A DNA stretch of 64,000 nucleotides from a virus. The position numbers and the translations under genes were made by a program. The notes beneath the pieces are model-generated. The model was not told where the DNA came from, did not search any database, and saw only the letters and a list, made by a program, of their open reading frames with translations. Positions 1 through 64,000 of this stretch are shown here, piece by piece. The stretch is taken from IMG/VR virus record IMGVR_UViG_3300037294_000405, positions 64,001 to 128,000 of that record. The stretch is one strand, 5' to 3'. Position 1 is the stretch's first letter; each line of letters begins with the position of its first letter.

Positions 1-67
1 GTAACCTAGTTAAGAGACTAAATATAATTAAAAAAAAACGAAGAAATTTTAAAACAATACAAATAAT

Positions 68-95
68 AAAAAACCATCTGAAAAGATGGTTTTTT
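68..95 (+). terminator. Intrinsic terminator
   Basis: AAAAAACCATCT-GAAA-AGATGGTTTTTT hairpin ending in a T run. Confidence 0.8.
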
Positions 96-173
96 ATTTA
101 CACCTATTTACAAAAAAAATTCATTTCCTATATTTATTCTTAAATGTTATAATACAAATAAATAAGTTTTAAA

Positions 174-1517
174 ATGGATAAAAAACCAAACGTGATTCCT
201 AGTAAGGAACAAATGAATGCCGCTGCTACAGAAAAAGCTAAATTAGAAGCGTATGAAACCGAAAAAGCTTTGGTTACTAATGAAGTATACGGTACTGCTA
301 TGGCACCAGAGGATACACCTTATGGTCATATGAATGCTGTTGAAATGATGCGTCAAAGAACTTTTAATCAATTACAGCAACAACAAGAAAGTGGTGTGGT
401 TCAAGACTCTTCATTAGCTGAAAAAACTGCTGCTAGTGTTTACGCTGAAGCGGCTCGTGAAAAAAATGAAGAACAAATGAGACTTCGTGATGAGCAGTTA
501 AGAATAAACAATGAAAATATTCAAAAATATCAACAGCAAGCTAATCAAGCTTCTGCTAGAGAAAATAAAAACCCAGAAACAAACACTGGTTTATATAATC
601 CAACACATAAAATGAACGAAAATACTCAAAGTACAGGTAATAACTATACTAATGATAACAACAATAGTAACAGTTATTATACCCCACCAACACCACCTAG
701 TGTTCCACCAGTAAATTTAAACCAAAATTTTGGTCAGAACCCTTCTAATATCGACCCTTATATTTTAGAGTTAAGTCAACCTAATTACAACGCACCATTT
801 GATGTGATTCCGTTACCTTCTAAAGGTAAAACTTATAGAAATAAAAAGGCTAATGTTAAATTAGCTTATATGACAACGGCAGATGAGAATATCCTTACTA
901 GTCCTAACTTATTACAAAGTGGTGAATTTTTAGAAATTTTAATCAACAGAAAAATACTAGACCCAGAATTGCGTTACAAAGACCTTTTACCAGGAGATAG
1001 AAACGCAATCATGATTTGGTTACGAGCAACTGGTTATGGTGAGATGTATCCAGTAACTTTGTTAGATGAAAACGATGTTCCTTTTGATACGGAGGTTAAT
1101 TTGAACGATTTAAAAACAAAAGAATGCGCAATTGAACCAGATGAGGATGGTTTATATTCTTTCGATTTACCGATAATGAAGGTAAATGTTAAATTTAAGT
1201 TGTTGACATGTGGAGAAATAGATGGTTTGGAAAAAACAATCACTGATGAAAAAGAAAAAGGTATTCCAGTAAACAATCTAACAACTTATAAGTTTGAAAG
1301 GATGATTAAGGAAGTTAATGGTTCTAGAGATAAAAATATGATTAGAGATTTCGCTAATATTATGAGAATTTCAGACGCAAAAGTATTGGATAATTATATT
1401 GAAGAATTAGAGAGTGGCATCGACTTAAATATTACGGTTGCGACCCCTGGAGGTGGGTCTGTGGCCACCTTTCTTCCACTTAACATCCAGTTTTTTTGGC
1501 CTAACTACAGAGTATAA
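174..1517 (+). CDS. Tail/baseplate-hub assembly chaperone (T4 gp26-like) with Q/N/P-rich N-terminal extension
   Basis: C-terminal half has DVIPLPSKG...YMTTADENILTSPNL...GDRNAIMIWLRATGYG...FFWP; lies upstream of the tape measure gene. Confidence 0.65.
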   Translation: MDKKPNVIPSKEQMNAAATEKAKLEAYETEKALVTNEVYGTAMAPEDTPYGHMNAVEMMRQRTFNQLQQQQESGVVQDSSLAEKTAASVYAEAAREKNEEQMRLRDEQLRINNENIQKYQQQANQASARENKNPETNTGLYNPTHKMNENTQSTGNNYTNDNNNSNSYYTPPTPPSVPPVNLNQNFGQNPSNIDPYILELSQPNYNAPFDVIPLPSKGKTYRNKKANVKLAYMTTADENILTSPNLLQSGEFLEILINRKILDPELRYKDLLPGDRNAIMIWLRATGYGEMYPVTLLDENDVPFDTEVNLNDLKTKECAIEPDEDGLYSFDLPIMKVNVKFKLLTCGEIDGLEKTITDEKEKGIPVNNLTTYKFERMIKEVNGSRDKNMIRDFANIMRISDAKVLDNYIEELESGIDLNITVATPGGGSVATFLPLNIQFFWPNYRV

Positions 1518-1776
1518 AATACCTTTATTAGAAGAAATATATATTTGTACACAATATTTAAAAGGTATGAGTTATAATGATGTTCTATCTATGCCTGTTT
1601 ATGAAAGACGATTCTTTTTAGGGTTGTTAACCAAAGAAAATAGGGAGAAAGAAGAACAAGTAGAAAAAATGAAAGAACAACAAAAAACAAAAGGTACCAA
1701 AGGTAATCGAACAACAAAGGTTAGCGGTGAAGGTCTTAAAAATAGAATGAAAAATGGGGATATACCATTAACATAA
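1492..1776 (+). CDS. Second tail-chaperone ORF (gp51/gpT-like), probably made as a frameshift extension of 174..1517
   Basis: GLTTEYK...YNDVLSMPVYERRFFL; overlaps the upstream gene in the +1 frame at a T7 run (1491-1497); the ORF-track start at 1438 is a TTG inside the upstream gene. Confidence 0.6.
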   Translation, partial: FFGLTTEYKIPLLEEIYICTQYLKGMSYNDVLSMPVYERRFFLGLLTKENREKEEQVEKMKEQQKTKGTKGNRTTKVSGEGLKNRMKNGDIPLT

Positions 1777-1777
1777 T

Positions 1778-1807
1778 AAAATACCCGCTTTTTTAGTGGG
1801 TATTTTT
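1778..1807 (+). terminator. Intrinsic terminator
   Basis: AAAATACCCGCT / AGTGGGTATTTT stem followed by T-rich sequence. Confidence 0.75.
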
Positions 1808-1818
1808 GTTTTATACGA

Positions 1819-1826
1819 TATTTATA
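1819..1826 (+). promoter_or_regulatory. Putative phage late promoter TATTTAT(A), representative copy
   Basis: Same heptamer sits just upstream of start codons at 131, 1819, 6172, 18072, 23028, 27095, 29108, 44471, 47185, 50007/50034, 53530 and on the minus strand at 55851-55857 and 57470-57476. Confidence 0.6.
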
Positions 1827-1839
1827 AACAAATAATAAA

Positions 1840-3309
1840 ATGATGAATAAAAAAATAAAAATAACAGAAGCACAATACAATCGATTAATCAATTTAATGG
1901 TTGAAACACCTTTTGATGTGATGACTAAATCTAGTATTCAAAACGGAGATGTGATATCTATTACGTGGAAAGGTAGTAAAAATAACTTTAAAGTTATTAA
2001 TAATGCTTCTGGTCAAATTACTATGGACAACATCGATAAAGGTTCCACCAATATTAATTATCGTTATTTTATGGTTTATACGTCTTTAGATGGTGATGAT
2101 TTGGAATTAAGAAGAGCACATAAAACAAAAGAAGCTGATAAATTAGATGACCAAAAAAAATGGGCAAACGTTACTGTTAAAGACATTACTGATATTCAAG
2201 TCATTAGAGACGGTAAAGTAATTGATAGAGTTGACCCAGTTTCACCTAGTGCAGCTAAACAACAAAAACAAGGTAATACTGGTACTACTGAGTCTAATGA
2301 TTTTATTACAGATATAAATAATAATTTAACAATAATCTTAGAACAATTAATTGAAGGGAAGGGATTGAAATTAATTTTAAATAACGCTGAAGTTATTTTT
2401 TGTTGTAACAAAAAAACGGGAGGTGTTTTTGATTTAGAAATAATCGAAAATAAATCGATACCAGAGCTAAATAAATGGCAAACTTTTGTTTTAGATATTA
2501 AGGGTAACCCTAATGATAGTGAAACATCTATTTACGAAGCAAACAAAGATATAGTAAAAACACCAGATAACGGAAAAACTTTTAGTCTAAAATTTAAAGT
2601 TATAACTAGCGATAAAGAATCTGAAGTTTGGGTTATTGGTGGTCAAGGAGTTGCTATCACAAAATCATGTGAAGATAAAACCGATGATGATATAGAAGAT
2701 AATGAAGAAGTTAACACCAAAGAAGAAGAAGAATTAAAATTGGACGCTAAAGAAGCTTTTGAAAAAATACTTGCTGACCCAATGATACAAAAAGCTTTTT
2801 ATTCACAACCAACATTTTGGCAATCATTCGTAGCTGAATTAAAAGGTAAAAAACATCCAGGAAATGGTATAATAACCGTTTTAAATATAGTTAAAAACTA
2901 TGAATACAAACAAATAATCGAACAGATTGGTGAAGGATTTAGCGATAAAAAAGGTGATATTGTAGAATTCAAACCTTTAAAACCAACAACGATTAATTAT
3001 AACGCACAAAAAGAAGGTCGTAAAGAATTTACATTACAAACATTAAAACCAACAGAGATTAAAACTTCTGCCGATAAAAGAGAAACGGGGTTGGTTTTGG
3101 AGGTTAACTTACCTCAAGACCCAAATTATATTTTAAGGGTTATTGTTGATGGTAAAACCGAAACTGAAAACATAAAAGAATGTAGGTTAATAATAGGTAG
3201 ATTAACTAGTAATAACGTTTTTACCGCTGTTAGTAAACCAATAACTACCGAATTAGAGTTTTTAAATTCAGATGGGTATAAGATTCCAAAAAAAGAAAAT
3301 ATTAATTAA
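1840..3309 (+). CDS. Hypothetical protein, possible internal virion protein
   Basis: 489 aa ORF with own TATTTATA motif; N-terminal KKIKITEAQYNRLINLMVE leader. Confidence 0.6.
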   Translation: MMNKKIKITEAQYNRLINLMVETPFDVMTKSSIQNGDVISITWKGSKNNFKVINNASGQITMDNIDKGSTNINYRYFMVYTSLDGDDLELRRAHKTKEADKLDDQKKWANVTVKDITDIQVIRDGKVIDRVDPVSPSAAKQQKQGNTGTTESNDFITDINNNLTIILEQLIEGKGLKLILNNAEVIFCCNKKTGGVFDLEIIENKSIPELNKWQTFVLDIKGNPNDSETSIYEANKDIVKTPDNGKTFSLKFKVITSDKESEVWVIGGQGVAITKSCEDKTDDDIEDNEEVNTKEEEELKLDAKEAFEKILADPMIQKAFYSQPTFWQSFVAELKGKKHPGNGIITVLNIVKNYEYKQIIEQIGEGFSDKKGDIVEFKPLKPTTINYNAQKEGRKEFTLQTLKPTEIKTSADKRETGLVLEVNLPQDPNYILRVIVDGKTETENIKECRLIIGRLTSNNVFTAVSKPITTELEFLNSDGYKIPKKENIN

Positions 3310-3311
3310 TT

Positions 3312-5915
3312 ATGACTCCAGCAGAGATTAAACAACTTACCGAAGAGCTTACTAAACAAGCTAAGATACAACAACAAATTGGTCAATCCATTGAATCTTA
3401 TATGAGTGGAATGGATGAATATAAAAGAACTTTAAAGGAGATTAATAAAAACAAACAGCGTGAAATTGAGTTACAAAAATTAACAACTGTTGGTACCCAA
3501 AAGGAAAAAGATATAGCTAATATAAAACTTCAAGTATTACAGGACCAAACAGAGGAACTTGAAAAACAAAGTAGAATAATGGGTGGTGCTTTAGCTTCCG
3601 TCAATAAAAAATCTTTGGCTGGTGCTAAATTAATGGGTGATGCCGCAAAAGGTTTAGGTAAAGCTTTTGTTAATTTACCTGGAATGATTCAGTCGGCATA
3701 CGGCAAAATTAAAGGTTCAGGTTTATTTGAAATGGAGAAGGAGATTAAAAAATCTGCTTTATCCATGGGTGTTTTATCTAAACAAAGTGATTCTTTTAGA
3801 ACTACAATAGTCAATGCAGCTAAAGAAACCGCTATGATTGGTATAGGTGTCAAGGAATTGTCTCAAATGCAATCAGCTTATAGTGAAGAATTAGGTAGAA
3901 CGGTTACTTTAAGTAAAGAAGGCTTGGTTGCTATGGGTCAAATGGCTGTGGTTACTGGTTTAGGTGCGGAAGGTGCGGCTAAGATGTCGGCTGAAATGGA
4001 AAATCAAGGTTTATCCGCTGAAAGAACTGGTGCGTATGTTGAACAAACATTGAATGATGCTAGTGCTATGGGTATCAACGCAACCAAGGTTATGAAAAAC
4101 ATAGCCAACAACACAAAAATGCTTAATCGTTACAACTTCAAAGATGGTGTAAAAGGTTTAACTAAAATGGCTTCTCTTGTAACTAAATTAGGTGTAGATA
4201 TGGAATTTGCGTCTGGTTTTGCTGATAAATTATTTGATATCGAGGGAGCTGTTGATATGTCTGCTCAATTGCAAGTTATGGGTGGTGAATGGTCTAAGAT
4301 GGCTGACCCATTTCATTTGATGTACATGGCTAGAAATGATATGGCTGGTTTAACTGAAGAAATAGCTAAAGCTGCTTCTTCTTCTGCTACATTTAACACA
4401 ACAACTAAAGAATTTGAATTGGGTTCTATGGAAATGCATAGACTTAGAGTTATTGCGGAACAGACTGGTATATCTTACGATGAACTAGCTACAGCTGGAA
4501 AAAATGCAGCTAAATTTACAAAAATTAAAGGTCAAGTAAGTTTTACCATGGATGAGGATGAAAAAGAATTTTTAGCCAATACAGCTAAACTTGATGAAAA
4601 CGGTAAAGCTAGAATTGAAGTTGAAATTGGTGGGACACCAAAGTTATTAAGTCAGTTAACTAGTGCTGATAGAGAAGCTATAAAAAGCAGAATCACGGAA
4701 CAAGCTACTATGAAAGAAAGAGCTGAACAATCTATAACTTTTGATGAACAAATAAGTTTTTTAATAAATCAATTAAAAGTATTTATATTGCCATTGGTTC
4801 AAACAATGAATGAAAAACTTATTCCTAAATTAAGAGACTTAAGCGATAAATTCACAGGTAAAGGTGGTTGGGGGAAAAAAGTTGAGAAATTTGCTGAAGT
4901 TGTTGGTGAGATGGTTTCAGCTATTGGTGGGTTTATTATTGATAACCCTATTATGTCAGCAATGATTTATGGTGCTACTACATTTGGTGGTATGTTCTTC
5001 GATGCGGCTAAATGGTTACTTAACGGTATTGCATTGGCTAAAGGGTTTAATATGGCAGCTAGTATGGGTGGTGGTGATAGTGACCCAACAGATGGTGTTG
5101 AAAGTGTTTTAGATAAATTTGGTAAAAAAATATTTAATCAAAAAATAACAGGTGCTGCCGCAAAAACAAGTAAAGGTATGGCGGGTAATTTTAAAGGTGG
5201 ACTTAAAAGTTTTGGTGGTGTTGGTGCTAGTATTTTAGCTGGTGGTTTAGCTGCATGGGGTGAATGGAGTGAAAACGCTGAAAAAGGTATGGATAAAAGT
5301 GAAAACACTGGAAGAACTGCCACTAAAGGTGCTGGTGCTGGTTTAGGAGCATGGGGTGGTGCCGCTGCTGGTGCCGCTATTGGTTCTGCTTTTCCTATTG
5401 TTGGGACTATTATTGGTGGTCTTATTGGCGCTGCTCTAGGTGGTTTTGCTGGTGGTGCTTTAGGTGAAGCTGGTGGTGACGCAATATATGGTGATGAAGA
5501 TAGAATGACCAGACCATTAAATGATGGTATAATAGGTGGAATGGGTAGCTCTCCTTTATCTGGTATGTTAGGTTCTGCTATTAGTTCGTCTAGTAATATG
5601 TTAGGTTCTGATTTTTCTAAAGGTAGAGGGATAATACAAGGTGGTAAAATAACACCAATTGATAATAAAGACGATTTGTTGGCTATGAAACCTGGAGGTG
5701 CTATTGATAAAACTTCTAAATCACAAGGTAGTAATGTGGTTACACATTCATTTGGTAATATAAACATAAACGGTGAAATATTATTAAAAAGTCCAGGAAA
5801 TAATCCTGGAGAAGCAGTAGACTTATTAAAAGACGCTTCTTTCAAAAGAGATATATCCAGGATTATTCAAGTTGAACTTGAAAAGAATAGAAATGGTGGT
5901 AAAAATAAAGCATAA
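3312..5915 (+). CDS. Tail tape measure protein
   Basis: 867 aa, helical A/G/M-rich, glycine-zipper C-terminal region (GAGLGAWGGAAAGAAIG), between chaperone and baseplate genes. Confidence 0.8.
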   Translation: MTPAEIKQLTEELTKQAKIQQQIGQSIESYMSGMDEYKRTLKEINKNKQREIELQKLTTVGTQKEKDIANIKLQVLQDQTEELEKQSRIMGGALASVNKKSLAGAKLMGDAAKGLGKAFVNLPGMIQSAYGKIKGSGLFEMEKEIKKSALSMGVLSKQSDSFRTTIVNAAKETAMIGIGVKELSQMQSAYSEELGRTVTLSKEGLVAMGQMAVVTGLGAEGAAKMSAEMENQGLSAERTGAYVEQTLNDASAMGINATKVMKNIANNTKMLNRYNFKDGVKGLTKMASLVTKLGVDMEFASGFADKLFDIEGAVDMSAQLQVMGGEWSKMADPFHLMYMARNDMAGLTEEIAKAASSSATFNTTTKEFELGSMEMHRLRVIAEQTGISYDELATAGKNAAKFTKIKGQVSFTMDEDEKEFLANTAKLDENGKARIEVEIGGTPKLLSQLTSADREAIKSRITEQATMKERAEQSITFDEQISFLINQLKVFILPLVQTMNEKLIPKLRDLSDKFTGKGGWGKKVEKFAEVVGEMVSAIGGFIIDNPIMSAMIYGATTFGGMFFDAAKWLLNGIALAKGFNMAASMGGGDSDPTDGVESVLDKFGKKIFNQKITGAAAKTSKGMAGNFKGGLKSFGGVGASILAGGLAAWGEWSENAEKGMDKSENTGRTATKGAGAGLGAWGGAAAGAAIGSAFPIVGTIIGGLIGAALGGFAGGALGEAGGDAIYGDEDRMTRPLNDGIIGGMGSSPLSGMLGSAISSSSNMLGSDFSKGRGIIQGGKITPIDNKDDLLAMKPGGAIDKTSKSQGSNVVTHSFGNININGEILLKSPGNNPGEAVDLLKDASFKRDISRIIQVELEKNRNGGKNKA

Positions 5916-5971
5916 TTATAGTTGATAATCAACAAGTTATGTTTTTTATTAAAAATTAATGTTATAATCAC

Positions 5972-6002
5972 TTGACTTTGTGGTATAAAAACCGTATTTT
6001 TG
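5972..6002 (+). promoter_or_regulatory. Bacteroidota primary-sigma-type promoter
   Basis: TTG (5972-5974), 20 nt spacer, TATTTTTG (5995-6002) matching TAnnTTTG. Confidence 0.65.
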
Positions 6003-6020
6003 TATAAATAAAAAGTATTA

Positions 6021-6060
6021 TATATATTATTATATATTATTATATATTATTATATATTAT
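6021..6060. repeat. Tandem repeat (TATATATTAT)x4
   Basis: Four exact 10-bp copies inside a pure A/T tract. Confidence 0.95.
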
Positions 6061-6091
6061 TATAAATATTTAATTATAATATAAATTAATT

Positions 6092-6116
6092 AAAGACACG
6101 TATTGTGTCTTTTTTT
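6092..6116 (+). terminator. Intrinsic terminator
   Basis: AAAGACACG-TAT-TGTGTCTTT plus T run. Confidence 0.75.
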
Positions 6117-6194
6117 ATTTGACCTTCTTTTACAATAAGCATTTATTTTATCAAAATTTTTATTAGTATAGTATTTATATATAAATAAATAACT

Positions 6195-9100
6195 ATGCCA
6201 ATTTTTTATAATACTTCAGCCCCTACACCAACAACTAAAAATACTATTACAGATGTTGCAACTAACTATGGTATTAGGGACTTCTTATTGAACTTAAATC
6301 TACTACCAACTTACCCACAGATATCAACTTCATTGAATGGTAGTCCTAAGATTGGTGAGCCAGTATTAGACACACTTGTCAATAACGGTAGTAATGTTAT
6401 TCCATTATATTTGCCTTTGGAAACAAATGGTATTTTATTCAAGGATTTAAACATTAACATCAACACATTTCAAAACGGTTCTTCAACTGCAAATGCTTTA
6501 ACTGATATAAATTACATTAGTGCAATACCTAACGTTAATTTTCCAAATAGTGTTTGGCCACAAGGTACTCAAAATTATCCAACTACAGCTAATCAAGATG
6601 TAAATGATTACGGATTGATTGGTAAAACTATTGATGGACAATTTAGAAAGAAAAACGTAATAAAAAATTTATATTTAGATGTTTCTAAACAAATAGATAT
6701 GGCTGATTTCATCAACCTAAACCCATTAGATATAACTCAACAAGTTTCTGGTTATTTAGACACTTATGGTGGTTTAAATTTAGGTGGTAGTGGTGCTATT
6801 CAAGCTGCAAATGTTATCGGTAGCGTTATAAGTGGTCAAGGATTAGGTTTTAGTAAAGGCGGTGTAGTACCTAATTTTGATATTAGGTCTTCGTTAGCTG
6901 GTAGAATATTAGGCGCTACAGGTATTGTAAAAGATACCAAGCTAGGAAACATAGGTGGACAACAATTGGCTTTGGCTTTAGCTAATAACGCTGCTTTTAA
7001 TGTTCAACAAGAAATACTTGGTTCATTAAACGTTAAAAATAATATACTTAGTCTTATAAAAGGTGACGGTTTGGTTGGTTTAAGGCCAAGCTACAAAATT
7101 ACTATACCTAAAAGTGGTGGTGGTAGGATATTAGACACTGCTGGTAAAATATTAGGGTTTACAATACCTAGAAGTTATTTAGAACCAGAGGGTTCTATTT
7201 TTCAAACAGAAAATAATGGAGCTGGTAACATTGAACGAGCTAACTCTATGATTCTAAACACAGGTAAAGGTCAAATAGAAACCCTTTTAAAAAACATTAA
7301 AGCAAATCAAATAGGGACTAACGCTGGAGGTTCTGATAACCCTTCTAAATCTTTATTTAGAAGCGGATACGCACCAGCTTTCGCAAATAACAAAGGTCAA
7401 ACGCAAATCACCGATGCTTTGGTTTATGCTTTTAGTAAAAATGGTGCTAAAATAAATTTATTTAGCTCTACTGATGGTATTGCTGATTTAAGTTATTTAA
7501 GAGAAGAAAAAGTCAGTGGTGATGGATTTAAAAGTCCAGAAGAAAACTTTACTGGTACTTATCAAGTTTATGACTCGGTTAATGATAGAATCAAATTCAT
7601 ATCTAATTCTGGTTATGATGAAAGAAAAATTAGTGATGTTGGTTTCACATGGACTAGTAATTCTAGTAGTAAGTCAGTAAACGCTAGAGCGGATTATGAC
7701 GGAATGACTGGTGATAAAAAATCACTATTAGTTAAAACACAAATATTATTTAATAGTATTGGTATGAAAAATGTTATTTCCAGAAAAGGAGATATGAATA
7801 AACAGTCAACACAAATACAAACAGCTAACGGTAAAGGTTTTTCTAAAGGTAACGCTGTATTACAAGAAGGGTTATTCGATTTATCAACAGGTAGATATAG
7901 TGGAGGTACTTATAGTGCTGAAGATACCTATTGTAGAAGTTGGACAACATTAGATAGGTACGATACCGTGTCCAAAATGGTTAGAAGTCACGGTTTATGG
8001 GATTCAAATAATGTACCGTACAGATTAAATTCAGAAAATTCAATATTAGATGAGTATGGTTTTCCAAAAATAGCTCCTTACGCCAACGCACCAAGTGACC
8101 CTAAAAAATTTATGTTTTCTATAGAAAACTTAGCGTGGAGTGATGAATATGAAAATTTACCAGAATGTGAAGTTGGTCCAGGAGATTTATTATCTGGTAA
8201 AAAAGGTAGAATTATGTGGTTTCCACCATATGATATACAGTTTAGTGAAAATAACAGCGTTAGCTGGGAAGCTAATAATTTTATAGGTAGAGGTGAATCG
8301 GTATATACATATAACAATACTGAAAGAAGTGGTAACTTATCGTTTAAGATAGTTGTCGACCACCCAAGCTACGTAAATTCTTTTAGGGGTTCAAGTGGAC
8401 CAGATGACCATTATATTAATTCATTTTGGGCTGGTTGTATTGACCCAAATAGTGAAATGGGTAAAAAACTAACAGTTAGTGAAAGAAGTGTTTCAACCCC
8501 AGATGATTTAACAATACCAGTTAAGAAAAATCCAACACCAGAAAAACCACCAGGACCTTTATCTGTTTATTTCCCTAATGATAATTCAGAAATATACAAA
8601 CCATATGAAAATGGTTTAATGTCTGCTTCAACTACACCTATTGATTATTTAATTAATAAAAATGGCGCTGGTGAAGGTTTGGGTTCTTATAAAGCTGATT
8701 TTACACCTGGTAATCATAATAATAGTAAATTAAGTGATGGTGAAGGTTGGCCAGACAGGTATGATTATGGTTTAAATTATTCACAATCTGGTGCTTCTGG
8801 TAGTTTAGAAACAAAAACAACCCTTGTTGGTGCTGATGATTTTGAAATTAGAGGTTATTTTGACCCTAATACTGATGTTTTTATTATAAAACATTTAACT
8901 GAGGTTTGTCCACATTGTGTTGCTACAATAACTGGTTATGCTAGTCAACAAGGTAGTCCAGTTTATAATGAAAAACTAGCTAAATCTAGAGCAGAAAAAA
9001 TTAAAGAAGATATTAAACAAAAATGGTGGCCAAGTATTAAAGCTGCTTTACCAAAATTAACTGAATCAGATTTTGATAAACGTTTTAAAATTGGTGAAAC

Positions 9101-10394
9101 AAAACAATTAACTGGTACTGGTTGTAAAAAATGCCCACCAAATGTAAGCAATAAAGATAGAGATATTTTATGTCCTAACGATACGTTGCAGTGTAAACAA
9201 GATAGACGTGCAACTATTAATTTCGAGTATAGCAGTCAAATGGCAGAAGATGAAATGGCTACACCACCACCAATAATTAAAAAAAGGACTAAAACTATAA
9301 ATACAACTATAACAAATAGATTTTATACTGAATGTAATTATTTTGAACAATTAACCTATAGCGACCCTTTTGTGTTTGATAGTTTTAGAGAAAAAATTCG
9401 TTATTTTCACCCAGCCTTCCACTCAACAACACCAGAAGGTTTAAACTCTAGGTTAACGTTTTTACTACAGTGTACCAGACAAGGTAAAACTAAAGAAGAC
9501 CAAGGCGCTAATAATTTAGCTTTTGGTAGAGCTCCAGTTTGTATACTTAGAATAGGTGATTTTTACAATACAAAAATTATTATCGATAGTATTAATATTG
9601 ATTACGAACCATTGGTTTGGGACCTTAACCCAGAAGGTATAGGTGTACAACCTATGATAGCAAATGTTAGTATGTCTTTTAAATTTATAGGTGGTTCAAC
9701 ACTTATGGGACCATTAAATAAATTACAAAATGCGTTATCATTTAATTATTTTGCTAACTCACAAGTTTATGACCCTAGAGCTGATTATATTTCAAAGGAT
9801 AAACCATTAAGAAAAGATAAAGACGGTAACGATTTAGCTGATGCACCATATTATCTTAATAATTTAATTGATGAGCCACCATACAATGGAAGTGTTAAAG
9901 CTTATATTGAGGGAGGTACAGCTACAAATGAAACAATAACCGATAACACACCAGAAATCGACCAAGAAAAAGCGGCTGAACAAGCTTCTGTAGCTTTTGG
10001 ACCACAACAATCTCCCGCACCACAACCAACAACAATTGAAAAAATAGAGTGTATTGATATAAAAGTAGATGGTGTTAAAATTGGTAATGATTTTAATGGT
10101 TTATGTATATTAACTTTTAAGGCAGACAATTTAATAAAAGATTATGATTATAGAGTTACACTTTATGATGCTAAAAACACAGCAATAGAACTTGGTATTG
10201 GTAAATTAATAAAAACAGAAGCGACACCATTACCCATACCATATCTTAACGCTTTTGAGTTTCCAACTCAAAAGCGAGAATTTGTTGCTCAATTTAATTA
10301 TTTATTTAAAAGAAGTACGTATAATGAATATGTTTTTAAAATTGATGTTATTGGTAAAACAACAATAAATATAACTAAAGAAATTATTATTTAA
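6195..10394 (+). CDS. Baseplate / tail-tube initiator-like protein with inserted OmpA-like peptidoglycan-binding domain
   Basis: Tube-initiator-type motifs FPPYDIQFSE...IGRGESVYTYNNTERS and APVCILRIGD...PMIANVSMSFKFIG flank VYFPND...TGYAS...YNEKLAKSRA...DRR. Confidence 0.6.
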   Translation: MPIFYNTSAPTPTTKNTITDVATNYGIRDFLLNLNLLPTYPQISTSLNGSPKIGEPVLDTLVNNGSNVIPLYLPLETNGILFKDLNININTFQNGSSTANALTDINYISAIPNVNFPNSVWPQGTQNYPTTANQDVNDYGLIGKTIDGQFRKKNVIKNLYLDVSKQIDMADFINLNPLDITQQVSGYLDTYGGLNLGGSGAIQAANVIGSVISGQGLGFSKGGVVPNFDIRSSLAGRILGATGIVKDTKLGNIGGQQLALALANNAAFNVQQEILGSLNVKNNILSLIKGDGLVGLRPSYKITIPKSGGGRILDTAGKILGFTIPRSYLEPEGSIFQTENNGAGNIERANSMILNTGKGQIETLLKNIKANQIGTNAGGSDNPSKSLFRSGYAPAFANNKGQTQITDALVYAFSKNGAKINLFSSTDGIADLSYLREEKVSGDGFKSPEENFTGTYQVYDSVNDRIKFISNSGYDERKISDVGFTWTSNSSSKSVNARADYDGMTGDKKSLLVKTQILFNSIGMKNVISRKGDMNKQSTQIQTANGKGFSKGNAVLQEGLFDLSTGRYSGGTYSAEDTYCRSWTTLDRYDTVSKMVRSHGLWDSNNVPYRLNSENSILDEYGFPKIAPYANAPSDPKKFMFSIENLAWSDEYENLPECEVGPGDLLSGKKGRIMWFPPYDIQFSENNSVSWEANNFIGRGESVYTYNNTERSGNLSFKIVVDHPSYVNSFRGSSGPDDHYINSFWAGCIDPNSEMGKKLTVSERSVSTPDDLTIPVKKNPTPEKPPGPLSVYFPNDNSEIYKPYENGLMSASTTPIDYLINKNGAGEGLGSYKADFTPGNHNNSKLSDGEGWPDRYDYGLNYSQSGASGSLETKTTLVGADDFEIRGYFDPNTDVFIIKHLTEVCPHCVATITGYASQQGSPVYNEKLAKSRAEKIKEDIKQKWWPSIKAALPKLTESDFDKRFKIGETKQLTGTGCKKCPPNVSNKDRDILCPNDTLQCKQDRRATINFEYSSQMAEDEMATPPPIIKKRTKTINTTITNRFYTECNYFEQLTYSDPFVFDSFREKIRYFHPAFHSTTPEGLNSRLTFLLQCTRQGKTKEDQGANNLAFGRAPVCILRIGDFYNTKIIIDSINIDYEPLVWDLNPEGIGVQPMIANVSMSFKFIGGSTLMGPLNKLQNALSFNYFANSQVYDPRADYISKDKPLRKDKDGNDLADAPYYLNNLIDEPPYNGSVKAYIEGGTATNETITDNTPEIDQEKAAEQASVAFGPQQSPAPQPTTIEKIECIDIKVDGVKIGNDFNGLCILTFKADNLIKDYDYRVTLYDAKNTAIELGIGKLIKTEATPLPIPYLNAFEFPTQKREFVAQFNYLFKRSTYNEYVFKIDVIGKTTINITKEIII

Positions 10395-10403
10395 TATATA
10401 ATT

Positions 10404-10724
10404 ATGGGACAATATGTAGATAGATATAATGCGTTCAGAGTTAACGCTAATATGAAGCCAGTGATTGGTATAACAATACCTAATTCTGGTCAAGATAAAA
10501 ATATGATTTATAAACATGGGTTAACTAGACTTGACAAATTGAGTCAGATGTATTATAATAATCCATATAGTGGTTGGTTAATTATGTTAGCTAACCCAGA
10601 ATTTGGTGGTTTAGAATTTAATATACCAGATATGACATTAATTAGGGTACCATACCCTTTTGATAGTGCTATAGGTAGGTATAACGAACAAATTACAAAA
10701 CATAAAATATTATATGGCGAATAG
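10404..10724 (+). CDS. Baseplate wedge protein, gp53/LysM-like
   Basis: RLDKLSQMYYNNPYSGWLIMLANP...LIRVP motif; position after tube initiator. Confidence 0.75.
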   Translation: MGQYVDRYNAFRVNANMKPVIGITIPNSGQDKNMIYKHGLTRLDKLSQMYYNNPYSGWLIMLANPEFGGLEFNIPDMTLIRVPYPFDSAIGRYNEQITKHKILYGE

Positions 10725-13700
10725 AATAACAAATAAGATAGGTTGTGAGGCTGGTAGAACAAAAATTGTTGACCCAAATAATTTTAGTGGTTTTGATTCT
10801 GAAAGTAATATATCGGTACCATTAGAGGACTTAAATATTTCGGTTGTTTTATCTACAACAAGAATGGGTAGAACAGTTTTAACTAGTAGTGATGATGAAA
10901 ATACTGTAGGTACTAGAGAAAGCTCTAAAACTATGACAATAAATTTTATTGAGGGAAGTGATGTTTCTGGTAGAAAAGTGTTAACTACTAACTATACCGA
11001 TTTAACTTCTCTGGGTTCAGATAGTAGTAATGATGAGGCTTTAGGTATTACAAATATTGAGATTGATTTTAATTCGTCTTATGCACCAATGGTTAATATT
11101 GATTTTGTTGATGTTAGAGGTAGCGCTATTTTCCAAAACGAACAAAATATTTCTGGTAATAACACATCAAACAAATATTCTACTTTTTTTCAATTACCAT
11201 ATCCAAAATTTGAATTAGAAATTAAAGGTTATTACGGTAAACCAGTTACATATTGTTTACACATGCTTAAATTTAATTCAAAATTTAATTCAAAAACAGG
11301 TAATTTTGAAATTTCATGCCAATTTATTGGTTATACTTATGCTATGTTATCAGATATGTTACTAGGTTATCTTAAAGCAATACCATACACAAAAATCGGT
11401 GAAGAAATACATAATAGATATAACGATGAACGTGGTTACGAAGTGATAAGATTGGTAACTTTAATGGAAAATATCCAAAAAATAAATGGTGGTGTTGAAA
11501 AAATAGCTCAAAACTCAAAAAATGCTGATTCTTTTGGTAGAGGTAATGAAGCTATTGAAAAATTAAATAATATTGAAGCGATAATTAATTCGTTAGGTAG
11601 TAATTTAGATTTAAGTCGTGAAGTAAAAGATAAACATTTTTTCGTTGTAAAAAAAAATATAGCGTTAACAGACGAACAAACTGGGTATACAGAAGATTAT
11701 AAAGTATCAGTAGTTGAAAAAATAAAAGAATTTAAAGAAATGAATTCTGGTGGTAACTTAGACGAAAATTATTTTTTACTTTTTGATAAAGTAGATACGA
11801 ATAAAGGTTTATACACATCAGTTACTAGACAAATGTTCGACCCAACTAAAAATGATTTATTTGACCAAACAACTTTATCTAAAACTTTAGGTTCACCAAA
11901 TAATTTAGAAAAATTAAAAAAAGAAATATTTTCTTATTTAAAAGATTATGAAATTGCTGATAATGTTAAATTAGACATATACAATTTTAATGGTTTATAT
12001 GATAAAATAAGCGCTGCTAGATTAGTTGTAAATGAACAAATTAATTCTAGTAAAAAAGAATTAGCTTTAGAATTAAAAGAGAACGTTGCTGAATCTTTAG
12101 GTTTTGACCCAACAGTTAGAAGGATAATTGAAATTTTCACAAATGCGATTGAGGTATTCATGGAAAGTATTTATACTGTTTCTACCGCAGCTGAAGAAAA
12201 AGGTGATGGTAGAAGAATTTTACAACTAGAATCAAAATTTGGTGTTGAAATAATAAATTCGGATATAAAAAAAGAAAAATTACAAGAAAAAGAGTTTTAT
12301 GCTTGGCCAGCTTATAGAGAAAAAGACCAATTAACCAAAACATACGTTGATAAATATTTAGGTGAAGATGGTGTCTTAGAAAAACCAGACCATGTTGATG
12401 AATTAGTTTTTATTGATGATTTATTAGATGCGTTTATATTCGCTCAAAAAGCATCCGATGACGTACTTGATGATATAACACAAAGTGAAACTACTTGGTT
12501 TCCGATTTCACCTATAGATACTAGTATTTTTATAGATACAGAACCTTATTCTAGAACTGAATTGTTAAGTAAACAAGATGTTATGAGGCTTATGTTAATA
12601 AGAGGTATGACTTTTTTAGCTTATACTAATGACCAAGACTCATTAAGTGTTAAAGAAATTGAAACAATGGCAATAGCTGAAGCAGACGCTATTGTTAGAG
12701 GTGTAACAAATAAAGATTTAAAACAAATTATAAGCAATATAAGTGCTAGTACTGTAGCTAACACCACTGGTACTATAAATGGGGTATCTAGAAACGTAGT
12801 TAAATTAGCTACAAGTATTGACGGAAAACCAGTAGACCCTTATTATTATTATGATTATATCTATAAAGACCCAAATAATTTTAAAATTATCCCAATACAA
12901 AATGGGTTTAATAATAAAACATGGGGTGATGTTAGTGGAGGTGTAAACACACAAAAAAACTATGCTAATTTACAAAAAGATAGTGAAAGTGGTAATTTAT
13001 TTTTAACAAACTATTCCTCTTCTTTTGGTTCAGCAGTACAAACGAATGTTTTAAATGGTTTTAAATCACCAATCGACCAACATTATAAATATTTAGATGG
13101 TGGTACATATATTAAAATATTAACATTAAATGAATATAATAAAACAAAACAATTATACCCTGTTGAAGGTGGCGTGGAAACAAAAATTTCACCTTTAAAA
13201 TTAAGTGTTTTAAACAATGTAGTTTTAACACCATCACAAGTGTCAGAAGCTGGTTTTAACGTATTTGCTGGTCCTTTAGGTATGCAAGAATTTTCTTTAA
13301 TGGATTTTGGTAATGGTATCCAAGGCCCATTAAGTTTTGCTTTTTACCGAGATAAAAGACCAGGTTTAGCACACACCAGAAAAGCTTCTGGTGGTAATAG
13401 TTCTATTTTTGATTTAAGTAAAAACCCACAAACAGTACCAGAAAACCAACAGAATATTAATTGGGGTGATATTATTAGTAAAAAATTACACAATAAATGG
13501 GGTAGTAATAGAGAATTATTGCTAGCTTATTATTCGGGTTATACTTCTGACTTAACTTTTCCTTTTTTATTATTACCTTTTCAATATGGTGACCCAAACG
13601 CATTTGAACCAGATTTTATTGAAAATACTGAAAGTAAAGGTATTAGTTTATTTGGCTCTACTTTATACTATAATCAAACTAGCGAATACTCTAAAGCGAT

Positions 13701-16700
13701 GTTGTTTTTACACACATTGCCTTTTGTGGGTAACGGTATTGACCAAAACTCACAATCGGATGGCCTTCTTACAGGAGAAGACTGGCCAGAAACCATTAAT
13801 TATATTAGAAATATTTTTAGTGTACGTGGTGGTTTTGTAACTGTACCAAGACTTTGGTGTGCTTATATTGGTAGTATTCTTTGGAGGTTGTCAACTGAAG
13901 CTCCAGAATTAACAGATGGAAAACAAACTGGTGGTGGTTCTGGTACTAACGACCCCATAATTTGGCGAAAAAATAAATTACCAGATAACACCATAGAAAC
14001 TTATAAAGAACCCACTAAATTTAGCTATATTGTAAGTCTTTATGATAAAGATAAAGGGTATACTGGACCTGTGTTAATCAGCCCAAGAGATTTATTAAGA
14101 ACGTTACCACAACAAGTTAAAAATGAATTTAGAAAAATATTTTTTAATTTTGTTAATGGTAGTGATAATTTAATATCATGGGATACAATTAAAAATGGTT
14201 TAGAAATTTGGGATGGTAATGGTGTTGGTTTTGAAACTTTACTAAACAATTCATATACTAACCTGTCCCAAATTAATAATTTAAAAAATAAAGATAAATA
14301 CGAGGTAATAATACCACAAAATATTTTAGGGGAAAAAGATAATTTTAGATTAGAATTAAAAGATGGTTATGGTACTAACGATTCAGTTAAAACGTTAATA
14401 AATGCTTTGGTCGAACCACTTATAATAGCTAATAATAACTATGCTATCTGGAGAGGTCCACAAAAAGAAAAATATGGTACTGATGGTGATTATAAAACAA
14501 ATCTTAGAGGGGGGATAAATGTTTACAAGGAAATTTTTGATAAATATTTCGAAAAATTAACTAACCATTTAGAAGCTACTGCGGATTCTTATTCACCTAC
14601 AAATGAAGATAAACAAATACGACAAGAAATTTTTGGTACCGCAAATGAGGATGTAATAAAACTATTATTATATAAAACATGTAAAAACGTACATGATAAG
14701 TGGTTAGCTGGTACTACAGATATAAATAATATCATTTTTCAATGCGGTGCAAATAATAGAAGTAATACTGATTCTAAATTAGCTATTCAATATAAAAGTA
14801 AAACATCGCCAAAATTAATTGACAGTTTTAGGTTTATTAGTAGGTCATTTAAAGATATTGGTGATAAATTATATGTTAATCCGTTACCAATTAATGATTT
14901 TTTATTAGAAAACCCTAACACTTCGTCTTATAGTGCTATTAGTCAATTATTATCCGATAATAATTTTGATTTTATTGCATTACCTAGTTTTATTAATTTT
15001 AAAAATAAAGAAGAAGTAGAAGCGATATTTCAACCTTATGGTAGTTACACCGAAGCTATTGCTGGTGGAACTTGTGGGCCTTCATTTGTTTGTGCGTATG
15101 TTGGTAATAAATCACAGCATTTGGATTATAGTACTTCTGATTATCCTAACGATGGTTTCGACCTTAGATGTTTATATGATGAAAAAGGTGTAAATATTAA
15201 CCCTAGTATTCCAGATGATTTTAAAACAGATGATGAGCCTTATGAGGACGCTGTTGGTGCTTTTGTGGTAAGGTACAGTCAACAAAATCAAAATTTATTT
15301 AAGGACATTAGTTTGGACCAAAGTGAGTTTACTGAAACGGATGAATCGTTACAGATACAAGATGATATATCTCAAAAAGGTGGTGCAAATAATAGAAGTA
15401 TTGCTGGTCAAAATCTTTACAATGTTTATTCAGTAAGAAGCTATACGGCCCAAATTGAAATGATGGGTAACGCTATGATACAACCTATGATGTACTTTCA
15501 ATTAGATAATATACCTATGTTTCATGGTGCATATATGATTACAAGAGTCAAACACTTAATAAAACCAAATCACATGTCAACAAATTTCACAGGTGTTAGG
15601 ATTAGGTATGCGGAAACACCTTTAATTACTGCATTGGATTTATATATGTCATTTATTGATAATTTAGGGATTACAGGTGGAAATAGTAGTGGTAGTGGTA
15701 GTGGTAGCGCTACAAGCGGTTCTTTTCCACCAATAGTTAGAACAATTATGGACAATGGTGGTTTTAACGGTGATATAGAAAAAGGTGATAACATTAAACT
15801 AACACAAACCCCTAAAATTAATAATGTTGGAAATACAGCCACAAGTAAACAAATGTTAGACGAAGCTGTTTTACCTTTAAAAGAAATGCTAGAAGCGTTT
15901 GTTATATTTGCTAAAGACCAAAATTACCCTAAAATAGGTGAAAATTATTTATCCATAACTAGTCTATATAGAAGTCAAACATATCAAAAGTCATTATATG
16001 ATGCGTGTCAGCGTAACCCTAATTGTACAAAAGGCTCTGTAGCACGACCTGGTTCATCAAATCATTCTTGGGGTATAGCTGTAGATATACAAATGATTGT
16101 TCAAAAAACTAGCCCAACTAATACGTTAAAAAAAGGTAATTTCACACCAATTAAGGCAAGTGCCGCTAAAGAAGGATTTAATTTTGAATATAATACATCT
16201 TTAAAATGGTTTATGGACAATAGCTATAAATTTGGTTTCATAATACCAATAAATTTAAGGGATGGTGTTGGTGTTGATGAGTTTTGGCATTTCGAATATC
16301 ATGGTACAGCGGCAAAATGTTTATATGACGACCAACCAACAACTTATGGTTATACTCCAGATTATAGTAAACCATATAAACCTGTGGTAAAAAACCCTAA
16401 AAATAAAGATGGTAACCCAGCAGTATATTCAGATGGAGATTGTAAATATGTTTACGTTAAAGGAGTTGCTGATGGTGGTGACAACGGCCCATCGGGTTCT
16501 AGTTATCCAAATATCAAACCTAACCAAAAACAAATAGAAATGGTTAATAATTTAAAAGGTGGCTGGGTAGAAAGAGCTAGTGAAATCATTAAATCATTTG
16601 AAGGTTTTAGTACTAAAACAACTTTTGACCAAGATAAATATAGAGGTGGTTATGGTACTGATAATATAGTTACTTCTTCTGGTGCCGCACCACAAAAAGT

Positions 16701-17037
16701 AACAAAAAATACCGTATTTACTGAACAAACAGCTTTATTAACACTACAATACGATATTAATGTTAGATTTAAAAATTCGGTGATTGATGTTTTAGGTCAA
16801 ACAAATTGGGATAAATTAAATGATAACCAAAAAGCTAGTATTATATCATATACATATAACACTGGTTCTGGTACTTTAAACACAAGAGGTATTAAAGACG
16901 ATATCGATAACTCAAATTATGATGAAGCAGCTAAAGCTATTATGGGAGGACCAATTACTGGTAAAAAAGATGGTGTTTTAAAGGGTTTGATTATTAGAAG
17001 AAAAGTTGAATCTATGATTTTTAGTAAAAAAGTTTAG
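10714..17037 (+). CDS. Large baseplate hub / tail-associated lysin with M15B (VanY-like) peptidase and GH24-like lysozyme domains
   Basis: Hub-type GNAMIQPMMYFQL...GAYMITRVKH; SLYRS...SNHSWGIAVD...EFWHFEY; IKSFEGF...GYGT...NQKASIISYTYNTG...GLIIRRKVE. Confidence 0.75.
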   Translation: MANRITNKIGCEAGRTKIVDPNNFSGFDSESNISVPLEDLNISVVLSTTRMGRTVLTSSDDENTVGTRESSKTMTINFIEGSDVSGRKVLTTNYTDLTSLGSDSSNDEALGITNIEIDFNSSYAPMVNIDFVDVRGSAIFQNEQNISGNNTSNKYSTFFQLPYPKFELEIKGYYGKPVTYCLHMLKFNSKFNSKTGNFEISCQFIGYTYAMLSDMLLGYLKAIPYTKIGEEIHNRYNDERGYEVIRLVTLMENIQKINGGVEKIAQNSKNADSFGRGNEAIEKLNNIEAIINSLGSNLDLSREVKDKHFFVVKKNIALTDEQTGYTEDYKVSVVEKIKEFKEMNSGGNLDENYFLLFDKVDTNKGLYTSVTRQMFDPTKNDLFDQTTLSKTLGSPNNLEKLKKEIFSYLKDYEIADNVKLDIYNFNGLYDKISAARLVVNEQINSSKKELALELKENVAESLGFDPTVRRIIEIFTNAIEVFMESIYTVSTAAEEKGDGRRILQLESKFGVEIINSDIKKEKLQEKEFYAWPAYREKDQLTKTYVDKYLGEDGVLEKPDHVDELVFIDDLLDAFIFAQKASDDVLDDITQSETTWFPISPIDTSIFIDTEPYSRTELLSKQDVMRLMLIRGMTFLAYTNDQDSLSVKEIETMAIAEADAIVRGVTNKDLKQIISNISASTVANTTGTINGVSRNVVKLATSIDGKPVDPYYYYDYIYKDPNNFKIIPIQNGFNNKTWGDVSGGVNTQKNYANLQKDSESGNLFLTNYSSSFGSAVQTNVLNGFKSPIDQHYKYLDGGTYIKILTLNEYNKTKQLYPVEGGVETKISPLKLSVLNNVVLTPSQVSEAGFNVFAGPLGMQEFSLMDFGNGIQGPLSFAFYRDKRPGLAHTRKASGGNSSIFDLSKNPQTVPENQQNINWGDIISKKLHNKWGSNRELLLAYYSGYTSDLTFPFLLLPFQYGDPNAFEPDFIENTESKGISLFGSTLYYNQTSEYSKAMLFLHTLPFVGNGIDQNSQSDGLLTGEDWPETINYIRNIFSVRGGFVTVPRLWCAYIGSILWRLSTEAPELTDGKQTGGGSGTNDPIIWRKNKLPDNTIETYKEPTKFSYIVSLYDKDKGYTGPVLISPRDLLRTLPQQVKNEFRKIFFNFVNGSDNLISWDTIKNGLEIWDGNGVGFETLLNNSYTNLSQINNLKNKDKYEVIIPQNILGEKDNFRLELKDGYGTNDSVKTLINALVEPLIIANNNYAIWRGPQKEKYGTDGDYKTNLRGGINVYKEIFDKYFEKLTNHLEATADSYSPTNEDKQIRQEIFGTANEDVIKLLLYKTCKNVHDKWLAGTTDINNIIFQCGANNRSNTDSKLAIQYKSKTSPKLIDSFRFISRSFKDIGDKLYVNPLPINDFLLENPNTSSYSAISQLLSDNNFDFIALPSFINFKNKEEVEAIFQPYGSYTEAIAGGTCGPSFVCAYVGNKSQHLDYSTSDYPNDGFDLRCLYDEKGVNINPSIPDDFKTDDEPYEDAVGAFVVRYSQQNQNLFKDISLDQSEFTETDESLQIQDDISQKGGANNRSIAGQNLYNVYSVRSYTAQIEMMGNAMIQPMMYFQLDNIPMFHGAYMITRVKHLIKPNHMSTNFTGVRIRYAETPLITALDLYMSFIDNLGITGGNSSGSGSGSATSGSFPPIVRTIMDNGGFNGDIEKGDNIKLTQTPKINNVGNTATSKQMLDEAVLPLKEMLEAFVIFAKDQNYPKIGENYLSITSLYRSQTYQKSLYDACQRNPNCTKGSVARPGSSNHSWGIAVDIQMIVQKTSPTNTLKKGNFTPIKASAAKEGFNFEYNTSLKWFMDNSYKFGFIIPINLRDGVGVDEFWHFEYHGTAAKCLYDDQPTTYGYTPDYSKPYKPVVKNPKNKDGNPAVYSDGDCKYVYVKGVADGGDNGPSGSSYPNIKPNQKQIEMVNNLKGGWVERASEIIKSFEGFSTKTTFDQDKYRGGYGTDNIVTSSGAAPQKVTKNTVFTEQTALLTLQYDINVRFKNSVIDVLGQTNWDKLNDNQKASIISYTYNTGSGTLNTRGIKDDIDNSNYDEAAKAIMGGPITGKKDGVLKGLIIRRKVESMIFSKKV

Positions 17038-17057
17038 GTATATTAAAAATAATTTTG

Positions 17058-17065
17058 TACCTTTG
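17058..17065 (+). promoter_or_regulatory. Bacteroidota -7 element, probable leaderless transcript
   Basis: TACCTTTG ends 4 nt before ATG at 17070. Confidence 0.6.
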
Positions 17066-17069
17066 TAAA

Positions 17070-17720
17070 ATGAAGATTGCAAATATAGTATCAAACCAAA
17101 AGGTAAGTGTTTCAGAAGAATTTAATGTGGTGGTATCCATGGATGATATTATTCATGGATTACCTACATTAATAGTTGGTTTTGATTATGTTAATAAAAA
17201 TTATCCAAATTTTGATGTTATGGATAGAAAATTGGGTGAAAAACTATATTGGACACTTAAACGAACAGAAAAAAGAGATAAATATGAAGAAGATTTATCT
17301 TGGTTTATAAATAAAGTCCTTACCGACTTAATTTCAGATATAAGCTATGTTTTTGTTGACCCAATACAATATAATGCTAAAACTATTAGAAAAATAATTA
17401 GAAAATTCCATTCTATGGAAAATAAAATTACTTACCAAAATGGGCAAATGTTGTATGTTTACTCAGACAAAATTATTTTTGGTGTTGATTTAAAATTGTT
17501 AAAATATATTGGTTTAGATTATAGTAAAATAAAAGATAAAATAATTATAAAAAGCTCAGTCTTTTTGACCAATGATAAGATACTTATAGAATATAAAAAT
17601 ACCATCAATGAACTTGACAATCAAGTTAGATATATACCATATTTATATTCTATAACAAATGAACAAAACAATACTTCTAGCTTCATTCATATTCCCAGAG
17701 AGAGTGGAGTGGTTTCTTAG
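17070..17720 (+). CDS. Hypothetical protein
   Basis: ORF restarted at ATG 17070 (MKIANIV); the track's TTG start at 17055 overlaps the promoter. Confidence 0.7.
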   Translation: MKIANIVSNQKVSVSEEFNVVVSMDDIIHGLPTLIVGFDYVNKNYPNFDVMDRKLGEKLYWTLKRTEKRDKYEEDLSWFINKVLTDLISDISYVFVDPIQYNAKTIRKIIRKFHSMENKITYQNGQMLYVYSDKIIFGVDLKLLKYIGLDYSKIKDKIIIKSSVFLTNDKILIEYKNTINELDNQVRYIPYLYSITNEQNNTSSFIHIPRESGVVS

Positions 17721-18060
17721 TTACCTAGACTCAAGATTTAAAGTTACTAAGGATAAAGTTTTCTGTTATAAAAATTTGGATGATGAGTCCAAATTAATTA
17801 TGACATTTAAAATATCAATACCAGAAGATAAACAATTAAACCTTAAAAATTTATTTACTAGTGCCGTCCCAATACATAAAAAAGGTGATGCTTTATACAC
17901 AATAAATGCTTTAAACAAACTAATCCAACAAAAATTTCCAGAATCAATTGGTAATATTGATAATAAATCGATAAAAATAGATTGGGAATTATATCAAAAC
18001 AAAATGATTCTTATTAATAATGGTGAACTCACTATTTTCAACATAAGTAGAGTTTTTTAA
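17659..18060 (+). CDS. Hypothetical phage protein
   Basis: 133 aa ORF, IHKKGDALYTINALN motif, overlaps upstream gene. Confidence 0.7.
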   Translation: MNKTILLASFIFPERVEWFLSYLDSRFKVTKDKVFCYKNLDDESKLIMTFKISIPEDKQLNLKNLFTSAVPIHKKGDALYTINALNKLIQQKFPESIGNIDNKSIKIDWELYQNKMILINNGELTIFNISRVF

Positions 18061-18111
18061 TGGTTTTGTGATATTTATATTAAAAAGATAATATTTACAA
18101 AAATATAAATC

Positions 18112-18303
18112 ATGGAAAATAAAGAAAACAAAAAAGAAGTTAGTAAATTAGATAAAGCCTTAGAAGGTTTTTTAAATACTGAAGGTCAAGACCCAAATTT
18201 AGATTGTAGTTCTGGTGTTTGTGTTATTAAAGGTGATAAAAGCCTTATTGAAAGAATTAATAAAAAAATAATAACAGAAGACGGAAGACAACTATTATTC
18301 TAA
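18112..18303 (+). CDS. Small hypothetical protein with CxxGxC
   Basis: 63 aa, TATTTAT at 18072, TAATG coupling to the next gene. Confidence 0.7.
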   Translation: MENKENKKEVSKLDKALEGFLNTEGQDPNLDCSSGVCVIKGDKSLIERINKKIITEDGRQLLF

Positions 18304-19058
18304 TGAGAAAAAATAAATTTAACCCAGAATTACTTAAAGAAGAATTGAAAAGATTCAAGGTACTTGAAAATTATGATTTCTATCATGAAGAAAAAAAAGA
18401 ACCAGAATATAATAGTGAAGCTCTTTTACTAGGTAATGATTTAGAAGAAGCTGAAGATGATGAAAACCTAAACAACTTACAACCAGCAGATGCTGAAGGT
18501 AACGGTGATGTAGACGCAAACGCTGCTGATGCTGTTGCTGGAGAGTTAGGTGTTGACTCTGAACCAACAGGTGATGAAGCGCCAGTTGGGGATATGCCAG
18601 AACCAGCTATTGAGGAACCAGCTATTGAGGAACCAGTAGATGATTCGGTTGAAGTAGACGTTACTTCTTTAGTGCAAGGTTCAGAAGAAGCTAAAGCAGC
18701 TGCTGATAATGCTAGTAAAAATTCAGAAATGTTATTGAATAAATTATCTGATTTAGAAGCACGTATAGCTAGAATGGATTCTGTTTCTGCTAAGATTGAA
18801 GATTTAGAAAAAGAAATAGTCAAAAGAAACCCAACACCTGTTGAAAAATTAGAAATGCGTTCGTTGAGTTCATTCCCTTACAGTCAGAAATTAACTGATT
18901 ATTGGGCAGATAAAGAAGGGGCATATGATGTAATGGGTAATGATAAAAAAGAAGAATACGTATTGAAACAAGATGACGTTGATTATGATTACAGTGAACC
19001 AAACATCAAAAAAAGTTTTACTGTTAACACAAACGAATTTGAAGAAGAAGACATCTAA
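18303..19058 (+). CDS. Acidic hypothetical protein, scaffold/core-like
   Basis: 251 aa, very D/E-rich with a coiled coil; 15-bp tandem duplication (PAIEE x2) at about 18601-18636. Confidence 0.65.
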   Translation: MRKNKFNPELLKEELKRFKVLENYDFYHEEKKEPEYNSEALLLGNDLEEAEDDENLNNLQPADAEGNGDVDANAADAVAGELGVDSEPTGDEAPVGDMPEPAIEEPAIEEPVDDSVEVDVTSLVQGSEEAKAAADNASKNSEMLLNKLSDLEARIARMDSVSAKIEDLEKEIVKRNPTPVEKLEMRSLSSFPYSQKLTDYWADKEGAYDVMGNDKKEEYVLKQDDVDYDYSEPNIKKSFTVNTNEFEEEDI

Positions 19059-19078
19059 AACAAAACAAATATACTTAT

Positions 19079-19104
19079 AAAGACCCTATTTTAGGGTCTT
19101 TTTT
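19079..19104 (+). terminator. Intrinsic terminator
   Basis: AAAGACCCTA / TAGGGTCTTT plus T run. Confidence 0.8.
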
Positions 19105-19134
19105 GTTTTATTACAATAAATGTTATTTTTTTTG

Positions 19135-19273
19135 TTGCATATACAGTAAAATCTTCGTACCTTTGTATAAAATTATGTGTTTATGGTTTCTTTATTTAGA
19201 AAAATAATTTAACAATATACCTTAATTTAGGGTTAAAAGCTATTGACTTTTCACCTAAAAGTTACTATATTTG
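19135..19273 (+). promoter_or_regulatory. Two tandem Bacteroidota-type promoters for the replication operon
   Basis: TTG(19135)-N20-TACCTTTG(19158-19165) and TTG(19243)-N20-TATATTTG(19266-19273). Confidence 0.75.
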
Positions 19274-19327
19274 TATAACAATTTAAAAGAAAATAAATAA
19301 CGTAAATATATAAAACAAGAAAAAAAA

Positions 19328-20218
19328 ATGACTACAGAAAACAACACATTAGACGCTATGCTTGCGCAGTATGAAAAAAACAATGCTCCAAGACCAGTAA
19401 AAACTGAAGCTAAGGTTTATGACCTTAAAAACTACTTTAATACTTATATTAAAGAAGGTATTGATAAAGCAACTAAGCAAATTAGAATTCTTCCAACAAA
19501 TGATGGTTCTACACCAATTGTGGAAATACACACCCATAAAGTTCAACTGGACGGTGAGTGGAAAACATTCGCATGTTTAAAACATGAAAAAGGTGAGGCT
19601 TGTCCTTTTTGTGAAGCTCGTGAGGCTCTATTATCGACAGGTAAAGATTCTGATAAAGAACTAGCTAAAAAATACAACGCACGTAAAATGTATGTGGTTA
19701 AAGTAATTGACAGAGAACGTGAAGATGAAGGCGTTAAATTCTGGAGATTTAACCATGATTACCGTAAAGAGGGTATCTATGATAAAATCATTGGTGTTCT
19801 TAATGCAATCAAAAAAGACGTTACAAACGCAGAAAATGGTCGTGATTTATTATTAACCATTAACAGAAACATGAATAGCATAGTTGTGTCGGGTGTCGCC
19901 TCACTTGACCCTTCTACGTTATCAGAAGACCAAGAATTAAAAGACTTGTGGTTGTCTGATTCTAGAGTATGGGAAGACGTTTATTCGGTAAGAACTTACG
20001 ATTACTTAGAAATTATAGTTAAAGGTGGAATTCCAGTATGGGATAAAGAAGAGAGAAAATTTGTTGCTAAAGAAGCATTAACCTCTGAAAACCCTAACGC
20101 TACTTTAGAGGCTGAGTTAACAATGGGTGTTGAGAACATCAAAGCTAACTTACAAGTTGCTGAAACTGCTGAAACTTCTTCTACTACTACTGAAGAAGAA
20201 GATGACTTACCTTTCTAA
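19328..20218 (+). CDS. Single-stranded DNA-binding protein, T4 gp32-like
   Basis: IRILP, H...C...CPFC zinc ligands, GRDLLL, acidic tail EEEDDLPF. Confidence 0.85.
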   Translation: MTTENNTLDAMLAQYEKNNAPRPVKTEAKVYDLKNYFNTYIKEGIDKATKQIRILPTNDGSTPIVEIHTHKVQLDGEWKTFACLKHEKGEACPFCEAREALLSTGKDSDKELAKKYNARKMYVVKVIDREREDEGVKFWRFNHDYRKEGIYDKIIGVLNAIKKDVTNAENGRDLLLTINRNMNSIVVSGVASLDPSTLSEDQELKDLWLSDSRVWEDVYSVRTYDYLEIIVKGGIPVWDKEERKFVAKEALTSENPNATLEAELTMGVENIKANLQVAETAETSSTTTEEEDDLPF

Positions 20219-20236
20219 TTTAAAATTAAACAAAAC

Positions 20237-20265
20237 AAAAAGAGGTGAGGAATTACCTCTTTTTT
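20237..20265 (+). terminator. Intrinsic terminator
   Basis: AAAAAGAGGT / ACCTCTTTTT hairpin. Confidence 0.7.
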
Positions 20266-20304
20266 GTTCTAAAATAATAAACAAACAAATAAAATTTATA
20301 ATAA

Positions 20305-21417
20305 ATGGCGACAAAACCACAAAAAAAAACAATTGAAAAAAAAGAATTTGATAATAAATCTATGAAAGCGTCATTAGGTTTAGGTGGTCAAATCGTTAAA
20401 GAAAAAGAATTAGCTTGGATTCCGTTTAAAAAAGCGTTCCACGATGCCGTAGGTCTTCCAGGGGTTCCACGTGGTTATACCTCACAATTTAGAGGTTTCT
20501 CGGATGTAGGTAAATCAACTAGTATTTACGAAACAATTTCTGGTGCTCAAAAATTGGGTGACTATATTGTAATATTTGACACAGAAGGAAGTTTTAGTTG
20601 GGAACACGCACGATTAGTTGGGTTTAAGTATACTGAAGTTTGCGATGAAGAAACTGGTGAGGTGATTGATTATGAAGGTGAAGATTTCCTTTATTTAGGT
20701 GGAATGGATTTAGTTAGTATGTATCAAAATTTTGACTACAAATCTGGTAAGCTGACAACATCACCACAACGTTACATTCCAGTCGTTGAAGATGTTGCAC
20801 ATGCAATGAATGACCTTATGGATAAGCAAATGAGAGGTGAATTAAATAGAAATATTACGTTCCTTTGGGATTCAATTGGTTCTATTGGTTGCTACGAAGG
20901 TGCTGTTTCAAACACAAACAACAACCAATGGACTGCTGGTGCGTTAAAAAGAGCTTTTGAGTCAATTCTAAACTTTAGAATTCCAGCTTCTAGAAGAGAA
21001 GACGCTCCTTTTATAAATACATTTGTCGCTGTGCAAAAAATCTGGTTAAGACCAAATGCCGTAGGTCAACCAACTGTTATGCACAATGGTGGTGAAGGTT
21101 TCAAATATGGTGTTAGACTCATTTTTCACATGGGTGGTATGACAACATCTTCAGCGAAAAAATTGGATGCGGTAAACGCTGGTAGAAGTTACCAATTTGG
21201 TGTTATGACTGACATAAAATGTGTTAAAAATCACGTAAATGGAATCGAACAAATGGGTTCTATCTGCTCAACACCACATGGGTTTGTGAACCCAACTGAA
21301 AAAAACGATTACGTTAAAGCAAACAAAGATTTCATTAACCAAAAGTTAGGTACATCATTTGATGATTTTGATGTTAAAGAAATCGCTTTAGATGCTGATG
21401 CATACGAAAAAGATTAA
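20305..21417 (+). CDS. uvsX: RecA/UvsX-like recombinase
   Basis: Walker A GFSDVGKST, FDTEG, Walker B FLWDSIG, KNH motif; follows gp32. Confidence 0.85.
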   Translation: MATKPQKKTIEKKEFDNKSMKASLGLGGQIVKEKELAWIPFKKAFHDAVGLPGVPRGYTSQFRGFSDVGKSTSIYETISGAQKLGDYIVIFDTEGSFSWEHARLVGFKYTEVCDEETGEVIDYEGEDFLYLGGMDLVSMYQNFDYKSGKLTTSPQRYIPVVEDVAHAMNDLMDKQMRGELNRNITFLWDSIGSIGCYEGAVSNTNNNQWTAGALKRAFESILNFRIPASRREDAPFINTFVAVQKIWLRPNAVGQPTVMHNGGEGFKYGVRLIFHMGGMTTSSAKKLDAVNAGRSYQFGVMTDIKCVKNHVNGIEQMGSICSTPHGFVNPTEKNDYVKANKDFINQKLGTSFDDFDVKEIALDADAYEKD

Positions 21418-21448
21418 ATCTATTTATTAACCCTTTAAATGTTCTAAT

Positions 21449-22501
21449 ATGAACAAAAGACCACCACGTAATGGTGAAATTATTTTAAAAACACAAAATA
21501 CATTATTGGTAGATGGAAACGCCCTGTTTAAGACAGGGTTTTTCGGAGCCAAAAGTCAATATAACCAACACGGTAATCATGTTGGTGGTATTTATCAATT
21601 CCTTACTACACTTAGAATGATATTAGACGATGATTTATATCATAGGGTCTATGTTTTTTGGGACGGTAACTTTAGTGGTAAGTTAAGATATGAAATTTAC
21701 GAACCATACAAAAGCGGTAGAGGTAAGGATTATAAAAACGGTACCCAACCTATTGATGAGTCTGAATTATTACAAAGAGAAATTGTTTGGGAATATCTAA
21801 ATGAAATGTATATTAGACAATTAAAAGATGAAATAATTGAGGGTGACGACTTCATAGCTTACTATTGTTTAACGAAAAAAGAAAACGAGAAAATAACTAT
21901 CATGACTAATGATAGGGATATGGCACAGTTAATTCAAGAAAATATTAAAGTTTATTTTCTAGATTTGAAGAAATATGTTGATAATGTCAACTTTTCTTCG
22001 TATTTTTGTTATCATTATGAAAATGCAGCGTTGATAAAAACAATGACTGGTGATTCAAGTGATAGTATCAAGGGTATAAAAGGTTTAGGTGAAACAACAC
22101 TAATATCATTATTTCCAGAATTGACACAAAGAAAAGTAAGTTTAACCGAAATTTTAGAAAATGCAAAAAAACAACAAGAACAAAGATTAGTCGATAAGAA
22201 AAAACCACTTAAAGTATTGGATAATATTATCAATGCTGTTACTGAAGGTGTACAAGGTGAAAAAGTTTACGAAATAAATGAAAAATTAGTTAACTTAAGA
22301 AAACCTATGATGACCGAAGATGGTATAAGAAATTTAGAAGAGTTAATTGACGGAACCCTAGACTCATCGGGTAGAGACTTAAAAAACGTTCTAATATACA
22401 TGAAAAGAGATGGGATTGATAAAACTATAGGCGAATACAGGTATCCAGAATATCTTATACCCTTTAAAAACTTAATAGCTAGAGAAAAACTAATATTTTA
22501 A
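21449..22501 (+). CDS. 5'-3' exonuclease / flap endonuclease (T4 RNase H-like)
   Basis: LLVDGN, YKSGR, EGDDFIA, DRDMAQL, GDSSDSIKGIKGLGE. Confidence 0.9.
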   Translation: MNKRPPRNGEIILKTQNTLLVDGNALFKTGFFGAKSQYNQHGNHVGGIYQFLTTLRMILDDDLYHRVYVFWDGNFSGKLRYEIYEPYKSGRGKDYKNGTQPIDESELLQREIVWEYLNEMYIRQLKDEIIEGDDFIAYYCLTKKENEKITIMTNDRDMAQLIQENIKVYFLDLKKYVDNVNFSSYFCYHYENAALIKTMTGDSSDSIKGIKGLGETTLISLFPELTQRKVSLTEILENAKKQQEQRLVDKKKPLKVLDNIINAVTEGVQGEKVYEINEKLVNLRKPMMTEDGIRNLEELIDGTLDSSGRDLKNVLIYMKRDGIDKTIGEYRYPEYLIPFKNLIAREKLIF

Positions 22502-22515
22502 AAAAAAACAACTAT

Positions 22516-23013
22516 ATGAACGCAAAAGAAAAAACAACCGCACCAATTATGAAAAAAATAGAAGAACAAAGATTTGAATTCGTACTTTATATTAATAATA
22601 ACATCATTTGTCAAAGATATTTCCATATTTTTGATTTTAACGAGGACTCAATCAATTCGCTAGATATTAAAGAAATGGTTGATGAAATTGCTGGTATGAA
22701 CAAGGGTGAATTTGGTACGTTAGGTATCATACCTAATTATTTAAAAAGAAAATCAATGCAGTACCTTTGGGAAAATTATAACCCATACTTTGTACAAACA
22801 GATGAATCTTATAGAGCACCAGCCAAAAAAGGTGACGAGTTTCAATTTGAATTTAAGGTCGATAAAAGAGTCGTTGTGTCAGCACAATTTTCAAACGAAT
22901 TTTTTACTTTAAACCCTAGGGTTAGTGTTGATATTAGAGAAGTTATCCCAGAAATTATGTCTGAGATTAGACAAACAACTAGTAGAAATAAATATTCAAT
23001 GGTGACAGTTTAA
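22516..23013 (+). CDS. Hypothetical protein
   Basis: 165 aa ORF in operon context. Confidence 0.7.
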   Translation: MNAKEKTTAPIMKKIEEQRFEFVLYINNNIICQRYFHIFDFNEDSINSLDIKEMVDEIAGMNKGEFGTLGIIPNYLKRKSMQYLWENYNPYFVQTDESYRAPAKKGDEFQFEFKVDKRVVVSAQFSNEFFTLNPRVSVDIREVIPEIMSEIRQTTSRNKYSMVTV

Positions 23014-23067
23014 TAATTATCATTAAATATTTATTATAACACAGGTGAAAAAAAATATAAAAATAGA

Positions 23068-24471
23068 ATGGCAAAAATAGATAAAAATAATTTCGGTTAT
23101 TTAGGATACGACTACCAATTAAGGCTTATAGCACAATTTTTAACGGATAGAAAGTTTGCAAATTCTATATTAGATATCGTTGACCCAAACTACTTTGAAG
23201 ACCAGTATTTGCGAGTAATCGCTGCAACAATAAAAGATGCAAAGGCTACTGATGACATCGTTCCAGATGTTGGTAGCCTTGAATTCAGATTACTAGAAGA
23301 TGTTAAGGACGAATACCAAAGAAAATATGTTATCAGTCAACTACGTAAAATCCAAGAAGCTGACTTGAATGATACCTTGAAAGTCCAAGATATGGCGATG
23401 AGGTTTTGTAAACAACAAGAAATGAGAAAATCGATGATGCAAGTTAATAAAATCATCGAACGAGGTAACCTTGAAGATTACGAACAAGTTGAAGCTATTA
23501 TAAGGAAAGCACTTGAGCATGGTGATGCTAAAGATGATGGTATTAACGTTTTTGATGGTATAGAACATGTTTTAATTGATGATTTTAGAAAACCAATTGC
23601 TACTGGAATAAAAGGATTAGATGAAGTCATGGATGGTGGGTTATCCAGAGGTGAGTTAGCAGTAATATTAGCACCATTCGGTGTTGGTAAAACAACCATG
23701 ATGACAAAATTAGCTAACACCGCAATGGCAGATGGTTATAAAGTTTTACAAATATTTTTCGAAGACAACCCAAAAGTTATCCAAAGAAAACATTTAGCTT
23801 GTTCTTCTGGATATGAACTAAATAGTTTAAGCTTACACAAAGAAGAAATATTTGAAATTGTTGCAAAATTACCTCATGAAAACCTTAAACTTAAAAAGTT
23901 CTCTAGTGATGGTACTACAATTCCAATTATTAGACAACACATTAGAAAGTTGATAGCGCAAGGTTTTAGACCAGATATAGTTTTATTAGATTATATTGAT
24001 TGTGTTGAACCATCAAGAAAATTTGATGATATTAACGCTGGTGAAGGTAGTGTTATGCGACAATTTGAAACACTTTTATCTGAATTAGATATAGCTGGAT
24101 GGACGGCTGTTCAAGGTAATAGAAGCTCTATTTCGGCTGATGTGGTTGAAGCTAACCAAATAGGTGGTTCAATTAAAAAAGGCCAAATTGGTCACTTTAT
24201 TGTGTCTATAGCGAAAAACTTAGACCAAAAAGAAGCTAGTACTGCGACAATGGCGATACTTAAATCTCGTTTTGGTAAGGATGGTCTCATCTTTCAAGAT
24301 ATTAGATTTGATAACGCAAGAATTCAAATAGATATGGGTCAAAGTAAAGGTGCCAGAACTCAAACGGAACATAAGACTGATAAAGAAGAAGTTAACCAAA
24401 ATAGAGTTAACACAGTATTAGCGGCTGCTCAAAACAGAAACACTATATTGAATAATCCAACTCAAAGATAG
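23068..24471 (+). CDS. Replicative DnaB-family helicase (gp41-like)
   Basis: Walker A APFGVGKT, LLDYID, TAVQGNR, KSRFG. Confidence 0.9.
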   Translation: MAKIDKNNFGYLGYDYQLRLIAQFLTDRKFANSILDIVDPNYFEDQYLRVIAATIKDAKATDDIVPDVGSLEFRLLEDVKDEYQRKYVISQLRKIQEADLNDTLKVQDMAMRFCKQQEMRKSMMQVNKIIERGNLEDYEQVEAIIRKALEHGDAKDDGINVFDGIEHVLIDDFRKPIATGIKGLDEVMDGGLSRGELAVILAPFGVGKTTMMTKLANTAMADGYKVLQIFFEDNPKVIQRKHLACSSGYELNSLSLHKEEIFEIVAKLPHENLKLKKFSSDGTTIPIIRQHIRKLIAQGFRPDIVLLDYIDCVEPSRKFDDINAGEGSVMRQFETLLSELDIAGWTAVQGNRSSISADVVEANQIGGSIKKGQIGHFIVSIAKNLDQKEASTATMAILKSRFGKDGLIFQDIRFDNARIQIDMGQSKGARTQTEHKTDKEEVNQNRVNTVLAAAQNRNTILNNPTQR

Positions 24472-24475
24472 CGCA

Positions 24476-24510
24476 AAATAAAATAAAATAAAATAAAATA
24501 AAATAAAATA
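24476..24510. repeat. Microsatellite (AAATA)x7 upstream of nrdB
   Basis: Seven exact 5-bp copies. Confidence 0.9.
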
Positions 24511-24528
24511 ACTATTTAATAAAAAAAA

Positions 24529-25482
24529 ATGACTGAACCAATATTAACTAACAACCCAAACAGATTTGTACTTTTCCCTATTGAACACCAAGATATTTGG
24601 GATTTGTATGAAACACAATTAAGCGCTATGTGGACAACTCAAGAAGTTGATTTATCTAAAGACATTGACCACTGGAATAATAAACTAACTGAAAAGGAAA
24701 GATTTTTTGTTAAAAACGTGTTAGCCTTCTTTGCTGCCAGTGATGGTATAGTGAATGAAAATCTAGCTATAAATTTCTTAAATGAGGTTCAATACACCGA
24801 AGCAAAGTTTTTTTATGGTTTTCAAATTATGATGGAAAACATACATAGTCAAATGTATTCCTTACTTATTGATACATACATTAAAGACACTAAAGAAAGA
24901 CAAGAATGCTTTAATGCTATTGAATACATGCCACCAGTTAAGAAAAAAGCTGAATGGGCGTTAAAATGGATTGAATCTGAATCTTTTGTTGAGAGATTAA
25001 TAGCCTTTGTTGCTGTAGAAGGTATTTTCTTTTCTGGTTCTTTCTGTAGTATTTTTTATTTAAAATCTAGGGGTTTAATGCCAGGTTTATGTGATTCAAA
25101 TACATTCATTTCTAGAGATGAAGCTATGCACGCTGATTTTGCCATTCATTTGTTAAATAACCATATAGTTGACAAACCATCTAAAGAAAGAATTAAAGAA
25201 ATTTTCTTATCTGCTTTAGAGATTGAGAAAGAATTTATTACCGAATCATTACCAGTTTCGCTTATTGGTATGAACTCTAATGTTATGAAACAATATTTAG
25301 AGTTTGTTGTTGATGGTTTATTACAACAATTAGAGTGTGATAAAGAATTTAATAGTAAAAACCCTTTTGAGTTTATGAATCAAATTGCTTTAAAAACAAA
25401 GGCAAATTTTTTCGAGGGTCGTTCAACGGAATATAAATCAGCTGATTTAAGTGGGCCAATCTCATTTGATGAAGAAATTTAA
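24529..25482 (+). CDS. nrdB: Class Ia ribonucleotide reductase beta subunit
   Basis: [20 protein letters not shown] (radical Tyr), [14 protein letters not shown]. Confidence 0.95.
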
Positions 25483-25499
25483 CATTAATAAATAAAAAT

Positions 25500-27074
25500 A
25501 TGCAAGTAATAAAAAGAAACGGTAATAAAATAGATTTCAACCCAAATAAAATTCTTACCAGAATAAAAAAACAATCCGAAGGGTTAAAAGTTAACGCTGA
25601 CGAGGTGTTTATAAAGGTTACGCAAGGTATTGCTGATGATATGACAACAAATGAGTTAGATGATTTGATTTCAGTCGTATCTGAATCATTAGCTATGAAT
25701 CATCCAGACTATTCAAAATTGGCTGCAAATATATCCATAACTAAATTACATAAAGAAACCGATGACTCGTTCATGAAGGCAATAAAAAAAATGTACAATT
25801 TAGGTTTATTGAATGATGTGTATTTTAATAAAGTTAAAGAAAATATAGAGTTAATCGAATCAACAATCGATTATTCTAGAGATTTTAATTTTGATTATTT
25901 TGGTTGGTGTTCTCTTAAAGACATATATCTTTTAAAAACAAAAGATGGTGTGATAGTAGAAAGACCACAACAAATGTATGTTAGGGTCGCTCTTATGGTG
26001 ACAGAAAACGCTGAAGATTTTATTGAAAAATACAATTACATAAGTAATCAAAAAGAAAGCCCAGCAACGCCTATAAAAATGAACATAGGAACAACAATTG
26101 GTCAAATTGCCTCGTGTAATTTATCGATTGTCCCAGATGATTCAACAGAAGGGTTATTAGATATCCTAGGTAGAATTGCTATATCATCATCAAAAGCAGA
26201 AGGTATAGGTTTAGCTATTTCAAATATTCGTTCAAAAGAAAGTAATGTGGGTAATTCAAACGGAAAAGCTGGTGGTATTTTAAAATACCTTAAAGTTGTT
26301 AATGAAACACTTAGATTCTGGAACCAAAGAGGTAAAAGACCTGGCTCTTGTGCTGTTTATATTGAACCATGGCATAAAGATGTTTTTGATGTTTTAGATA
26401 TAAGAAAAAAGACAGGTGATGATACTTTAAGGGCTCGTGACTTATTTTCAGCACTATGGATTCCAAATAATTTTATGAGAGCTGTTGAAACAAATGATGC
26501 TTGGTATTTATTCTGTCCAAACGACATAAAAGAAGCTGGTTTAAAGCCATTTTATGGTATTTATGGTAAAGAGTATGAGGAAGAATATAATAAGGCCGTA
26601 GAGATGGGTATTGGTACCAAAATTAAAGCACATGATTTATGGCTTAAAATTTTGGAATCACAAATTGAAACTGGTATGCCATATATGTGCTTTAAAGACC
26701 ACGTTAATGAGAAATCCAACCAAAAAAATATTGGTATGATTCACTCTAGTAATTTGTGTGTTGATGGTAAAACAATTATTAAAACAAAATATCATGGTAA
26801 GGAAGTTGATTTTAATATTTCCGATGTTGTTAACGATTTTAATGTAGAACACGGTATAGAAGTATTAAGTTATAATATTGAAACAAATAAACCAGAATAT
26901 AAAAAGATAACAAATGCTGCCTTAATGAATGAGTCAGCTGATGTTTTAAAGATAACTGATGAGGAAACTGGTAAACATATTATTTGCACACCAGAACACC
27001 AAATATTCACAAAAAATAGAGGATATGTGTTAGCTAAAGATTTAGTTGAGACTGATGTATTAGAAATATTTTAA
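25500..27074 (+). CDS. nrdA: Ribonucleotide reductase alpha subunit, N-terminal part fused to split-intein N fragment
   Basis: ATP cone (VIKRNG), ERPQ, QRGKRPGS, ETGMPY, SSNL followed by intein CVDGKT. Confidence 0.93.
   Translation: MQVIKRNGNKIDFNPNKILTRIKKQSEGLKVNADEVFIKVTQGIADDMTTNELDDLISVVSESLAMNHPDYSKLAANISITKLHKETDDSFMKAIKKMYNLGLLNDVYFNKVKENIELIESTIDYSRDFNFDYFGWCSLKDIYLLKTKDGVIVERPQQMYVRVALMVTENAEDFIEKYNYISNQKESPATPIKMNIGTTIGQIASCNLSIVPDDSTEGLLDILGRIAISSSKAEGIGLAISNIRSKESNVGNSNGKAGGILKYLKVVNETLRFWNQRGKRPGSCAVYIEPWHKDVFDVLDIRKKTGDDTLRARDLFSALWIPNNFMRAVETNDAWYLFCPNDIKEAGLKPFYGIYGKEYEEEYNKAVEMGIGTKIKAHDLWLKILESQIETGMPYMCFKDHVNEKSNQKNIGMIHSSNLCVDGKTIIKTKYHGKEVDFNISDVVNDFNVEHGIEVLSYNIETNKPEYKKITNAALMNESADVLKITDEETGKHIICTPEHQIFTKNRGYVLAKDLVETDVLEIF
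26757..27071 (+). mobile_element. Split intein IntN (105 aa) of NrdA
   Basis: Block A CVDGKTII; block B IICTPEHQIFTKNRGYV; ends at stop codon. Confidence 0.92.
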
Positions 27075-27079
27075 TCTTT

Positions 27080-27121
27080 TTGTGATTTCCATTATATTTA
27101 TTGTTATAATGGAAATCACAA
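27080..27121 (+). promoter_or_regulatory. 17-bp hairpin covering the endonuclease initiation region, containing a late-promoter motif
   Basis: TTGTGATTTCCATTATA (27080-27096) is the exact reverse complement of TATAATGGAAATCACAA (27105-27121); TATTTAT at 27095-27101. Confidence 0.8.
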
Positions 27122-27867
27122 TGGAAAAAAAATATTACGTATACGCTTACCTGGACCCTAGAGAAATTGGTGAGTATAATTTTGGAAATTATATTTTTAA
27201 AAATAAACCTTTTTATATTGGAAAGGGTAAAGATAGTTCTAATAGGTTAGAAAAACATTTAAAATTAATAAAAGAACAAAATAAAGATTTAACAAATAAT
27301 ATTTATAAGTTAAATGTTATTAATCAAATATTAAAAAATGGGTTAGAACCCATAATAATAAAAATAGTTGAAGGGTTAGAAGAACAAACCGCTTATGATA
27401 TTGAAAGTTTATTAATAGATATAATGGGTTTTAGACATAATAAAAGTGGTATTCTAACCAATTTAACTAAAGGTGGGTTAGGTGGTGATACGTTTACTAA
27501 TAACCCAAATAAAGAAGAAATACGTGAAAAACATAGGTTAAACGCTACTGGTGTTAATAACAATATGTATGGGTTATCTTTAAAAGAACGACCATCACAT
27601 AAAGCTAAAATAAATGGTAATCATTGGAACTTAGGTAGAAAAGCTAATGATGAAACTTTAAAAAAGATGTCTATTAATAATACTAGAGAAAATAACCCAA
27701 ACGCTAAAACTGTTGTTAAAATGAGTGTAAATGGTGAAGAAATTGACACTTACTTAACTACTGTTGAAGCAGCTGAAAAGAATAATATTAAACATAAGTC
27801 TGGAATTAGTAGAGCTTGTAAACAAGGAACCACTGCTGGTGGTTTTAAATGGAAATTTAAAAATTAA
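27109..27867 (+). CDS. Free-standing GIY-YIG homing endonuclease with NUMOD-type DNA-binding tail
   Basis: YYVYAYLD...FYIGKG...R...E...LTNLTKGG; C-terminal ISRAC...TAGGFKWKF; start at ATG 27109 or 27121. Confidence 0.85.
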   Translation: MEITMEKKYYVYAYLDPREIGEYNFGNYIFKNKPFYIGKGKDSSNRLEKHLKLIKEQNKDLTNNIYKLNVINQILKNGLEPIIIKIVEGLEEQTAYDIESLLIDIMGFRHNKSGILTNLTKGGLGGDTFTNNPNKEEIREKHRLNATGVNNNMYGLSLKERPSHKAKINGNHWNLGRKANDETLKKMSINNTRENNPNAKTVVKMSVNGEEIDTYLTTVEAAEKNNIKHKSGISRACKQGTTAGGFKWKFKN

Positions 27868-27872
27868 AATAA

Positions 27873-27971
27873 ATGATAAAAATAGAAAAATTAAACGAAA
27901 AAATACCAGTATACGATATTACTGTTGAGGATAACCATAATTTTTTTGGTAATGATATATTAGTACATAAT
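27873..27971 (+). mobile_element. Split intein IntC (33 aa) of NrdA
   Basis: VYDITVEDNHNFFGNDILVHN followed by Cys+1 at 27972. Confidence 0.92.
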
Positions 27972-29027
27972 TGTTCGGAAATTATGGAGACGACCAATGC
28001 TGAAACAACAGCTATTTGTACACTTACTAGCATCCCAGTTCAAAAATATATTATAGATGGAGTTTACGACTTCATAGAATTAGGTAAAGTAGCACGTTCA
28101 ATAACAAAATCATTAAACATAGCTTTAGAGGTTAACGAATATTCAACACCAGAAGGTAGAAAAGGTGGTTTAGAACAAAGAGCATTAGGTATTGGTATAC
28201 AAGGTTTAGCAGATGTGTTTGCTATATTAAAATTAGCGTTCACTGGTGAAATAGCTAGACAATTAAATAAAGACATATTTGAAACGATTTATTTTAATGC
28301 TTTAAGTGAATCTTGTGCTTTAGCTAAAAAAACTGGGTTAACGTATGATGGTTACGAGGGCTCACCAATTTCTGAAGGCATTTTCCAATGGCAAATGTGG
28401 GGGTTGACTGAAGATAATTTATCTGGTATGCATGATTGGAAAGGGTTAAGAAAAGACATTAAAAAATATGGTGTTAGAAACTCTTTAGTTACAACATGCC
28501 CACCAACAGCTAGTTCAGCTCGTGTAATTGGTTCGAACGAAGCTTTCGAACCGTTCACTTCAAATCTTTATGTTCGAAGAGTGACTGGTGGTGAATTTGC
28601 TATGGTAAACAAACATTTAGTTAAAGATTTAGAGTCGGAAGGTCTATGGAATAGAGAAATTCTTAGTGAATTGATAAAAAATAATGGTAGTGTTCAAAAC
28701 ATACCAGTTATTAGTTTAGAGATGAAAGAAAGATATAAAACAGTTTGGGAGATTTCACAAAAAGCGTTAATTGAAATGTCTGCTGATAGAGCACCATTCA
28801 TTGACCAATCACAAAGTCTTAATATTTTCTTCAGCACACCTACCGTTGGTAAATTAACGACATCACATAATTTGTCTTGGAAATTAGGTCTTAAAACTGG
28901 TCAGTATTATTTAAGGAGTGAGTCCGTTGATATGAAAGCTAAACATTTAGCTATTGATATGACAAAACAAAAACAAGTAGAAAAACCTACCGAAAGTCAA
29001 TTTGAGTGTGTGGGTTGTTCAAGTTAA
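27873..29027 (+). CDS. nrdA: Split-intein C fragment fused to ribonucleotide reductase alpha subunit C-terminal part
   Basis: IntC then CSEI, GIGIQGLAD, PPTAS, DQSQSLN, GLKTGQYYLR, terminal CVGC. Confidence 0.93.
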   Translation: MIKIEKLNEKIPVYDITVEDNHNFFGNDILVHNCSEIMETTNAETTAICTLTSIPVQKYIIDGVYDFIELGKVARSITKSLNIALEVNEYSTPEGRKGGLEQRALGIGIQGLADVFAILKLAFTGEIARQLNKDIFETIYFNALSESCALAKKTGLTYDGYEGSPISEGIFQWQMWGLTEDNLSGMHDWKGLRKDIKKYGVRNSLVTTCPPTASSARVIGSNEAFEPFTSNLYVRRVTGGEFAMVNKHLVKDLESEGLWNREILSELIKNNGSVQNIPVISLEMKERYKTVWEISQKALIEMSADRAPFIDQSQSLNIFFSTPTVGKLTTSHNLSWKLGLKTGQYYLRSESVDMKAKHLAIDMTKQKQVEKPTESQFECVGCSS

Positions 29028-29044
29028 TAAAAGATAAATAAATT

Positions 29045-29070
29045 AAAGGGTCCAATAGGGCCCTTTTTTT
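29045..29070 (+). terminator. Intrinsic terminator
   Basis: AAAGGGTCC-AATA-GGGCCCTTT plus T run after nrdA. Confidence 0.8.
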
Positions 29071-29129
29071 ATTTCCCATATTTACTTATAAAAATTGTTT
29101 AGTATTATATTTATCAAATAAACACAATT

Positions 29130-29879
29130 ATGGCAAACGGTAAATACATAAACATAAATTACCCCAATATATACATATATGCTTTGGTTTCAGAAGAAGA
29201 CCAAAAAAACATTAAATATATTGGAGTAACTTCTAAAACACCTTCAAATCGATTAAGTAATCATATTTATGAAGCAAAAAAAACACCTAATAAAACTGAT
29301 AAAACAAAATGGATTACATCTGTAAATTATAAGTTAAAACAAATAATTTTAGATATTGTTGATTTTGAAACAGCATATTTTTGGGAACAATATTGGATAT
29401 CACAATTTAAAACATGGGGTTTTGTTTTAGTAAATTCAAATAATGGTGGTGGTGGTTTAGGTAAAAGAAGCATTGAATTTTCAGCTTGGTTAAGTAATAG
29501 GAATAAAGGTAATAAATATAATTTAGGTAAAACACATTCTGAAGATACTAAATTAAAAATGAGTAATAAAAAACTTGGTAAACCATCACCTAGAAAAGGT
29601 ATTGAAGTGTTAGAAAAAACCAAAGAAAAACAATCTAAAGCTAAAATAGGTAGTGTTGGTAATGCAACTGGTTTTAAACATACAGAAGAAACTAAAAATA
29701 AGAAAAGAAAAAAAGTTTTACAAATAAGTATTAATGGTCAAATAATAAATGAATTTACATCAGTATCTGATGTCTCAAATTATTTTTCTGTAAATATTTC
29801 TACTATATCAAAAAGATTAGATAAAAATAAAGAATATAAAGGTTTTATATTCAAAACTAAAATAGAAAACAATGGCTAA
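29130..29879 (+). CDS. GIY-YIG homing endonuclease (NUMOD3 repeats) fused in frame to a copy of the first 12 codons of the gp25 gene
   Basis: YIYAL...YIGVT...R...EQYWI...N; GKTHSEDTKLKMS, GFKHTEETK; N-terminus MANGKYININYP duplicates the downstream gene start. Confidence 0.85.
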   Translation: MANGKYININYPNIYIYALVSEEDQKNIKYIGVTSKTPSNRLSNHIYEAKKTPNKTDKTKWITSVNYKLKQIILDIVDFETAYFWEQYWISQFKTWGFVLVNSNNGGGGLGKRSIEFSAWLSNRNKGNKYNLGKTHSEDTKLKMSNKKLGKPSPRKGIEVLEKTKEKQSKAKIGSVGNATGFKHTEETKNKKRKKVLQISINGQIINEFTSVSDVSNYFSVNISTISKRLDKNKEYKGFIFKTKIENNG

Positions 29880-29907
29880 TGGTCGCTTTATAAACATAAA
29901 TTACCCC
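29166..29907 (+). mobile_element. Endonuclease cassette carrying a replacement 5' end of the gp25 gene
   Basis: 18-bp direct repeat ATAAACATAAATTACCCC at 29148-29165 and 29890-29907. Confidence 0.75.
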
Positions 29908-30258
29908 TTTAAGGATAGTAACAAAGGTTTTTTCTTAGATTTGAATGATGAAGATAGTCAAGCGATAAAAGCCGACCTTCTACATATAATATTAACTAGA
30001 AAAGGTCAAAGACTTTATAAACCAGACTTTGGTACTGATTTATTAAAATTTATCTTTGAACCACAAGATGGAATGACGTTAAATGCCGTTAAAGAAGAAA
30101 TTAAATCAGTAGTAAAACTTTATTTACCAAAATTACAATTAGATGAAATTTTAGTTGAAGAAGCTACCGAAAGCGAATACGCTGCTGTGTTCACTTTAAA
30201 ATATACAATAACAGATGCTGTTTTTACAACATCAGACATAGTAGTAGTAAAACTATAA
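29872..30258 (+). CDS. Baseplate wedge protein gp25/GPW family
   Basis: IKADLLHIILTRKGQRLYKPDFGTDL..FIFEP. Confidence 0.9.
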   Translation: MANGRFININYPFKDSNKGFFLDLNDEDSQAIKADLLHIILTRKGQRLYKPDFGTDLLKFIFEPQDGMTLNAVKEEIKSVVKLYLPKLQLDEILVEEATESEYAAVFTLKYTITDAVFTTSDIVVVKL

Positions 30259-30265
30259 ATAAATT

Positions 30266-32083
30266 ATGGCAAATCAAGGAATAAATTATACAGCAAGAAA
30301 TTTTGCTGATATACGTGCAGAATTAGTCGATATGGTAAGACAATATTACCCAGACATATTTAATGATTTTAATGACGCTAGTGTTGGTATGATGCTTCTA
30401 GAATTAAATGCGGCTGTAGGTGATATGTTATCAGTTAATACTGATAGAATGTTTCAAGAAACACAAATAGATTACGCAAAAGAAAGAAAATCAGTTTTAT
30501 CTATGGCTAGAACTTTTGGTTTAAAAATTCCAGGAAAAAGACCTAGTGTTACTATTGTTGATTTTAGTATAACATTACCTGTATTAGGTGACACCTTTGA
30601 TGTTTCTTATGCACCAATTATTACAACTGGTACCCAAGTTTCTGGTGGTGGTAAAATTTTTGAAACAACAAATGACATAGATTTCTCAAATCCATTCACT
30701 ATAGGTGGAGTACCAAATAGATTAATTTTACCAAATTTTGATTCTAATGGTATATTGCTTAACTATACTTTAGTGAAAAGGGAAATTGTTACAAACGGAT
30801 ATTCAAAAATTTATAAAAGAGTTATCACACAATCTGATGTTAGACCATTTTTAGAAGTTATATTACCAGAAGATAACGTAATAAGTATTGAATCTATTAT
30901 AATGCTTCCTGGTACTAATTTTGTTGGTACACCTAATATTTCTGATTTTGCAAATATAGAAAATAAATGGTTTGAGATGGGTGCTTTAGCTGAAGACAAA
31001 GTGTTTATTTCTGATAATTCAAGAACAACAGATAATGCTGGTGTAAGACCAGGAAAATGGATAACCACTAATAAAAAATTTATTAGCGAATACACTGATT
31101 TAGGTTTTACTAAAATTATATTTGGTGCTGGTACCCAAGACACTAGTAGTTTATGTGATTTTGATACTAATAAAGAATTAGTAAATCAAATTGGTGATTT
31201 TATAAATAATTTATCTTTAGGTATTGTACCAAATGCAAATACTACGATGTTTATAAGATATAGATTAGGTGGTGGTGCTGATAGTAATATAGGTCCAAAT
31301 GTTTTAAAATCTCTTGGTCTTTTAAATCTAACAATCAATGGACCAAACGAATCAATAAATCAAGCGGTTAGAAGTTCATTAAAAGTAAATAATTTGTTTC
31401 CAGCGTTAGGTGGTAAAGACGTTCCTAGTGTTGAAGAAATTAGGAATATGGTTAAATATAATTTTTCATCACAAAACAGAGCAGTAACTATTAAAGATTA
31501 TCAAACTAGAATTGCTCAAATGCCTGGAAATTTTGGGATACCTTTTAGATGTGGGGTAACTGAGGAACAAAATAAAGTTAAAATTTATGTTTTAGGTTTA
31601 GATTCAGCTGGTAAATTATCAAATAATTCAACTAGTGCTTTAAGAGAAAACATAACAACTTATTTGGCTGATTATAGGATGTTAAATGATTATGTTCAAG
31701 TAGGTAATGGTAGAATAATTAATTTATCTTTTGAGGTGGATTTGTTTATTGATAAAAAAATGCCACAATCACAAATCATTAGTCAAGTAATTACTGAGGT
31801 TAAAAACTATATGGATATTAGTAAATACCAAATGGGTGATAATATTTACATGTCACCATTAGTAGAGGTTATTAATAATGTTGGAGGCGTTATGAACGTT
31901 TTAGATGTTAGAGTTTTTAATAAAGTTAATGGTAACTATAGTTTAAATGAAATATCACAAGAATATTTTGATGTAACAACTAGACAAATTGATTTAGGTG
32001 AAAACTATACTTTATTCGGAGAGTCAAATAGTATGTTCGAAGTTAAAGTGCCAACGTTCGATATTGTTGTTAGAGTTAAATAA
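30266..32083 (+). CDS. Baseplate wedge protein, gp6/J-like
   Basis: YTARNFADIR, FNDASVG, IIFG.G, GG.D..S.EEIR, QNRAVTIKDY. Confidence 0.88.
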   Translation: MANQGINYTARNFADIRAELVDMVRQYYPDIFNDFNDASVGMMLLELNAAVGDMLSVNTDRMFQETQIDYAKERKSVLSMARTFGLKIPGKRPSVTIVDFSITLPVLGDTFDVSYAPIITTGTQVSGGGKIFETTNDIDFSNPFTIGGVPNRLILPNFDSNGILLNYTLVKREIVTNGYSKIYKRVITQSDVRPFLEVILPEDNVISIESIIMLPGTNFVGTPNISDFANIENKWFEMGALAEDKVFISDNSRTTDNAGVRPGKWITTNKKFISEYTDLGFTKIIFGAGTQDTSSLCDFDTNKELVNQIGDFINNLSLGIVPNANTTMFIRYRLGGGADSNIGPNVLKSLGLLNLTINGPNESINQAVRSSLKVNNLFPALGGKDVPSVEEIRNMVKYNFSSQNRAVTIKDYQTRIAQMPGNFGIPFRCGVTEEQNKVKIYVLGLDSAGKLSNNSTSALRENITTYLADYRMLNDYVQVGNGRIINLSFEVDLFIDKKMPQSQIISQVITEVKNYMDISKYQMGDNIYMSPLVEVINNVGGVMNVLDVRVFNKVNGNYSLNEISQEYFDVTTRQIDLGENYTLFGESNSMFEVKVPTFDIVVRVK

Positions 32084-32111
32084 TAGGGTTTCCTTATTAG
32101 TGTGTTATAAC

Positions 32112-32119
32112 TATATTTG
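32112..32119 (+). promoter_or_regulatory. Possible Bacteroidota -7 element
   Basis: TATATTTG 26 nt before ATG 32146; no clear -33 TTG. Confidence 0.45.
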
Positions 32120-32145
32120 TTAATAACAAAATAAAAACAAATAAA

Positions 32146-32496
32146 ATGGGATGTAATTGTAAAAATACCGATGGGGCTAAAGAGTATAATGTATTAACAC
32201 AAAATGAAGGTGTAACTGCAACGATAATAAAATACCTAGCAAAAACCCTAGGTTTTTTAGTTGGTATGTTATTATTACCAATTATAATGTTAGCAATAGT
32301 GTGGTTTATGTTCGATACAATCGTATTGAATAAAGATATTGATTTAAGACGTGTAATTAATAGATTTGTGAAAGCAAATAAATTTTTCACAAAAGACGAT
32401 AACGATGAATATGATGATGATGATGATGACGATGAATTAACTGAAGAAGATGTAATCATGCTTAACGTAGAAGATATAACAAATAAAAGCAAATAA
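32146..32496 (+). CDS. Small membrane protein with N-terminal CxC and poly-Asp tail
   Basis: MGCNCK; long hydrophobic helix LGFLVGMLLLPIIMLAIVWFMF; DDDDDDDE. Confidence 0.7.
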   Translation: MGCNCKNTDGAKEYNVLTQNEGVTATIIKYLAKTLGFLVGMLLLPIIMLAIVWFMFDTIVLNKDIDLRRVINRFVKANKFFTKDDNDEYDDDDDDDELTEEDVIMLNVEDITNKSK

Positions 32497-32503
32497 TTAA
32501 AAT

Positions 32504-35500
32504 ATGCCTAACAACACTGTTAGAATTAGGACTACACCTAATGGTACCGATAAATATTTAAAAGTAAAACTAGACCAAGAGTTTGACTTTATTGAGGTTC
32601 TTTCTCTAAAGATTTCCCAAGAAGAAGCGTATAGAAATTTTTGTTCTGATTACGGTGTGATTACTGGTAGAGTAATAATTAACAGTGGTTTTGGTGTCCC
32701 AAATGCTAGGGTTAGCGTTTTCATACCTATTGATGGTATTGATATAAATGACCCAAATATTAAAGGGTTATATCCTTATGAGATTATCACGGATAAAGAT
32801 AGTGATGGTATTAGGTATAATGTACTACCTAGAACTTCTGAAACAGATAATAATTGTTTTACACCAATTGGTACATTTCCAAATAAAAGAGAAGTATTAG
32901 ATAATCCAGAAATGTTGGGTGTTTATTGTAAATATTATAAATTTACAACAACAACAAATCATGCTGGTGATTTTATGGTTTTTGGAGTACCAGTTGGTAC
33001 ATATACTCTACATGTTGATGCAGATATTTCCGACATAGGTATTGCGTCTCAAAGACCTTACGATAGCATTAGTCAAGGAACACCGTTGAAATTTTTCGAT
33101 TCACCAACAAAATTTAAGGGTGATACTAATTTGGATAAATTAATCCAAGTAAAATCATCTAATATTGGCGTAAATGTACAACCTTTTTGGGGTGATATTG
33201 ATGCGTGTGAAATTGGCATAACTAGGGTGGATATTGATTTAAACTACTCAATAAACCCATCTGCAATATTTATGGGTAGTGTATTTGGTGACCAAGATAA
33301 AAATAGCGTTAATAAAAATTGTCAACCTAGAAAAGATTTAGGTAACCTTTGCGAACAAGTTGCAAATGAAGGCACTATTGAAATGATTAGAGAAACACTT
33401 GATGGTACTATTGAAAGTTTTGATGTTGAGGGTGGAAGAGTTATTGACGAAAACGGTGCTTGGGCTTATCAAATTCCAATGAATTTAGATTATATGGTTA
33501 CTGATGAATTTGGTGCTTTGATATTATCTGATGACCCAAATAAAGGTATACCAACTAGAGCTAGTGTTCGATTTAAAATTGGTATGGACCAAACAGGTGG
33601 TGAAGGTAGACTTAGAACTAGAGCTAAATACTTAGTTCCAAACAACCCAAATAATCAAAACGAAATTGATTATGAATTTGGTGAAAAAACTAAAAAAAGT
33701 AGTTTTAGGGATTTATATTGGAATAAAATTTATTCAGTGAGTAATTTCATTTCTAGATTCCAACAGATAACACCATTTAATTCTGGTGGTTCACGCACTA
33801 GAAACATGATGGGTATTAAAGATGTTGATGCCTGTGCTGGTGATAAAACACCGTTTCCTTTTAATAGGGTAGGGAGTCAAACATCACCTATTTTTTTTAT
33901 TATTTGTTTGATTATTAAAATCATAGGTTTTTTGATTTATGTAATGAATGCACTTATTATACCTTTAATTAATTTGGTTTTAAAAGTTGTAAATCTTTTA
34001 ATTAAAGCATGGAATTCTTTGATGAAACCTTTATGTGAAGCTAGTAAAAAAACAATATTAGGTGTTAAAATTTTTGGTTTTTTAGGTTTTACTTGTAAAT
34101 TAATTATTGACCCAATTAAATACATACCTTGTATTTTTATTAAATGCCCAACAGATGATAATCCATCTACTTTTGCCCCTGGGTGTAAAAAAGGTGGTTT
34201 AGACGGTGGTGAGGCTTTTGATTCTTTAGTTGACCAAGGTAACACACCAAAATACTATGATGGTGATAGTTTTGGTCATGGCGGTTTTGGTGATTTATGT
34301 GGTTTGGATGATTGTATAGCTTTTCAAATGGCGCAAAAATTAAACCTTTTTGAGTTTGATTTTTATAATGATTGGATAAATGGTTCATTATATACTTTTT
34401 TATTAAAATACAAAATTAGACGTAAAAACTCAGAAAAATTCTGCGAATATGATTGCGGTGATTTTAAAAACTCTACAGATAGTACAACTGTTGATGGAAA
34501 CAAAAATGGTGTACCAGATAATGATTGTAGGACTAGTCATTTATTAGATACGTGTTTTAAAGGTGATAGCGAGGACCAACAATATTCAAGTAGAAATGTT
34601 TTACTTAGAGAAGGTTTAATCAAAAAGAAAAACGATGAGTTCTTTTATGCTGCATCAACACATAACGCTAGTTTTAAGTTATTCGCTACAGATATTATTA
34701 ATTTAGGTGCGGTGTTTAATTGCGACTGGCAAGGCGTACCAAAAGTGCAAGAATATTTAATACCTACAACATATAAAATAGCACCAGCTATTCAAGAAAT
34801 TGCAGCGGATAACACAACAGTGTTAACTACTGGGCAATGTGATATTGATGGAAACACACTTGGTTTGTTTTTTAGTATAAATTGTTTAGGGTTACATGTA
34901 AATACTAGGCAATGTATGAACCTTAGACATTTATGTGAGTTTGGTGTTGAAATTGACGAATATAGGGGTGTTGGTAATGAAACAGATGGTGTGATTGGGT
35001 TAAGGGACTTAGATGCTGACGATGCTGACAGACCAAAATGGTTTAGAGATGTTTTCTTAGGGTTAAATTCAACAGTTAATTCATGGAATTTACAATTACC
35101 TTATACCAGTAATTTTAATTTAGGTGATGCTGGTATATATGATTTTACTAGTCCAGTTCAAAATGGACAGGATTATGTTAATTTTAGAAATTATTCGATG
35201 GGTAACGGGTCTGTTGGTGAAAATAGTTTTGGTCAACCAAAACACTCATATTATTTTTACTTTGGGATACTTCCTGGGAAAAGTGGGTTAGATGTTATGA
35301 ACCAAAGATTTTTTACCGCTTGCGCAACAAAAACTGATTTGGAATTTGTGATTCAAACGTCTACAACACCAACTACAACTAATACCACAACAAACGGTAC
35401 GGTAACATTCACCTTTATAGGCGGTGATGCACCATTTACCGCTACAACTAGTGGGCCTAATGGTTATACTAACGTAACAATCGTTGGTCAAAATAACACA

Positions 35501-36817
35501 CAACCAACTGGAACTTTAACTAACCTACCAATTGGTATTTATACAATAACTGGTAACGATAACTTTGGTTCGCCCGTAACGCAAACATTTATAATTTCTG
35601 GACCACCACCATTATCGGTTGATGCTTTAGTTAGTCAAGACTGCACAACAGCCGCTGCTTCTAATGGTGAAATAACAATCTCGTCAATTATTGGTGGTGT
35701 TGGTAGTGTTTATACTTATACTCTTTATAATAGTAATGGTGGTGTTGCTAGTGGTCCGCTTAATATCACTTCTGTACCACATGTTATACAAGGTCTGGCT
35801 GTGGACACTAGTTTAAACACAACTTTTCCTTTATTTACTGGGCATGGTTATACAATGACGGTAACCGATGGTTTTGAAACGGTGTATTTAGTTAATTTAG
35901 TTTTAAATGGTGCAACACCAATTACTATAACACCTACTGTTACACAAATATTATGTTATGGTCAAAATACGGGTATTATAGATATAGATATTAATGGTGG
36001 TACACCAACATATTCAGTGAATACAACATCACCTAACGGTTACGTTGGTGGAGGTTTAAATTTGACTAATTTATCTGCTGACACATACACTACAGAAGTG
36101 GTTGACGCTATGGGTACGCAATCTTTTTCGACTAATGTATTAACGTATTTGAATCCATTTATGGAAATAGAACCAGCTTCACAACAAGTTTTAGAAAAAC
36201 AGTGTGACCCAAATAATTACCATATTAAGTTATTTGTTACCAGCCCTTATACTGCTGGTTCAAGTGTTTATTTAGATTATGCTAAAGATTCAGAAGAAGA
36301 CCCATCTGGAAACCCTATTTGGTACCCATTAGTTTTAAATAATTATATTAATTCTACAACACCATTTGAAATTGTTTTACCTAGTACTACTATTACCCAG
36401 TCGATTATTTTTAGAATGACTAATGCTGCTAAAACATGTTTTAGTGAAGAAATAGAAATATTGTTAAACGAAATTAAACTACCACCAAACTTGTTAAGTA
36501 TTAACACTACAGGTGTTAACACACCTATACAATTAATAGGGGCAAATTTAGTTAAGTTTAAGTTTAATGTTAGTCATTTATTGTTAGGGCAAACAATAAG
36601 AGCACCTTATACTGTAAGTTATTCAGTTAAAGGGATTAATTCACTAGGTATGTTGGTTATAAACCCATCAACATTACCAGTAATAAATACAAATCAGCAA
36701 GAAATAATTGGAAACGTACCACAACCATTTGGCCAACCAGCAACAACAGTGATTGTTACGATAAGTATAACCGACAATGTAGGTTGCGTTTCAAATACTA
36801 TTAATATTTCTACATAA
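32504..36817 (+). CDS. Large virion/baseplate protein with hydrophobic segment and SprB-like repeats
   Basis: 1437 aa; N-terminal beta-sandwich motif (GVPNARVSVF...GVPVGTYTLHVD); hydrophobic stretch near 33890-34100; repeats such as CYGQNTGII...GGTPTY...LTNLSADTY..EVVDAMG. Confidence 0.6.
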   Translation: MPNNTVRIRTTPNGTDKYLKVKLDQEFDFIEVLSLKISQEEAYRNFCSDYGVITGRVIINSGFGVPNARVSVFIPIDGIDINDPNIKGLYPYEIITDKDSDGIRYNVLPRTSETDNNCFTPIGTFPNKREVLDNPEMLGVYCKYYKFTTTTNHAGDFMVFGVPVGTYTLHVDADISDIGIASQRPYDSISQGTPLKFFDSPTKFKGDTNLDKLIQVKSSNIGVNVQPFWGDIDACEIGITRVDIDLNYSINPSAIFMGSVFGDQDKNSVNKNCQPRKDLGNLCEQVANEGTIEMIRETLDGTIESFDVEGGRVIDENGAWAYQIPMNLDYMVTDEFGALILSDDPNKGIPTRASVRFKIGMDQTGGEGRLRTRAKYLVPNNPNNQNEIDYEFGEKTKKSSFRDLYWNKIYSVSNFISRFQQITPFNSGGSRTRNMMGIKDVDACAGDKTPFPFNRVGSQTSPIFFIICLIIKIIGFLIYVMNALIIPLINLVLKVVNLLIKAWNSLMKPLCEASKKTILGVKIFGFLGFTCKLIIDPIKYIPCIFIKCPTDDNPSTFAPGCKKGGLDGGEAFDSLVDQGNTPKYYDGDSFGHGGFGDLCGLDDCIAFQMAQKLNLFEFDFYNDWINGSLYTFLLKYKIRRKNSEKFCEYDCGDFKNSTDSTTVDGNKNGVPDNDCRTSHLLDTCFKGDSEDQQYSSRNVLLREGLIKKKNDEFFYAASTHNASFKLFATDIINLGAVFNCDWQGVPKVQEYLIPTTYKIAPAIQEIAADNTTVLTTGQCDIDGNTLGLFFSINCLGLHVNTRQCMNLRHLCEFGVEIDEYRGVGNETDGVIGLRDLDADDADRPKWFRDVFLGLNSTVNSWNLQLPYTSNFNLGDAGIYDFTSPVQNGQDYVNFRNYSMGNGSVGENSFGQPKHSYYFYFGILPGKSGLDVMNQRFFTACATKTDLEFVIQTSTTPTTTNTTTNGTVTFTFIGGDAPFTATTSGPNGYTNVTIVGQNNTQPTGTLTNLPIGIYTITGNDNFGSPVTQTFIISGPPPLSVDALVSQDCTTAAASNGEITISSIIGGVGSVYTYTLYNSNGGVASGPLNITSVPHVIQGLAVDTSLNTTFPLFTGHGYTMTVTDGFETVYLVNLVLNGATPITITPTVTQILCYGQNTGIIDIDINGGTPTYSVNTTSPNGYVGGGLNLTNLSADTYTTEVVDAMGTQSFSTNVLTYLNPFMEIEPASQQVLEKQCDPNNYHIKLFVTSPYTAGSSVYLDYAKDSEEDPSGNPIWYPLVLNNYINSTTPFEIVLPSTTITQSIIFRMTNAAKTCFSEEIEILLNEIKLPPNLLSINTTGVNTPIQLIGANLVKFKFNVSHLLLGQTIRAPYTVSYSVKGINSLGMLVINPSTLPVINTNQQEIIGNVPQPFGQPATTVIVTISITDNVGCVSNTINIST

Positions 36818-36842
36818 TGAAGATAAAAAATATAAATAAATA

Positions 36843-38654
36843 ATGGGTACTGATAGAATAATAAAAAGACTTGGCGTTGAAAAATCTAAATTAGCTACAA
36901 ATACTGACGCTTTTTTAAAAATTAGTATTGAAGGTAATGAAAGGTTATTACCCACCAATGAAATTGATAGAATAGTCAATATTGCTGATAGGTTTAATGT
37001 CGAAAGACAACGAAGTAAATATTATCGATTAATCGGTACAATAAACCCTTTAATTAGTAATCCTTTATTTAATTTGAATGACCCATTATTATTAGATAAA
37101 AATACATTGGCTGGGTTTAATAATTTAGATTTTTTAGATTGGTCGTACCCAAAAGACGGTGATGTTAATGATGATGGTGATTTTACATATGCTAAATCGA
37201 TTAAGTATTATTTAAAAGAAAGAGATGGTTGGTTTGGTTATTTTGACCCAGACATTACAAAATCAAGTTTATGTGGTTATTATGATATGGAACCAAAAAG
37301 AGAACGTTTTTCTTTTTTACCAGATATCTCACCATACCATTCTCCCTCTAGTCAACCAGTTAAAAATTGGGAGTTAGTGGTAACCTACCCAAAGTTAAGT
37401 GATAAAACACATAAATTGGTTAATGGTGGTTTATTGATAGTCGAAACGCAAACAACAGTAGTTTCAACTAGAGCAATGACAGCTATTGGTATGCCTTGTT
37501 TACATAACCTATCGATTGGTGATACGGTTAGGATAAGTGGGACTAATGGTTATAATGGTGACCACGAAGTGGTTACTTTAGGTTTAAGTAACGGTGATTA
37601 CAAAGATTATTATTTTGTGATTGATGTTCCAAATACTGGGACGATAAATAACCTATCTAGAATTAAAAAACTAGTAAATGGTGTTGAGTCAGAATATTAT
37701 TTTAGAAAATTTAGAAAAATTAAAACTAGAGCTACAGCTGTTATTGAAACTGATGATTATGAAACATACCAAGTTGGGTTCAGTGAAAACTTTTTTAACG
37801 ACCAAATAACTCAATATGTTTTTAATGAAGATATTGATGTTAGTGATTTAACAGATAATTTAGGTAGACCACTTAGTGAAATTTATTTGACAATAATTAA
37901 AACTGACAGTAATAATTTATTTGGTAAGGTCTCTTCTGGTATTGAAACACCTTTTATTAATCGTTTAAACACTAGTAATATAAACCCTTATTTGTTAGAT
38001 ATTCCAGCGATTAATAAAATACACAACGGTGCCCCATTGCCTTTTCAATCACATACACCATTAGAAAACAACGTTAAAATTACTGACAACAATGGATTAC
38101 CAAGTAATATTGATTATTATGGTGATTTAGTTGAATACAATATTGAAACATTAAATGAAATAATTTTAGCAACTGTTTCTCATAGATTTAACACAATAAG
38201 CAGAGAAACACCAGCAACGATTAATTATGTTTTATCAACACCAACAGACGTTAATGGTCAACCAACATATGCTCAGACCAATTTGGGGCCTAGACAAGAA
38301 GGGTACCATTATCAAGCACATCACCAAATTAAAATTAGAGAATTTTCTAACTACGTTGAAGAAGGTGATGAATTTACTGAAGGTATGCCAGATTACGTTG
38401 TAAATATGGGTGATGGTAGGTATTTATGGAGAGACTTATTAGATATTGGTTTCAATCAAACAGATGAAAGACCATTGAACTACCCATTTTTAAATGGTAG
38501 TCATTATATGTACCAAAATCATTGTTTTTATTTAAGAAGACAAGACCAATTTTCTTTATGGAACCTCTACTATAGTAAGTTCCCAGCTGACCCAGTTGGT
38601 GAAAGAATAACAGATAATTTTACAGTAAATACAGCCAATCCAGATGTTTGTTAA
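36843..38654 (+). CDS. Putative baseplate/tail structural protein
   Basis: 603 aa ORF inside structural operon. Confidence 0.6.
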   Translation: MGTDRIIKRLGVEKSKLATNTDAFLKISIEGNERLLPTNEIDRIVNIADRFNVERQRSKYYRLIGTINPLISNPLFNLNDPLLLDKNTLAGFNNLDFLDWSYPKDGDVNDDGDFTYAKSIKYYLKERDGWFGYFDPDITKSSLCGYYDMEPKRERFSFLPDISPYHSPSSQPVKNWELVVTYPKLSDKTHKLVNGGLLIVETQTTVVSTRAMTAIGMPCLHNLSIGDTVRISGTNGYNGDHEVVTLGLSNGDYKDYYFVIDVPNTGTINNLSRIKKLVNGVESEYYFRKFRKIKTRATAVIETDDYETYQVGFSENFFNDQITQYVFNEDIDVSDLTDNLGRPLSEIYLTIIKTDSNNLFGKVSSGIETPFINRLNTSNINPYLLDIPAINKIHNGAPLPFQSHTPLENNVKITDNNGLPSNIDYYGDLVEYNIETLNEIILATVSHRFNTISRETPATINYVLSTPTDVNGQPTYAQTNLGPRQEGYHYQAHHQIKIREFSNYVEEGDEFTEGMPDYVVNMGDGRYLWRDLLDIGFNQTDERPLNYPFLNGSHYMYQNHCFYLRRQDQFSLWNLYYSKFPADPVGERITDNFTVNTANPDVC

Positions 38655-39498
38655 TAAATTTAAAATAAACCTATCAACACTAGCTAGTGGTTCAACAGCT
38701 ACCACTATTAATTTCCCTATTGATATGGAATACCAAATTGTGGATAATACCGAACTTATTGAAGAAGTTTTTGTTAAAACTGAAATAGAAAATTCAATTA
38801 ACCCAATATTAGATTATGATAGAATTAGGTTTTTACCTTTAGATTTACAAAATAATCAAATAAATAAAATAATTTATGATGTTAAGTTGTTCGGAACAGC
38901 AAATAACTATGTTGATTATTATGGTCTTATTGGTTTTAATAATAATGATATAAAATTTAGGAAAAATAGTTTTAAAGAAACATTTTTAAATCTATCTTTT
39001 TATGATAATGATAACCCATTAACACAAAAACTAGTAACTTTTTTAACTCTTTATGCTAATTTGAATAAAACTGATTATTTACCTATTTCGACAACAAATG
39101 GTGTGCCTGGACAACCAGTTGATGTTTCACAAATTCCAGTTAATTTTGTGGTAGAAAACCCATTAATTAACCCTAGAGGTTTTGCTGAAGGATTTCATTT
39201 ATATGATTACAAAGATAGCTTAGATATCGGTGAATCAAAACATATTTATATGAGAGCTAGTTTTAAAAACGCAAAGACTGGTAAATCGGTAAACCTTATG
39301 GTTAAAAATATCGCACAACCAATCGATAAATTAGTTCATGAATTATATACAAGATATAGAATGACTAGAACATCTACGGGTTATTATTATGAAATAGATA
39401 ATGTATACCATGGTAATACAGGTACTAGTAGGGCTAATAACGTAACTTATAATGGTAATACTTGTAAAGTTACATTGTATGAAATAAAAGCAACATAA
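38644..39498 (+). CDS. Putative structural protein
   Basis: 284 aa ORF, overlaps both neighbours. Confidence 0.6.
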   Translation: MFVNKFKINLSTLASGSTATTINFPIDMEYQIVDNTELIEEVFVKTEIENSINPILDYDRIRFLPLDLQNNQINKIIYDVKLFGTANNYVDYYGLIGFNNNDIKFRKNSFKETFLNLSFYDNDNPLTQKLVTFLTLYANLNKTDYLPISTTNGVPGQPVDVSQIPVNFVVENPLINPRGFAEGFHLYDYKDSLDIGESKHIYMRASFKNAKTGKSVNLMVKNIAQPIDKLVHELYTRYRMTRTSTGYYYEIDNVYHGNTGTSRANNVTYNGNTCKVTLYEIKAT

Positions 39499-40370
39499 TG
39501 GAAATAATTAAAAGAAAAATATTGTTAGAGGATAGTATTGATAGAGGTAATGGTAGCGATAAATGGGGTACTATTACAGCATCTACTTTTTATTTGAATA
39601 TTTTATTAACTCAAAATATTGATGATATGGGGTTATTTACTGATTCAGAATTTATCTCACAAGACAAGGAAAATACATCTGTTGATTATGGTGTTTTAAT
39701 TTCTAAATTAAACACGTTAGGTTATTCTTTTCCTTTTATGCTTGGAGCTGTACCTCAAACATTAACAAATTTGTATGGTACCGATAAATTAACTGTTAGG
39801 TTACCAAATTCAAATGAATCGGATTATTATATTTTTGGTAATTTACCAATTACTGGTAAAACCGATAGTAAAATTGAAGACGTAAAATCTTACAAAAGTA
39901 ACGACCAATTTAGGATTAATTTTAACACAGCGACAGAAACTTATGAAAACTACAATGGTTTAACGGTTATGGGTGTTGATAGAATAAAATCAATGGGTGA
40001 ACCTAAGATTTATGTTTTTGATACTGAAAACGATGTTAATTTAGGTACTATAAATCAAACAACAGGTATTCAATACATGGATTATAGCGGTAATACTGAA
40101 ATAAATATTAATGGTGTTTTAGAATTTATACCTTTAAATACTTTTAGGTTTATAGGTGAAGGTTGGAATAAAACAAATGTTTCTTTATCTGCATTAACCA
40201 AAGAAGAATATTTATTTGGTATTATTTCTCCACCAGAAGTACAAAGTGATGTATTTATAGATAGAGGTTCAACCAGTGTGTTGGATATGCATTTAAAATT
40301 ATCTGAAATAGGTAATATTTCAGAGTTAACTAGATACGGAAACGGTTATTATAAATTAAATAAACAATAA
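39498..40370 (+). CDS. Putative structural protein
   Basis: 290 aa ORF, TAATG coupling to upstream gene. Confidence 0.6.
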   Translation: MEIIKRKILLEDSIDRGNGSDKWGTITASTFYLNILLTQNIDDMGLFTDSEFISQDKENTSVDYGVLISKLNTLGYSFPFMLGAVPQTLTNLYGTDKLTVRLPNSNESDYYIFGNLPITGKTDSKIEDVKSYKSNDQFRINFNTATETYENYNGLTVMGVDRIKSMGEPKIYVFDTENDVNLGTINQTTGIQYMDYSGNTEININGVLEFIPLNTFRFIGEGWNKTNVSLSALTKEEYLFGIISPPEVQSDVFIDRGSTSVLDMHLKLSEIGNISELTRYGNGYYKLNKQ

Positions 40371-40508
40371 AAATATACTTTTAAAAAAAAATGTTATATT
40401 AAATAAAAACAAAACAATACGAAAAAATAAATTGGGTTAATAAAATGTAAACCAGTTAAAATTTTAGTAGTTGATAAAAATAACAAAATTATTAATAAAC
40501 AAATATAA

Positions 40509-41447
40509 ATGTATTTTGCAACAGGAACATATGGAGTAGTTAGACCAGCAGATATATCACCAGAAGACGTAGAGATATTTTATCATTTTACACCATCTAG
40601 AGATACAATCGGTGATGAAAAATTAAATAAATTAGACCCATCAGAGGTTTTAATAAAAATAGATAATCCAAACAAAGGGCAATCAAATGTAACTGGTTTT
40701 GAGGTTTTTGGTGGTATGTATACACTTAAATTACCTGTAGCCACATTCGGTGTTAAAGGATTTTACACTATAATTATAAAACCAATTGAAATAAGAACAT
40801 CAATAGTTGATGTTGGTGTTTTATCAGCTTATCCAGATATCAAAGGTTTGGTATTTGATATGTCAAACATCCCAGCAAATTTTTTAAATAGATTTGAAAA
40901 TAACGGTTTGGTTGGTTATAGGGTTGAATATTTAAACACTGATGGTTCAGCTAATTCGGTTACTGACGCTAAGATAAATAATTTTTTTAGAGTTATCACT
41001 TCAAATAATAGAGCTGAACCAGTTAATCAAAACCTTACTAATTCCAACCAAAAAGCTATTAGATATAGGTTTAATGACAATTCAACACTTACTTTTTGTA
41101 CTGTATCACCAGCTTCAGCCTCCAATGTAAAACCAAATGCGTTACCTTTTATCGGGCAACCAAACCAAAAAGTTATTATAACAAATACTTACTTTAACCC
41201 AGTTATGCTTGAAGTTGAGATGGTAGAACATGACATAGAAACAATCGCATTTGCGTTATTTGGTAATCAAAGCAAAAGTCTTGATGATGGGATTTATACT
41301 ATATACAATTTCAATAACGATATTTACAAACAATACAACTTATATGAAATAAAAGATAAGTTTACTGGTAAACCATTATTTGAAGTTAGAGAGGAACGTG
41401 CTAGTATAGATTTTAACAAAACATTTAATAATATAACAACAATCTAA
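40509..41447 (+). CDS. Putative structural protein
   Basis: 312 aa beta-rich ORF in the baseplate cluster. Confidence 0.6.
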   Translation: MYFATGTYGVVRPADISPEDVEIFYHFTPSRDTIGDEKLNKLDPSEVLIKIDNPNKGQSNVTGFEVFGGMYTLKLPVATFGVKGFYTIIIKPIEIRTSIVDVGVLSAYPDIKGLVFDMSNIPANFLNRFENNGLVGYRVEYLNTDGSANSVTDAKINNFFRVITSNNRAEPVNQNLTNSNQKAIRYRFNDNSTLTFCTVSPASASNVKPNALPFIGQPNQKVIITNTYFNPVMLEVEMVEHDIETIAFALFGNQSKSLDDGIYTIYNFNNDIYKQYNLYEIKDKFTGKPLFEVREERASIDFNKTFNNITTI

Positions 41448-41455
41448 CATAAAAA

Positions 41456-44455
41456 ATGAGTGATAACATTAAAGTAGCTGGATATGTAAAAAAAGAAACT
41501 TACAACGGTAATATAGAGTATAGAAATTTTAGCCCAGACCTAGTTGGTCTTCAACTAACTAGTGATGAGGCGTTGTTTACTATGGGTAATTTTTCTATCA
41601 CTACAAATATGGACCCTAAAAAAGATAAGTCTTATAATACGGGTAAATTTTCTGATTATTATTCTTTAGAAAACTTAAATTTAACGGTTCAACAAACACA
41701 AACCCTTTTAAATAACAACGCTGGTGTCATATTAAATTTAGATAAAACTAAATTAAAATATTACGCTATGTTTGGTTCTTTGGTTGAATTTGTGCGTGTT
41801 AGTTTAGAAGAAATAATAACTAAATGGCCAGCATCTTTATTTTTATCTCCTTTCATTATTAATGATTTAGGGCAATCAATAGTTGATAACACATATTCTG
41901 ATTATTCTTATGATTTAATTTCTAATTCAGCAACTTTTAAAATAAACACATCATTAATCACCAACAAATTCAATATTAATTATTTAAAAAATGGAACTAT
42001 TGTTAACACATTTAATGAAACAAACGATATTAGAAATTTAACAGTTAACTATGGTTCGTATGTTATATTAAGAGATAATTTAGAATATGATGTGATAGGT
42101 TTTACTGGTTCTACTGAATTAACTAATGATTATATTTATTTTAAAGTTAAAGGTGATGTTTTTTCTGGTCAACAAACAACAATTAATTACCATATAAAAC
42201 CTAGTAAGATAAATGAAGATTTATTTTTCAATGGTTTAAGTAATTTTGAAGGTTATTTATTAAATAGAAAATCATCTCCAAAATATAAAGCAACTTTTAA
42301 TTCACCTATTATTTCAGAACAAGGTATAGTACTTTACGTAGATAAAGATATAATTTGGCCAGTATCTGATGGGTATAATATTGATTTTGATAGTGGTGAA
42401 TATATTGATTATGTTTCACAATTACTAAAAATTTCAGAAGATAATGACTTAAGTAATAGTAATTTAATGAATAGATTCTTAGTGTCTGAGTCTATTTCTG
42501 ATTTTGATACGACTCCAGTTCATTTAGCTGAAGAACATTTGGATACTTCTGGTCAAAAAATTAATAAAACACTTAGCATTTATGGTAGGTCTTTTGATGA
42601 TATAAACACATTTATTTACAGTATTTCATTTGCGAATGTTGTTACTTATAATAAACAAGATAACATGCCAGACAAATACTTAAAAGATTTGGCAAACGTT
42701 TTGGGATGGGATTTAATTTCTTCTATTTTAGAAAATAATTTACTGAAGAATTACGTTAAAACTTCAAAGTCAATATATTCTGGTGAAGAAGTTGGTTTAA
42801 CCGACATTGAAGCTGATGTAGAATTATGGAGAAGAATTATATTAAACTCTCCTTGGATATGGAAATCGAAAGGTGCACGTAAATCTGTTGAGTTTTTACT
42901 TAAATTTATTGGTACACCAAAAGGTTTAATTGAGTTTAATGAGTATGTTTATTTAGCGGATGCACCTATAAATACTGAACTTTTCCAAAAAATATTAGAG
43001 TTAAATAATTTAGATAATGATTTGAGTCTTTATCCAATAGATAATGATGGGTACCCTAAATTTTTCGAAGATAACCCAAACATGTATTTCCAATCCGATG
43101 GTCTTTGGTATAGGGAAACTGGTGGAAGCGGTTCAACAATAGATATTCTAAACGGAAATAACCCACACGCTGGCCCATACGATGGTGGTAGTAAATACAT
43201 CAATCAATTAAGAAAACTTATACCTAATTTTTCGGCAGTAACTATTACTGCTGAAACAGTATCTAGTGGGTCAACTAATTTGTTTATTAATTATGATTTA
43301 GGTCAAATTACTGATTATGTTGGTGATACTTATGTGGATGTTATTAACACTGATGGTACAAACTTAAGTGATTGTATTGTATATACTGCCGAAATAGTAA
43401 AAGACCCAATACCAGAAGATGTTTTAACAGCTTGTGGTTGTCCACGTGGTTTAGGTGATGATGCTTTGAGTGTTTGTGTTAAGAAAATAGAAAAACCACA
43501 ACCAAAACCATGTAGTGGGTTTATTTTCACACCAAAAAAAAATACCGATACAGGTTATTATGTTTTCAGTTATTACCAATATAACCAAGATGGTTCAGTG
43601 TTCGAATCAAATGGTCAACCCATAATTAGAACGTCTAATTTTACTGACAGAGAATGTTGTAAAGCACTAAACGGAAAATCAGTATATAGTGAATTTGTCG
43701 ACCCAATAACTAATAATGTGGAAAGCGGTTATGTTTGTTGTTTTAGTGAAAAATGTGGGTGTAGTACATCATGTAATTGGGTGTTAAATAATGAACCATT
43801 ATATTTAGATAACAACGCTTTTTTATCGTTTATAACTCTTTACGGTGCTGGAGTAAACAAAGTGACTTTACCAGACGCATCAGCTTGCCCAGTTGGATGG
43901 ACAACACCTGTGACAAATATAGTGGACCCATTTACAAATGAAATAGGTGTTGGTTGTAAATTAACAACATATGGTTTACAAAATTACCAAACATTAGTAA
44001 CTTTATTTGCGAATAGAGCTGATAAGGGTGATTGTTGTAATTTTAATTGGCCAACATTATCAGCACCATCTATTGTTTATAGAATATATTCTAAGGTAGT
44101 TTATCCTAACAAAGATAATTCACAAATGATGGTTTATGAGTTTAACAACGCAACAATAGAACAAGTTAAGTGTGTAACGTTAAATTATGGAACATTATAT
44201 GTTAGTAGCGGTATAATCGGTCAAACTCCATTACCATGGAGTTTTACACCAATTACTGTGGGTACACAATTATATGTTTCAAACACTTTAGGTGCTGCAC
44301 CATATAATACATTAAACGGTAACTTTTCAATAGATGTTACTAGTGTAAATAGTACAATAAATACTGGTTTACAATTAAACCAAAAATACGTTATTCAAGT
44401 TAATAACGGTGTGGTTACAAACATTATTAATTTTAATACGCTACCAGCGTGTTAA
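41456..44455 (+). CDS. Baseplate wedge protein, gp7/P2 gpI-like, with Cys-rich C-terminus
   Basis: DNMPDKYLKDLANVLGW...LWRRIILN...WKSKGARKSVEFLL. Confidence 0.6.
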   Translation: MSDNIKVAGYVKKETYNGNIEYRNFSPDLVGLQLTSDEALFTMGNFSITTNMDPKKDKSYNTGKFSDYYSLENLNLTVQQTQTLLNNNAGVILNLDKTKLKYYAMFGSLVEFVRVSLEEIITKWPASLFLSPFIINDLGQSIVDNTYSDYSYDLISNSATFKINTSLITNKFNINYLKNGTIVNTFNETNDIRNLTVNYGSYVILRDNLEYDVIGFTGSTELTNDYIYFKVKGDVFSGQQTTINYHIKPSKINEDLFFNGLSNFEGYLLNRKSSPKYKATFNSPIISEQGIVLYVDKDIIWPVSDGYNIDFDSGEYIDYVSQLLKISEDNDLSNSNLMNRFLVSESISDFDTTPVHLAEEHLDTSGQKINKTLSIYGRSFDDINTFIYSISFANVVTYNKQDNMPDKYLKDLANVLGWDLISSILENNLLKNYVKTSKSIYSGEEVGLTDIEADVELWRRIILNSPWIWKSKGARKSVEFLLKFIGTPKGLIEFNEYVYLADAPINTELFQKILELNNLDNDLSLYPIDNDGYPKFFEDNPNMYFQSDGLWYRETGGSGSTIDILNGNNPHAGPYDGGSKYINQLRKLIPNFSAVTITAETVSSGSTNLFINYDLGQITDYVGDTYVDVINTDGTNLSDCIVYTAEIVKDPIPEDVLTACGCPRGLGDDALSVCVKKIEKPQPKPCSGFIFTPKKNTDTGYYVFSYYQYNQDGSVFESNGQPIIRTSNFTDRECCKALNGKSVYSEFVDPITNNVESGYVCCFSEKCGCSTSCNWVLNNEPLYLDNNAFLSFITLYGAGVNKVTLPDASACPVGWTTPVTNIVDPFTNEIGVGCKLTTYGLQNYQTLVTLFANRADKGDCCNFNWPTLSAPSIVYRIYSKVVYPNKDNSQMMVYEFNNATIEQVKCVTLNYGTLYVSSGIIGQTPLPWSFTPITVGTQLYVSNTLGAAPYNTLNGNFSIDVTSVNSTINTGLQLNQKYVIQVNNGVVTNIINFNTLPAC

Positions 44456-44490
44456 AAAAAAATTAAAGAATATTTATAATAAAAAATAAA

Positions 44491-47112
44491 ATGGGAATAA
44501 ACCTAACAGATATAATCAGAGGGTGTAATGTATTTTGGAGTTCCGTTATAGCGCAAAATGGTTTGGTTAAAAATACAGACGGCACTATTTCTGTATATTT
44601 ACCCAATAGTAATGGTGCACCATCACCAACATATGTATCGCAACAATGTTGTAGTGTTTTGGCTGAAATAACAAGCGAACCATATTATTATGATTTAGAC
44701 GCTCAAAAATGTAGATGGTCTGATAAGTCTAGTATAGATTGTGCGGATAACCAACCAATTAAAATAGTCTTAAATCCAAAGGGTAATGACGGAACTATTT
44801 TCTATCTTCAAGATAATGAAAAATGTTCTTTGGTTGTCGATTTTGATTATTTGTTTAAACTAGACTGCGAAATGCTTAGTAAAGTATTATCACAAACTAG
44901 TGTTAGTAACCCAATTTTACACAACCAAATTTTTATATTACAACAACAAATTGATGAACAAACAGTTAGGTGTGAGGAGATAAACACGCAGTTACTTTAT
45001 TTGCTAGACCAATATGATAAAACAAGTTATTCGATAACATGCGATAGATTCCCATCTATGGCAATCATTGATTTGGAAGCAATCGAATATTTGCCAAGTG
45101 AAATTATAAAACCAACACAAACACAAAAAGAGCCTTTTACTAGAACTGGGTTTAACGGAGGGTTAGCACCTTTTTCTTTTCCTAGGATAAAACACACTAG
45201 TGTTAATTTTTGTTTAACAACTGAGGGTCTTACTATTTGGCAAAATATTTTGGGTCCTAATAAATACCAACAGTTTTTAAATGGTGACCCATCATCTTAT
45301 ACATGCGAAGATGTCATCAATATATACAATCAAAATCAAACATTATTATCAATAACCAGAAACGTTAACCCACTTATTTTAGAATGTACAACGCTTTTTG
45401 GTACTAAAACAGAAATTAAAAATAAAATAGATGCACTTGTAGTTAAACAAACTGAATGTAATGATTTATTGCTAACCTTACAAACAGAATTGGATAATTT
45501 ACTAACGCAGCAACAAGACTTAACTGTTAGTTGTAGTACACCGATTGGTGTTATGGAAAATTTAAGTGTTTCTATGAGTATAGATATTGTCGATGATGAC
45601 GGTAATCTAACAACAGCTTATGAAGATAATTTTTTTCCATCTATAGGTGCTGGTAATTTATATAATTATTTAACTTCCAACCCAACAAATAGTGGTTTCT
45701 TTGTTTGTGGTGAACCTAGCGCTAACGAATCTTGGGCTACTGGGTGCACACCATTAAGTTACCCAGAATTATCACCACAAATTCAAGGTGATAATGTTAT
45801 TGATGGTCAAACAAACGTTTCAAACTGTTTAAGGATTAGAGATTACATTTTACAAGAGTTATTTAACCAATCTGAATTGGGTGGACAAACAAATGGCCAA
45901 TCAGTGTTTAATAATTCATTATCGCCAACAATATTATCTTCTTCGTGGTTACAATACACCAATTTTATTGATGATGTTGACGTAATTAATATGATTACCA
46001 ACAAAAAAATTAAGTTAAGTCTTAATATTAATAGTAGTTGTGGTGATTTTTGTGTTATGATTGATAGGATTTCGTTAACAAAACAATGTGTTGATGTTGA
46101 CGGTACTAATCTGTTTATCAGTCAATCACCAGGTTTTAATATAACTAGAGTTGTCGACAATAAAAAATCTTGGGTGAATAACACAGATTTAGTAAATAGA
46201 GAATTTGATATTAAAAACGTTAGTGGTTTTAATAGTATTAGACAAACAGATTATGATGTATTTGATGAAAGATTGGTAATCAACACCAAAGAAATTGATT
46301 TAGATATGAATATCGCTTCTGCGGTGGAACATGATGTTTGGTGTTATTTATCAGATAACCCATGTTTATTGACTGGTGTAACATATTGTGACCCATGCGT
46401 TCTTTGTGGTGATAAAACTTTTCAAGATGACGAATGTTTTAATTTTCAAGATTCTAACGTTTATGATTTTATGGACAGCACGTCAAATAATATCCAATTA
46501 TTTTCACAATCATATTGTTGTGGTGACAACCAAATAGATTTTACTAGTTTGTTTACAACTGATTTATCAACAATTAAAACAATTGATAAATTCCAAAATT
46601 TATTGGTTTCCGAATTAATAAATGTTAAAAACAGACAAACAATATCTGGGTATCCAACACTTAAAGCACTATACGAAAGATACTTAAATAGTTTAGATTA
46701 TTGTATTACAAAAAGTTCTGCTTTTGACTATTATACAATGGACCAATTTGCTAATCTTATAGGTGATTATTGGGTTGATGTAATCGAACAAGTTATTCCA
46801 GCGACAACAATTTGGGGTAGTGTTAAAATTTATACCAATACAATATTTGACCAACAGAAGTTTAAATATAAACAATATTCCTCATTATTCGGTAGTAACC
46901 CTTTTGAATATTTAAACGTATTAAGTCCGATAAATGGAGTTTCTGGTCAGTGTCAAAACATCGATGTTGTTACAAGTGTTATTTCAACACCAAAAGAAGG
47001 TGAGTTAAGACCAAAACCAGTATATAATCATTTAGATAAACTTTGTGTTTCGCAGATGAATTGGGGTTCTGAATTTATAGGTAGCGTGGCTATTATAGAG
47101 ATTAAAGATTAA
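44491..47112 (+). CDS. Cys-rich putative baseplate protein
   Basis: 873 aa; TATTTATA at 44471; coiled-coil segments; C-terminal WVDVIEQVIPATT. Confidence 0.6.
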   Translation: MGINLTDIIRGCNVFWSSVIAQNGLVKNTDGTISVYLPNSNGAPSPTYVSQQCCSVLAEITSEPYYYDLDAQKCRWSDKSSIDCADNQPIKIVLNPKGNDGTIFYLQDNEKCSLVVDFDYLFKLDCEMLSKVLSQTSVSNPILHNQIFILQQQIDEQTVRCEEINTQLLYLLDQYDKTSYSITCDRFPSMAIIDLEAIEYLPSEIIKPTQTQKEPFTRTGFNGGLAPFSFPRIKHTSVNFCLTTEGLTIWQNILGPNKYQQFLNGDPSSYTCEDVINIYNQNQTLLSITRNVNPLILECTTLFGTKTEIKNKIDALVVKQTECNDLLLTLQTELDNLLTQQQDLTVSCSTPIGVMENLSVSMSIDIVDDDGNLTTAYEDNFFPSIGAGNLYNYLTSNPTNSGFFVCGEPSANESWATGCTPLSYPELSPQIQGDNVIDGQTNVSNCLRIRDYILQELFNQSELGGQTNGQSVFNNSLSPTILSSSWLQYTNFIDDVDVINMITNKKIKLSLNINSSCGDFCVMIDRISLTKQCVDVDGTNLFISQSPGFNITRVVDNKKSWVNNTDLVNREFDIKNVSGFNSIRQTDYDVFDERLVINTKEIDLDMNIASAVEHDVWCYLSDNPCLLTGVTYCDPCVLCGDKTFQDDECFNFQDSNVYDFMDSTSNNIQLFSQSYCCGDNQIDFTSLFTTDLSTIKTIDKFQNLLVSELINVKNRQTISGYPTLKALYERYLNSLDYCITKSSAFDYYTMDQFANLIGDYWVDVIEQVIPATTIWGSVKIYTNTIFDQQKFKYKQYSSLFGSNPFEYLNVLSPINGVSGQCQNIDVVTSVISTPKEGELRPKPVYNHLDKLCVSQMNWGSEFIGSVAIIEIKD

Positions 47113-47211
47113 TAAAAAAATAAATTTAAAAACAAATGTGTTTTTAATTAAATGAAATAAAGACCTTGTTTCAATAAAATAATATATTTATATATAAAAG
47201 AAAAGAAAAAA

Positions 47212-48312
47212 ATGAAATTAACTAGTAGAAACATAGCCCCTTCAGTTGGTTTGGACGATATTCTCCACATCGTTTTGGTAAACGACCAATCACAAGACCC
47301 TTACGGTAGTTCTTATAAAGCTACGGTTCAACAACTTTTGAACAATATAGCTTTACCCACTGACGTAACAGTTACTGGCGGTACTTATAATTCTGGGATA
47401 GCAACATTCGCCAATAACACAGGTGGTACGTTTAATGTAACAGGTTTTTTAACTGGTGATAGTCTTTGGGAAGTTGGTTCAACGGGTGTCGCCTCAATCA
47501 AAGCCATTAATGGTACTGGATTAGATGCGACAGGTGATTATGCAGTTGCTGAAGGTAATGGGACACAAGCTAATGGTGAAGCATCACACGCTGAAGGTTT
47601 TGAATCGGTAGCTGTTGGGAGCGCATCACACGCTGAAGGTAATGGGGCACAAGCTAATGGTGAAGCATCACACGCTGAAGGTGATACAACACAAGCTAAT
47701 GGTAATTATTCACACGCTGAAGGTATATACACACTAGCTAATGGTGAAGCATCACACGCTGAAGGTGATACAACACAAGCTAATGGTAATTATTCACACG
47801 CTGAAGGTATATACACACTAGCTAGTGGTAATGGTTCACATGCCGAAGGTGGTAATTTCATTCTAGGTATTTTCCCAACACCAAATGTTTGGATATCTGG
47901 AGGTACAGCTTCTGGTAGTGGCTCTCACGCTGAGGGGTTAGGAACTAAAGCTAGTGGTATATCTAGTCACGCTGAAGGCTTTGGGGCGATAGCTGGTGGT
48001 GATGCATCACATGCTGAAGGTACTGGCACAATGGCAATGGGTATTTCATCACATGCTGGTGGTATTGAAAGCATTGCTAGTGGTAGTTATTCATTTGTTC
48101 ATGGTTATGGTTCAACGGCTAGTCATGTTAATACGATTGTTTTAGGTGCCGAAATTAATAGTACTGTGGATAATGCAACATATGTTGATAGATTAAGTAT
48201 TAAAACATACGGACCATACGATGATGACGCTCAAGCTGATGCAGATACATCGATGCCTTCTGGTGGTCTTTATTTGTTAATAGGTTCTAGAGCAGTTTAT
48301 CTAAAACCATAA
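47212..48312 (+). CDS. Tail fibre/adhesin with YadA-head-like 14-aa SHAEG repeats
   Basis: About a dozen A.G..SHAEG..T. repeats. Confidence 0.75.
   Translation: MKLTSRNIAPSVGLDDILHIVLVNDQSQDPYGSSYKATVQQLLNNIALPTDVTVTGGTYNSGIATFANNTGGTFNVTGFLTGDSLWEVGSTGVASIKAINGTGLDATGDYAVAEGNGTQANGEASHAEGFESVAVGSASHAEGNGAQANGEASHAEGDTTQANGNYSHAEGIYTLANGEASHAEGDTTQANGNYSHAEGIYTLASGNGSHAEGGNFILGIFPTPNVWISGGTASGSGSHAEGLGTKASGISSHAEGFGAIAGGDASHAEGTGTMAMGISSHAGGIESIASGSYSFVHGYGSTASHVNTIVLGAEINSTVDNATYVDRLSIKTYGPYDDDAQADADTSMPSGGLYLLIGSRAVYLKP
47653..47824. repeat. Exact 84-bp tandem duplication in the fibre gene
   Basis: 47653-47736 is repeated at 47737-47820. Confidence 0.9.
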
Positions 48313-48316
48313 TATT

Positions 48317-48559
48317 ATGCCTAAATTAATCAAAAACATACAAGGTGAAGTGTTAACGAATGTTATAGATAATATTAGTTATATTTCCACAATTACAGGT
48401 GAGATACAACAAGAAGATTTCATTAACTTGAACGGTTTTGTTGCGTATTTACAGAATTTAACAAAAGCAGAAGAAACAACTGCTTTGACTATTCCACAAT
48501 CTTTTGGTTTACAGAATAGTTATAATAAAACAATGATTACACTAGAAATAAATTACTAA
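48317..48559 (+). CDS. Hypothetical protein
   Basis: 80 aa, TAATG coupling to next gene. Confidence 0.65.
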   Translation: MPKLIKNIQGEVLTNVIDNISYISTITGEIQQEDFINLNGFVAYLQNLTKAEETTALTIPQSFGLQNSYNKTMITLEINY

Positions 48560-49989
48560 TGAGATATCAAGAACCAATATACATTCAAAATGAAAACGGT
48601 GCGGTAAGAAACAAAGATATTCTGAATGTCAACATGAGTTCAGATATTTGTGTTTTTCAAAGCCCACAATATTCACTTAGTGGTGCATCTAAAATAGATT
48701 GTTCTGGTTCAACTAGCGGCACTTCTTATATTATTACTGCTACGATACAAAATATTCCTCTAACTTTTGATTTTACTGCGAACACTATTTCATTTATTGA
48801 TACTGGTGCTTTGTTTAGGTTTGAGGTTTATAAATATTCAGATATTTTTAGTGGGTTTAGTTCAACACCTGTATATAAATCAGAAACACTAAATTATTCG
48901 ACATTTAGCGCTACTAATATGACTACACAATATGTTCCATCTAGTGGTTTAACTCTTGATGGTGAATACATAATTAAACCATATTATTCTTTTGGTGTAT
49001 GTACTGATTTTTTGAGTAAATTAAACAAAACTGTCGACACATCGACATTCATTTCTGGAACAGAATACGGTATTTATGACAAAGAATTTGATTATTATTT
49101 TATGGCGATGAAACAAGCCGAAATACCTGTTTTAACACAAAATAGTAGTAATTCAGCTGAAATAGGTCAATTAACACAACAAGTAATTATACCTAGTGAT
49201 GGGCAAGTAACCTTTAATATTCAAAACGGTGTTATTGGTGATTTTGTTGTTACGTTAAACGGTTTGGTGTTAGCTTTAGGTGAAGATTATTCTTTTTCTG
49301 GTAATGTAGTATATTTGAGTGGTGAAACTTTTTCTGACGACATAATTACAGCTATTTATTCAACTAGTGGTGGTTACAATATGGTAAGTGATAACATAAA
49401 TATAAAAACACCTATTGTGAGTGGTTTTACTGATAGTCAAGGTTCTAATGATGTTTATTTTAACACAAACACTGATAAATACGAAATATATGCTTCAATT
49501 ACACCACAGGATGGTGGTAGTGTTATAGTGATGTTAAATGGAGCTACGTTAGCAAATAATATAGACTATTTCCAATCAATTACTAACCCAAAAAGAATTA
49601 TCCTTCAAGGTACGTTGATAGTTAACGATATTATAACAATAGTGTATTTTCCTAGAGCCACCTCTTCTATGGGTTTAAATACAAACACACCAATTGTATC
49701 TTGGGGTATAAACGAATCACCAACGATTCAAAATGGTTATTTTACCCTAGAGGTATCGACTGGTGATACATTTAATTCATTATATTATAGTGGTATTACG
49801 GATTATCAAGTCGGTGTTAGTTATTATAGTCAAGGTTTCGTTGCTGATGGAACAGTAGGTACTACTTTATACTATAGAGTAAAAAATGAAAAAAATTACA
49901 TAACTATTTGTGGTGATAACGTTAACAGTACATCGTATAGTGAAATAATTCCAGTGATAATTCAAAGTAATTCGATAAATTCGTATTAA
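48559..49989 (+). CDS. Putative tail/baseplate structural protein
   Basis: Two V.LNG..L....DY beta repeats and an FN3-like terminus (TTLYYRVKN). Confidence 0.6.
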   Translation: MRYQEPIYIQNENGAVRNKDILNVNMSSDICVFQSPQYSLSGASKIDCSGSTSGTSYIITATIQNIPLTFDFTANTISFIDTGALFRFEVYKYSDIFSGFSSTPVYKSETLNYSTFSATNMTTQYVPSSGLTLDGEYIIKPYYSFGVCTDFLSKLNKTVDTSTFISGTEYGIYDKEFDYYFMAMKQAEIPVLTQNSSNSAEIGQLTQQVIIPSDGQVTFNIQNGVIGDFVVTLNGLVLALGEDYSFSGNVVYLSGETFSDDIITAIYSTSGGYNMVSDNINIKTPIVSGFTDSQGSNDVYFNTNTDKYEIYASITPQDGGSVIVMLNGATLANNIDYFQSITNPKRIILQGTLIVNDIITIVYFPRATSSMGLNTNTPIVSWGINESPTIQNGYFTLEVSTGDTFNSLYYSGITDYQVGVSYYSQGFVADGTVGTTLYYRVKNEKNYITICGDNVNSTSYSEIIPVIIQSNSINSY

Positions 49990-50045
49990 TATTATTTACT
50001 ATTGGATATTTATAAGTAAAATAAAGAAAAAGATATTTATAAAAT

Positions 50046-52181
50046 ATGAGTTACATAATTAAAAACACAAGTCCGTTTGTTAGCATAAAGTTAACACAAA
50101 AAGGACGTGAGCAATTGGCCCAAGGTAAATTAAATTTTAATTACTGGGCAATTGGAGATTCTGAAATTAACTACAATAGAGAAGCTATTGTGGACGCAAA
50201 CCCTACTGACGTAACATTATCAGCAACTAGTGCTGTGTTTAGACCATTTGATAAACAACCAAATATAAAAACATTTATCACACCAAACGGTACCATCGAC
50301 CCATTTCAAACGGTTAATGGTTCGGTTTTAAATGTTGTCAAAGCGATTGTTAATAATGAAGCTGATGAAAGAGGGTTTTTTCAACGTTCTGGTTCAACAT
50401 TTACAACACTTACTGATTCAACTTATACTCTATTCTCAACAAACTTATCAAATTCAGTGTTTACTGGTGGTACTAGTTTTAACATTACAAGTACGGATAT
50501 AAATGTTGGTGATGTTATTTTAATCAAATTAGTGAATGACACAATTGGTAACATTATTAATAATGAAAACAGTAGAGCACTTCCAAATCTTTGGTTTAAA
50601 GTTCAAGCAACTGGAATTGGGTATGTTACTGTAGATAGAAACTTACCAAATTTATCTGCTCAAACTGCATCAAGCCAAGTTATTGTTTATAGAGGTGGTG
50701 AGGTTTACGAAACTATAGCTACTGGAACAACAACGGCTTATTGGGATTCTGGTACTTTATCTTTTGATTCAAACGTAAATGTTACGTGTCAAGATGTCCC
50801 AGTTTGGAATATGAATAATGTTTGGTGTGAAGATATTGCTGGTGTTACTGGTTTGTCTACTACTAACTTATACGAAAACTACACTAAGTTTGGTTCGTAT
50901 AGATATTTAGGCGCTAAAAACCCTTATATGGAATATCTTTGTCAATCAACTGGTCAAACTCTAACATTTAATTGTAACGGTCCAGGTGTAAGTTATCCAG
51001 ATGATGTGGTTAAATCTATTTCTATTATTCACTACACAAATAATACTATATCTAATTTATATGGTGAATTCTTTTACACTGATTCAGTATCTGGTAAGTA
51101 TTTGAGTTTGCATATGCCAGATTTAATGTATCATAGGCATTCTGGTACTACTGGTAGTGGAACATCTATGGGTATGACATTTATAGCTACAGGTGCAACA
51201 CAAGTAATGACTAATAGTGATATAGAATATATTGATTTAATTGAAGACCCTACACTAATCGCTTTGGCATCGACACCTAAAGTTGTTGGTAGAATTTACC
51301 CGCAATTAAAAACATGTGTTATTCATGACGATGAAATTGTTGCGGCAACTTCTTATAAATCAAACAGAAACTGGACACTCCCAGAATTAGCTGCAACATT
51401 ACAAGCACCTACTGGTGGTACATCTAATGGTGTATTAGCCATTAACGATACAATGTATTTAACGTACATTTTAGAAAACACTACAGGTACTGGTTTAACG
51501 ACTTCTATGTCTTGCCAAGAATATATCAAAATAACAAATAATACTTCATCTGCTAAAGATGTTGCATTTAGAATCAACGAAACTGATTTATTACCTTACA
51601 TGCGTAAATTAGAATCTGGTTATGATGGTTACGGTTTTTATGCTGATAAATTCACATTAGTTTATCAAATGGTACAAGACCCAACTGACCGTCCAGACCC
51701 AGGAGCGTGGAAAGCTTTTGATTTTACAACAACAGCAATTACTGGTGGTGCTGGTGAAACTATTGACCCTAAATTATTAGAAGGTCAAACACCAACAACG
51801 ACTGGGTTTATTATTGATAAATTAAAAGACTTGTCAGCAACAACATTTAGTCTTATCGCTGCGTTAAATTTACCAGCAAACACACAACCAGAAGAATTAC
51901 AATTCGGTGATGAAAGATTCTTTTACGGAAATTTAACAACATTCATCGGTGCAACAATATACAAAACAATCTTCGATATTAGAGTTGACGCTAGCCTGTT
52001 TAATACGACTACTAACCCAACTAGAAGCAAAGATTTGTTAACAAACCCACCAAATATTAAAATTACTGAGGTAGGAATTTACGATACGGATAAAAATCTT
52101 GTATGTATTGGTAAATTATCTAATCCAGTTCCTTTGGTTGGTGGTAATATAATAATGATTGAATTATCAATGGACTTTTAA
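50046..52181 (+). CDS. Baseplate/tail-fibre attachment protein
   Basis: N-terminal KLTQKGREQLA...GDSEINY, C-terminal ITEVGIYD...LVCIGKLSNPV. Confidence 0.6.
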   Translation: MSYIIKNTSPFVSIKLTQKGREQLAQGKLNFNYWAIGDSEINYNREAIVDANPTDVTLSATSAVFRPFDKQPNIKTFITPNGTIDPFQTVNGSVLNVVKAIVNNEADERGFFQRSGSTFTTLTDSTYTLFSTNLSNSVFTGGTSFNITSTDINVGDVILIKLVNDTIGNIINNENSRALPNLWFKVQATGIGYVTVDRNLPNLSAQTASSQVIVYRGGEVYETIATGTTTAYWDSGTLSFDSNVNVTCQDVPVWNMNNVWCEDIAGVTGLSTTNLYENYTKFGSYRYLGAKNPYMEYLCQSTGQTLTFNCNGPGVSYPDDVVKSISIIHYTNNTISNLYGEFFYTDSVSGKYLSLHMPDLMYHRHSGTTGSGTSMGMTFIATGATQVMTNSDIEYIDLIEDPTLIALASTPKVVGRIYPQLKTCVIHDDEIVAATSYKSNRNWTLPELAATLQAPTGGTSNGVLAINDTMYLTYILENTTGTGLTTSMSCQEYIKITNNTSSAKDVAFRINETDLLPYMRKLESGYDGYGFYADKFTLVYQMVQDPTDRPDPGAWKAFDFTTTAITGGAGETIDPKLLEGQTPTTTGFIIDKLKDLSATTFSLIAALNLPANTQPEELQFGDERFFYGNLTTFIGATIYKTIFDIRVDASLFNTTTNPTRSKDLLTNPPNIKITEVGIYDTDKNLVCIGKLSNPVPLVGGNIIMIELSMDF

Positions 52182-52182
52182 T

Positions 52183-53385
52183 ATGGGATTTAATAACACT
52201 GCAACAACACTTACGCTAACGGCTAAGTTAACTCCACTTGGTAGACAAAAAATTGTATCTACCAATAATGCATTAATCAAAACTTTTAGTCTTGGTGACT
52301 CAGATGCTAATTACCACACTAACTTAACACTAGGTACTGGTCAAATACCTGGAATTGGTGGTGATATTGGTACTAACTCTACAATTAGTAATAGTACAAC
52401 ACAGTCTATTGGTATGAAAACTATGCTTATAGTAAACTCTAGTGGTGTGTTAACCAAACCTGTTTCTTCTCAATCAATTAATGTTTTGTCCGAAATAATA
52501 CCTAATGGTGTGGTTACGGTTAATGCTGCTAATATATCACAATCTTTAGTTAATAGAAACGACATAACTACTGATAACTTGGTTAATTTATTTTATTCAT
52601 TTGGTTTACCTTTAAACACTAATGATGACACAAAATATACTGGTATTACTTACACGAATGGTGGTTACTCCGATACTGCTTTAAGTGCTTTTAGTGCAAC
52701 AAAAATACTTGTAATTGCGATAAATAATAATAACTACGGTGAGTGTATTGATGGTAAAACATTTAAACTTGAACTACCAACATCTGCTGGGACGTATACT
52801 ATTTATTCTACTTATTTAGGTGGGAACAATACATTGGTAACATTAGATAATCTTATTTCAGATAACGCATTGCAAACTAATCAATTTGGTAATAATGTGG
52901 CTGCTTTGGTTTCTGATGATATCATGAAACCAAATGGCGGTGATGCGGCTAAAAGTTGGGCTACGGGTTATAATACTGAAAAACCGTTCTCGTTAAACCA
53001 AAAACAAACATACAATTTTCAAACAAATTCTAATTTAGGTGTTACGGCTGACACATTGGTTGGTATGGTTTATTTAGATAAAGGGTTTGCTGTCATTACT
53101 GACCAAACAATAGTAAATAATTTCAATCAATCTGCTTCAACAGCAACGACAGTAATGTTTAATAGTGTTTCAACAAATGTATATCAAAGTATAACATGTA
53201 TTGCTGATAGAGGTGAGTTCGGTTCAACAACAAACCCTACTTTTGATATTGGAGATATCCCTAGAATTAGTGAAGTTGGTTTATTTGATGATGCTGGTAA
53301 TTTAATTGCTGTCGCTAAAACAGACCGTCACATAATAAAAAACGTTAACGAATTTTTGGCTTTGGGAATAAAAATAACTCTTTAA
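52183..53385 (+). CDS. Baseplate/tail-fibre attachment protein, paralogue of the preceding gene
   Basis: Start at ATG 52183; KLTPLGRQK...LGDSDANY and ISEVGLFD...LIAVAK. Confidence 0.6.
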   Translation: MGFNNTATTLTLTAKLTPLGRQKIVSTNNALIKTFSLGDSDANYHTNLTLGTGQIPGIGGDIGTNSTISNSTTQSIGMKTMLIVNSSGVLTKPVSSQSINVLSEIIPNGVVTVNAANISQSLVNRNDITTDNLVNLFYSFGLPLNTNDDTKYTGITYTNGGYSDTALSAFSATKILVIAINNNNYGECIDGKTFKLELPTSAGTYTIYSTYLGGNNTLVTLDNLISDNALQTNQFGNNVAALVSDDIMKPNGGDAAKSWATGYNTEKPFSLNQKQTYNFQTNSNLGVTADTLVGMVYLDKGFAVITDQTIVNNFNQSASTATTVMFNSVSTNVYQSITCIADRGEFGSTTNPTFDIGDIPRISEVGLFDDAGNLIAVAKTDRHIIKNVNEFLALGIKITL

Positions 53386-53430
53386 GGTTTATTTTTTTTG
53401 TTTATAGGTTAAATTAATGTAAAAAGTGTT

Positions 53431-53493
53431 ATGATTAAAGAACCAGAATTTTTATTGGCGTTAGATGTATCAACATCAAAATTATTTAATTAA
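53431..53493 (+). pseudogene. Orphaned 5' end of ruvC
   Basis: MIKEPEFLLALDVSTSKLFN*; 13 of 14 residues match KEPEFLLSLDVSTS of the intact gene. Confidence 0.85.
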
Positions 53494-53552
53494 AGTGTCA
53501 TTAAAATACAACTTTTTATTTTATCGTGATATTTATAATAAACAAAAATATT

Positions 53553-53702
53553 ATGGCAAGACCAAAATTAAAAGAAGAAGATAAAAAAATTAGACTAGGT
53601 GTAACAATATCTAGAGAACTATATAAAAAAATTGATTCGGAAACAAACAATAAATCTGAATTTATTGAGAAACTATTAACTAAATATTTTTATGAAAAGT
53701 AA
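53553..53702 (+). CDS. Small ribbon-helix-helix-like DNA-binding protein (absent from ORF track)
   Basis: MARPKLKEEDKKIRLGVTISRELYKKIDSETNNKSEFIEKLLTKYFYEK, 49 aa; TATTTATA at 53530; overlaps the endonuclease start. Confidence 0.7.
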   Translation: MARPKLKEEDKKIRLGVTISRELYKKIDSETNNKSEFIEKLLTKYFYEK

Positions 53703-54441
53703 TGGTATTTATAGGATAGTTAATAATATAAACGGTAAAGTTTATATTGGAAGTACTGGAAGCAAAGGTGGTTTTAAAAAAAGATGGTCATATCATTTAA
53801 CTGATTTGAAACAAAATAAACACCATTCCAGACATTTACAAAGAGCTTGGAATAAATATGGTGAAAATTCATTTGTATTTGGAATAATAGAAATAATTGA
53901 AAATTTTACTAAAGAAACGTTATTAATTAGAGAACAATATTATTTAGATTTATATAAATCATATGATGTTAATTTAGGTTATAATATATGTAAGAATGCT
54001 GGTAGTTCTTTAGGTGTTAAAAAAACACCAGAACAAATAAAACAAATGTCTGAGTTAAGAAAAGGAAAACCAATACCATGGTTGAATAATGGTCAACCAA
54101 GAAGTAAAGAGCATATAGAAAATTTAAAAAATGCCTGTATTGGTAAAATATCTGAGAAATTAGATAAGACATATGAAGAAATTTACGGTGAGGAAAAAGC
54201 TATAAAATTAAAGAAAAAATTAAGTGAATCACATATTGGGGTTAATACTGGTGAAAAACACCCGAAAGCAAAATTAGTACAACAATTTGATATGGATAAT
54301 AATTTAATTAACGAATTCAGTTGTTCAATTACAGCTAGCGAAGTATTAAATATACCAGCAAAAAGTATAAGAATGTGTTGTGGTGGGTTTGCAAAAACAG
54401 CATATGGTTTTAAATGGAAATATAAAAATTATGAAAAATAA
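53692..54441 (+). CDS. GIY-YIG homing endonuclease, I-TevI-like catalytic domain with NUMOD tail
   Basis: GIYRI...YIGST...R...H..HLQRAWNKYG...REQYYL...GYN; C-terminal TAYGFKWKY. Confidence 0.9.
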   Translation: MKSNGIYRIVNNINGKVYIGSTGSKGGFKKRWSYHLTDLKQNKHHSRHLQRAWNKYGENSFVFGIIEIIENFTKETLLIREQYYLDLYKSYDVNLGYNICKNAGSSLGVKKTPEQIKQMSELRKGKPIPWLNNGQPRSKEHIENLKNACIGKISEKLDKTYEEIYGEEKAIKLKKKLSESHIGVNTGEKHPKAKLVQQFDMDNNLINEFSCSITASEVLNIPAKSIRMCCGGFAKTAYGFKWKYKNYEK

Positions 54442-55093
54442 AATAGAAAAAGAACCAGAATTTCTTTTAAGTCTGGATGTATCAACTTCAACCATTGGTA
54501 TTGCATTATTTGAAGATATGGGTAACAAGGGTGAATTAAAACTTTTACACCATGTATCACCAAAAGTTAAACCAAAACCAGAAACAAAAACGGAAGAATT
54601 GTTTAGGAAAATTGAAATATTTGAAAATGAATTTCTTTCACACTATAGTGATTTTGGTATTACTAGGGTTGTTATCGAAGAACCACTACTTCAGTCAAAC
54701 AATGTTTACACGATTGCCACCTTATTAAGGTTTAATGGTATGATTTCAAAATCTATTTACGATACTTTAGGTATTGTACCAGAGTTCATCTCTTCTTATG
54801 ATGCACGTAAATACGCATTTCCAGAGCTTATGGACGTTAGAAAAGCAAAAAAGGATGGAACACCTTTAGCTGATAAACAAATAGCTAAAAACGCTCCTGT
54901 GTTGTTTGGGGGTTATCCATTTAATGTTGACAAGAAAATGGTGATTTTCGAAAATGTATGTGATTTAGAACCGCAAATAAAATGGATGTTAGATAAAAAA
55001 AATAAACTAAAAAAAGAAAATTTCGACATGAGTGATGCCTATGCTTGTGGGTTAGCTTGGTTTAACCTTAGAAAGATAAAAAGAGATAATTAA
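54431..55093 (+). CDS. ruvC: RuvC-like Holliday junction resolvase
   Basis: LSLDVSTSTIG, VVIEEP, FDMSDAY; start placed at ATG 54431. Confidence 0.8.
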   Translation: MKNKIEKEPEFLLSLDVSTSTIGIALFEDMGNKGELKLLHHVSPKVKPKPETKTEELFRKIEIFENEFLSHYSDFGITRVVIEEPLLQSNNVYTIATLLRFNGMISKSIYDTLGIVPEFISSYDARKYAFPELMDVRKAKKDGTPLADKQIAKNAPVLFGGYPFNVDKKMVIFENVCDLEPQIKWMLDKKNKLKKENFDMSDAYACGLAWFNLRKIKRDN

Positions 55094-55107
55094 TTATCTC
55101 TTTTTAT
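55076..55107. terminator. Perfect 32-bp palindrome at convergent ruvC/HNH stops, probable bidirectional terminator
   Basis: ATAAAAAGAGATAATTAATTATCTCTTTTTAT. Confidence 0.7.
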
Positions 55108-55836
55108 TACTCTATTTATATAACCACATAATGGTTTAAGGTTAGTATAGTGGTTAAGTTTAATTAATTCGTCTTCACACATTGCTTTTGATTGTGGTAT
55201 GATATGGTCAATATCCCAACCATAATTTTTTGTCCCATTATATATTCCTCTATTATCCCAAGTCATCCATGATTCCCAAAGTGATTCAATATGTTGTTTA
55301 AAATATTCATAAGAACATCCTAATATTTCATGTGACCTAGATTTTTTAGTAAACCCATTCTTTTTTAATGCGCTGTTAATCATTCGATTCATATAACATC
55401 TTAAATTAAAAACTGGGTCGATTTTTTTTCTTTCTTTTGTTTTTTCATTTCGAATCTGTTTATATTGTTCGTTATACTCTTTGTAGTATTCTGGATTTTT
55501 ATTATTCCATTCTTTTTTATAATTCGGGTTATTAATAACCCATTCTTTTTGCTTTTCTTTTATGTTAAGAATATTTTCCTCTCTATATTTTTTTGATGTC
55601 TCTTTTATATTTTCTATGTTATTATAATAATAACTTTTACTTTTTTGTTTAATTATTTCGCTGTTATCCTTATAATATTCTTTAATTGTTTCGCTGTTAT
55701 CCTTATAATATTCTTTAGAATAATTCGAATTACATATTTTACATATTGTTCTTAATCCATCTTTAGTAATTTTATGTTTACCAAATTCTGTTATTGGTTT
55801 TAATACTTCACATTTTTTACATTTTTTAATTTCCAT
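55090..55836 (-). CDS. HNH homing endonuclease with N-terminal zinc finger
   Basis: CKKC...CKIC, K/E/Y-rich linker, WDIDHIIP...NHYTNLKPL...N. Confidence 0.85.
   Translation of the reverse strand: MEIKKCKKCEVLKPITEFGKHKITKDGLRTICKICNSNYSKEYYKDNSETIKEYYKDNSEIIKQKSKSYYYNNIENIKETSKKYREENILNIKEKQKEWVINNPNYKKEWNNKNPEYYKEYNEQYKQIRNEKTKERKKIDPVFNLRCYMNRMINSALKKNGFTKKSRSHEILGCSYEYFKQHIESLWESWMTWDNRGIYNGTKNYGWDIDHIIPQSKAMCEDELIKLNHYTNLKPLCGYINRVIKRDN
55648..55717. repeat. 33-bp tandem duplication in the HNH linker
   Basis: Encodes KEYYKDNSE(T/I)I twice; one mismatch. Confidence 0.8.
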
Positions 55837-55900
55837 AATCTTGTTTTATTATAAATATATTGAAATTACAAAAAAACATATTTTTTTAAGTTTGTGATAC

Positions 55901-56074
55901 AAGAAATATGTTTTATGGGAAAAAGTTGCTGAATTAGAACCACAAGTTACTTGGTTTTATGATAAAAACAACAAATTAAAAAAGGAAACATTCGATACAT
56001 CTGACGCATACGTTTGTGCTATAGGTTATATGAATAAAATAGGTCTTTGGCCTAGGCAACCAAATCAATTCTAA
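55901..56074 (+). pseudogene. Orphaned 3' end of ruvC
   Basis: KKYVLWEKVAELEPQVTWFYDKNNKLKKETFDTSDAYVCAIGYMNKIGLWPRQPNQF*; 25 of the first 39 residues match the intact gene; no start codon at its 5' edge. Confidence 0.88.
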
Positions 56075-56079
56075 AATTA

Positions 56080-56111
56080 TTTGGAAAAACAGTTTTAATT
56101 TCGTACCTTTG
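56080..56111 (+). promoter_or_regulatory. Bacteroidota-type promoter, probable leaderless primase mRNA
   Basis: TTTG(56080-56083)-N20-TACCTTTG(56104-56111); ATG at 56116. Confidence 0.75.
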
Positions 56112-56115
56112 TCGA

Positions 56116-57072
56116 ATGGCAATGTTATTAGTTAACATATTAGAAAGTTTTTTAGGTGAAACTAGAAAACATAATGAAGACACTGGGCAAATCGCATTTG
56201 ATTGTCCAGCATGTTCTGCTGAAAAAGGTTTAATAGATGGTGATGGTAAAGGTAATCTAGAGATTAACTATCAAATGAACAAGTTTAAATGTTGGTCATG
56301 TCATGAAATTAACCATATGCGTGGCCCAGTTTTAAAACTTTTAAAAAAATACGCAACACCTAAAAATATTCGAGATTATTTATTGGTAAAACCAGATGCT
56401 GAATTTATTACCAATATAGAACGTGAACGAGTATTATTAACCCTACCAGAAGGGTATAAACGACTGTCTGATTGCACAGAAAAAGACTACAAAGCAAATT
56501 TAGCGTTAAATTATTTAAAAACCAGAGGTATTACAGATGATATCATAGATGAATACGATATTGGTTATACTTATCGTGGTAAATTCTTCAATAGGATAAT
56601 TATTCCGTCTTACGATTCGGAAGGTGAATTAAATTATTTTATCGCTAGATGGTTTGATAAAGAATACACAAAATTAAAGTATCTAAATCCAGACGCTGAA
56701 AAACAAGAAATCATATTTAACGAAGGGCGATTGAACTTAGATGCAACAATTTATTTAGTTGAGGGCGCAACTGACCACATAGTAACACCAAATTCTATTC
56801 CATTACTAGGTAAATTCCTTTCAAATAATCTTTTAGAGTTATTGCATGATAAGTCAGCTGGTTTTGTTGTGATTGTTTTAGATGATGATGCGTGGGAAGA
56901 TGCTAAAATTTTGTATCAACAACTAAATTTTGGTAACTTAAGAGGTAGAATAAAATTAGTTAGACCACCAGAGGGTTATGACCCATCTAAGATTTATGAA
57001 AATTTAGGTAATAAGGGTATGACTAAACTTCTTATGGGTGCTTTTAAACCAGAGGATAAAGATGTATATTAA
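56116..57072 (+). CDS. DNA primase (DnaG/gp61-like)
   Basis: CPAC...CWSC zinc finger, YLKTRGI, RIIIP, KYLNP, EGATD, DDDA Toprim. Confidence 0.9.
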   Translation: MAMLLVNILESFLGETRKHNEDTGQIAFDCPACSAEKGLIDGDGKGNLEINYQMNKFKCWSCHEINHMRGPVLKLLKKYATPKNIRDYLLVKPDAEFITNIERERVLLTLPEGYKRLSDCTEKDYKANLALNYLKTRGITDDIIDEYDIGYTYRGKFFNRIIIPSYDSEGELNYFIARWFDKEYTKLKYLNPDAEKQEIIFNEGRLNLDATIYLVEGATDHIVTPNSIPLLGKFLSNNLLELLHDKSAGFVVIVLDDDAWEDAKILYQQLNFGNLRGRIKLVRPPEGYDPSKIYENLGNKGMTKLLMGAFKPEDKDVY

Positions 57073-57455
57073 ATTGAGACAAAACCAGTATCCGTAGTGG
57101 TTGCAAAACCATTAGAGACTAAACTACCCCATACATTTTCTGCATCTGGTGATAAATAATCATCAGAATATAATTTTTTATCTTCTTTGGCGAGTGTTCT
57201 AATAATGTATTTATACATACCTTTACCCAAGCCTTGGTTTCTAAATTTATCATAAAGAACCACCCCAAATATTTTATAACCGTCTTCAAATGGTTTAAGT
57301 CTAAAACCACCCATTCTTTCGTTTTCGTAAAAAGGTATAAAAACTAACAAATTATTCACTATTTGTCTTTTTATTTTTATCTTAGATGTATCAATTTTTT
57401 CGTTTTCAGATTCTAATATTGCTTTTCTAAACTGTTCTTTAATAAAATCTTTCAT
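57069..57455 (-). CDS. GNAT-fold acetyltransferase-like protein
   Basis: Motif A FRNQGLGKGMY; SPDAENVW; own TATTTATA motif at 57469-57476. Confidence 0.7.
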   Translation of the reverse strand: MKDFIKEQFRKAILESENEKIDTSKIKIKRQIVNNLLVFIPFYENERMGGFRLKPFEDGYKIFGVVLYDKFRNQGLGKGMYKYIIRTLAKEDKKLYSDDYLSPDAENVWGSLVSNGFATTTDTGFVSI

Positions 57456-57477
57456 GGTATTCTTTTAATATAAATAC

Positions 57478-57508
57478 TTGCAATATAGAATAAAATTTCG
57501 TACCTTTG
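57478..57508 (+). promoter_or_regulatory. Bacteroidota-type promoter
   Basis: TTG(57478)-N20-TACCTTTG(57501-57508). Confidence 0.75.
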
Positions 57509-57522
57509 TAATAAAAGTAAAT

Positions 57523-58305
57523 ATGAGTAAAGCTAAATTATGGGAAGGTCCAGTATTTCTAGAACCAATAGAACATAAATACCATCACAGGGTAACTGGT
57601 AAGACTTATAAGTCAGTTACGACAACCCTTTCATCGATTGAACCTCACTTTGATTCAGAGGCGGTTTCAGCTGCTATCGTAAACCAATTAGATAACGTTA
57701 AACAAGAACGTTATATCGGTTTAACACAACAACAAATACTTGATTTTTGGCAAATGCTTAATGATGAAGCGAATGTATATGGTACTAAGGTCCATGACAT
57801 CGTTGAGCGTTATTTATTAGCTAACAAATGGTATTTTCCAACAGATGATGAAGAAGGTGAGTTTGAACAATGCGTTATAGATGGTTTTAATGCGTTAAAA
57901 ATTGATGAGGGTGTGGCAATGTGGCCAGAACGTATATTGTTTTCTGAACAATACGAGTTAGCTGGTATGTCTGACCTTATTATAGATATTGATGAAAAAT
58001 ACTTTGATGTGTGGGATTGGAAAACAAATAGAGAGTTTAACTTCTTTAACCAATACGGTAATGAAACGTTGTTTAAACCTTTTGACCACTTACAAGCGTG
58101 TCAATGGTCAATTTATACGCTTCAGTTAAGTGTTTATACATATATGTATGAATTAGAGTTTACTGGGCGTAAATGTAGACAAATATGTATTGGGTATTGG
58201 GATAAAGAGAAAAAAACTTTTGAAAAAATTCAAATTATGTATTTGAAACATGAAGCTAAAAAGCTTATTGAGATGCATCACTATAACTTAATGAAAAACT
58301 TATAA
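57523..58305 (+). CDS. PD-(D/E)XK exonuclease
   Basis: SVTT, GTKVH, E...LAGMSD...DWKT, QLSVY; start moved to ATG 57523 downstream of the promoter. Confidence 0.8.
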   Translation: MSKAKLWEGPVFLEPIEHKYHHRVTGKTYKSVTTTLSSIEPHFDSEAVSAAIVNQLDNVKQERYIGLTQQQILDFWQMLNDEANVYGTKVHDIVERYLLANKWYFPTDDEEGEFEQCVIDGFNALKIDEGVAMWPERILFSEQYELAGMSDLIIDIDEKYFDVWDWKTNREFNFFNQYGNETLFKPFDHLQACQWSIYTLQLSVYTYMYELEFTGRKCRQICIGYWDKEKKTFEKIQIMYLKHEAKKLIEMHHYNLMKNL

Positions 58306-58306
58306 T

Positions 58307-59689
58307 ATGATATTAGAGGAAAATTTTTTGAAACTACCAAAAATAGTTGACGGATTGACGGTTAAAAAAACCACAATTATACAAAAACCTAATATTGACA
58401 CGTTAACTAAAGAACAATTAGAAATATTTAACGAGATAACTAAAATTTCAACTAATGTGTTTTCACAATCTTTATTGACGGGTTATTCTGGTACTGGAAA
58501 ATCTTTTTTGGTGTCTAAGATAATTGAAGAATTGTTATTTATGAAAAAATCGATTAGGATAGCGATAACTGCACCTACAAATAAAGCTGTTAGAGTGTTA
58601 AAAAATCTATCGATGATTAGTGATGATAATGTTAGGGTTGATTTTATTACGTTACATTCATTATTAGGTCTTAAACGTAATATAACGCATGAGGGTAAGG
58701 AAGAATATAAACAATTATTTAATGGTGGCAACTTGGATGAATATAGTGTTGTTTTAGTTGATGAGGTTTCTATGTTAGATAATGAACTTTACGGGGTCTT
58801 AAAATCTCAAGCAGAAATAAATAAAATAATGCTTTTGTTTATTGGAGATAGAGGTCAAATACCACCAGTTAATGGTGGTGAATCAATTTTGTTTAATAGT
58901 TTGTTAGATAATAATTACAATTTAACTGAAATTATTCGTCAATCTAATGGAAACCCAATAATTAAATTGGCTCAAACTATTAGACAAAACGAAAAGTTTG
59001 AAAAAGAAACTATAATAGATGAAAAGAACAATGGGGTTGCGTATTTGAAAATAAACACTGAACAATTATTGTTAGATACATATTTTAATTCTGAACATTT
59101 TAGAAAAAACGCTAATTTTGTTAAAGTATTAGCGTGGACCAATAGTGCTGTTAATTATTATAATTCTAAAATCAGAACATTAATTTATGGTGAAAATTGC
59201 GGTAAATTATGTGTTGGTGAAAAAATGGTTTGTAATAAACCTATCACCAACAGTAAAAACCAAGTAATATTAAATAATAACGATGAATTTGAGGTCATAT
59301 CTTTTGTTATGAAAAAAGAAACTAGAAGTTATGATTTTTCATATTATGAAGTGACTATTAATTGTGATGGGAATATCCTCAAGATTAAATTATTGGCCGA
59401 AAAATCTGAAACCGCTTTTTCTAAACAAGTTAATGTTTTAAAAAAAGCCGCTGAAAACGCCAAAGTTATGGGTAGAAGAAGCGCTTGGACAAAATACTAT
59501 AGATTTTTAGAAAGATATGCTGATGTTAAATACAACTACGCTTTAACTGTTCATAAATCACAAGGTAGTACGTTTGATAATGTTATAGTCATTAATGTAG
59601 ATATAAATAGGGTTTTAAACCAAATCGAACGAAATAAATTGTTATATACAGCTATAACTAGAGCTAAGAATAGGTTATTTGTTATTTAA
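58307..59689 (+). CDS. dda: SF1 DNA helicase, Dda/RecD-like
   Basis: GYSGTGKS, APTNKA, DEVSM, GDRGQIPPV, IIRQ, TVHKSQGST, YTAITRA. Confidence 0.88.
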   Translation: MILEENFLKLPKIVDGLTVKKTTIIQKPNIDTLTKEQLEIFNEITKISTNVFSQSLLTGYSGTGKSFLVSKIIEELLFMKKSIRIAITAPTNKAVRVLKNLSMISDDNVRVDFITLHSLLGLKRNITHEGKEEYKQLFNGGNLDEYSVVLVDEVSMLDNELYGVLKSQAEINKIMLLFIGDRGQIPPVNGGESILFNSLLDNNYNLTEIIRQSNGNPIIKLAQTIRQNEKFEKETIIDEKNNGVAYLKINTEQLLLDTYFNSEHFRKNANFVKVLAWTNSAVNYYNSKIRTLIYGENCGKLCVGEKMVCNKPITNSKNQVILNNNDEFEVISFVMKKETRSYDFSYYEVTINCDGNILKIKLLAEKSETAFSKQVNVLKKAAENAKVMGRRSAWTKYYRFLERYADVKYNYALTVHKSQGSTFDNVIVINVDINRVLNQIERNKLLYTAITRAKNRLFVI

Positions 59690-59714
59690 TACATTAAAAA
59701 ATAAAAAAAAATAT

Positions 59715-60536
59715 ATGGAGAATAAAATAAAAAAATGTGTTCATCTTGCGGATATTCATATTAGGACGTTTAGATTACACGATGAATATAAAGATTCTTT
59801 TAACACTCTTTTAAAAGAGTTAGGTGAATTGTTGGAAGGATATAAAAGAGAAGAAATTAGAATAGTAATCGCTGGTGACCTTGTTCACCAAAAAATTGTT
59901 ATTTCTAACGAACAATTGATGTTAGGTACTTGGTTTTTGAGAGAATTAGAAAAAATAGGGCCAGTTGTTATTATTGCTGGTAACCACGATTTATTAGAAA
60001 ATAATAAAGACCGAATGGATAGTATTAGCCCGATGGTTCAATTTTTACCAGACCAAAACATAAACTATTTTAAAGAATCTAAATGTTATTTAGATGGTGA
60101 TGTTGTATGGTGCGTGTATTCAATTTTTGAAGAAAATACAAGACCAGATATTGAATCAGCTAGATTACAGTTTGGTGATGATAAAACATATATTGGTTTA
60201 TTTCATGCTCCAGTATTAAACGCTAAAACAGATATTGGTTATGAAATTGACCATGGTGCTGGGTTAGAAATATTCGAAGGTTGTGATATTGTAATGTTAG
60301 GTGATATACATAAAAGACAAGTGTTCAACCACAAAGGTATATTAATAGCTTACCCATCATCGTTGATACAACAAAATTTTGGTGAAAACATAACAAAACA
60401 TGGGTTTTTATTGTGGGATATTCCAACTAAAACATATACAGAACACGATGTTGAAAATAAGTTTCCTTATTATCAATTTAAAATTAAATCGATTGAGGAT
60501 ATTGAAAACGGTACAGAAAAAATAACAAATTTATGA
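59715..60536 (+). CDS. sbcD: SbcD/Mre11/gp47-like metallophosphoesterase nuclease
   Basis: ADIH, AGD, GNHD, FH, GDIHK; start at ATG 59715. Confidence 0.88.
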   Translation: MENKIKKCVHLADIHIRTFRLHDEYKDSFNTLLKELGELLEGYKREEIRIVIAGDLVHQKIVISNEQLMLGTWFLRELEKIGPVVIIAGNHDLLENNKDRMDSISPMVQFLPDQNINYFKESKCYLDGDVVWCVYSIFEENTRPDIESARLQFGDDKTYIGLFHAPVLNAKTDIGYEIDHGAGLEIFEGCDIVMLGDIHKRQVFNHKGILIAYPSSLIQQNFGENITKHGFLLWDIPTKTYTEHDVENKFPYYQFKIKSIEDIENGTEKITNL

Positions 60537-60766
60537 TGCTAAAAGAGTTAAAAACGTTCATCAATAGTATACCAGAAAATATGGATGAATTTGAGATGGT
60601 TAATGGTGAATTTGGTTTGGGTTCTGATGGTAACACGTTTGTAATGACAAACAATTCAATTATGACAATCTATGTAGATGAAAATAACGGTGAAATTCAA
60701 TTCCTACATCAAACAGATAAAGATGTAAAAAACATATTACTAGATGGAGATTCCGAAAAAAATTAA
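60533..60766 (+). CDS. Hypothetical protein
   Basis: 77 aa, ATGA overlap with sbcD. Confidence 0.6.
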   Translation: MMLKELKTFINSIPENMDEFEMVNGEFGLGSDGNTFVMTNNSIMTIYVDENNGEIQFLHQTDKDVKNILLDGDSEKN

Positions 60767-61193
60767 AGATGAAATTTGGGATTATTGTCGTTTGAACAAT
60801 GTAACCAATATCGATGAGTTTACTATAAAATTAGTTAAGCAAGGTTTTACGGTTGAGAAATTTGGTGCCACACCATCCGTTGCTGAAAAAATAGTGAAAA
60901 AGATAGTAGAAAAGATGGTTGAAGTACCTGTTGAAGTTGAAAAAGTGGTTGAAAAAGTGGTTGAAAAAATTGTTGAGGTAATGGTTGAAAAAGAAGTTTA
61001 TATTACTGATGATTCACAAACAAAAAAAATGGTTGATAAAATTGCTAAATTACAAAAAGAATCAACAACTAATAATAGTGTACAAAGCAAATTAAAAGAA
61101 CAAATATCAAAATTAACTGAACAGTTAAAAACAGTTAATAAAGAATTAGAAAAAGAAAAAAATAAAAGTAAAACTGACATTTATGGCGAATAA
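60744..61193 (+). CDS. Hypothetical protein with VEK repeats and coiled coil
   Basis: VEKMVEVPVEVEKVVEKVVEKIVEV. Confidence 0.65.
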   Translation: MEIPKKIKDEIWDYCRLNNVTNIDEFTIKLVKQGFTVEKFGATPSVAEKIVKKIVEKMVEVPVEVEKVVEKVVEKIVEVMVEKEVYITDDSQTKKMVDKIAKLQKESTTNNSVQSKLKEQISKLTEQLKTVNKELEKEKNKSKTDIYGE

Positions 61194-61776
61194 CACAGAT
61201 ACCGCAGATAACACATTAATATCACCGTACTCCAAGATTAAAGTGTATTGGGATGACCAGCCGCACAACTACAGCAAAGAGGCTAAAAATAAGATTAGAA
61301 ACTACATAGCTAACAAGTACGGTGTTCAAAAAAACAATATAACTGTTGTTTATAGACCAGTTAGGTTCAATACCGATGGTGATGCCATTGAAATCACTGG
61401 TGCTGGTATAGAAAATATCATGGATATTAACTATCAAAGAGCGCTTATGAAAGAGTTAATTACTAGAGATGGTAAGAATATTGACTTCAACCGTATTGTT
61501 GCTTTAGATGACAAGGTAAACGGTGAATTAAATGTTGATTTAACGCAAACAACACATAGGAGCTGGTCAATTAAATGGGTCATGATAGATAATTTCTTAT
61601 CCTTTGGTGAAAGTAATTACGTTCCTTTTAGTAAATTAAAAGGTTTAACTATAGTAAATTCAGTTCCAGCTAATCAAGGTGGGAAATGTGTTAGGTCTGA
61701 CACTCAAGTAGTTATATCTTATAATCAAGATGAAATCATTAAAAAACTAGGTTTTTTACCAGATGAATTAAAATAA
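61183..61776 (+). CDS. sbcC: SbcC/Rad50/gp46 N-terminal part fused to a 29-aa split-intein N fragment
   Basis: NFLSFG...GLTIV...NQGGK (first half of Walker A) then CVRSDTQVVI. Confidence 0.85.
   Translation: MANNTDTADNTLISPYSKIKVYWDDQPHNYSKEAKNKIRNYIANKYGVQKNNITVVYRPVRFNTDGDAIEITGAGIENIMDINYQRALMKELITRDGKNIDFNRIVALDDKVNGELNVDLTQTTHRSWSIKWVMIDNFLSFGESNYVPFSKLKGLTIVNSVPANQGGKCVRSDTQVVISYNQDEIIKKLGFLPDELK
61687..61773 (+). mobile_element. Atypical short IntN (29 aa)
   Basis: CVRSDTQVVISYNQDEIIKKLGFLPDELK*; block A only. Confidence 0.8.
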
Positions 61777-61872
61777 TTTAACAAATACTTTACCTTCTTG
61801 GTTAATTGGTTATCATGAATTATTAAGGACATTATATGAAATAAGTTTAGAAATTTAAAAATAAAAAAGTAT

Positions 61873-62244
61873 ATGAATAAAGAAATTACGATAGGTGAAT
61901 TACATGAAATTTACCAAAAATACGGAGACCTAGATTTTAAAGTTGATACACCATACGGTTTTAAAGATATTGAATGGTGTGGTATTACGGAAGAAAATGC
62001 TGATGTTTATAGATGTGAACTTGAAAATGGTATGTTTGTTGAAGGTGCTGATTATCATCGTTTAAAGAAAACGGATGGTGAGTTTGTTGTACTTAAAGAA
62101 ATTAAAGTTGGTGAAATAATCCAAACTAATAATGGTGATAGTGCAGTTGCTAGTATTAAGTTATTAGAAGAAAAAGATACGTTATATGATATTCAAGTAG
62201 CGGAAGTTCACCAATATTATACAAATGGTATTGTATCACACAAT
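61873..62244 (+). mobile_element. Atypical long IntC (124 aa)
   Basis: VDTPYGFK, block B GADYHRL, blocks F/G LYDIQVAEVHQYYTNGIVSHN, then Thr+1 at 62245. Confidence 0.88.
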
Positions 62245-64000
62245 ACAACTTTAACTATTGATGCTATTAAATTTTTGTTACATGGTAACACAACAAAAAC
62301 AGATACAAACGAACAAATCTTTAACACCTACAGTAATAAGAACGAACTAGTTGTAAGGGGTATGATTGAAATCGAGGGTGAAGAAACTATCATTGAACGT
62401 AAAATGAGACGTACAGCTAAAAAAGATGGTGGTTGGACTGTTACAAATAGAGTTAACTACTACAGAATACTTCCAGATGGTGAAGAAGAAGCGTTAAATG
62501 AGGAAGATGCTACTCAAACAACTAAAAGTCTTAAAGAAACTATTGGTAGTGAAAAAGATTTTGAGATGTTAGTGTTGGCAACGGAAAAAAACTTAGATGA
62601 ACTTATTGGTTTGACCACAACTGAATCTGGAAAAGTTCTAACTAGACTTATTGGTTTAGAAATACTAGAACTTAAAGAAAAAGCGGCTAGAGAAATGTAT
62701 AATGAATTTGCTAGGAAGAAAAAATCTAATGAATATGATGTTATTACTCTAGGCGAAGAAATAGACGACCATAACGATAAAATTATTTTGGGTGAAGAAT
62801 TAGAGGTTGAGCTAAAACAAAAATTGGAGGATACTAAATCTGAAATTCAAACGCTTACTGATAGTAAAGAGTCATTAATCAATAGCAAAGAAAAAATTGA
62901 TGTTACCATTTCAGAACTTAACCCAGAAAAATTAGAAAGCGAAGTTGCTAAATTAATCGAGAAAGGTGTCGAATTTAAAGAAAATGTTGCTGGTTTAAAA
63001 GTTAAGATAATTGCAATTGGTGAAATTGAATTTGATGAAGATAAACATTTAGAATTATCTAAAGATTTTAATACAAACACTACGAACAAAGCGTTAAAAG
63101 AAGCTGAGATGACAAGACTTAAAAAAGTTGTGTCTGGTTTGATTTCTGGTGGTATTTGTCAATCGTGTAATAGAAAATTAGATGATGTAGACAACTCACT
63201 ACACATAACTAAACATGAATTGGAAATAGAAAAGTTAAGGAAGGAACTTTTGGGTGTTGATGAAACGTTAAAATCATTATCTGGTAATTTGACTATTTTA
63301 AATGAAAACAAATTGTTAATCGATAATAAAAATAAACTAGAGTTAAATGTTGATAGAATAGAAGTTGAAATGGGGTCATTGAGAAATGATGTAACCGCAA
63401 AGAAAAATGACCTTAAAAAATATCAGCTTAATTTGCATGCTATTGAGTTTAATAAAAAAATAGAGATTAAAGTTATCGACATTAAAACAAAATTGGCAGT
63501 ATGCGAATATTCAAAAGACCAAACAATTGTAAATATACAAAGGGTTCAAACAGATATACAAACTAATAAAACTAGTGTTGTTACTAAAACAAAATTAATC
63601 GAAACAATAAAAAAAGAAGAAGAAGTTGATAAGATTTTCAAGGTTTATATTGAGTTGGTTGGTAAGAAAGGTATTAGTAAATTAGTTTTGCGTTCTGTTT
63701 TACCTATTATTAATTCTGAAGCACAAAGATTGTTAGAAGATGTTGTAGATTTTGATATTGAGATATTTATGAATGATAAGAATGATGTTCAATTTTTAAT
63801 GGTTAAAGATGGTGTTTCTAAATTGTTAAAATCTGGTTCTGGTTTAGAAAAAACAGCAGCTAGTTTAGCACTTAGAGCGGTGTTAGGTAAGTTATCTACT
63901 TTACCTATGCCTAACTTTATTACTTTTGACGAAGTATTGGGTAAAGTGGCACCAGAAAATTTAGAAAAATTGAAAAATCTCTTTGATAAAATAAAAGATA
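61873..64000 (+). CDS. sbcC: IntC fused to the rest of SbcC/Rad50/gp46 ATPase; runs off the window end, absent from ORF track
   Basis: Open from ATG 61873; TTLTIDAIKFLLHG, coiled coil, zinc hook CQSC (63157), signature SGLEK, Walker B FITFDE. Confidence 0.9.
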   Translation, partial: MNKEITIGELHEIYQKYGDLDFKVDTPYGFKDIEWCGITEENADVYRCELENGMFVEGADYHRLKKTDGEFVVLKEIKVGEIIQTNNGDSAVASIKLLEEKDTLYDIQVAEVHQYYTNGIVSHNTTLTIDAIKFLLHGNTTKTDTNEQIFNTYSNKNELVVRGMIEIEGEETIIERKMRRTAKKDGGWTVTNRVNYYRILPDGEEEALNEEDATQTTKSLKETIGSEKDFEMLVLATEKNLDELIGLTTTESGKVLTRLIGLEILELKEKAAREMYNEFARKKKSNEYDVITLGEEIDDHNDKIILGEELEVELKQKLEDTKSEIQTLTDSKESLINSKEKIDVTISELNPEKLESEVAKLIEKGVEFKENVAGLKVKIIAIGEIEFDEDKHLELSKDFNTNTTNKALKEAEMTRLKKVVSGLISGGICQSCNRKLDDVDNSLHITKHELEIEKLRKELLGVDETLKSLSGNLTILNENKLLIDNKNKLELNVDRIEVEMGSLRNDVTAKKNDLKKYQLNLHAIEFNKKIEIKVIDIKTKLAVCEYSKDQTIVNIQRVQTDIQTNKTSVVTKTKLIETIKKEEEVDKIFKVYIELVGKKGISKLVLRSVLPIINSEAQRLLEDVVDFDIEIFMNDKNDVQFLMVKDGVSKLLKSGSGLEKTAASLALRAVLGKLSTLPMPNFITFDEVLGKVAPENLEKLKNLFDKIKD

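Follow-up and report, generated by a model that had tools for sequence, protein, structure and literature searches.

Putative terminus-replacing homing elements at both ends of a phage ruvC gene

Introduction

The window analyzed here is a stretch of 64,000 nucleotides that forms part of a 155,282-bp virus record with a GC content of 31%. Within it, an intact ruvC gene is flanked on each side by an endonuclease gene, and an orphan copy of the adjacent ruvC end lies beyond each of these nuclease genes. Which copies of the two ends are native to the gene, and how did a nuclease come to lie between two versions of the same end? A preliminary description proposed that the cassettes insert into ruvC and supply a captured, diverged gene end, and this proposal is supported below by empty alleles and discordant trees. 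The relatives of the window are uncultured and are found on contigs of up to 369 kb. A search of named phages with the RuvC sequence gave no match, and no cultured relative was found.

Results

Layout of the ruvC Locus

In most relatives a conserved gene of 400 aa is followed by ~50 nt, ruvC, ~40 nt and the primase gene. Both gaps flanking ruvC are ~1 kb longer in the window than in most relatives. Re-examination of the window reproduced the six-piece order and the coordinates reported earlier, together with the identities of the orphans to the intact gene (13 of 14 residues at the 5'-end and 25 of 39 at the 3'-end). The cassette junctions are located at 53478/53479 and 55900/55901.

The orphan 5'-end (53431–53478, plus strand) comprises 16 codons from the ATG at 53431 to the DVSTS motif. 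Its homology to ruvC stops at 53478, at a Ser of this motif, and it then reads through four cassette-derived codons to a stop at 53491–53493. The left edge of the 5'-cassette (53479–53552, plus strand) carries the promoter-like motif ATATTTATA at 53529–53537. It is followed on the same strand by a gene for a 49-aa RHH-like protein (53553–53702), a GIY-YIG endonuclease gene with a NUMOD1 tail (53692–54441; PF01541, E of 1e-8, and PHROG) and the intact ruvC gene (54431–55093; PHROG 159, E of 3e-9). The latter is composed of a replacement 5'-end attributed to the GIY-YIG cassette (54431–54490, right limit approximate), a host core that includes the invariant Glu83 (54491–54931) and a replacement 3'-end attributed to the HNH cassette (54932–55093). 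An HNH-type endonuclease gene lies antisense at 55090–55836 (minus strand; PF01844, E of 8e-4; PHROG 1035). Its promoter region and the right edge of the 3'-cassette occupy 55837–55900 (minus strand), with ATATTTATA at 55858–55850. The orphan 3'-end (55901–56074, plus strand) contains 57 codons and a stop; it is preceded by an in-frame stop and has no start codon.

The motif ATATTTATA is found upstream of 24 of the 146 ORFs of the genome, several nuclease genes among them, mostly 15–28 nt before the ATG. In each nuclease unit at ruvC it precedes the start by ~22–24 nt. It is a candidate for a phage late promoter. A TAnnTTTG motif is also present at 56095–56117, directly before the primase start, with no obvious Shine-Dalgarno sequence, a combination that we take to suggest a Bacteroidota host.

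The RuvC Protein

The modeled ruvC product folds as RuvC (pLDDT of 92.5), and its top Foldseek matches are the RuvC structures 7xhj, 7w8d, 6lw3, 6s16 and 4ktw. A sequence search of the PDB gave at most a weak RuvX-type match, and the identity of the protein was settled by the fold search. Four acidic residues, D16, E83, D199 and D202, do not vary across 43 homologues; they correspond to D7, E66, D138 and D141 of the E. coli enzyme. The product is thus predicted to be a RuvC resolvase with an RNase H-like fold and a D/E/D/D active site. It shares the fold and the four acidic residues with the resolvases in the PDB (7xhj, 6lw3, 4ktw and 1hjr), whereas its identity to them is 10–16% and it is ~60 residues longer. 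The catalytic Asp16 (54476) lies on the replaced start and both Asp199 and Asp202 lie on the replaced end; three of the four active-site residues are therefore on pieces attributed to the cassettes.

The Two Nuclease Cassettes

The RHH and GIY-YIG cassette occupies one site in six genomes (the window, L083, L084, L004, L047 and L231), in which the genes upstream of ruvC are 56–62% identical to those of the window. Each carrier has its own orphan 5'-end, and the left-edge sequence is conserved in L083, L084, L004 and L047. In L231 the orphan stops a few codons earlier and extra DNA is inserted; here (1289–1546) the orphan start now opens an 85-codon ORF ahead of the RHH gene. The RHH-like protein is 90–96% identical among orthologous cassettes and is probably a cassette regulator, with the RHH name resting on a weak match (RHH_1, E of 0.057). 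The GIY-YIG protein, with its motifs, its DNA-binding tail and a PF01541 match above the cutoff, is a predicted homing endonuclease. Its catalytic-type motifs are kept in six orthologues, with dN/dS of 0.12–0.40; we assume that the conserved Arg, Glu and Asn residues have the roles known from I-TevI. The new start of ruvC and the GIY-YIG stop overlap. Several carriers use a start codon for ruvC that lies in another frame of the GIY-YIG tail, which would couple translation of the nuclease and ruvC.

The HNH protein scores 20 against PF01844, for which the cutoff is 21.4, and its best PHROG is endonuclease VII-like; a DH...N...N/H-type motif is visible and conserved. Orthologues from the protein search form a tight group at 68–80% identity, followed by matches at ~60% or less. 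They were predicted to lie at ruvC ends, and all six that were looked up are located there in antisense orientation. The cassette sits at one site in the five carriers checked at the DNA level, the window included, with 64–68 nt between the HNH start and the orphan 3'-end in each of the five. In the four other carriers the expressed ruvC ends are of the KKMVIF type and match that of the window at 103–107 of 120 nt, and the ruvC cores are 75–78% alike to that of the window. The dN/dS of the HNH gene is 0.21 versus L166.

A perfect palindrome of 32 bp (55076–55107; z of –5.6 and –5.8) spans the convergent stop codons of ruvC and HNH. It is common to L004, L244 and L245 and missing in L166, L246 and L247. 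The palindrome gives ruvC and HNH the same five terminal residues and is a candidate two-way terminator. It is confined to one sub-lineage of the HNH cassette, and assemblers break there.

The breakage of independent contigs at this palindrome is what could be cited for an assembly chimera of two related phage strains. Two contigs from SRR12693670, which may be the window's own sample, match positions 51192–55105 and 55078–58336 at 100%. The junction across the palindrome is also present in L004, L244 and L245, however, and both cassettes are found again, with identical junctions, in samples unrelated to one another; traces of the two cassettes on a single gene are seen in L004 and in L001. 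The same ruvC layout and junctions in independent genomes are not expected by chance, and a chimera is scarcely credible.

Self-splicing group I/II introns or inteins, with the orphans as real exons, would be a familiar explanation given that phage homing endonuclease genes are frequently intron-borne. The earlier reading had seen no intein motifs and had argued that an intron would not need a duplicated terminus. The units are separate ORFs with no intein Pfam match, the ruvC ORF is complete without splicing, and no intron was matched in Rfam, where the search gave one chance-level match. Only 74 and 64 nt of noncoding DNA are available. Splicing is excluded for want of room and of an Rfam match; in addition, the HNH gene is antisense and the orphans decay, with an Asp to Tyr change and a stop in the 5'-orphan of L047 and a stop in that of L004. 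We regard this explanation as highly improbable.

Origin of the Orphan and Expressed Ends

Comparison with cassette-free (empty) alleles indicates that the orphans are the native ruvC ends and that the expressed ends are foreign. The orphan start of the window matches the empty allele L173 at 34 of 36 nt, versus 26 of 36 for the expressed start; the empty allele L020 fits the two starts about equally (30 and 29 of 36). The orphan also begins ~50 nt downstream of the preceding gene, as ruvC does in most relatives. At the other end, the orphan matches four empty alleles, L020 among them, at 97–105 of 120 nt, versus 78–82 for the expressed end, and is 85–92% identical in amino acid sequence to many cassette-free relatives.

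Empty alleles equal to orphan plus core had been predicted, and these were found. A second, unrelated GIY-YIG gene occupies the identical 5'-site in L240, which was compared with the empty allele L059: the flanks are 99% identical, the rest of ruvC is identical, and the L240 orphan start equals the L059 start (36/36 nt), versus 24/36 for the expressed start. For the HNH carrier L245 and the empty allele L018, the core is 97% identical and the orphan matches at 119/120 nt, versus 81/120 for the expressed end. The same relation holds for L004 and L192 (orphan 35/36, replacement 24/36) and for L166 and L032 (orphan 106/120, replacement 88/120). The core sequence is host-type up to the junctions. 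A predicted nuclease gene thus lies between two versions of the ruvC end, the host ORF is intact and the empty alleles match the orphan, as expected of a terminus-replacing element.

Transfer between Phages

The nuclease genes have dS values of 0.35, 0.57 and 0.76 versus 1.09, 1.52 and 1.75 for flanking genes, so that their synonymous divergence is lower by a factor of two to three. The core tree contains the pairs L166/L032 and L004/L192, both of them starred, and places the window with L173, L177 and L179. In the C-terminal tree, which is short and has few strongly supported branches, the carriers group together. The approximately unbiased (AU) test rejects a single clade of carriers for the core (p of 2e-82) and rejects the core sisters for the C-terminus (p of 2e-5 and 0.002). 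The core and C-terminal trees, as called for in the preliminary description, therefore disagree, and in both directions. The replaced start is too short for a tree, and comovement of the 5'-cassette is judged from the identities and dS values. These comparisons show that the nuclease and the replacement end transfer together, that the insertion sites of the units are fixed, that the units pass from one phage to another across considerable divergence, and that the end native to the recipient is stranded as an orphan.

These observations bear on whether the nucleases might be ordinary intergenic homing endonucleases, like those of T4 seg/mob, with targets at other places, and the duplicated ends inherited scars of one-off illegitimate recombination. 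The free-standing nucleases of T4 cleave at sites far from the genes that encode them and coconvert the flanks (PMC2988022), and illegitimate recombination may be how a cassette first arose. The orphan, however, varies by host and fits each host's own empty twin, which means that it is made anew at each invasion. The second GIY-YIG family at the same 5'-site in L240 and a core that is host-type right to the junctions also speak against scars, and we judge this explanation unlikely.

Proposed Mechanism

The ruvC locus very likely carries two independent terminus-replacing homing elements. Each unit would consist of a promoter, an endonuclease gene and a divergent version of the ruvC end next to it. 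During coinfection the nuclease would cut the empty allele near the junction, and repair from the donor would use the donor's orphan and the ruvC core as homology arms. The product would be a full-length, three-part RuvC for which neither RNA nor protein splicing is required.

The earlier suggestion that the cassettes split their own cut site is plausible for the interrupted orphan. It fails as the whole account, since in the expressed copy the gene end is again continuous with the native core, and protection there must come from a changed sequence. Immunity would accordingly come from site interruption in the orphan and from recoding in the expressed copy. Changes shared by carriers cluster 16–25 nt before the 5'-junction and lie mostly 6–58 nt after the 3'-junction. 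Diagnostic positions include –10, –6, –4 and –1 relative to the Asp codon at the 5'-end and +6, +7, +16, +17 and +28 at the 3'-end. I-TevI cuts 23–25 nt from its own insertion site (PMC2988022). By-eye inspection near the 5'-junction found no convincing I-TevI-type cleavage motif. A Ser is located two residues ahead of the catalytic Asp in all six carriers, versus an Ala in 55 of 75 empty alleles; the Fisher p of 4e-4 is indicative at most, because the carriers are not statistically independent. The orphan of L084 already has the Ser-type spelling, and immunity must therefore depend on more than the Ser change.

Loss of the Nuclease

Within the sequences compared, the foreign end can persist after loss of the nuclease unit, with stages of loss in L001, L004, L014, L218 and L219. 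In L001 and L002 (93–97% identical to the window) 770 bp of the RHH and GIY-YIG genes are gone and the orphan and new starts are kept; the HNH gene was lost via recombination between replacement and orphan, which produced a chimeric ruvC end. L004 retains the replacement end with ~45 nt of the HNH tail. In L014 the native upstream region is joined to a start that is nearly identical to the replacement of the window over ~48 nt. The L218, L219 and L053 series leads from a remnant of the GIY-YIG tail to alleles that lack the cassette and share the same unusual start. L003, L165 and L026 have no nuclease but end in cassette-type sequence; these ends are probably footprints, although they could be donors; the more distant cassette-type C-termini of L005, L011, L024 and L036 could instead be old natural alleles. 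A separate ~1-kb insert is observed in L001 (7625–8628), within a PD-(D/E)XK gene, and is absent from the window at ~58021–58023.

The chimeric end of L001 and the stop-free 57 codons of the 3'-orphan could also be taken to mean that the orphans serve the gene as spare ends, either for switching (as in phase variation or the orphan modules of Rhs/CDI systems) or as separately expressed fragments. Deletion between direct repeats explains L001, however, and an orphan free of stops is what a recent invasion would leave. With a 3'-orphan that has no start codon and 5'-orphans that decay, a spare-end function is very unlikely.

Duplicated Ends at Other Genes

Eight cases of duplicated ends are found in the genome of the window, both ruvC ends included. 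The others are the ends of a neck gene and an SNF2 gene, the starts of a gp25-like gene and a membrane-protein gene and, with weaker short stubs, the end of a zinc-ribbon protein gene and the start of the gene at genome positions 20009–20851. The SNF2 helicase gene (genome positions 48500–48950, minus strand, outside the window) has two C-termini side by side and no intervening nuclease; this is probably a cassette from which the nuclease was deleted. At 29130–30258 of the window the opening 12 codons of the gp25-like gene are joined to a GIY-YIG gene, and the replacement start lies downstream; here the orphan doubles as the nuclease's own start.

At the primase start, the 99% twins L006/L007 and L062/L003 show cassettes with orphans identical to the empty allele. 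Antisense RHH and GIY-YIG genes are located in the primase start of L006 (5690–6800), L062 (5680–6870), L024 (5690–6900) and L014 (4010–5060). The cassette supplies a replacement start and upstream region, and the orphan is gone in L014. An antisense HNH gene lies in the primase 3'-end of L029 (6780–7600) with a 24-codon orphan, and a GIY-YIG gene lies in the 3'-end of the upstream 400-aa gene of L014 (2650–3355), with the old end just before ruvC.

Discussion

Terminus replacement had been put forward as a third route to harmless homing, and it is already described in yeast and in fungal mitochondria. WHO elements occupy the FBA1 locus of yeast (Coughlan et al. 2020, PMC7282813), and Osborne et al. 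(2026, bioRxiv 10.64898/2026.08.13.744650) class them as a third category of homing element. WHO6 provides the precedent with demonstrated cleavage, in which sensitive alleles are cut and the replaced end is resistant. Like the ruvC cassettes as proposed here, WHO elements combine an endonuclease with a resistant copy of a host gene end, use no splicing, displace the old end and use it as a homology arm, and show discordant trees and later decay. The WHO proteins are intein-derived LAGLIDADG/zinc-finger nucleases that are meiotic, affect 3' halves only and occur in tandem clusters, whereas the ruvC cassettes have GIY-YIG and HNH nucleases, reside in phages, act at both ends and supply ends of 16–55 codons. 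Membership in the WHO family proper was rejected, since these nucleases are unrelated and the target is ruvC rather than FBA1.

Fungal mitochondrial mORFs form gene hybrids in Allomyces atp6 and in Glomus atp6, atp9, cox2 and nad3 (PMC3630166). They likewise consist of a foreign C-terminus and a LAGLIDADG or GIY-YIG gene, with the native C-terminus downstream and closer to relatives. They differ in being organellar, in affecting C-termini only and in having a same-strand nuclease that is often in frame, whereas the ruvC HNH gene is antisense with its own promoter motif. N-terminus exchange through gain and loss of a mobile insert is also known from a system described as introns; the ruvC locus has no detectable intron.

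In phages, free-standing homing endonuclease genes include T4 seg/mob, Aeh1 mobE in nrdA and mobA in gene 60 (PMC2988022) and the islands of ICP1 (PMC10448857). These are likewise intron-less GIY-YIG or HNH genes beside or in essential genes, with coconversion of the flanks. In the text covered, they are intergenic or split a gene into two polypeptides, with no replacement end plus orphan described, and the reviews cover intergenic, intron, gene-splitting and collaborative arrangements rather than terminus replacement. No phage paper on terminus replacement was found; most subscription journals lay outside the coverage of the search, and this is weak evidence of absence. Relative to WHO elements and mORFs, the new features are the phage setting, the 5' version, the use of both ends of one gene and the several nuclease families.

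We lean, by a modest degree, toward terminus replacement as a general and unpublished homing mode in large phages. It would act at either end of a gene with GIY-YIG, HNH, LAGLIDADG or Vsr-like nucleases and leave a permanent foreign end that outlives the nuclease, so that nuclease-target conflict rather than function would shape the ends of ruvC. The target itself belongs to recombination, and enzymes of its kind are implicated in homing repair. The locus provides an unusually complete natural series of alleles that are empty, occupied at either or both ends, or decayed. Because the junctions and both alleles are known to the base, substrates are ready for finding the targets of the two new nucleases and for testing an arms-race model. 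A homing route so far known from yeast nuclei and fungal mitochondria would be extended to phages and to 5'-ends; it would explain sub-gene mosaicism in conserved phage genes, a mosaicism that distorts trees built from marker genes and goes unseen once the nuclease has been deleted.
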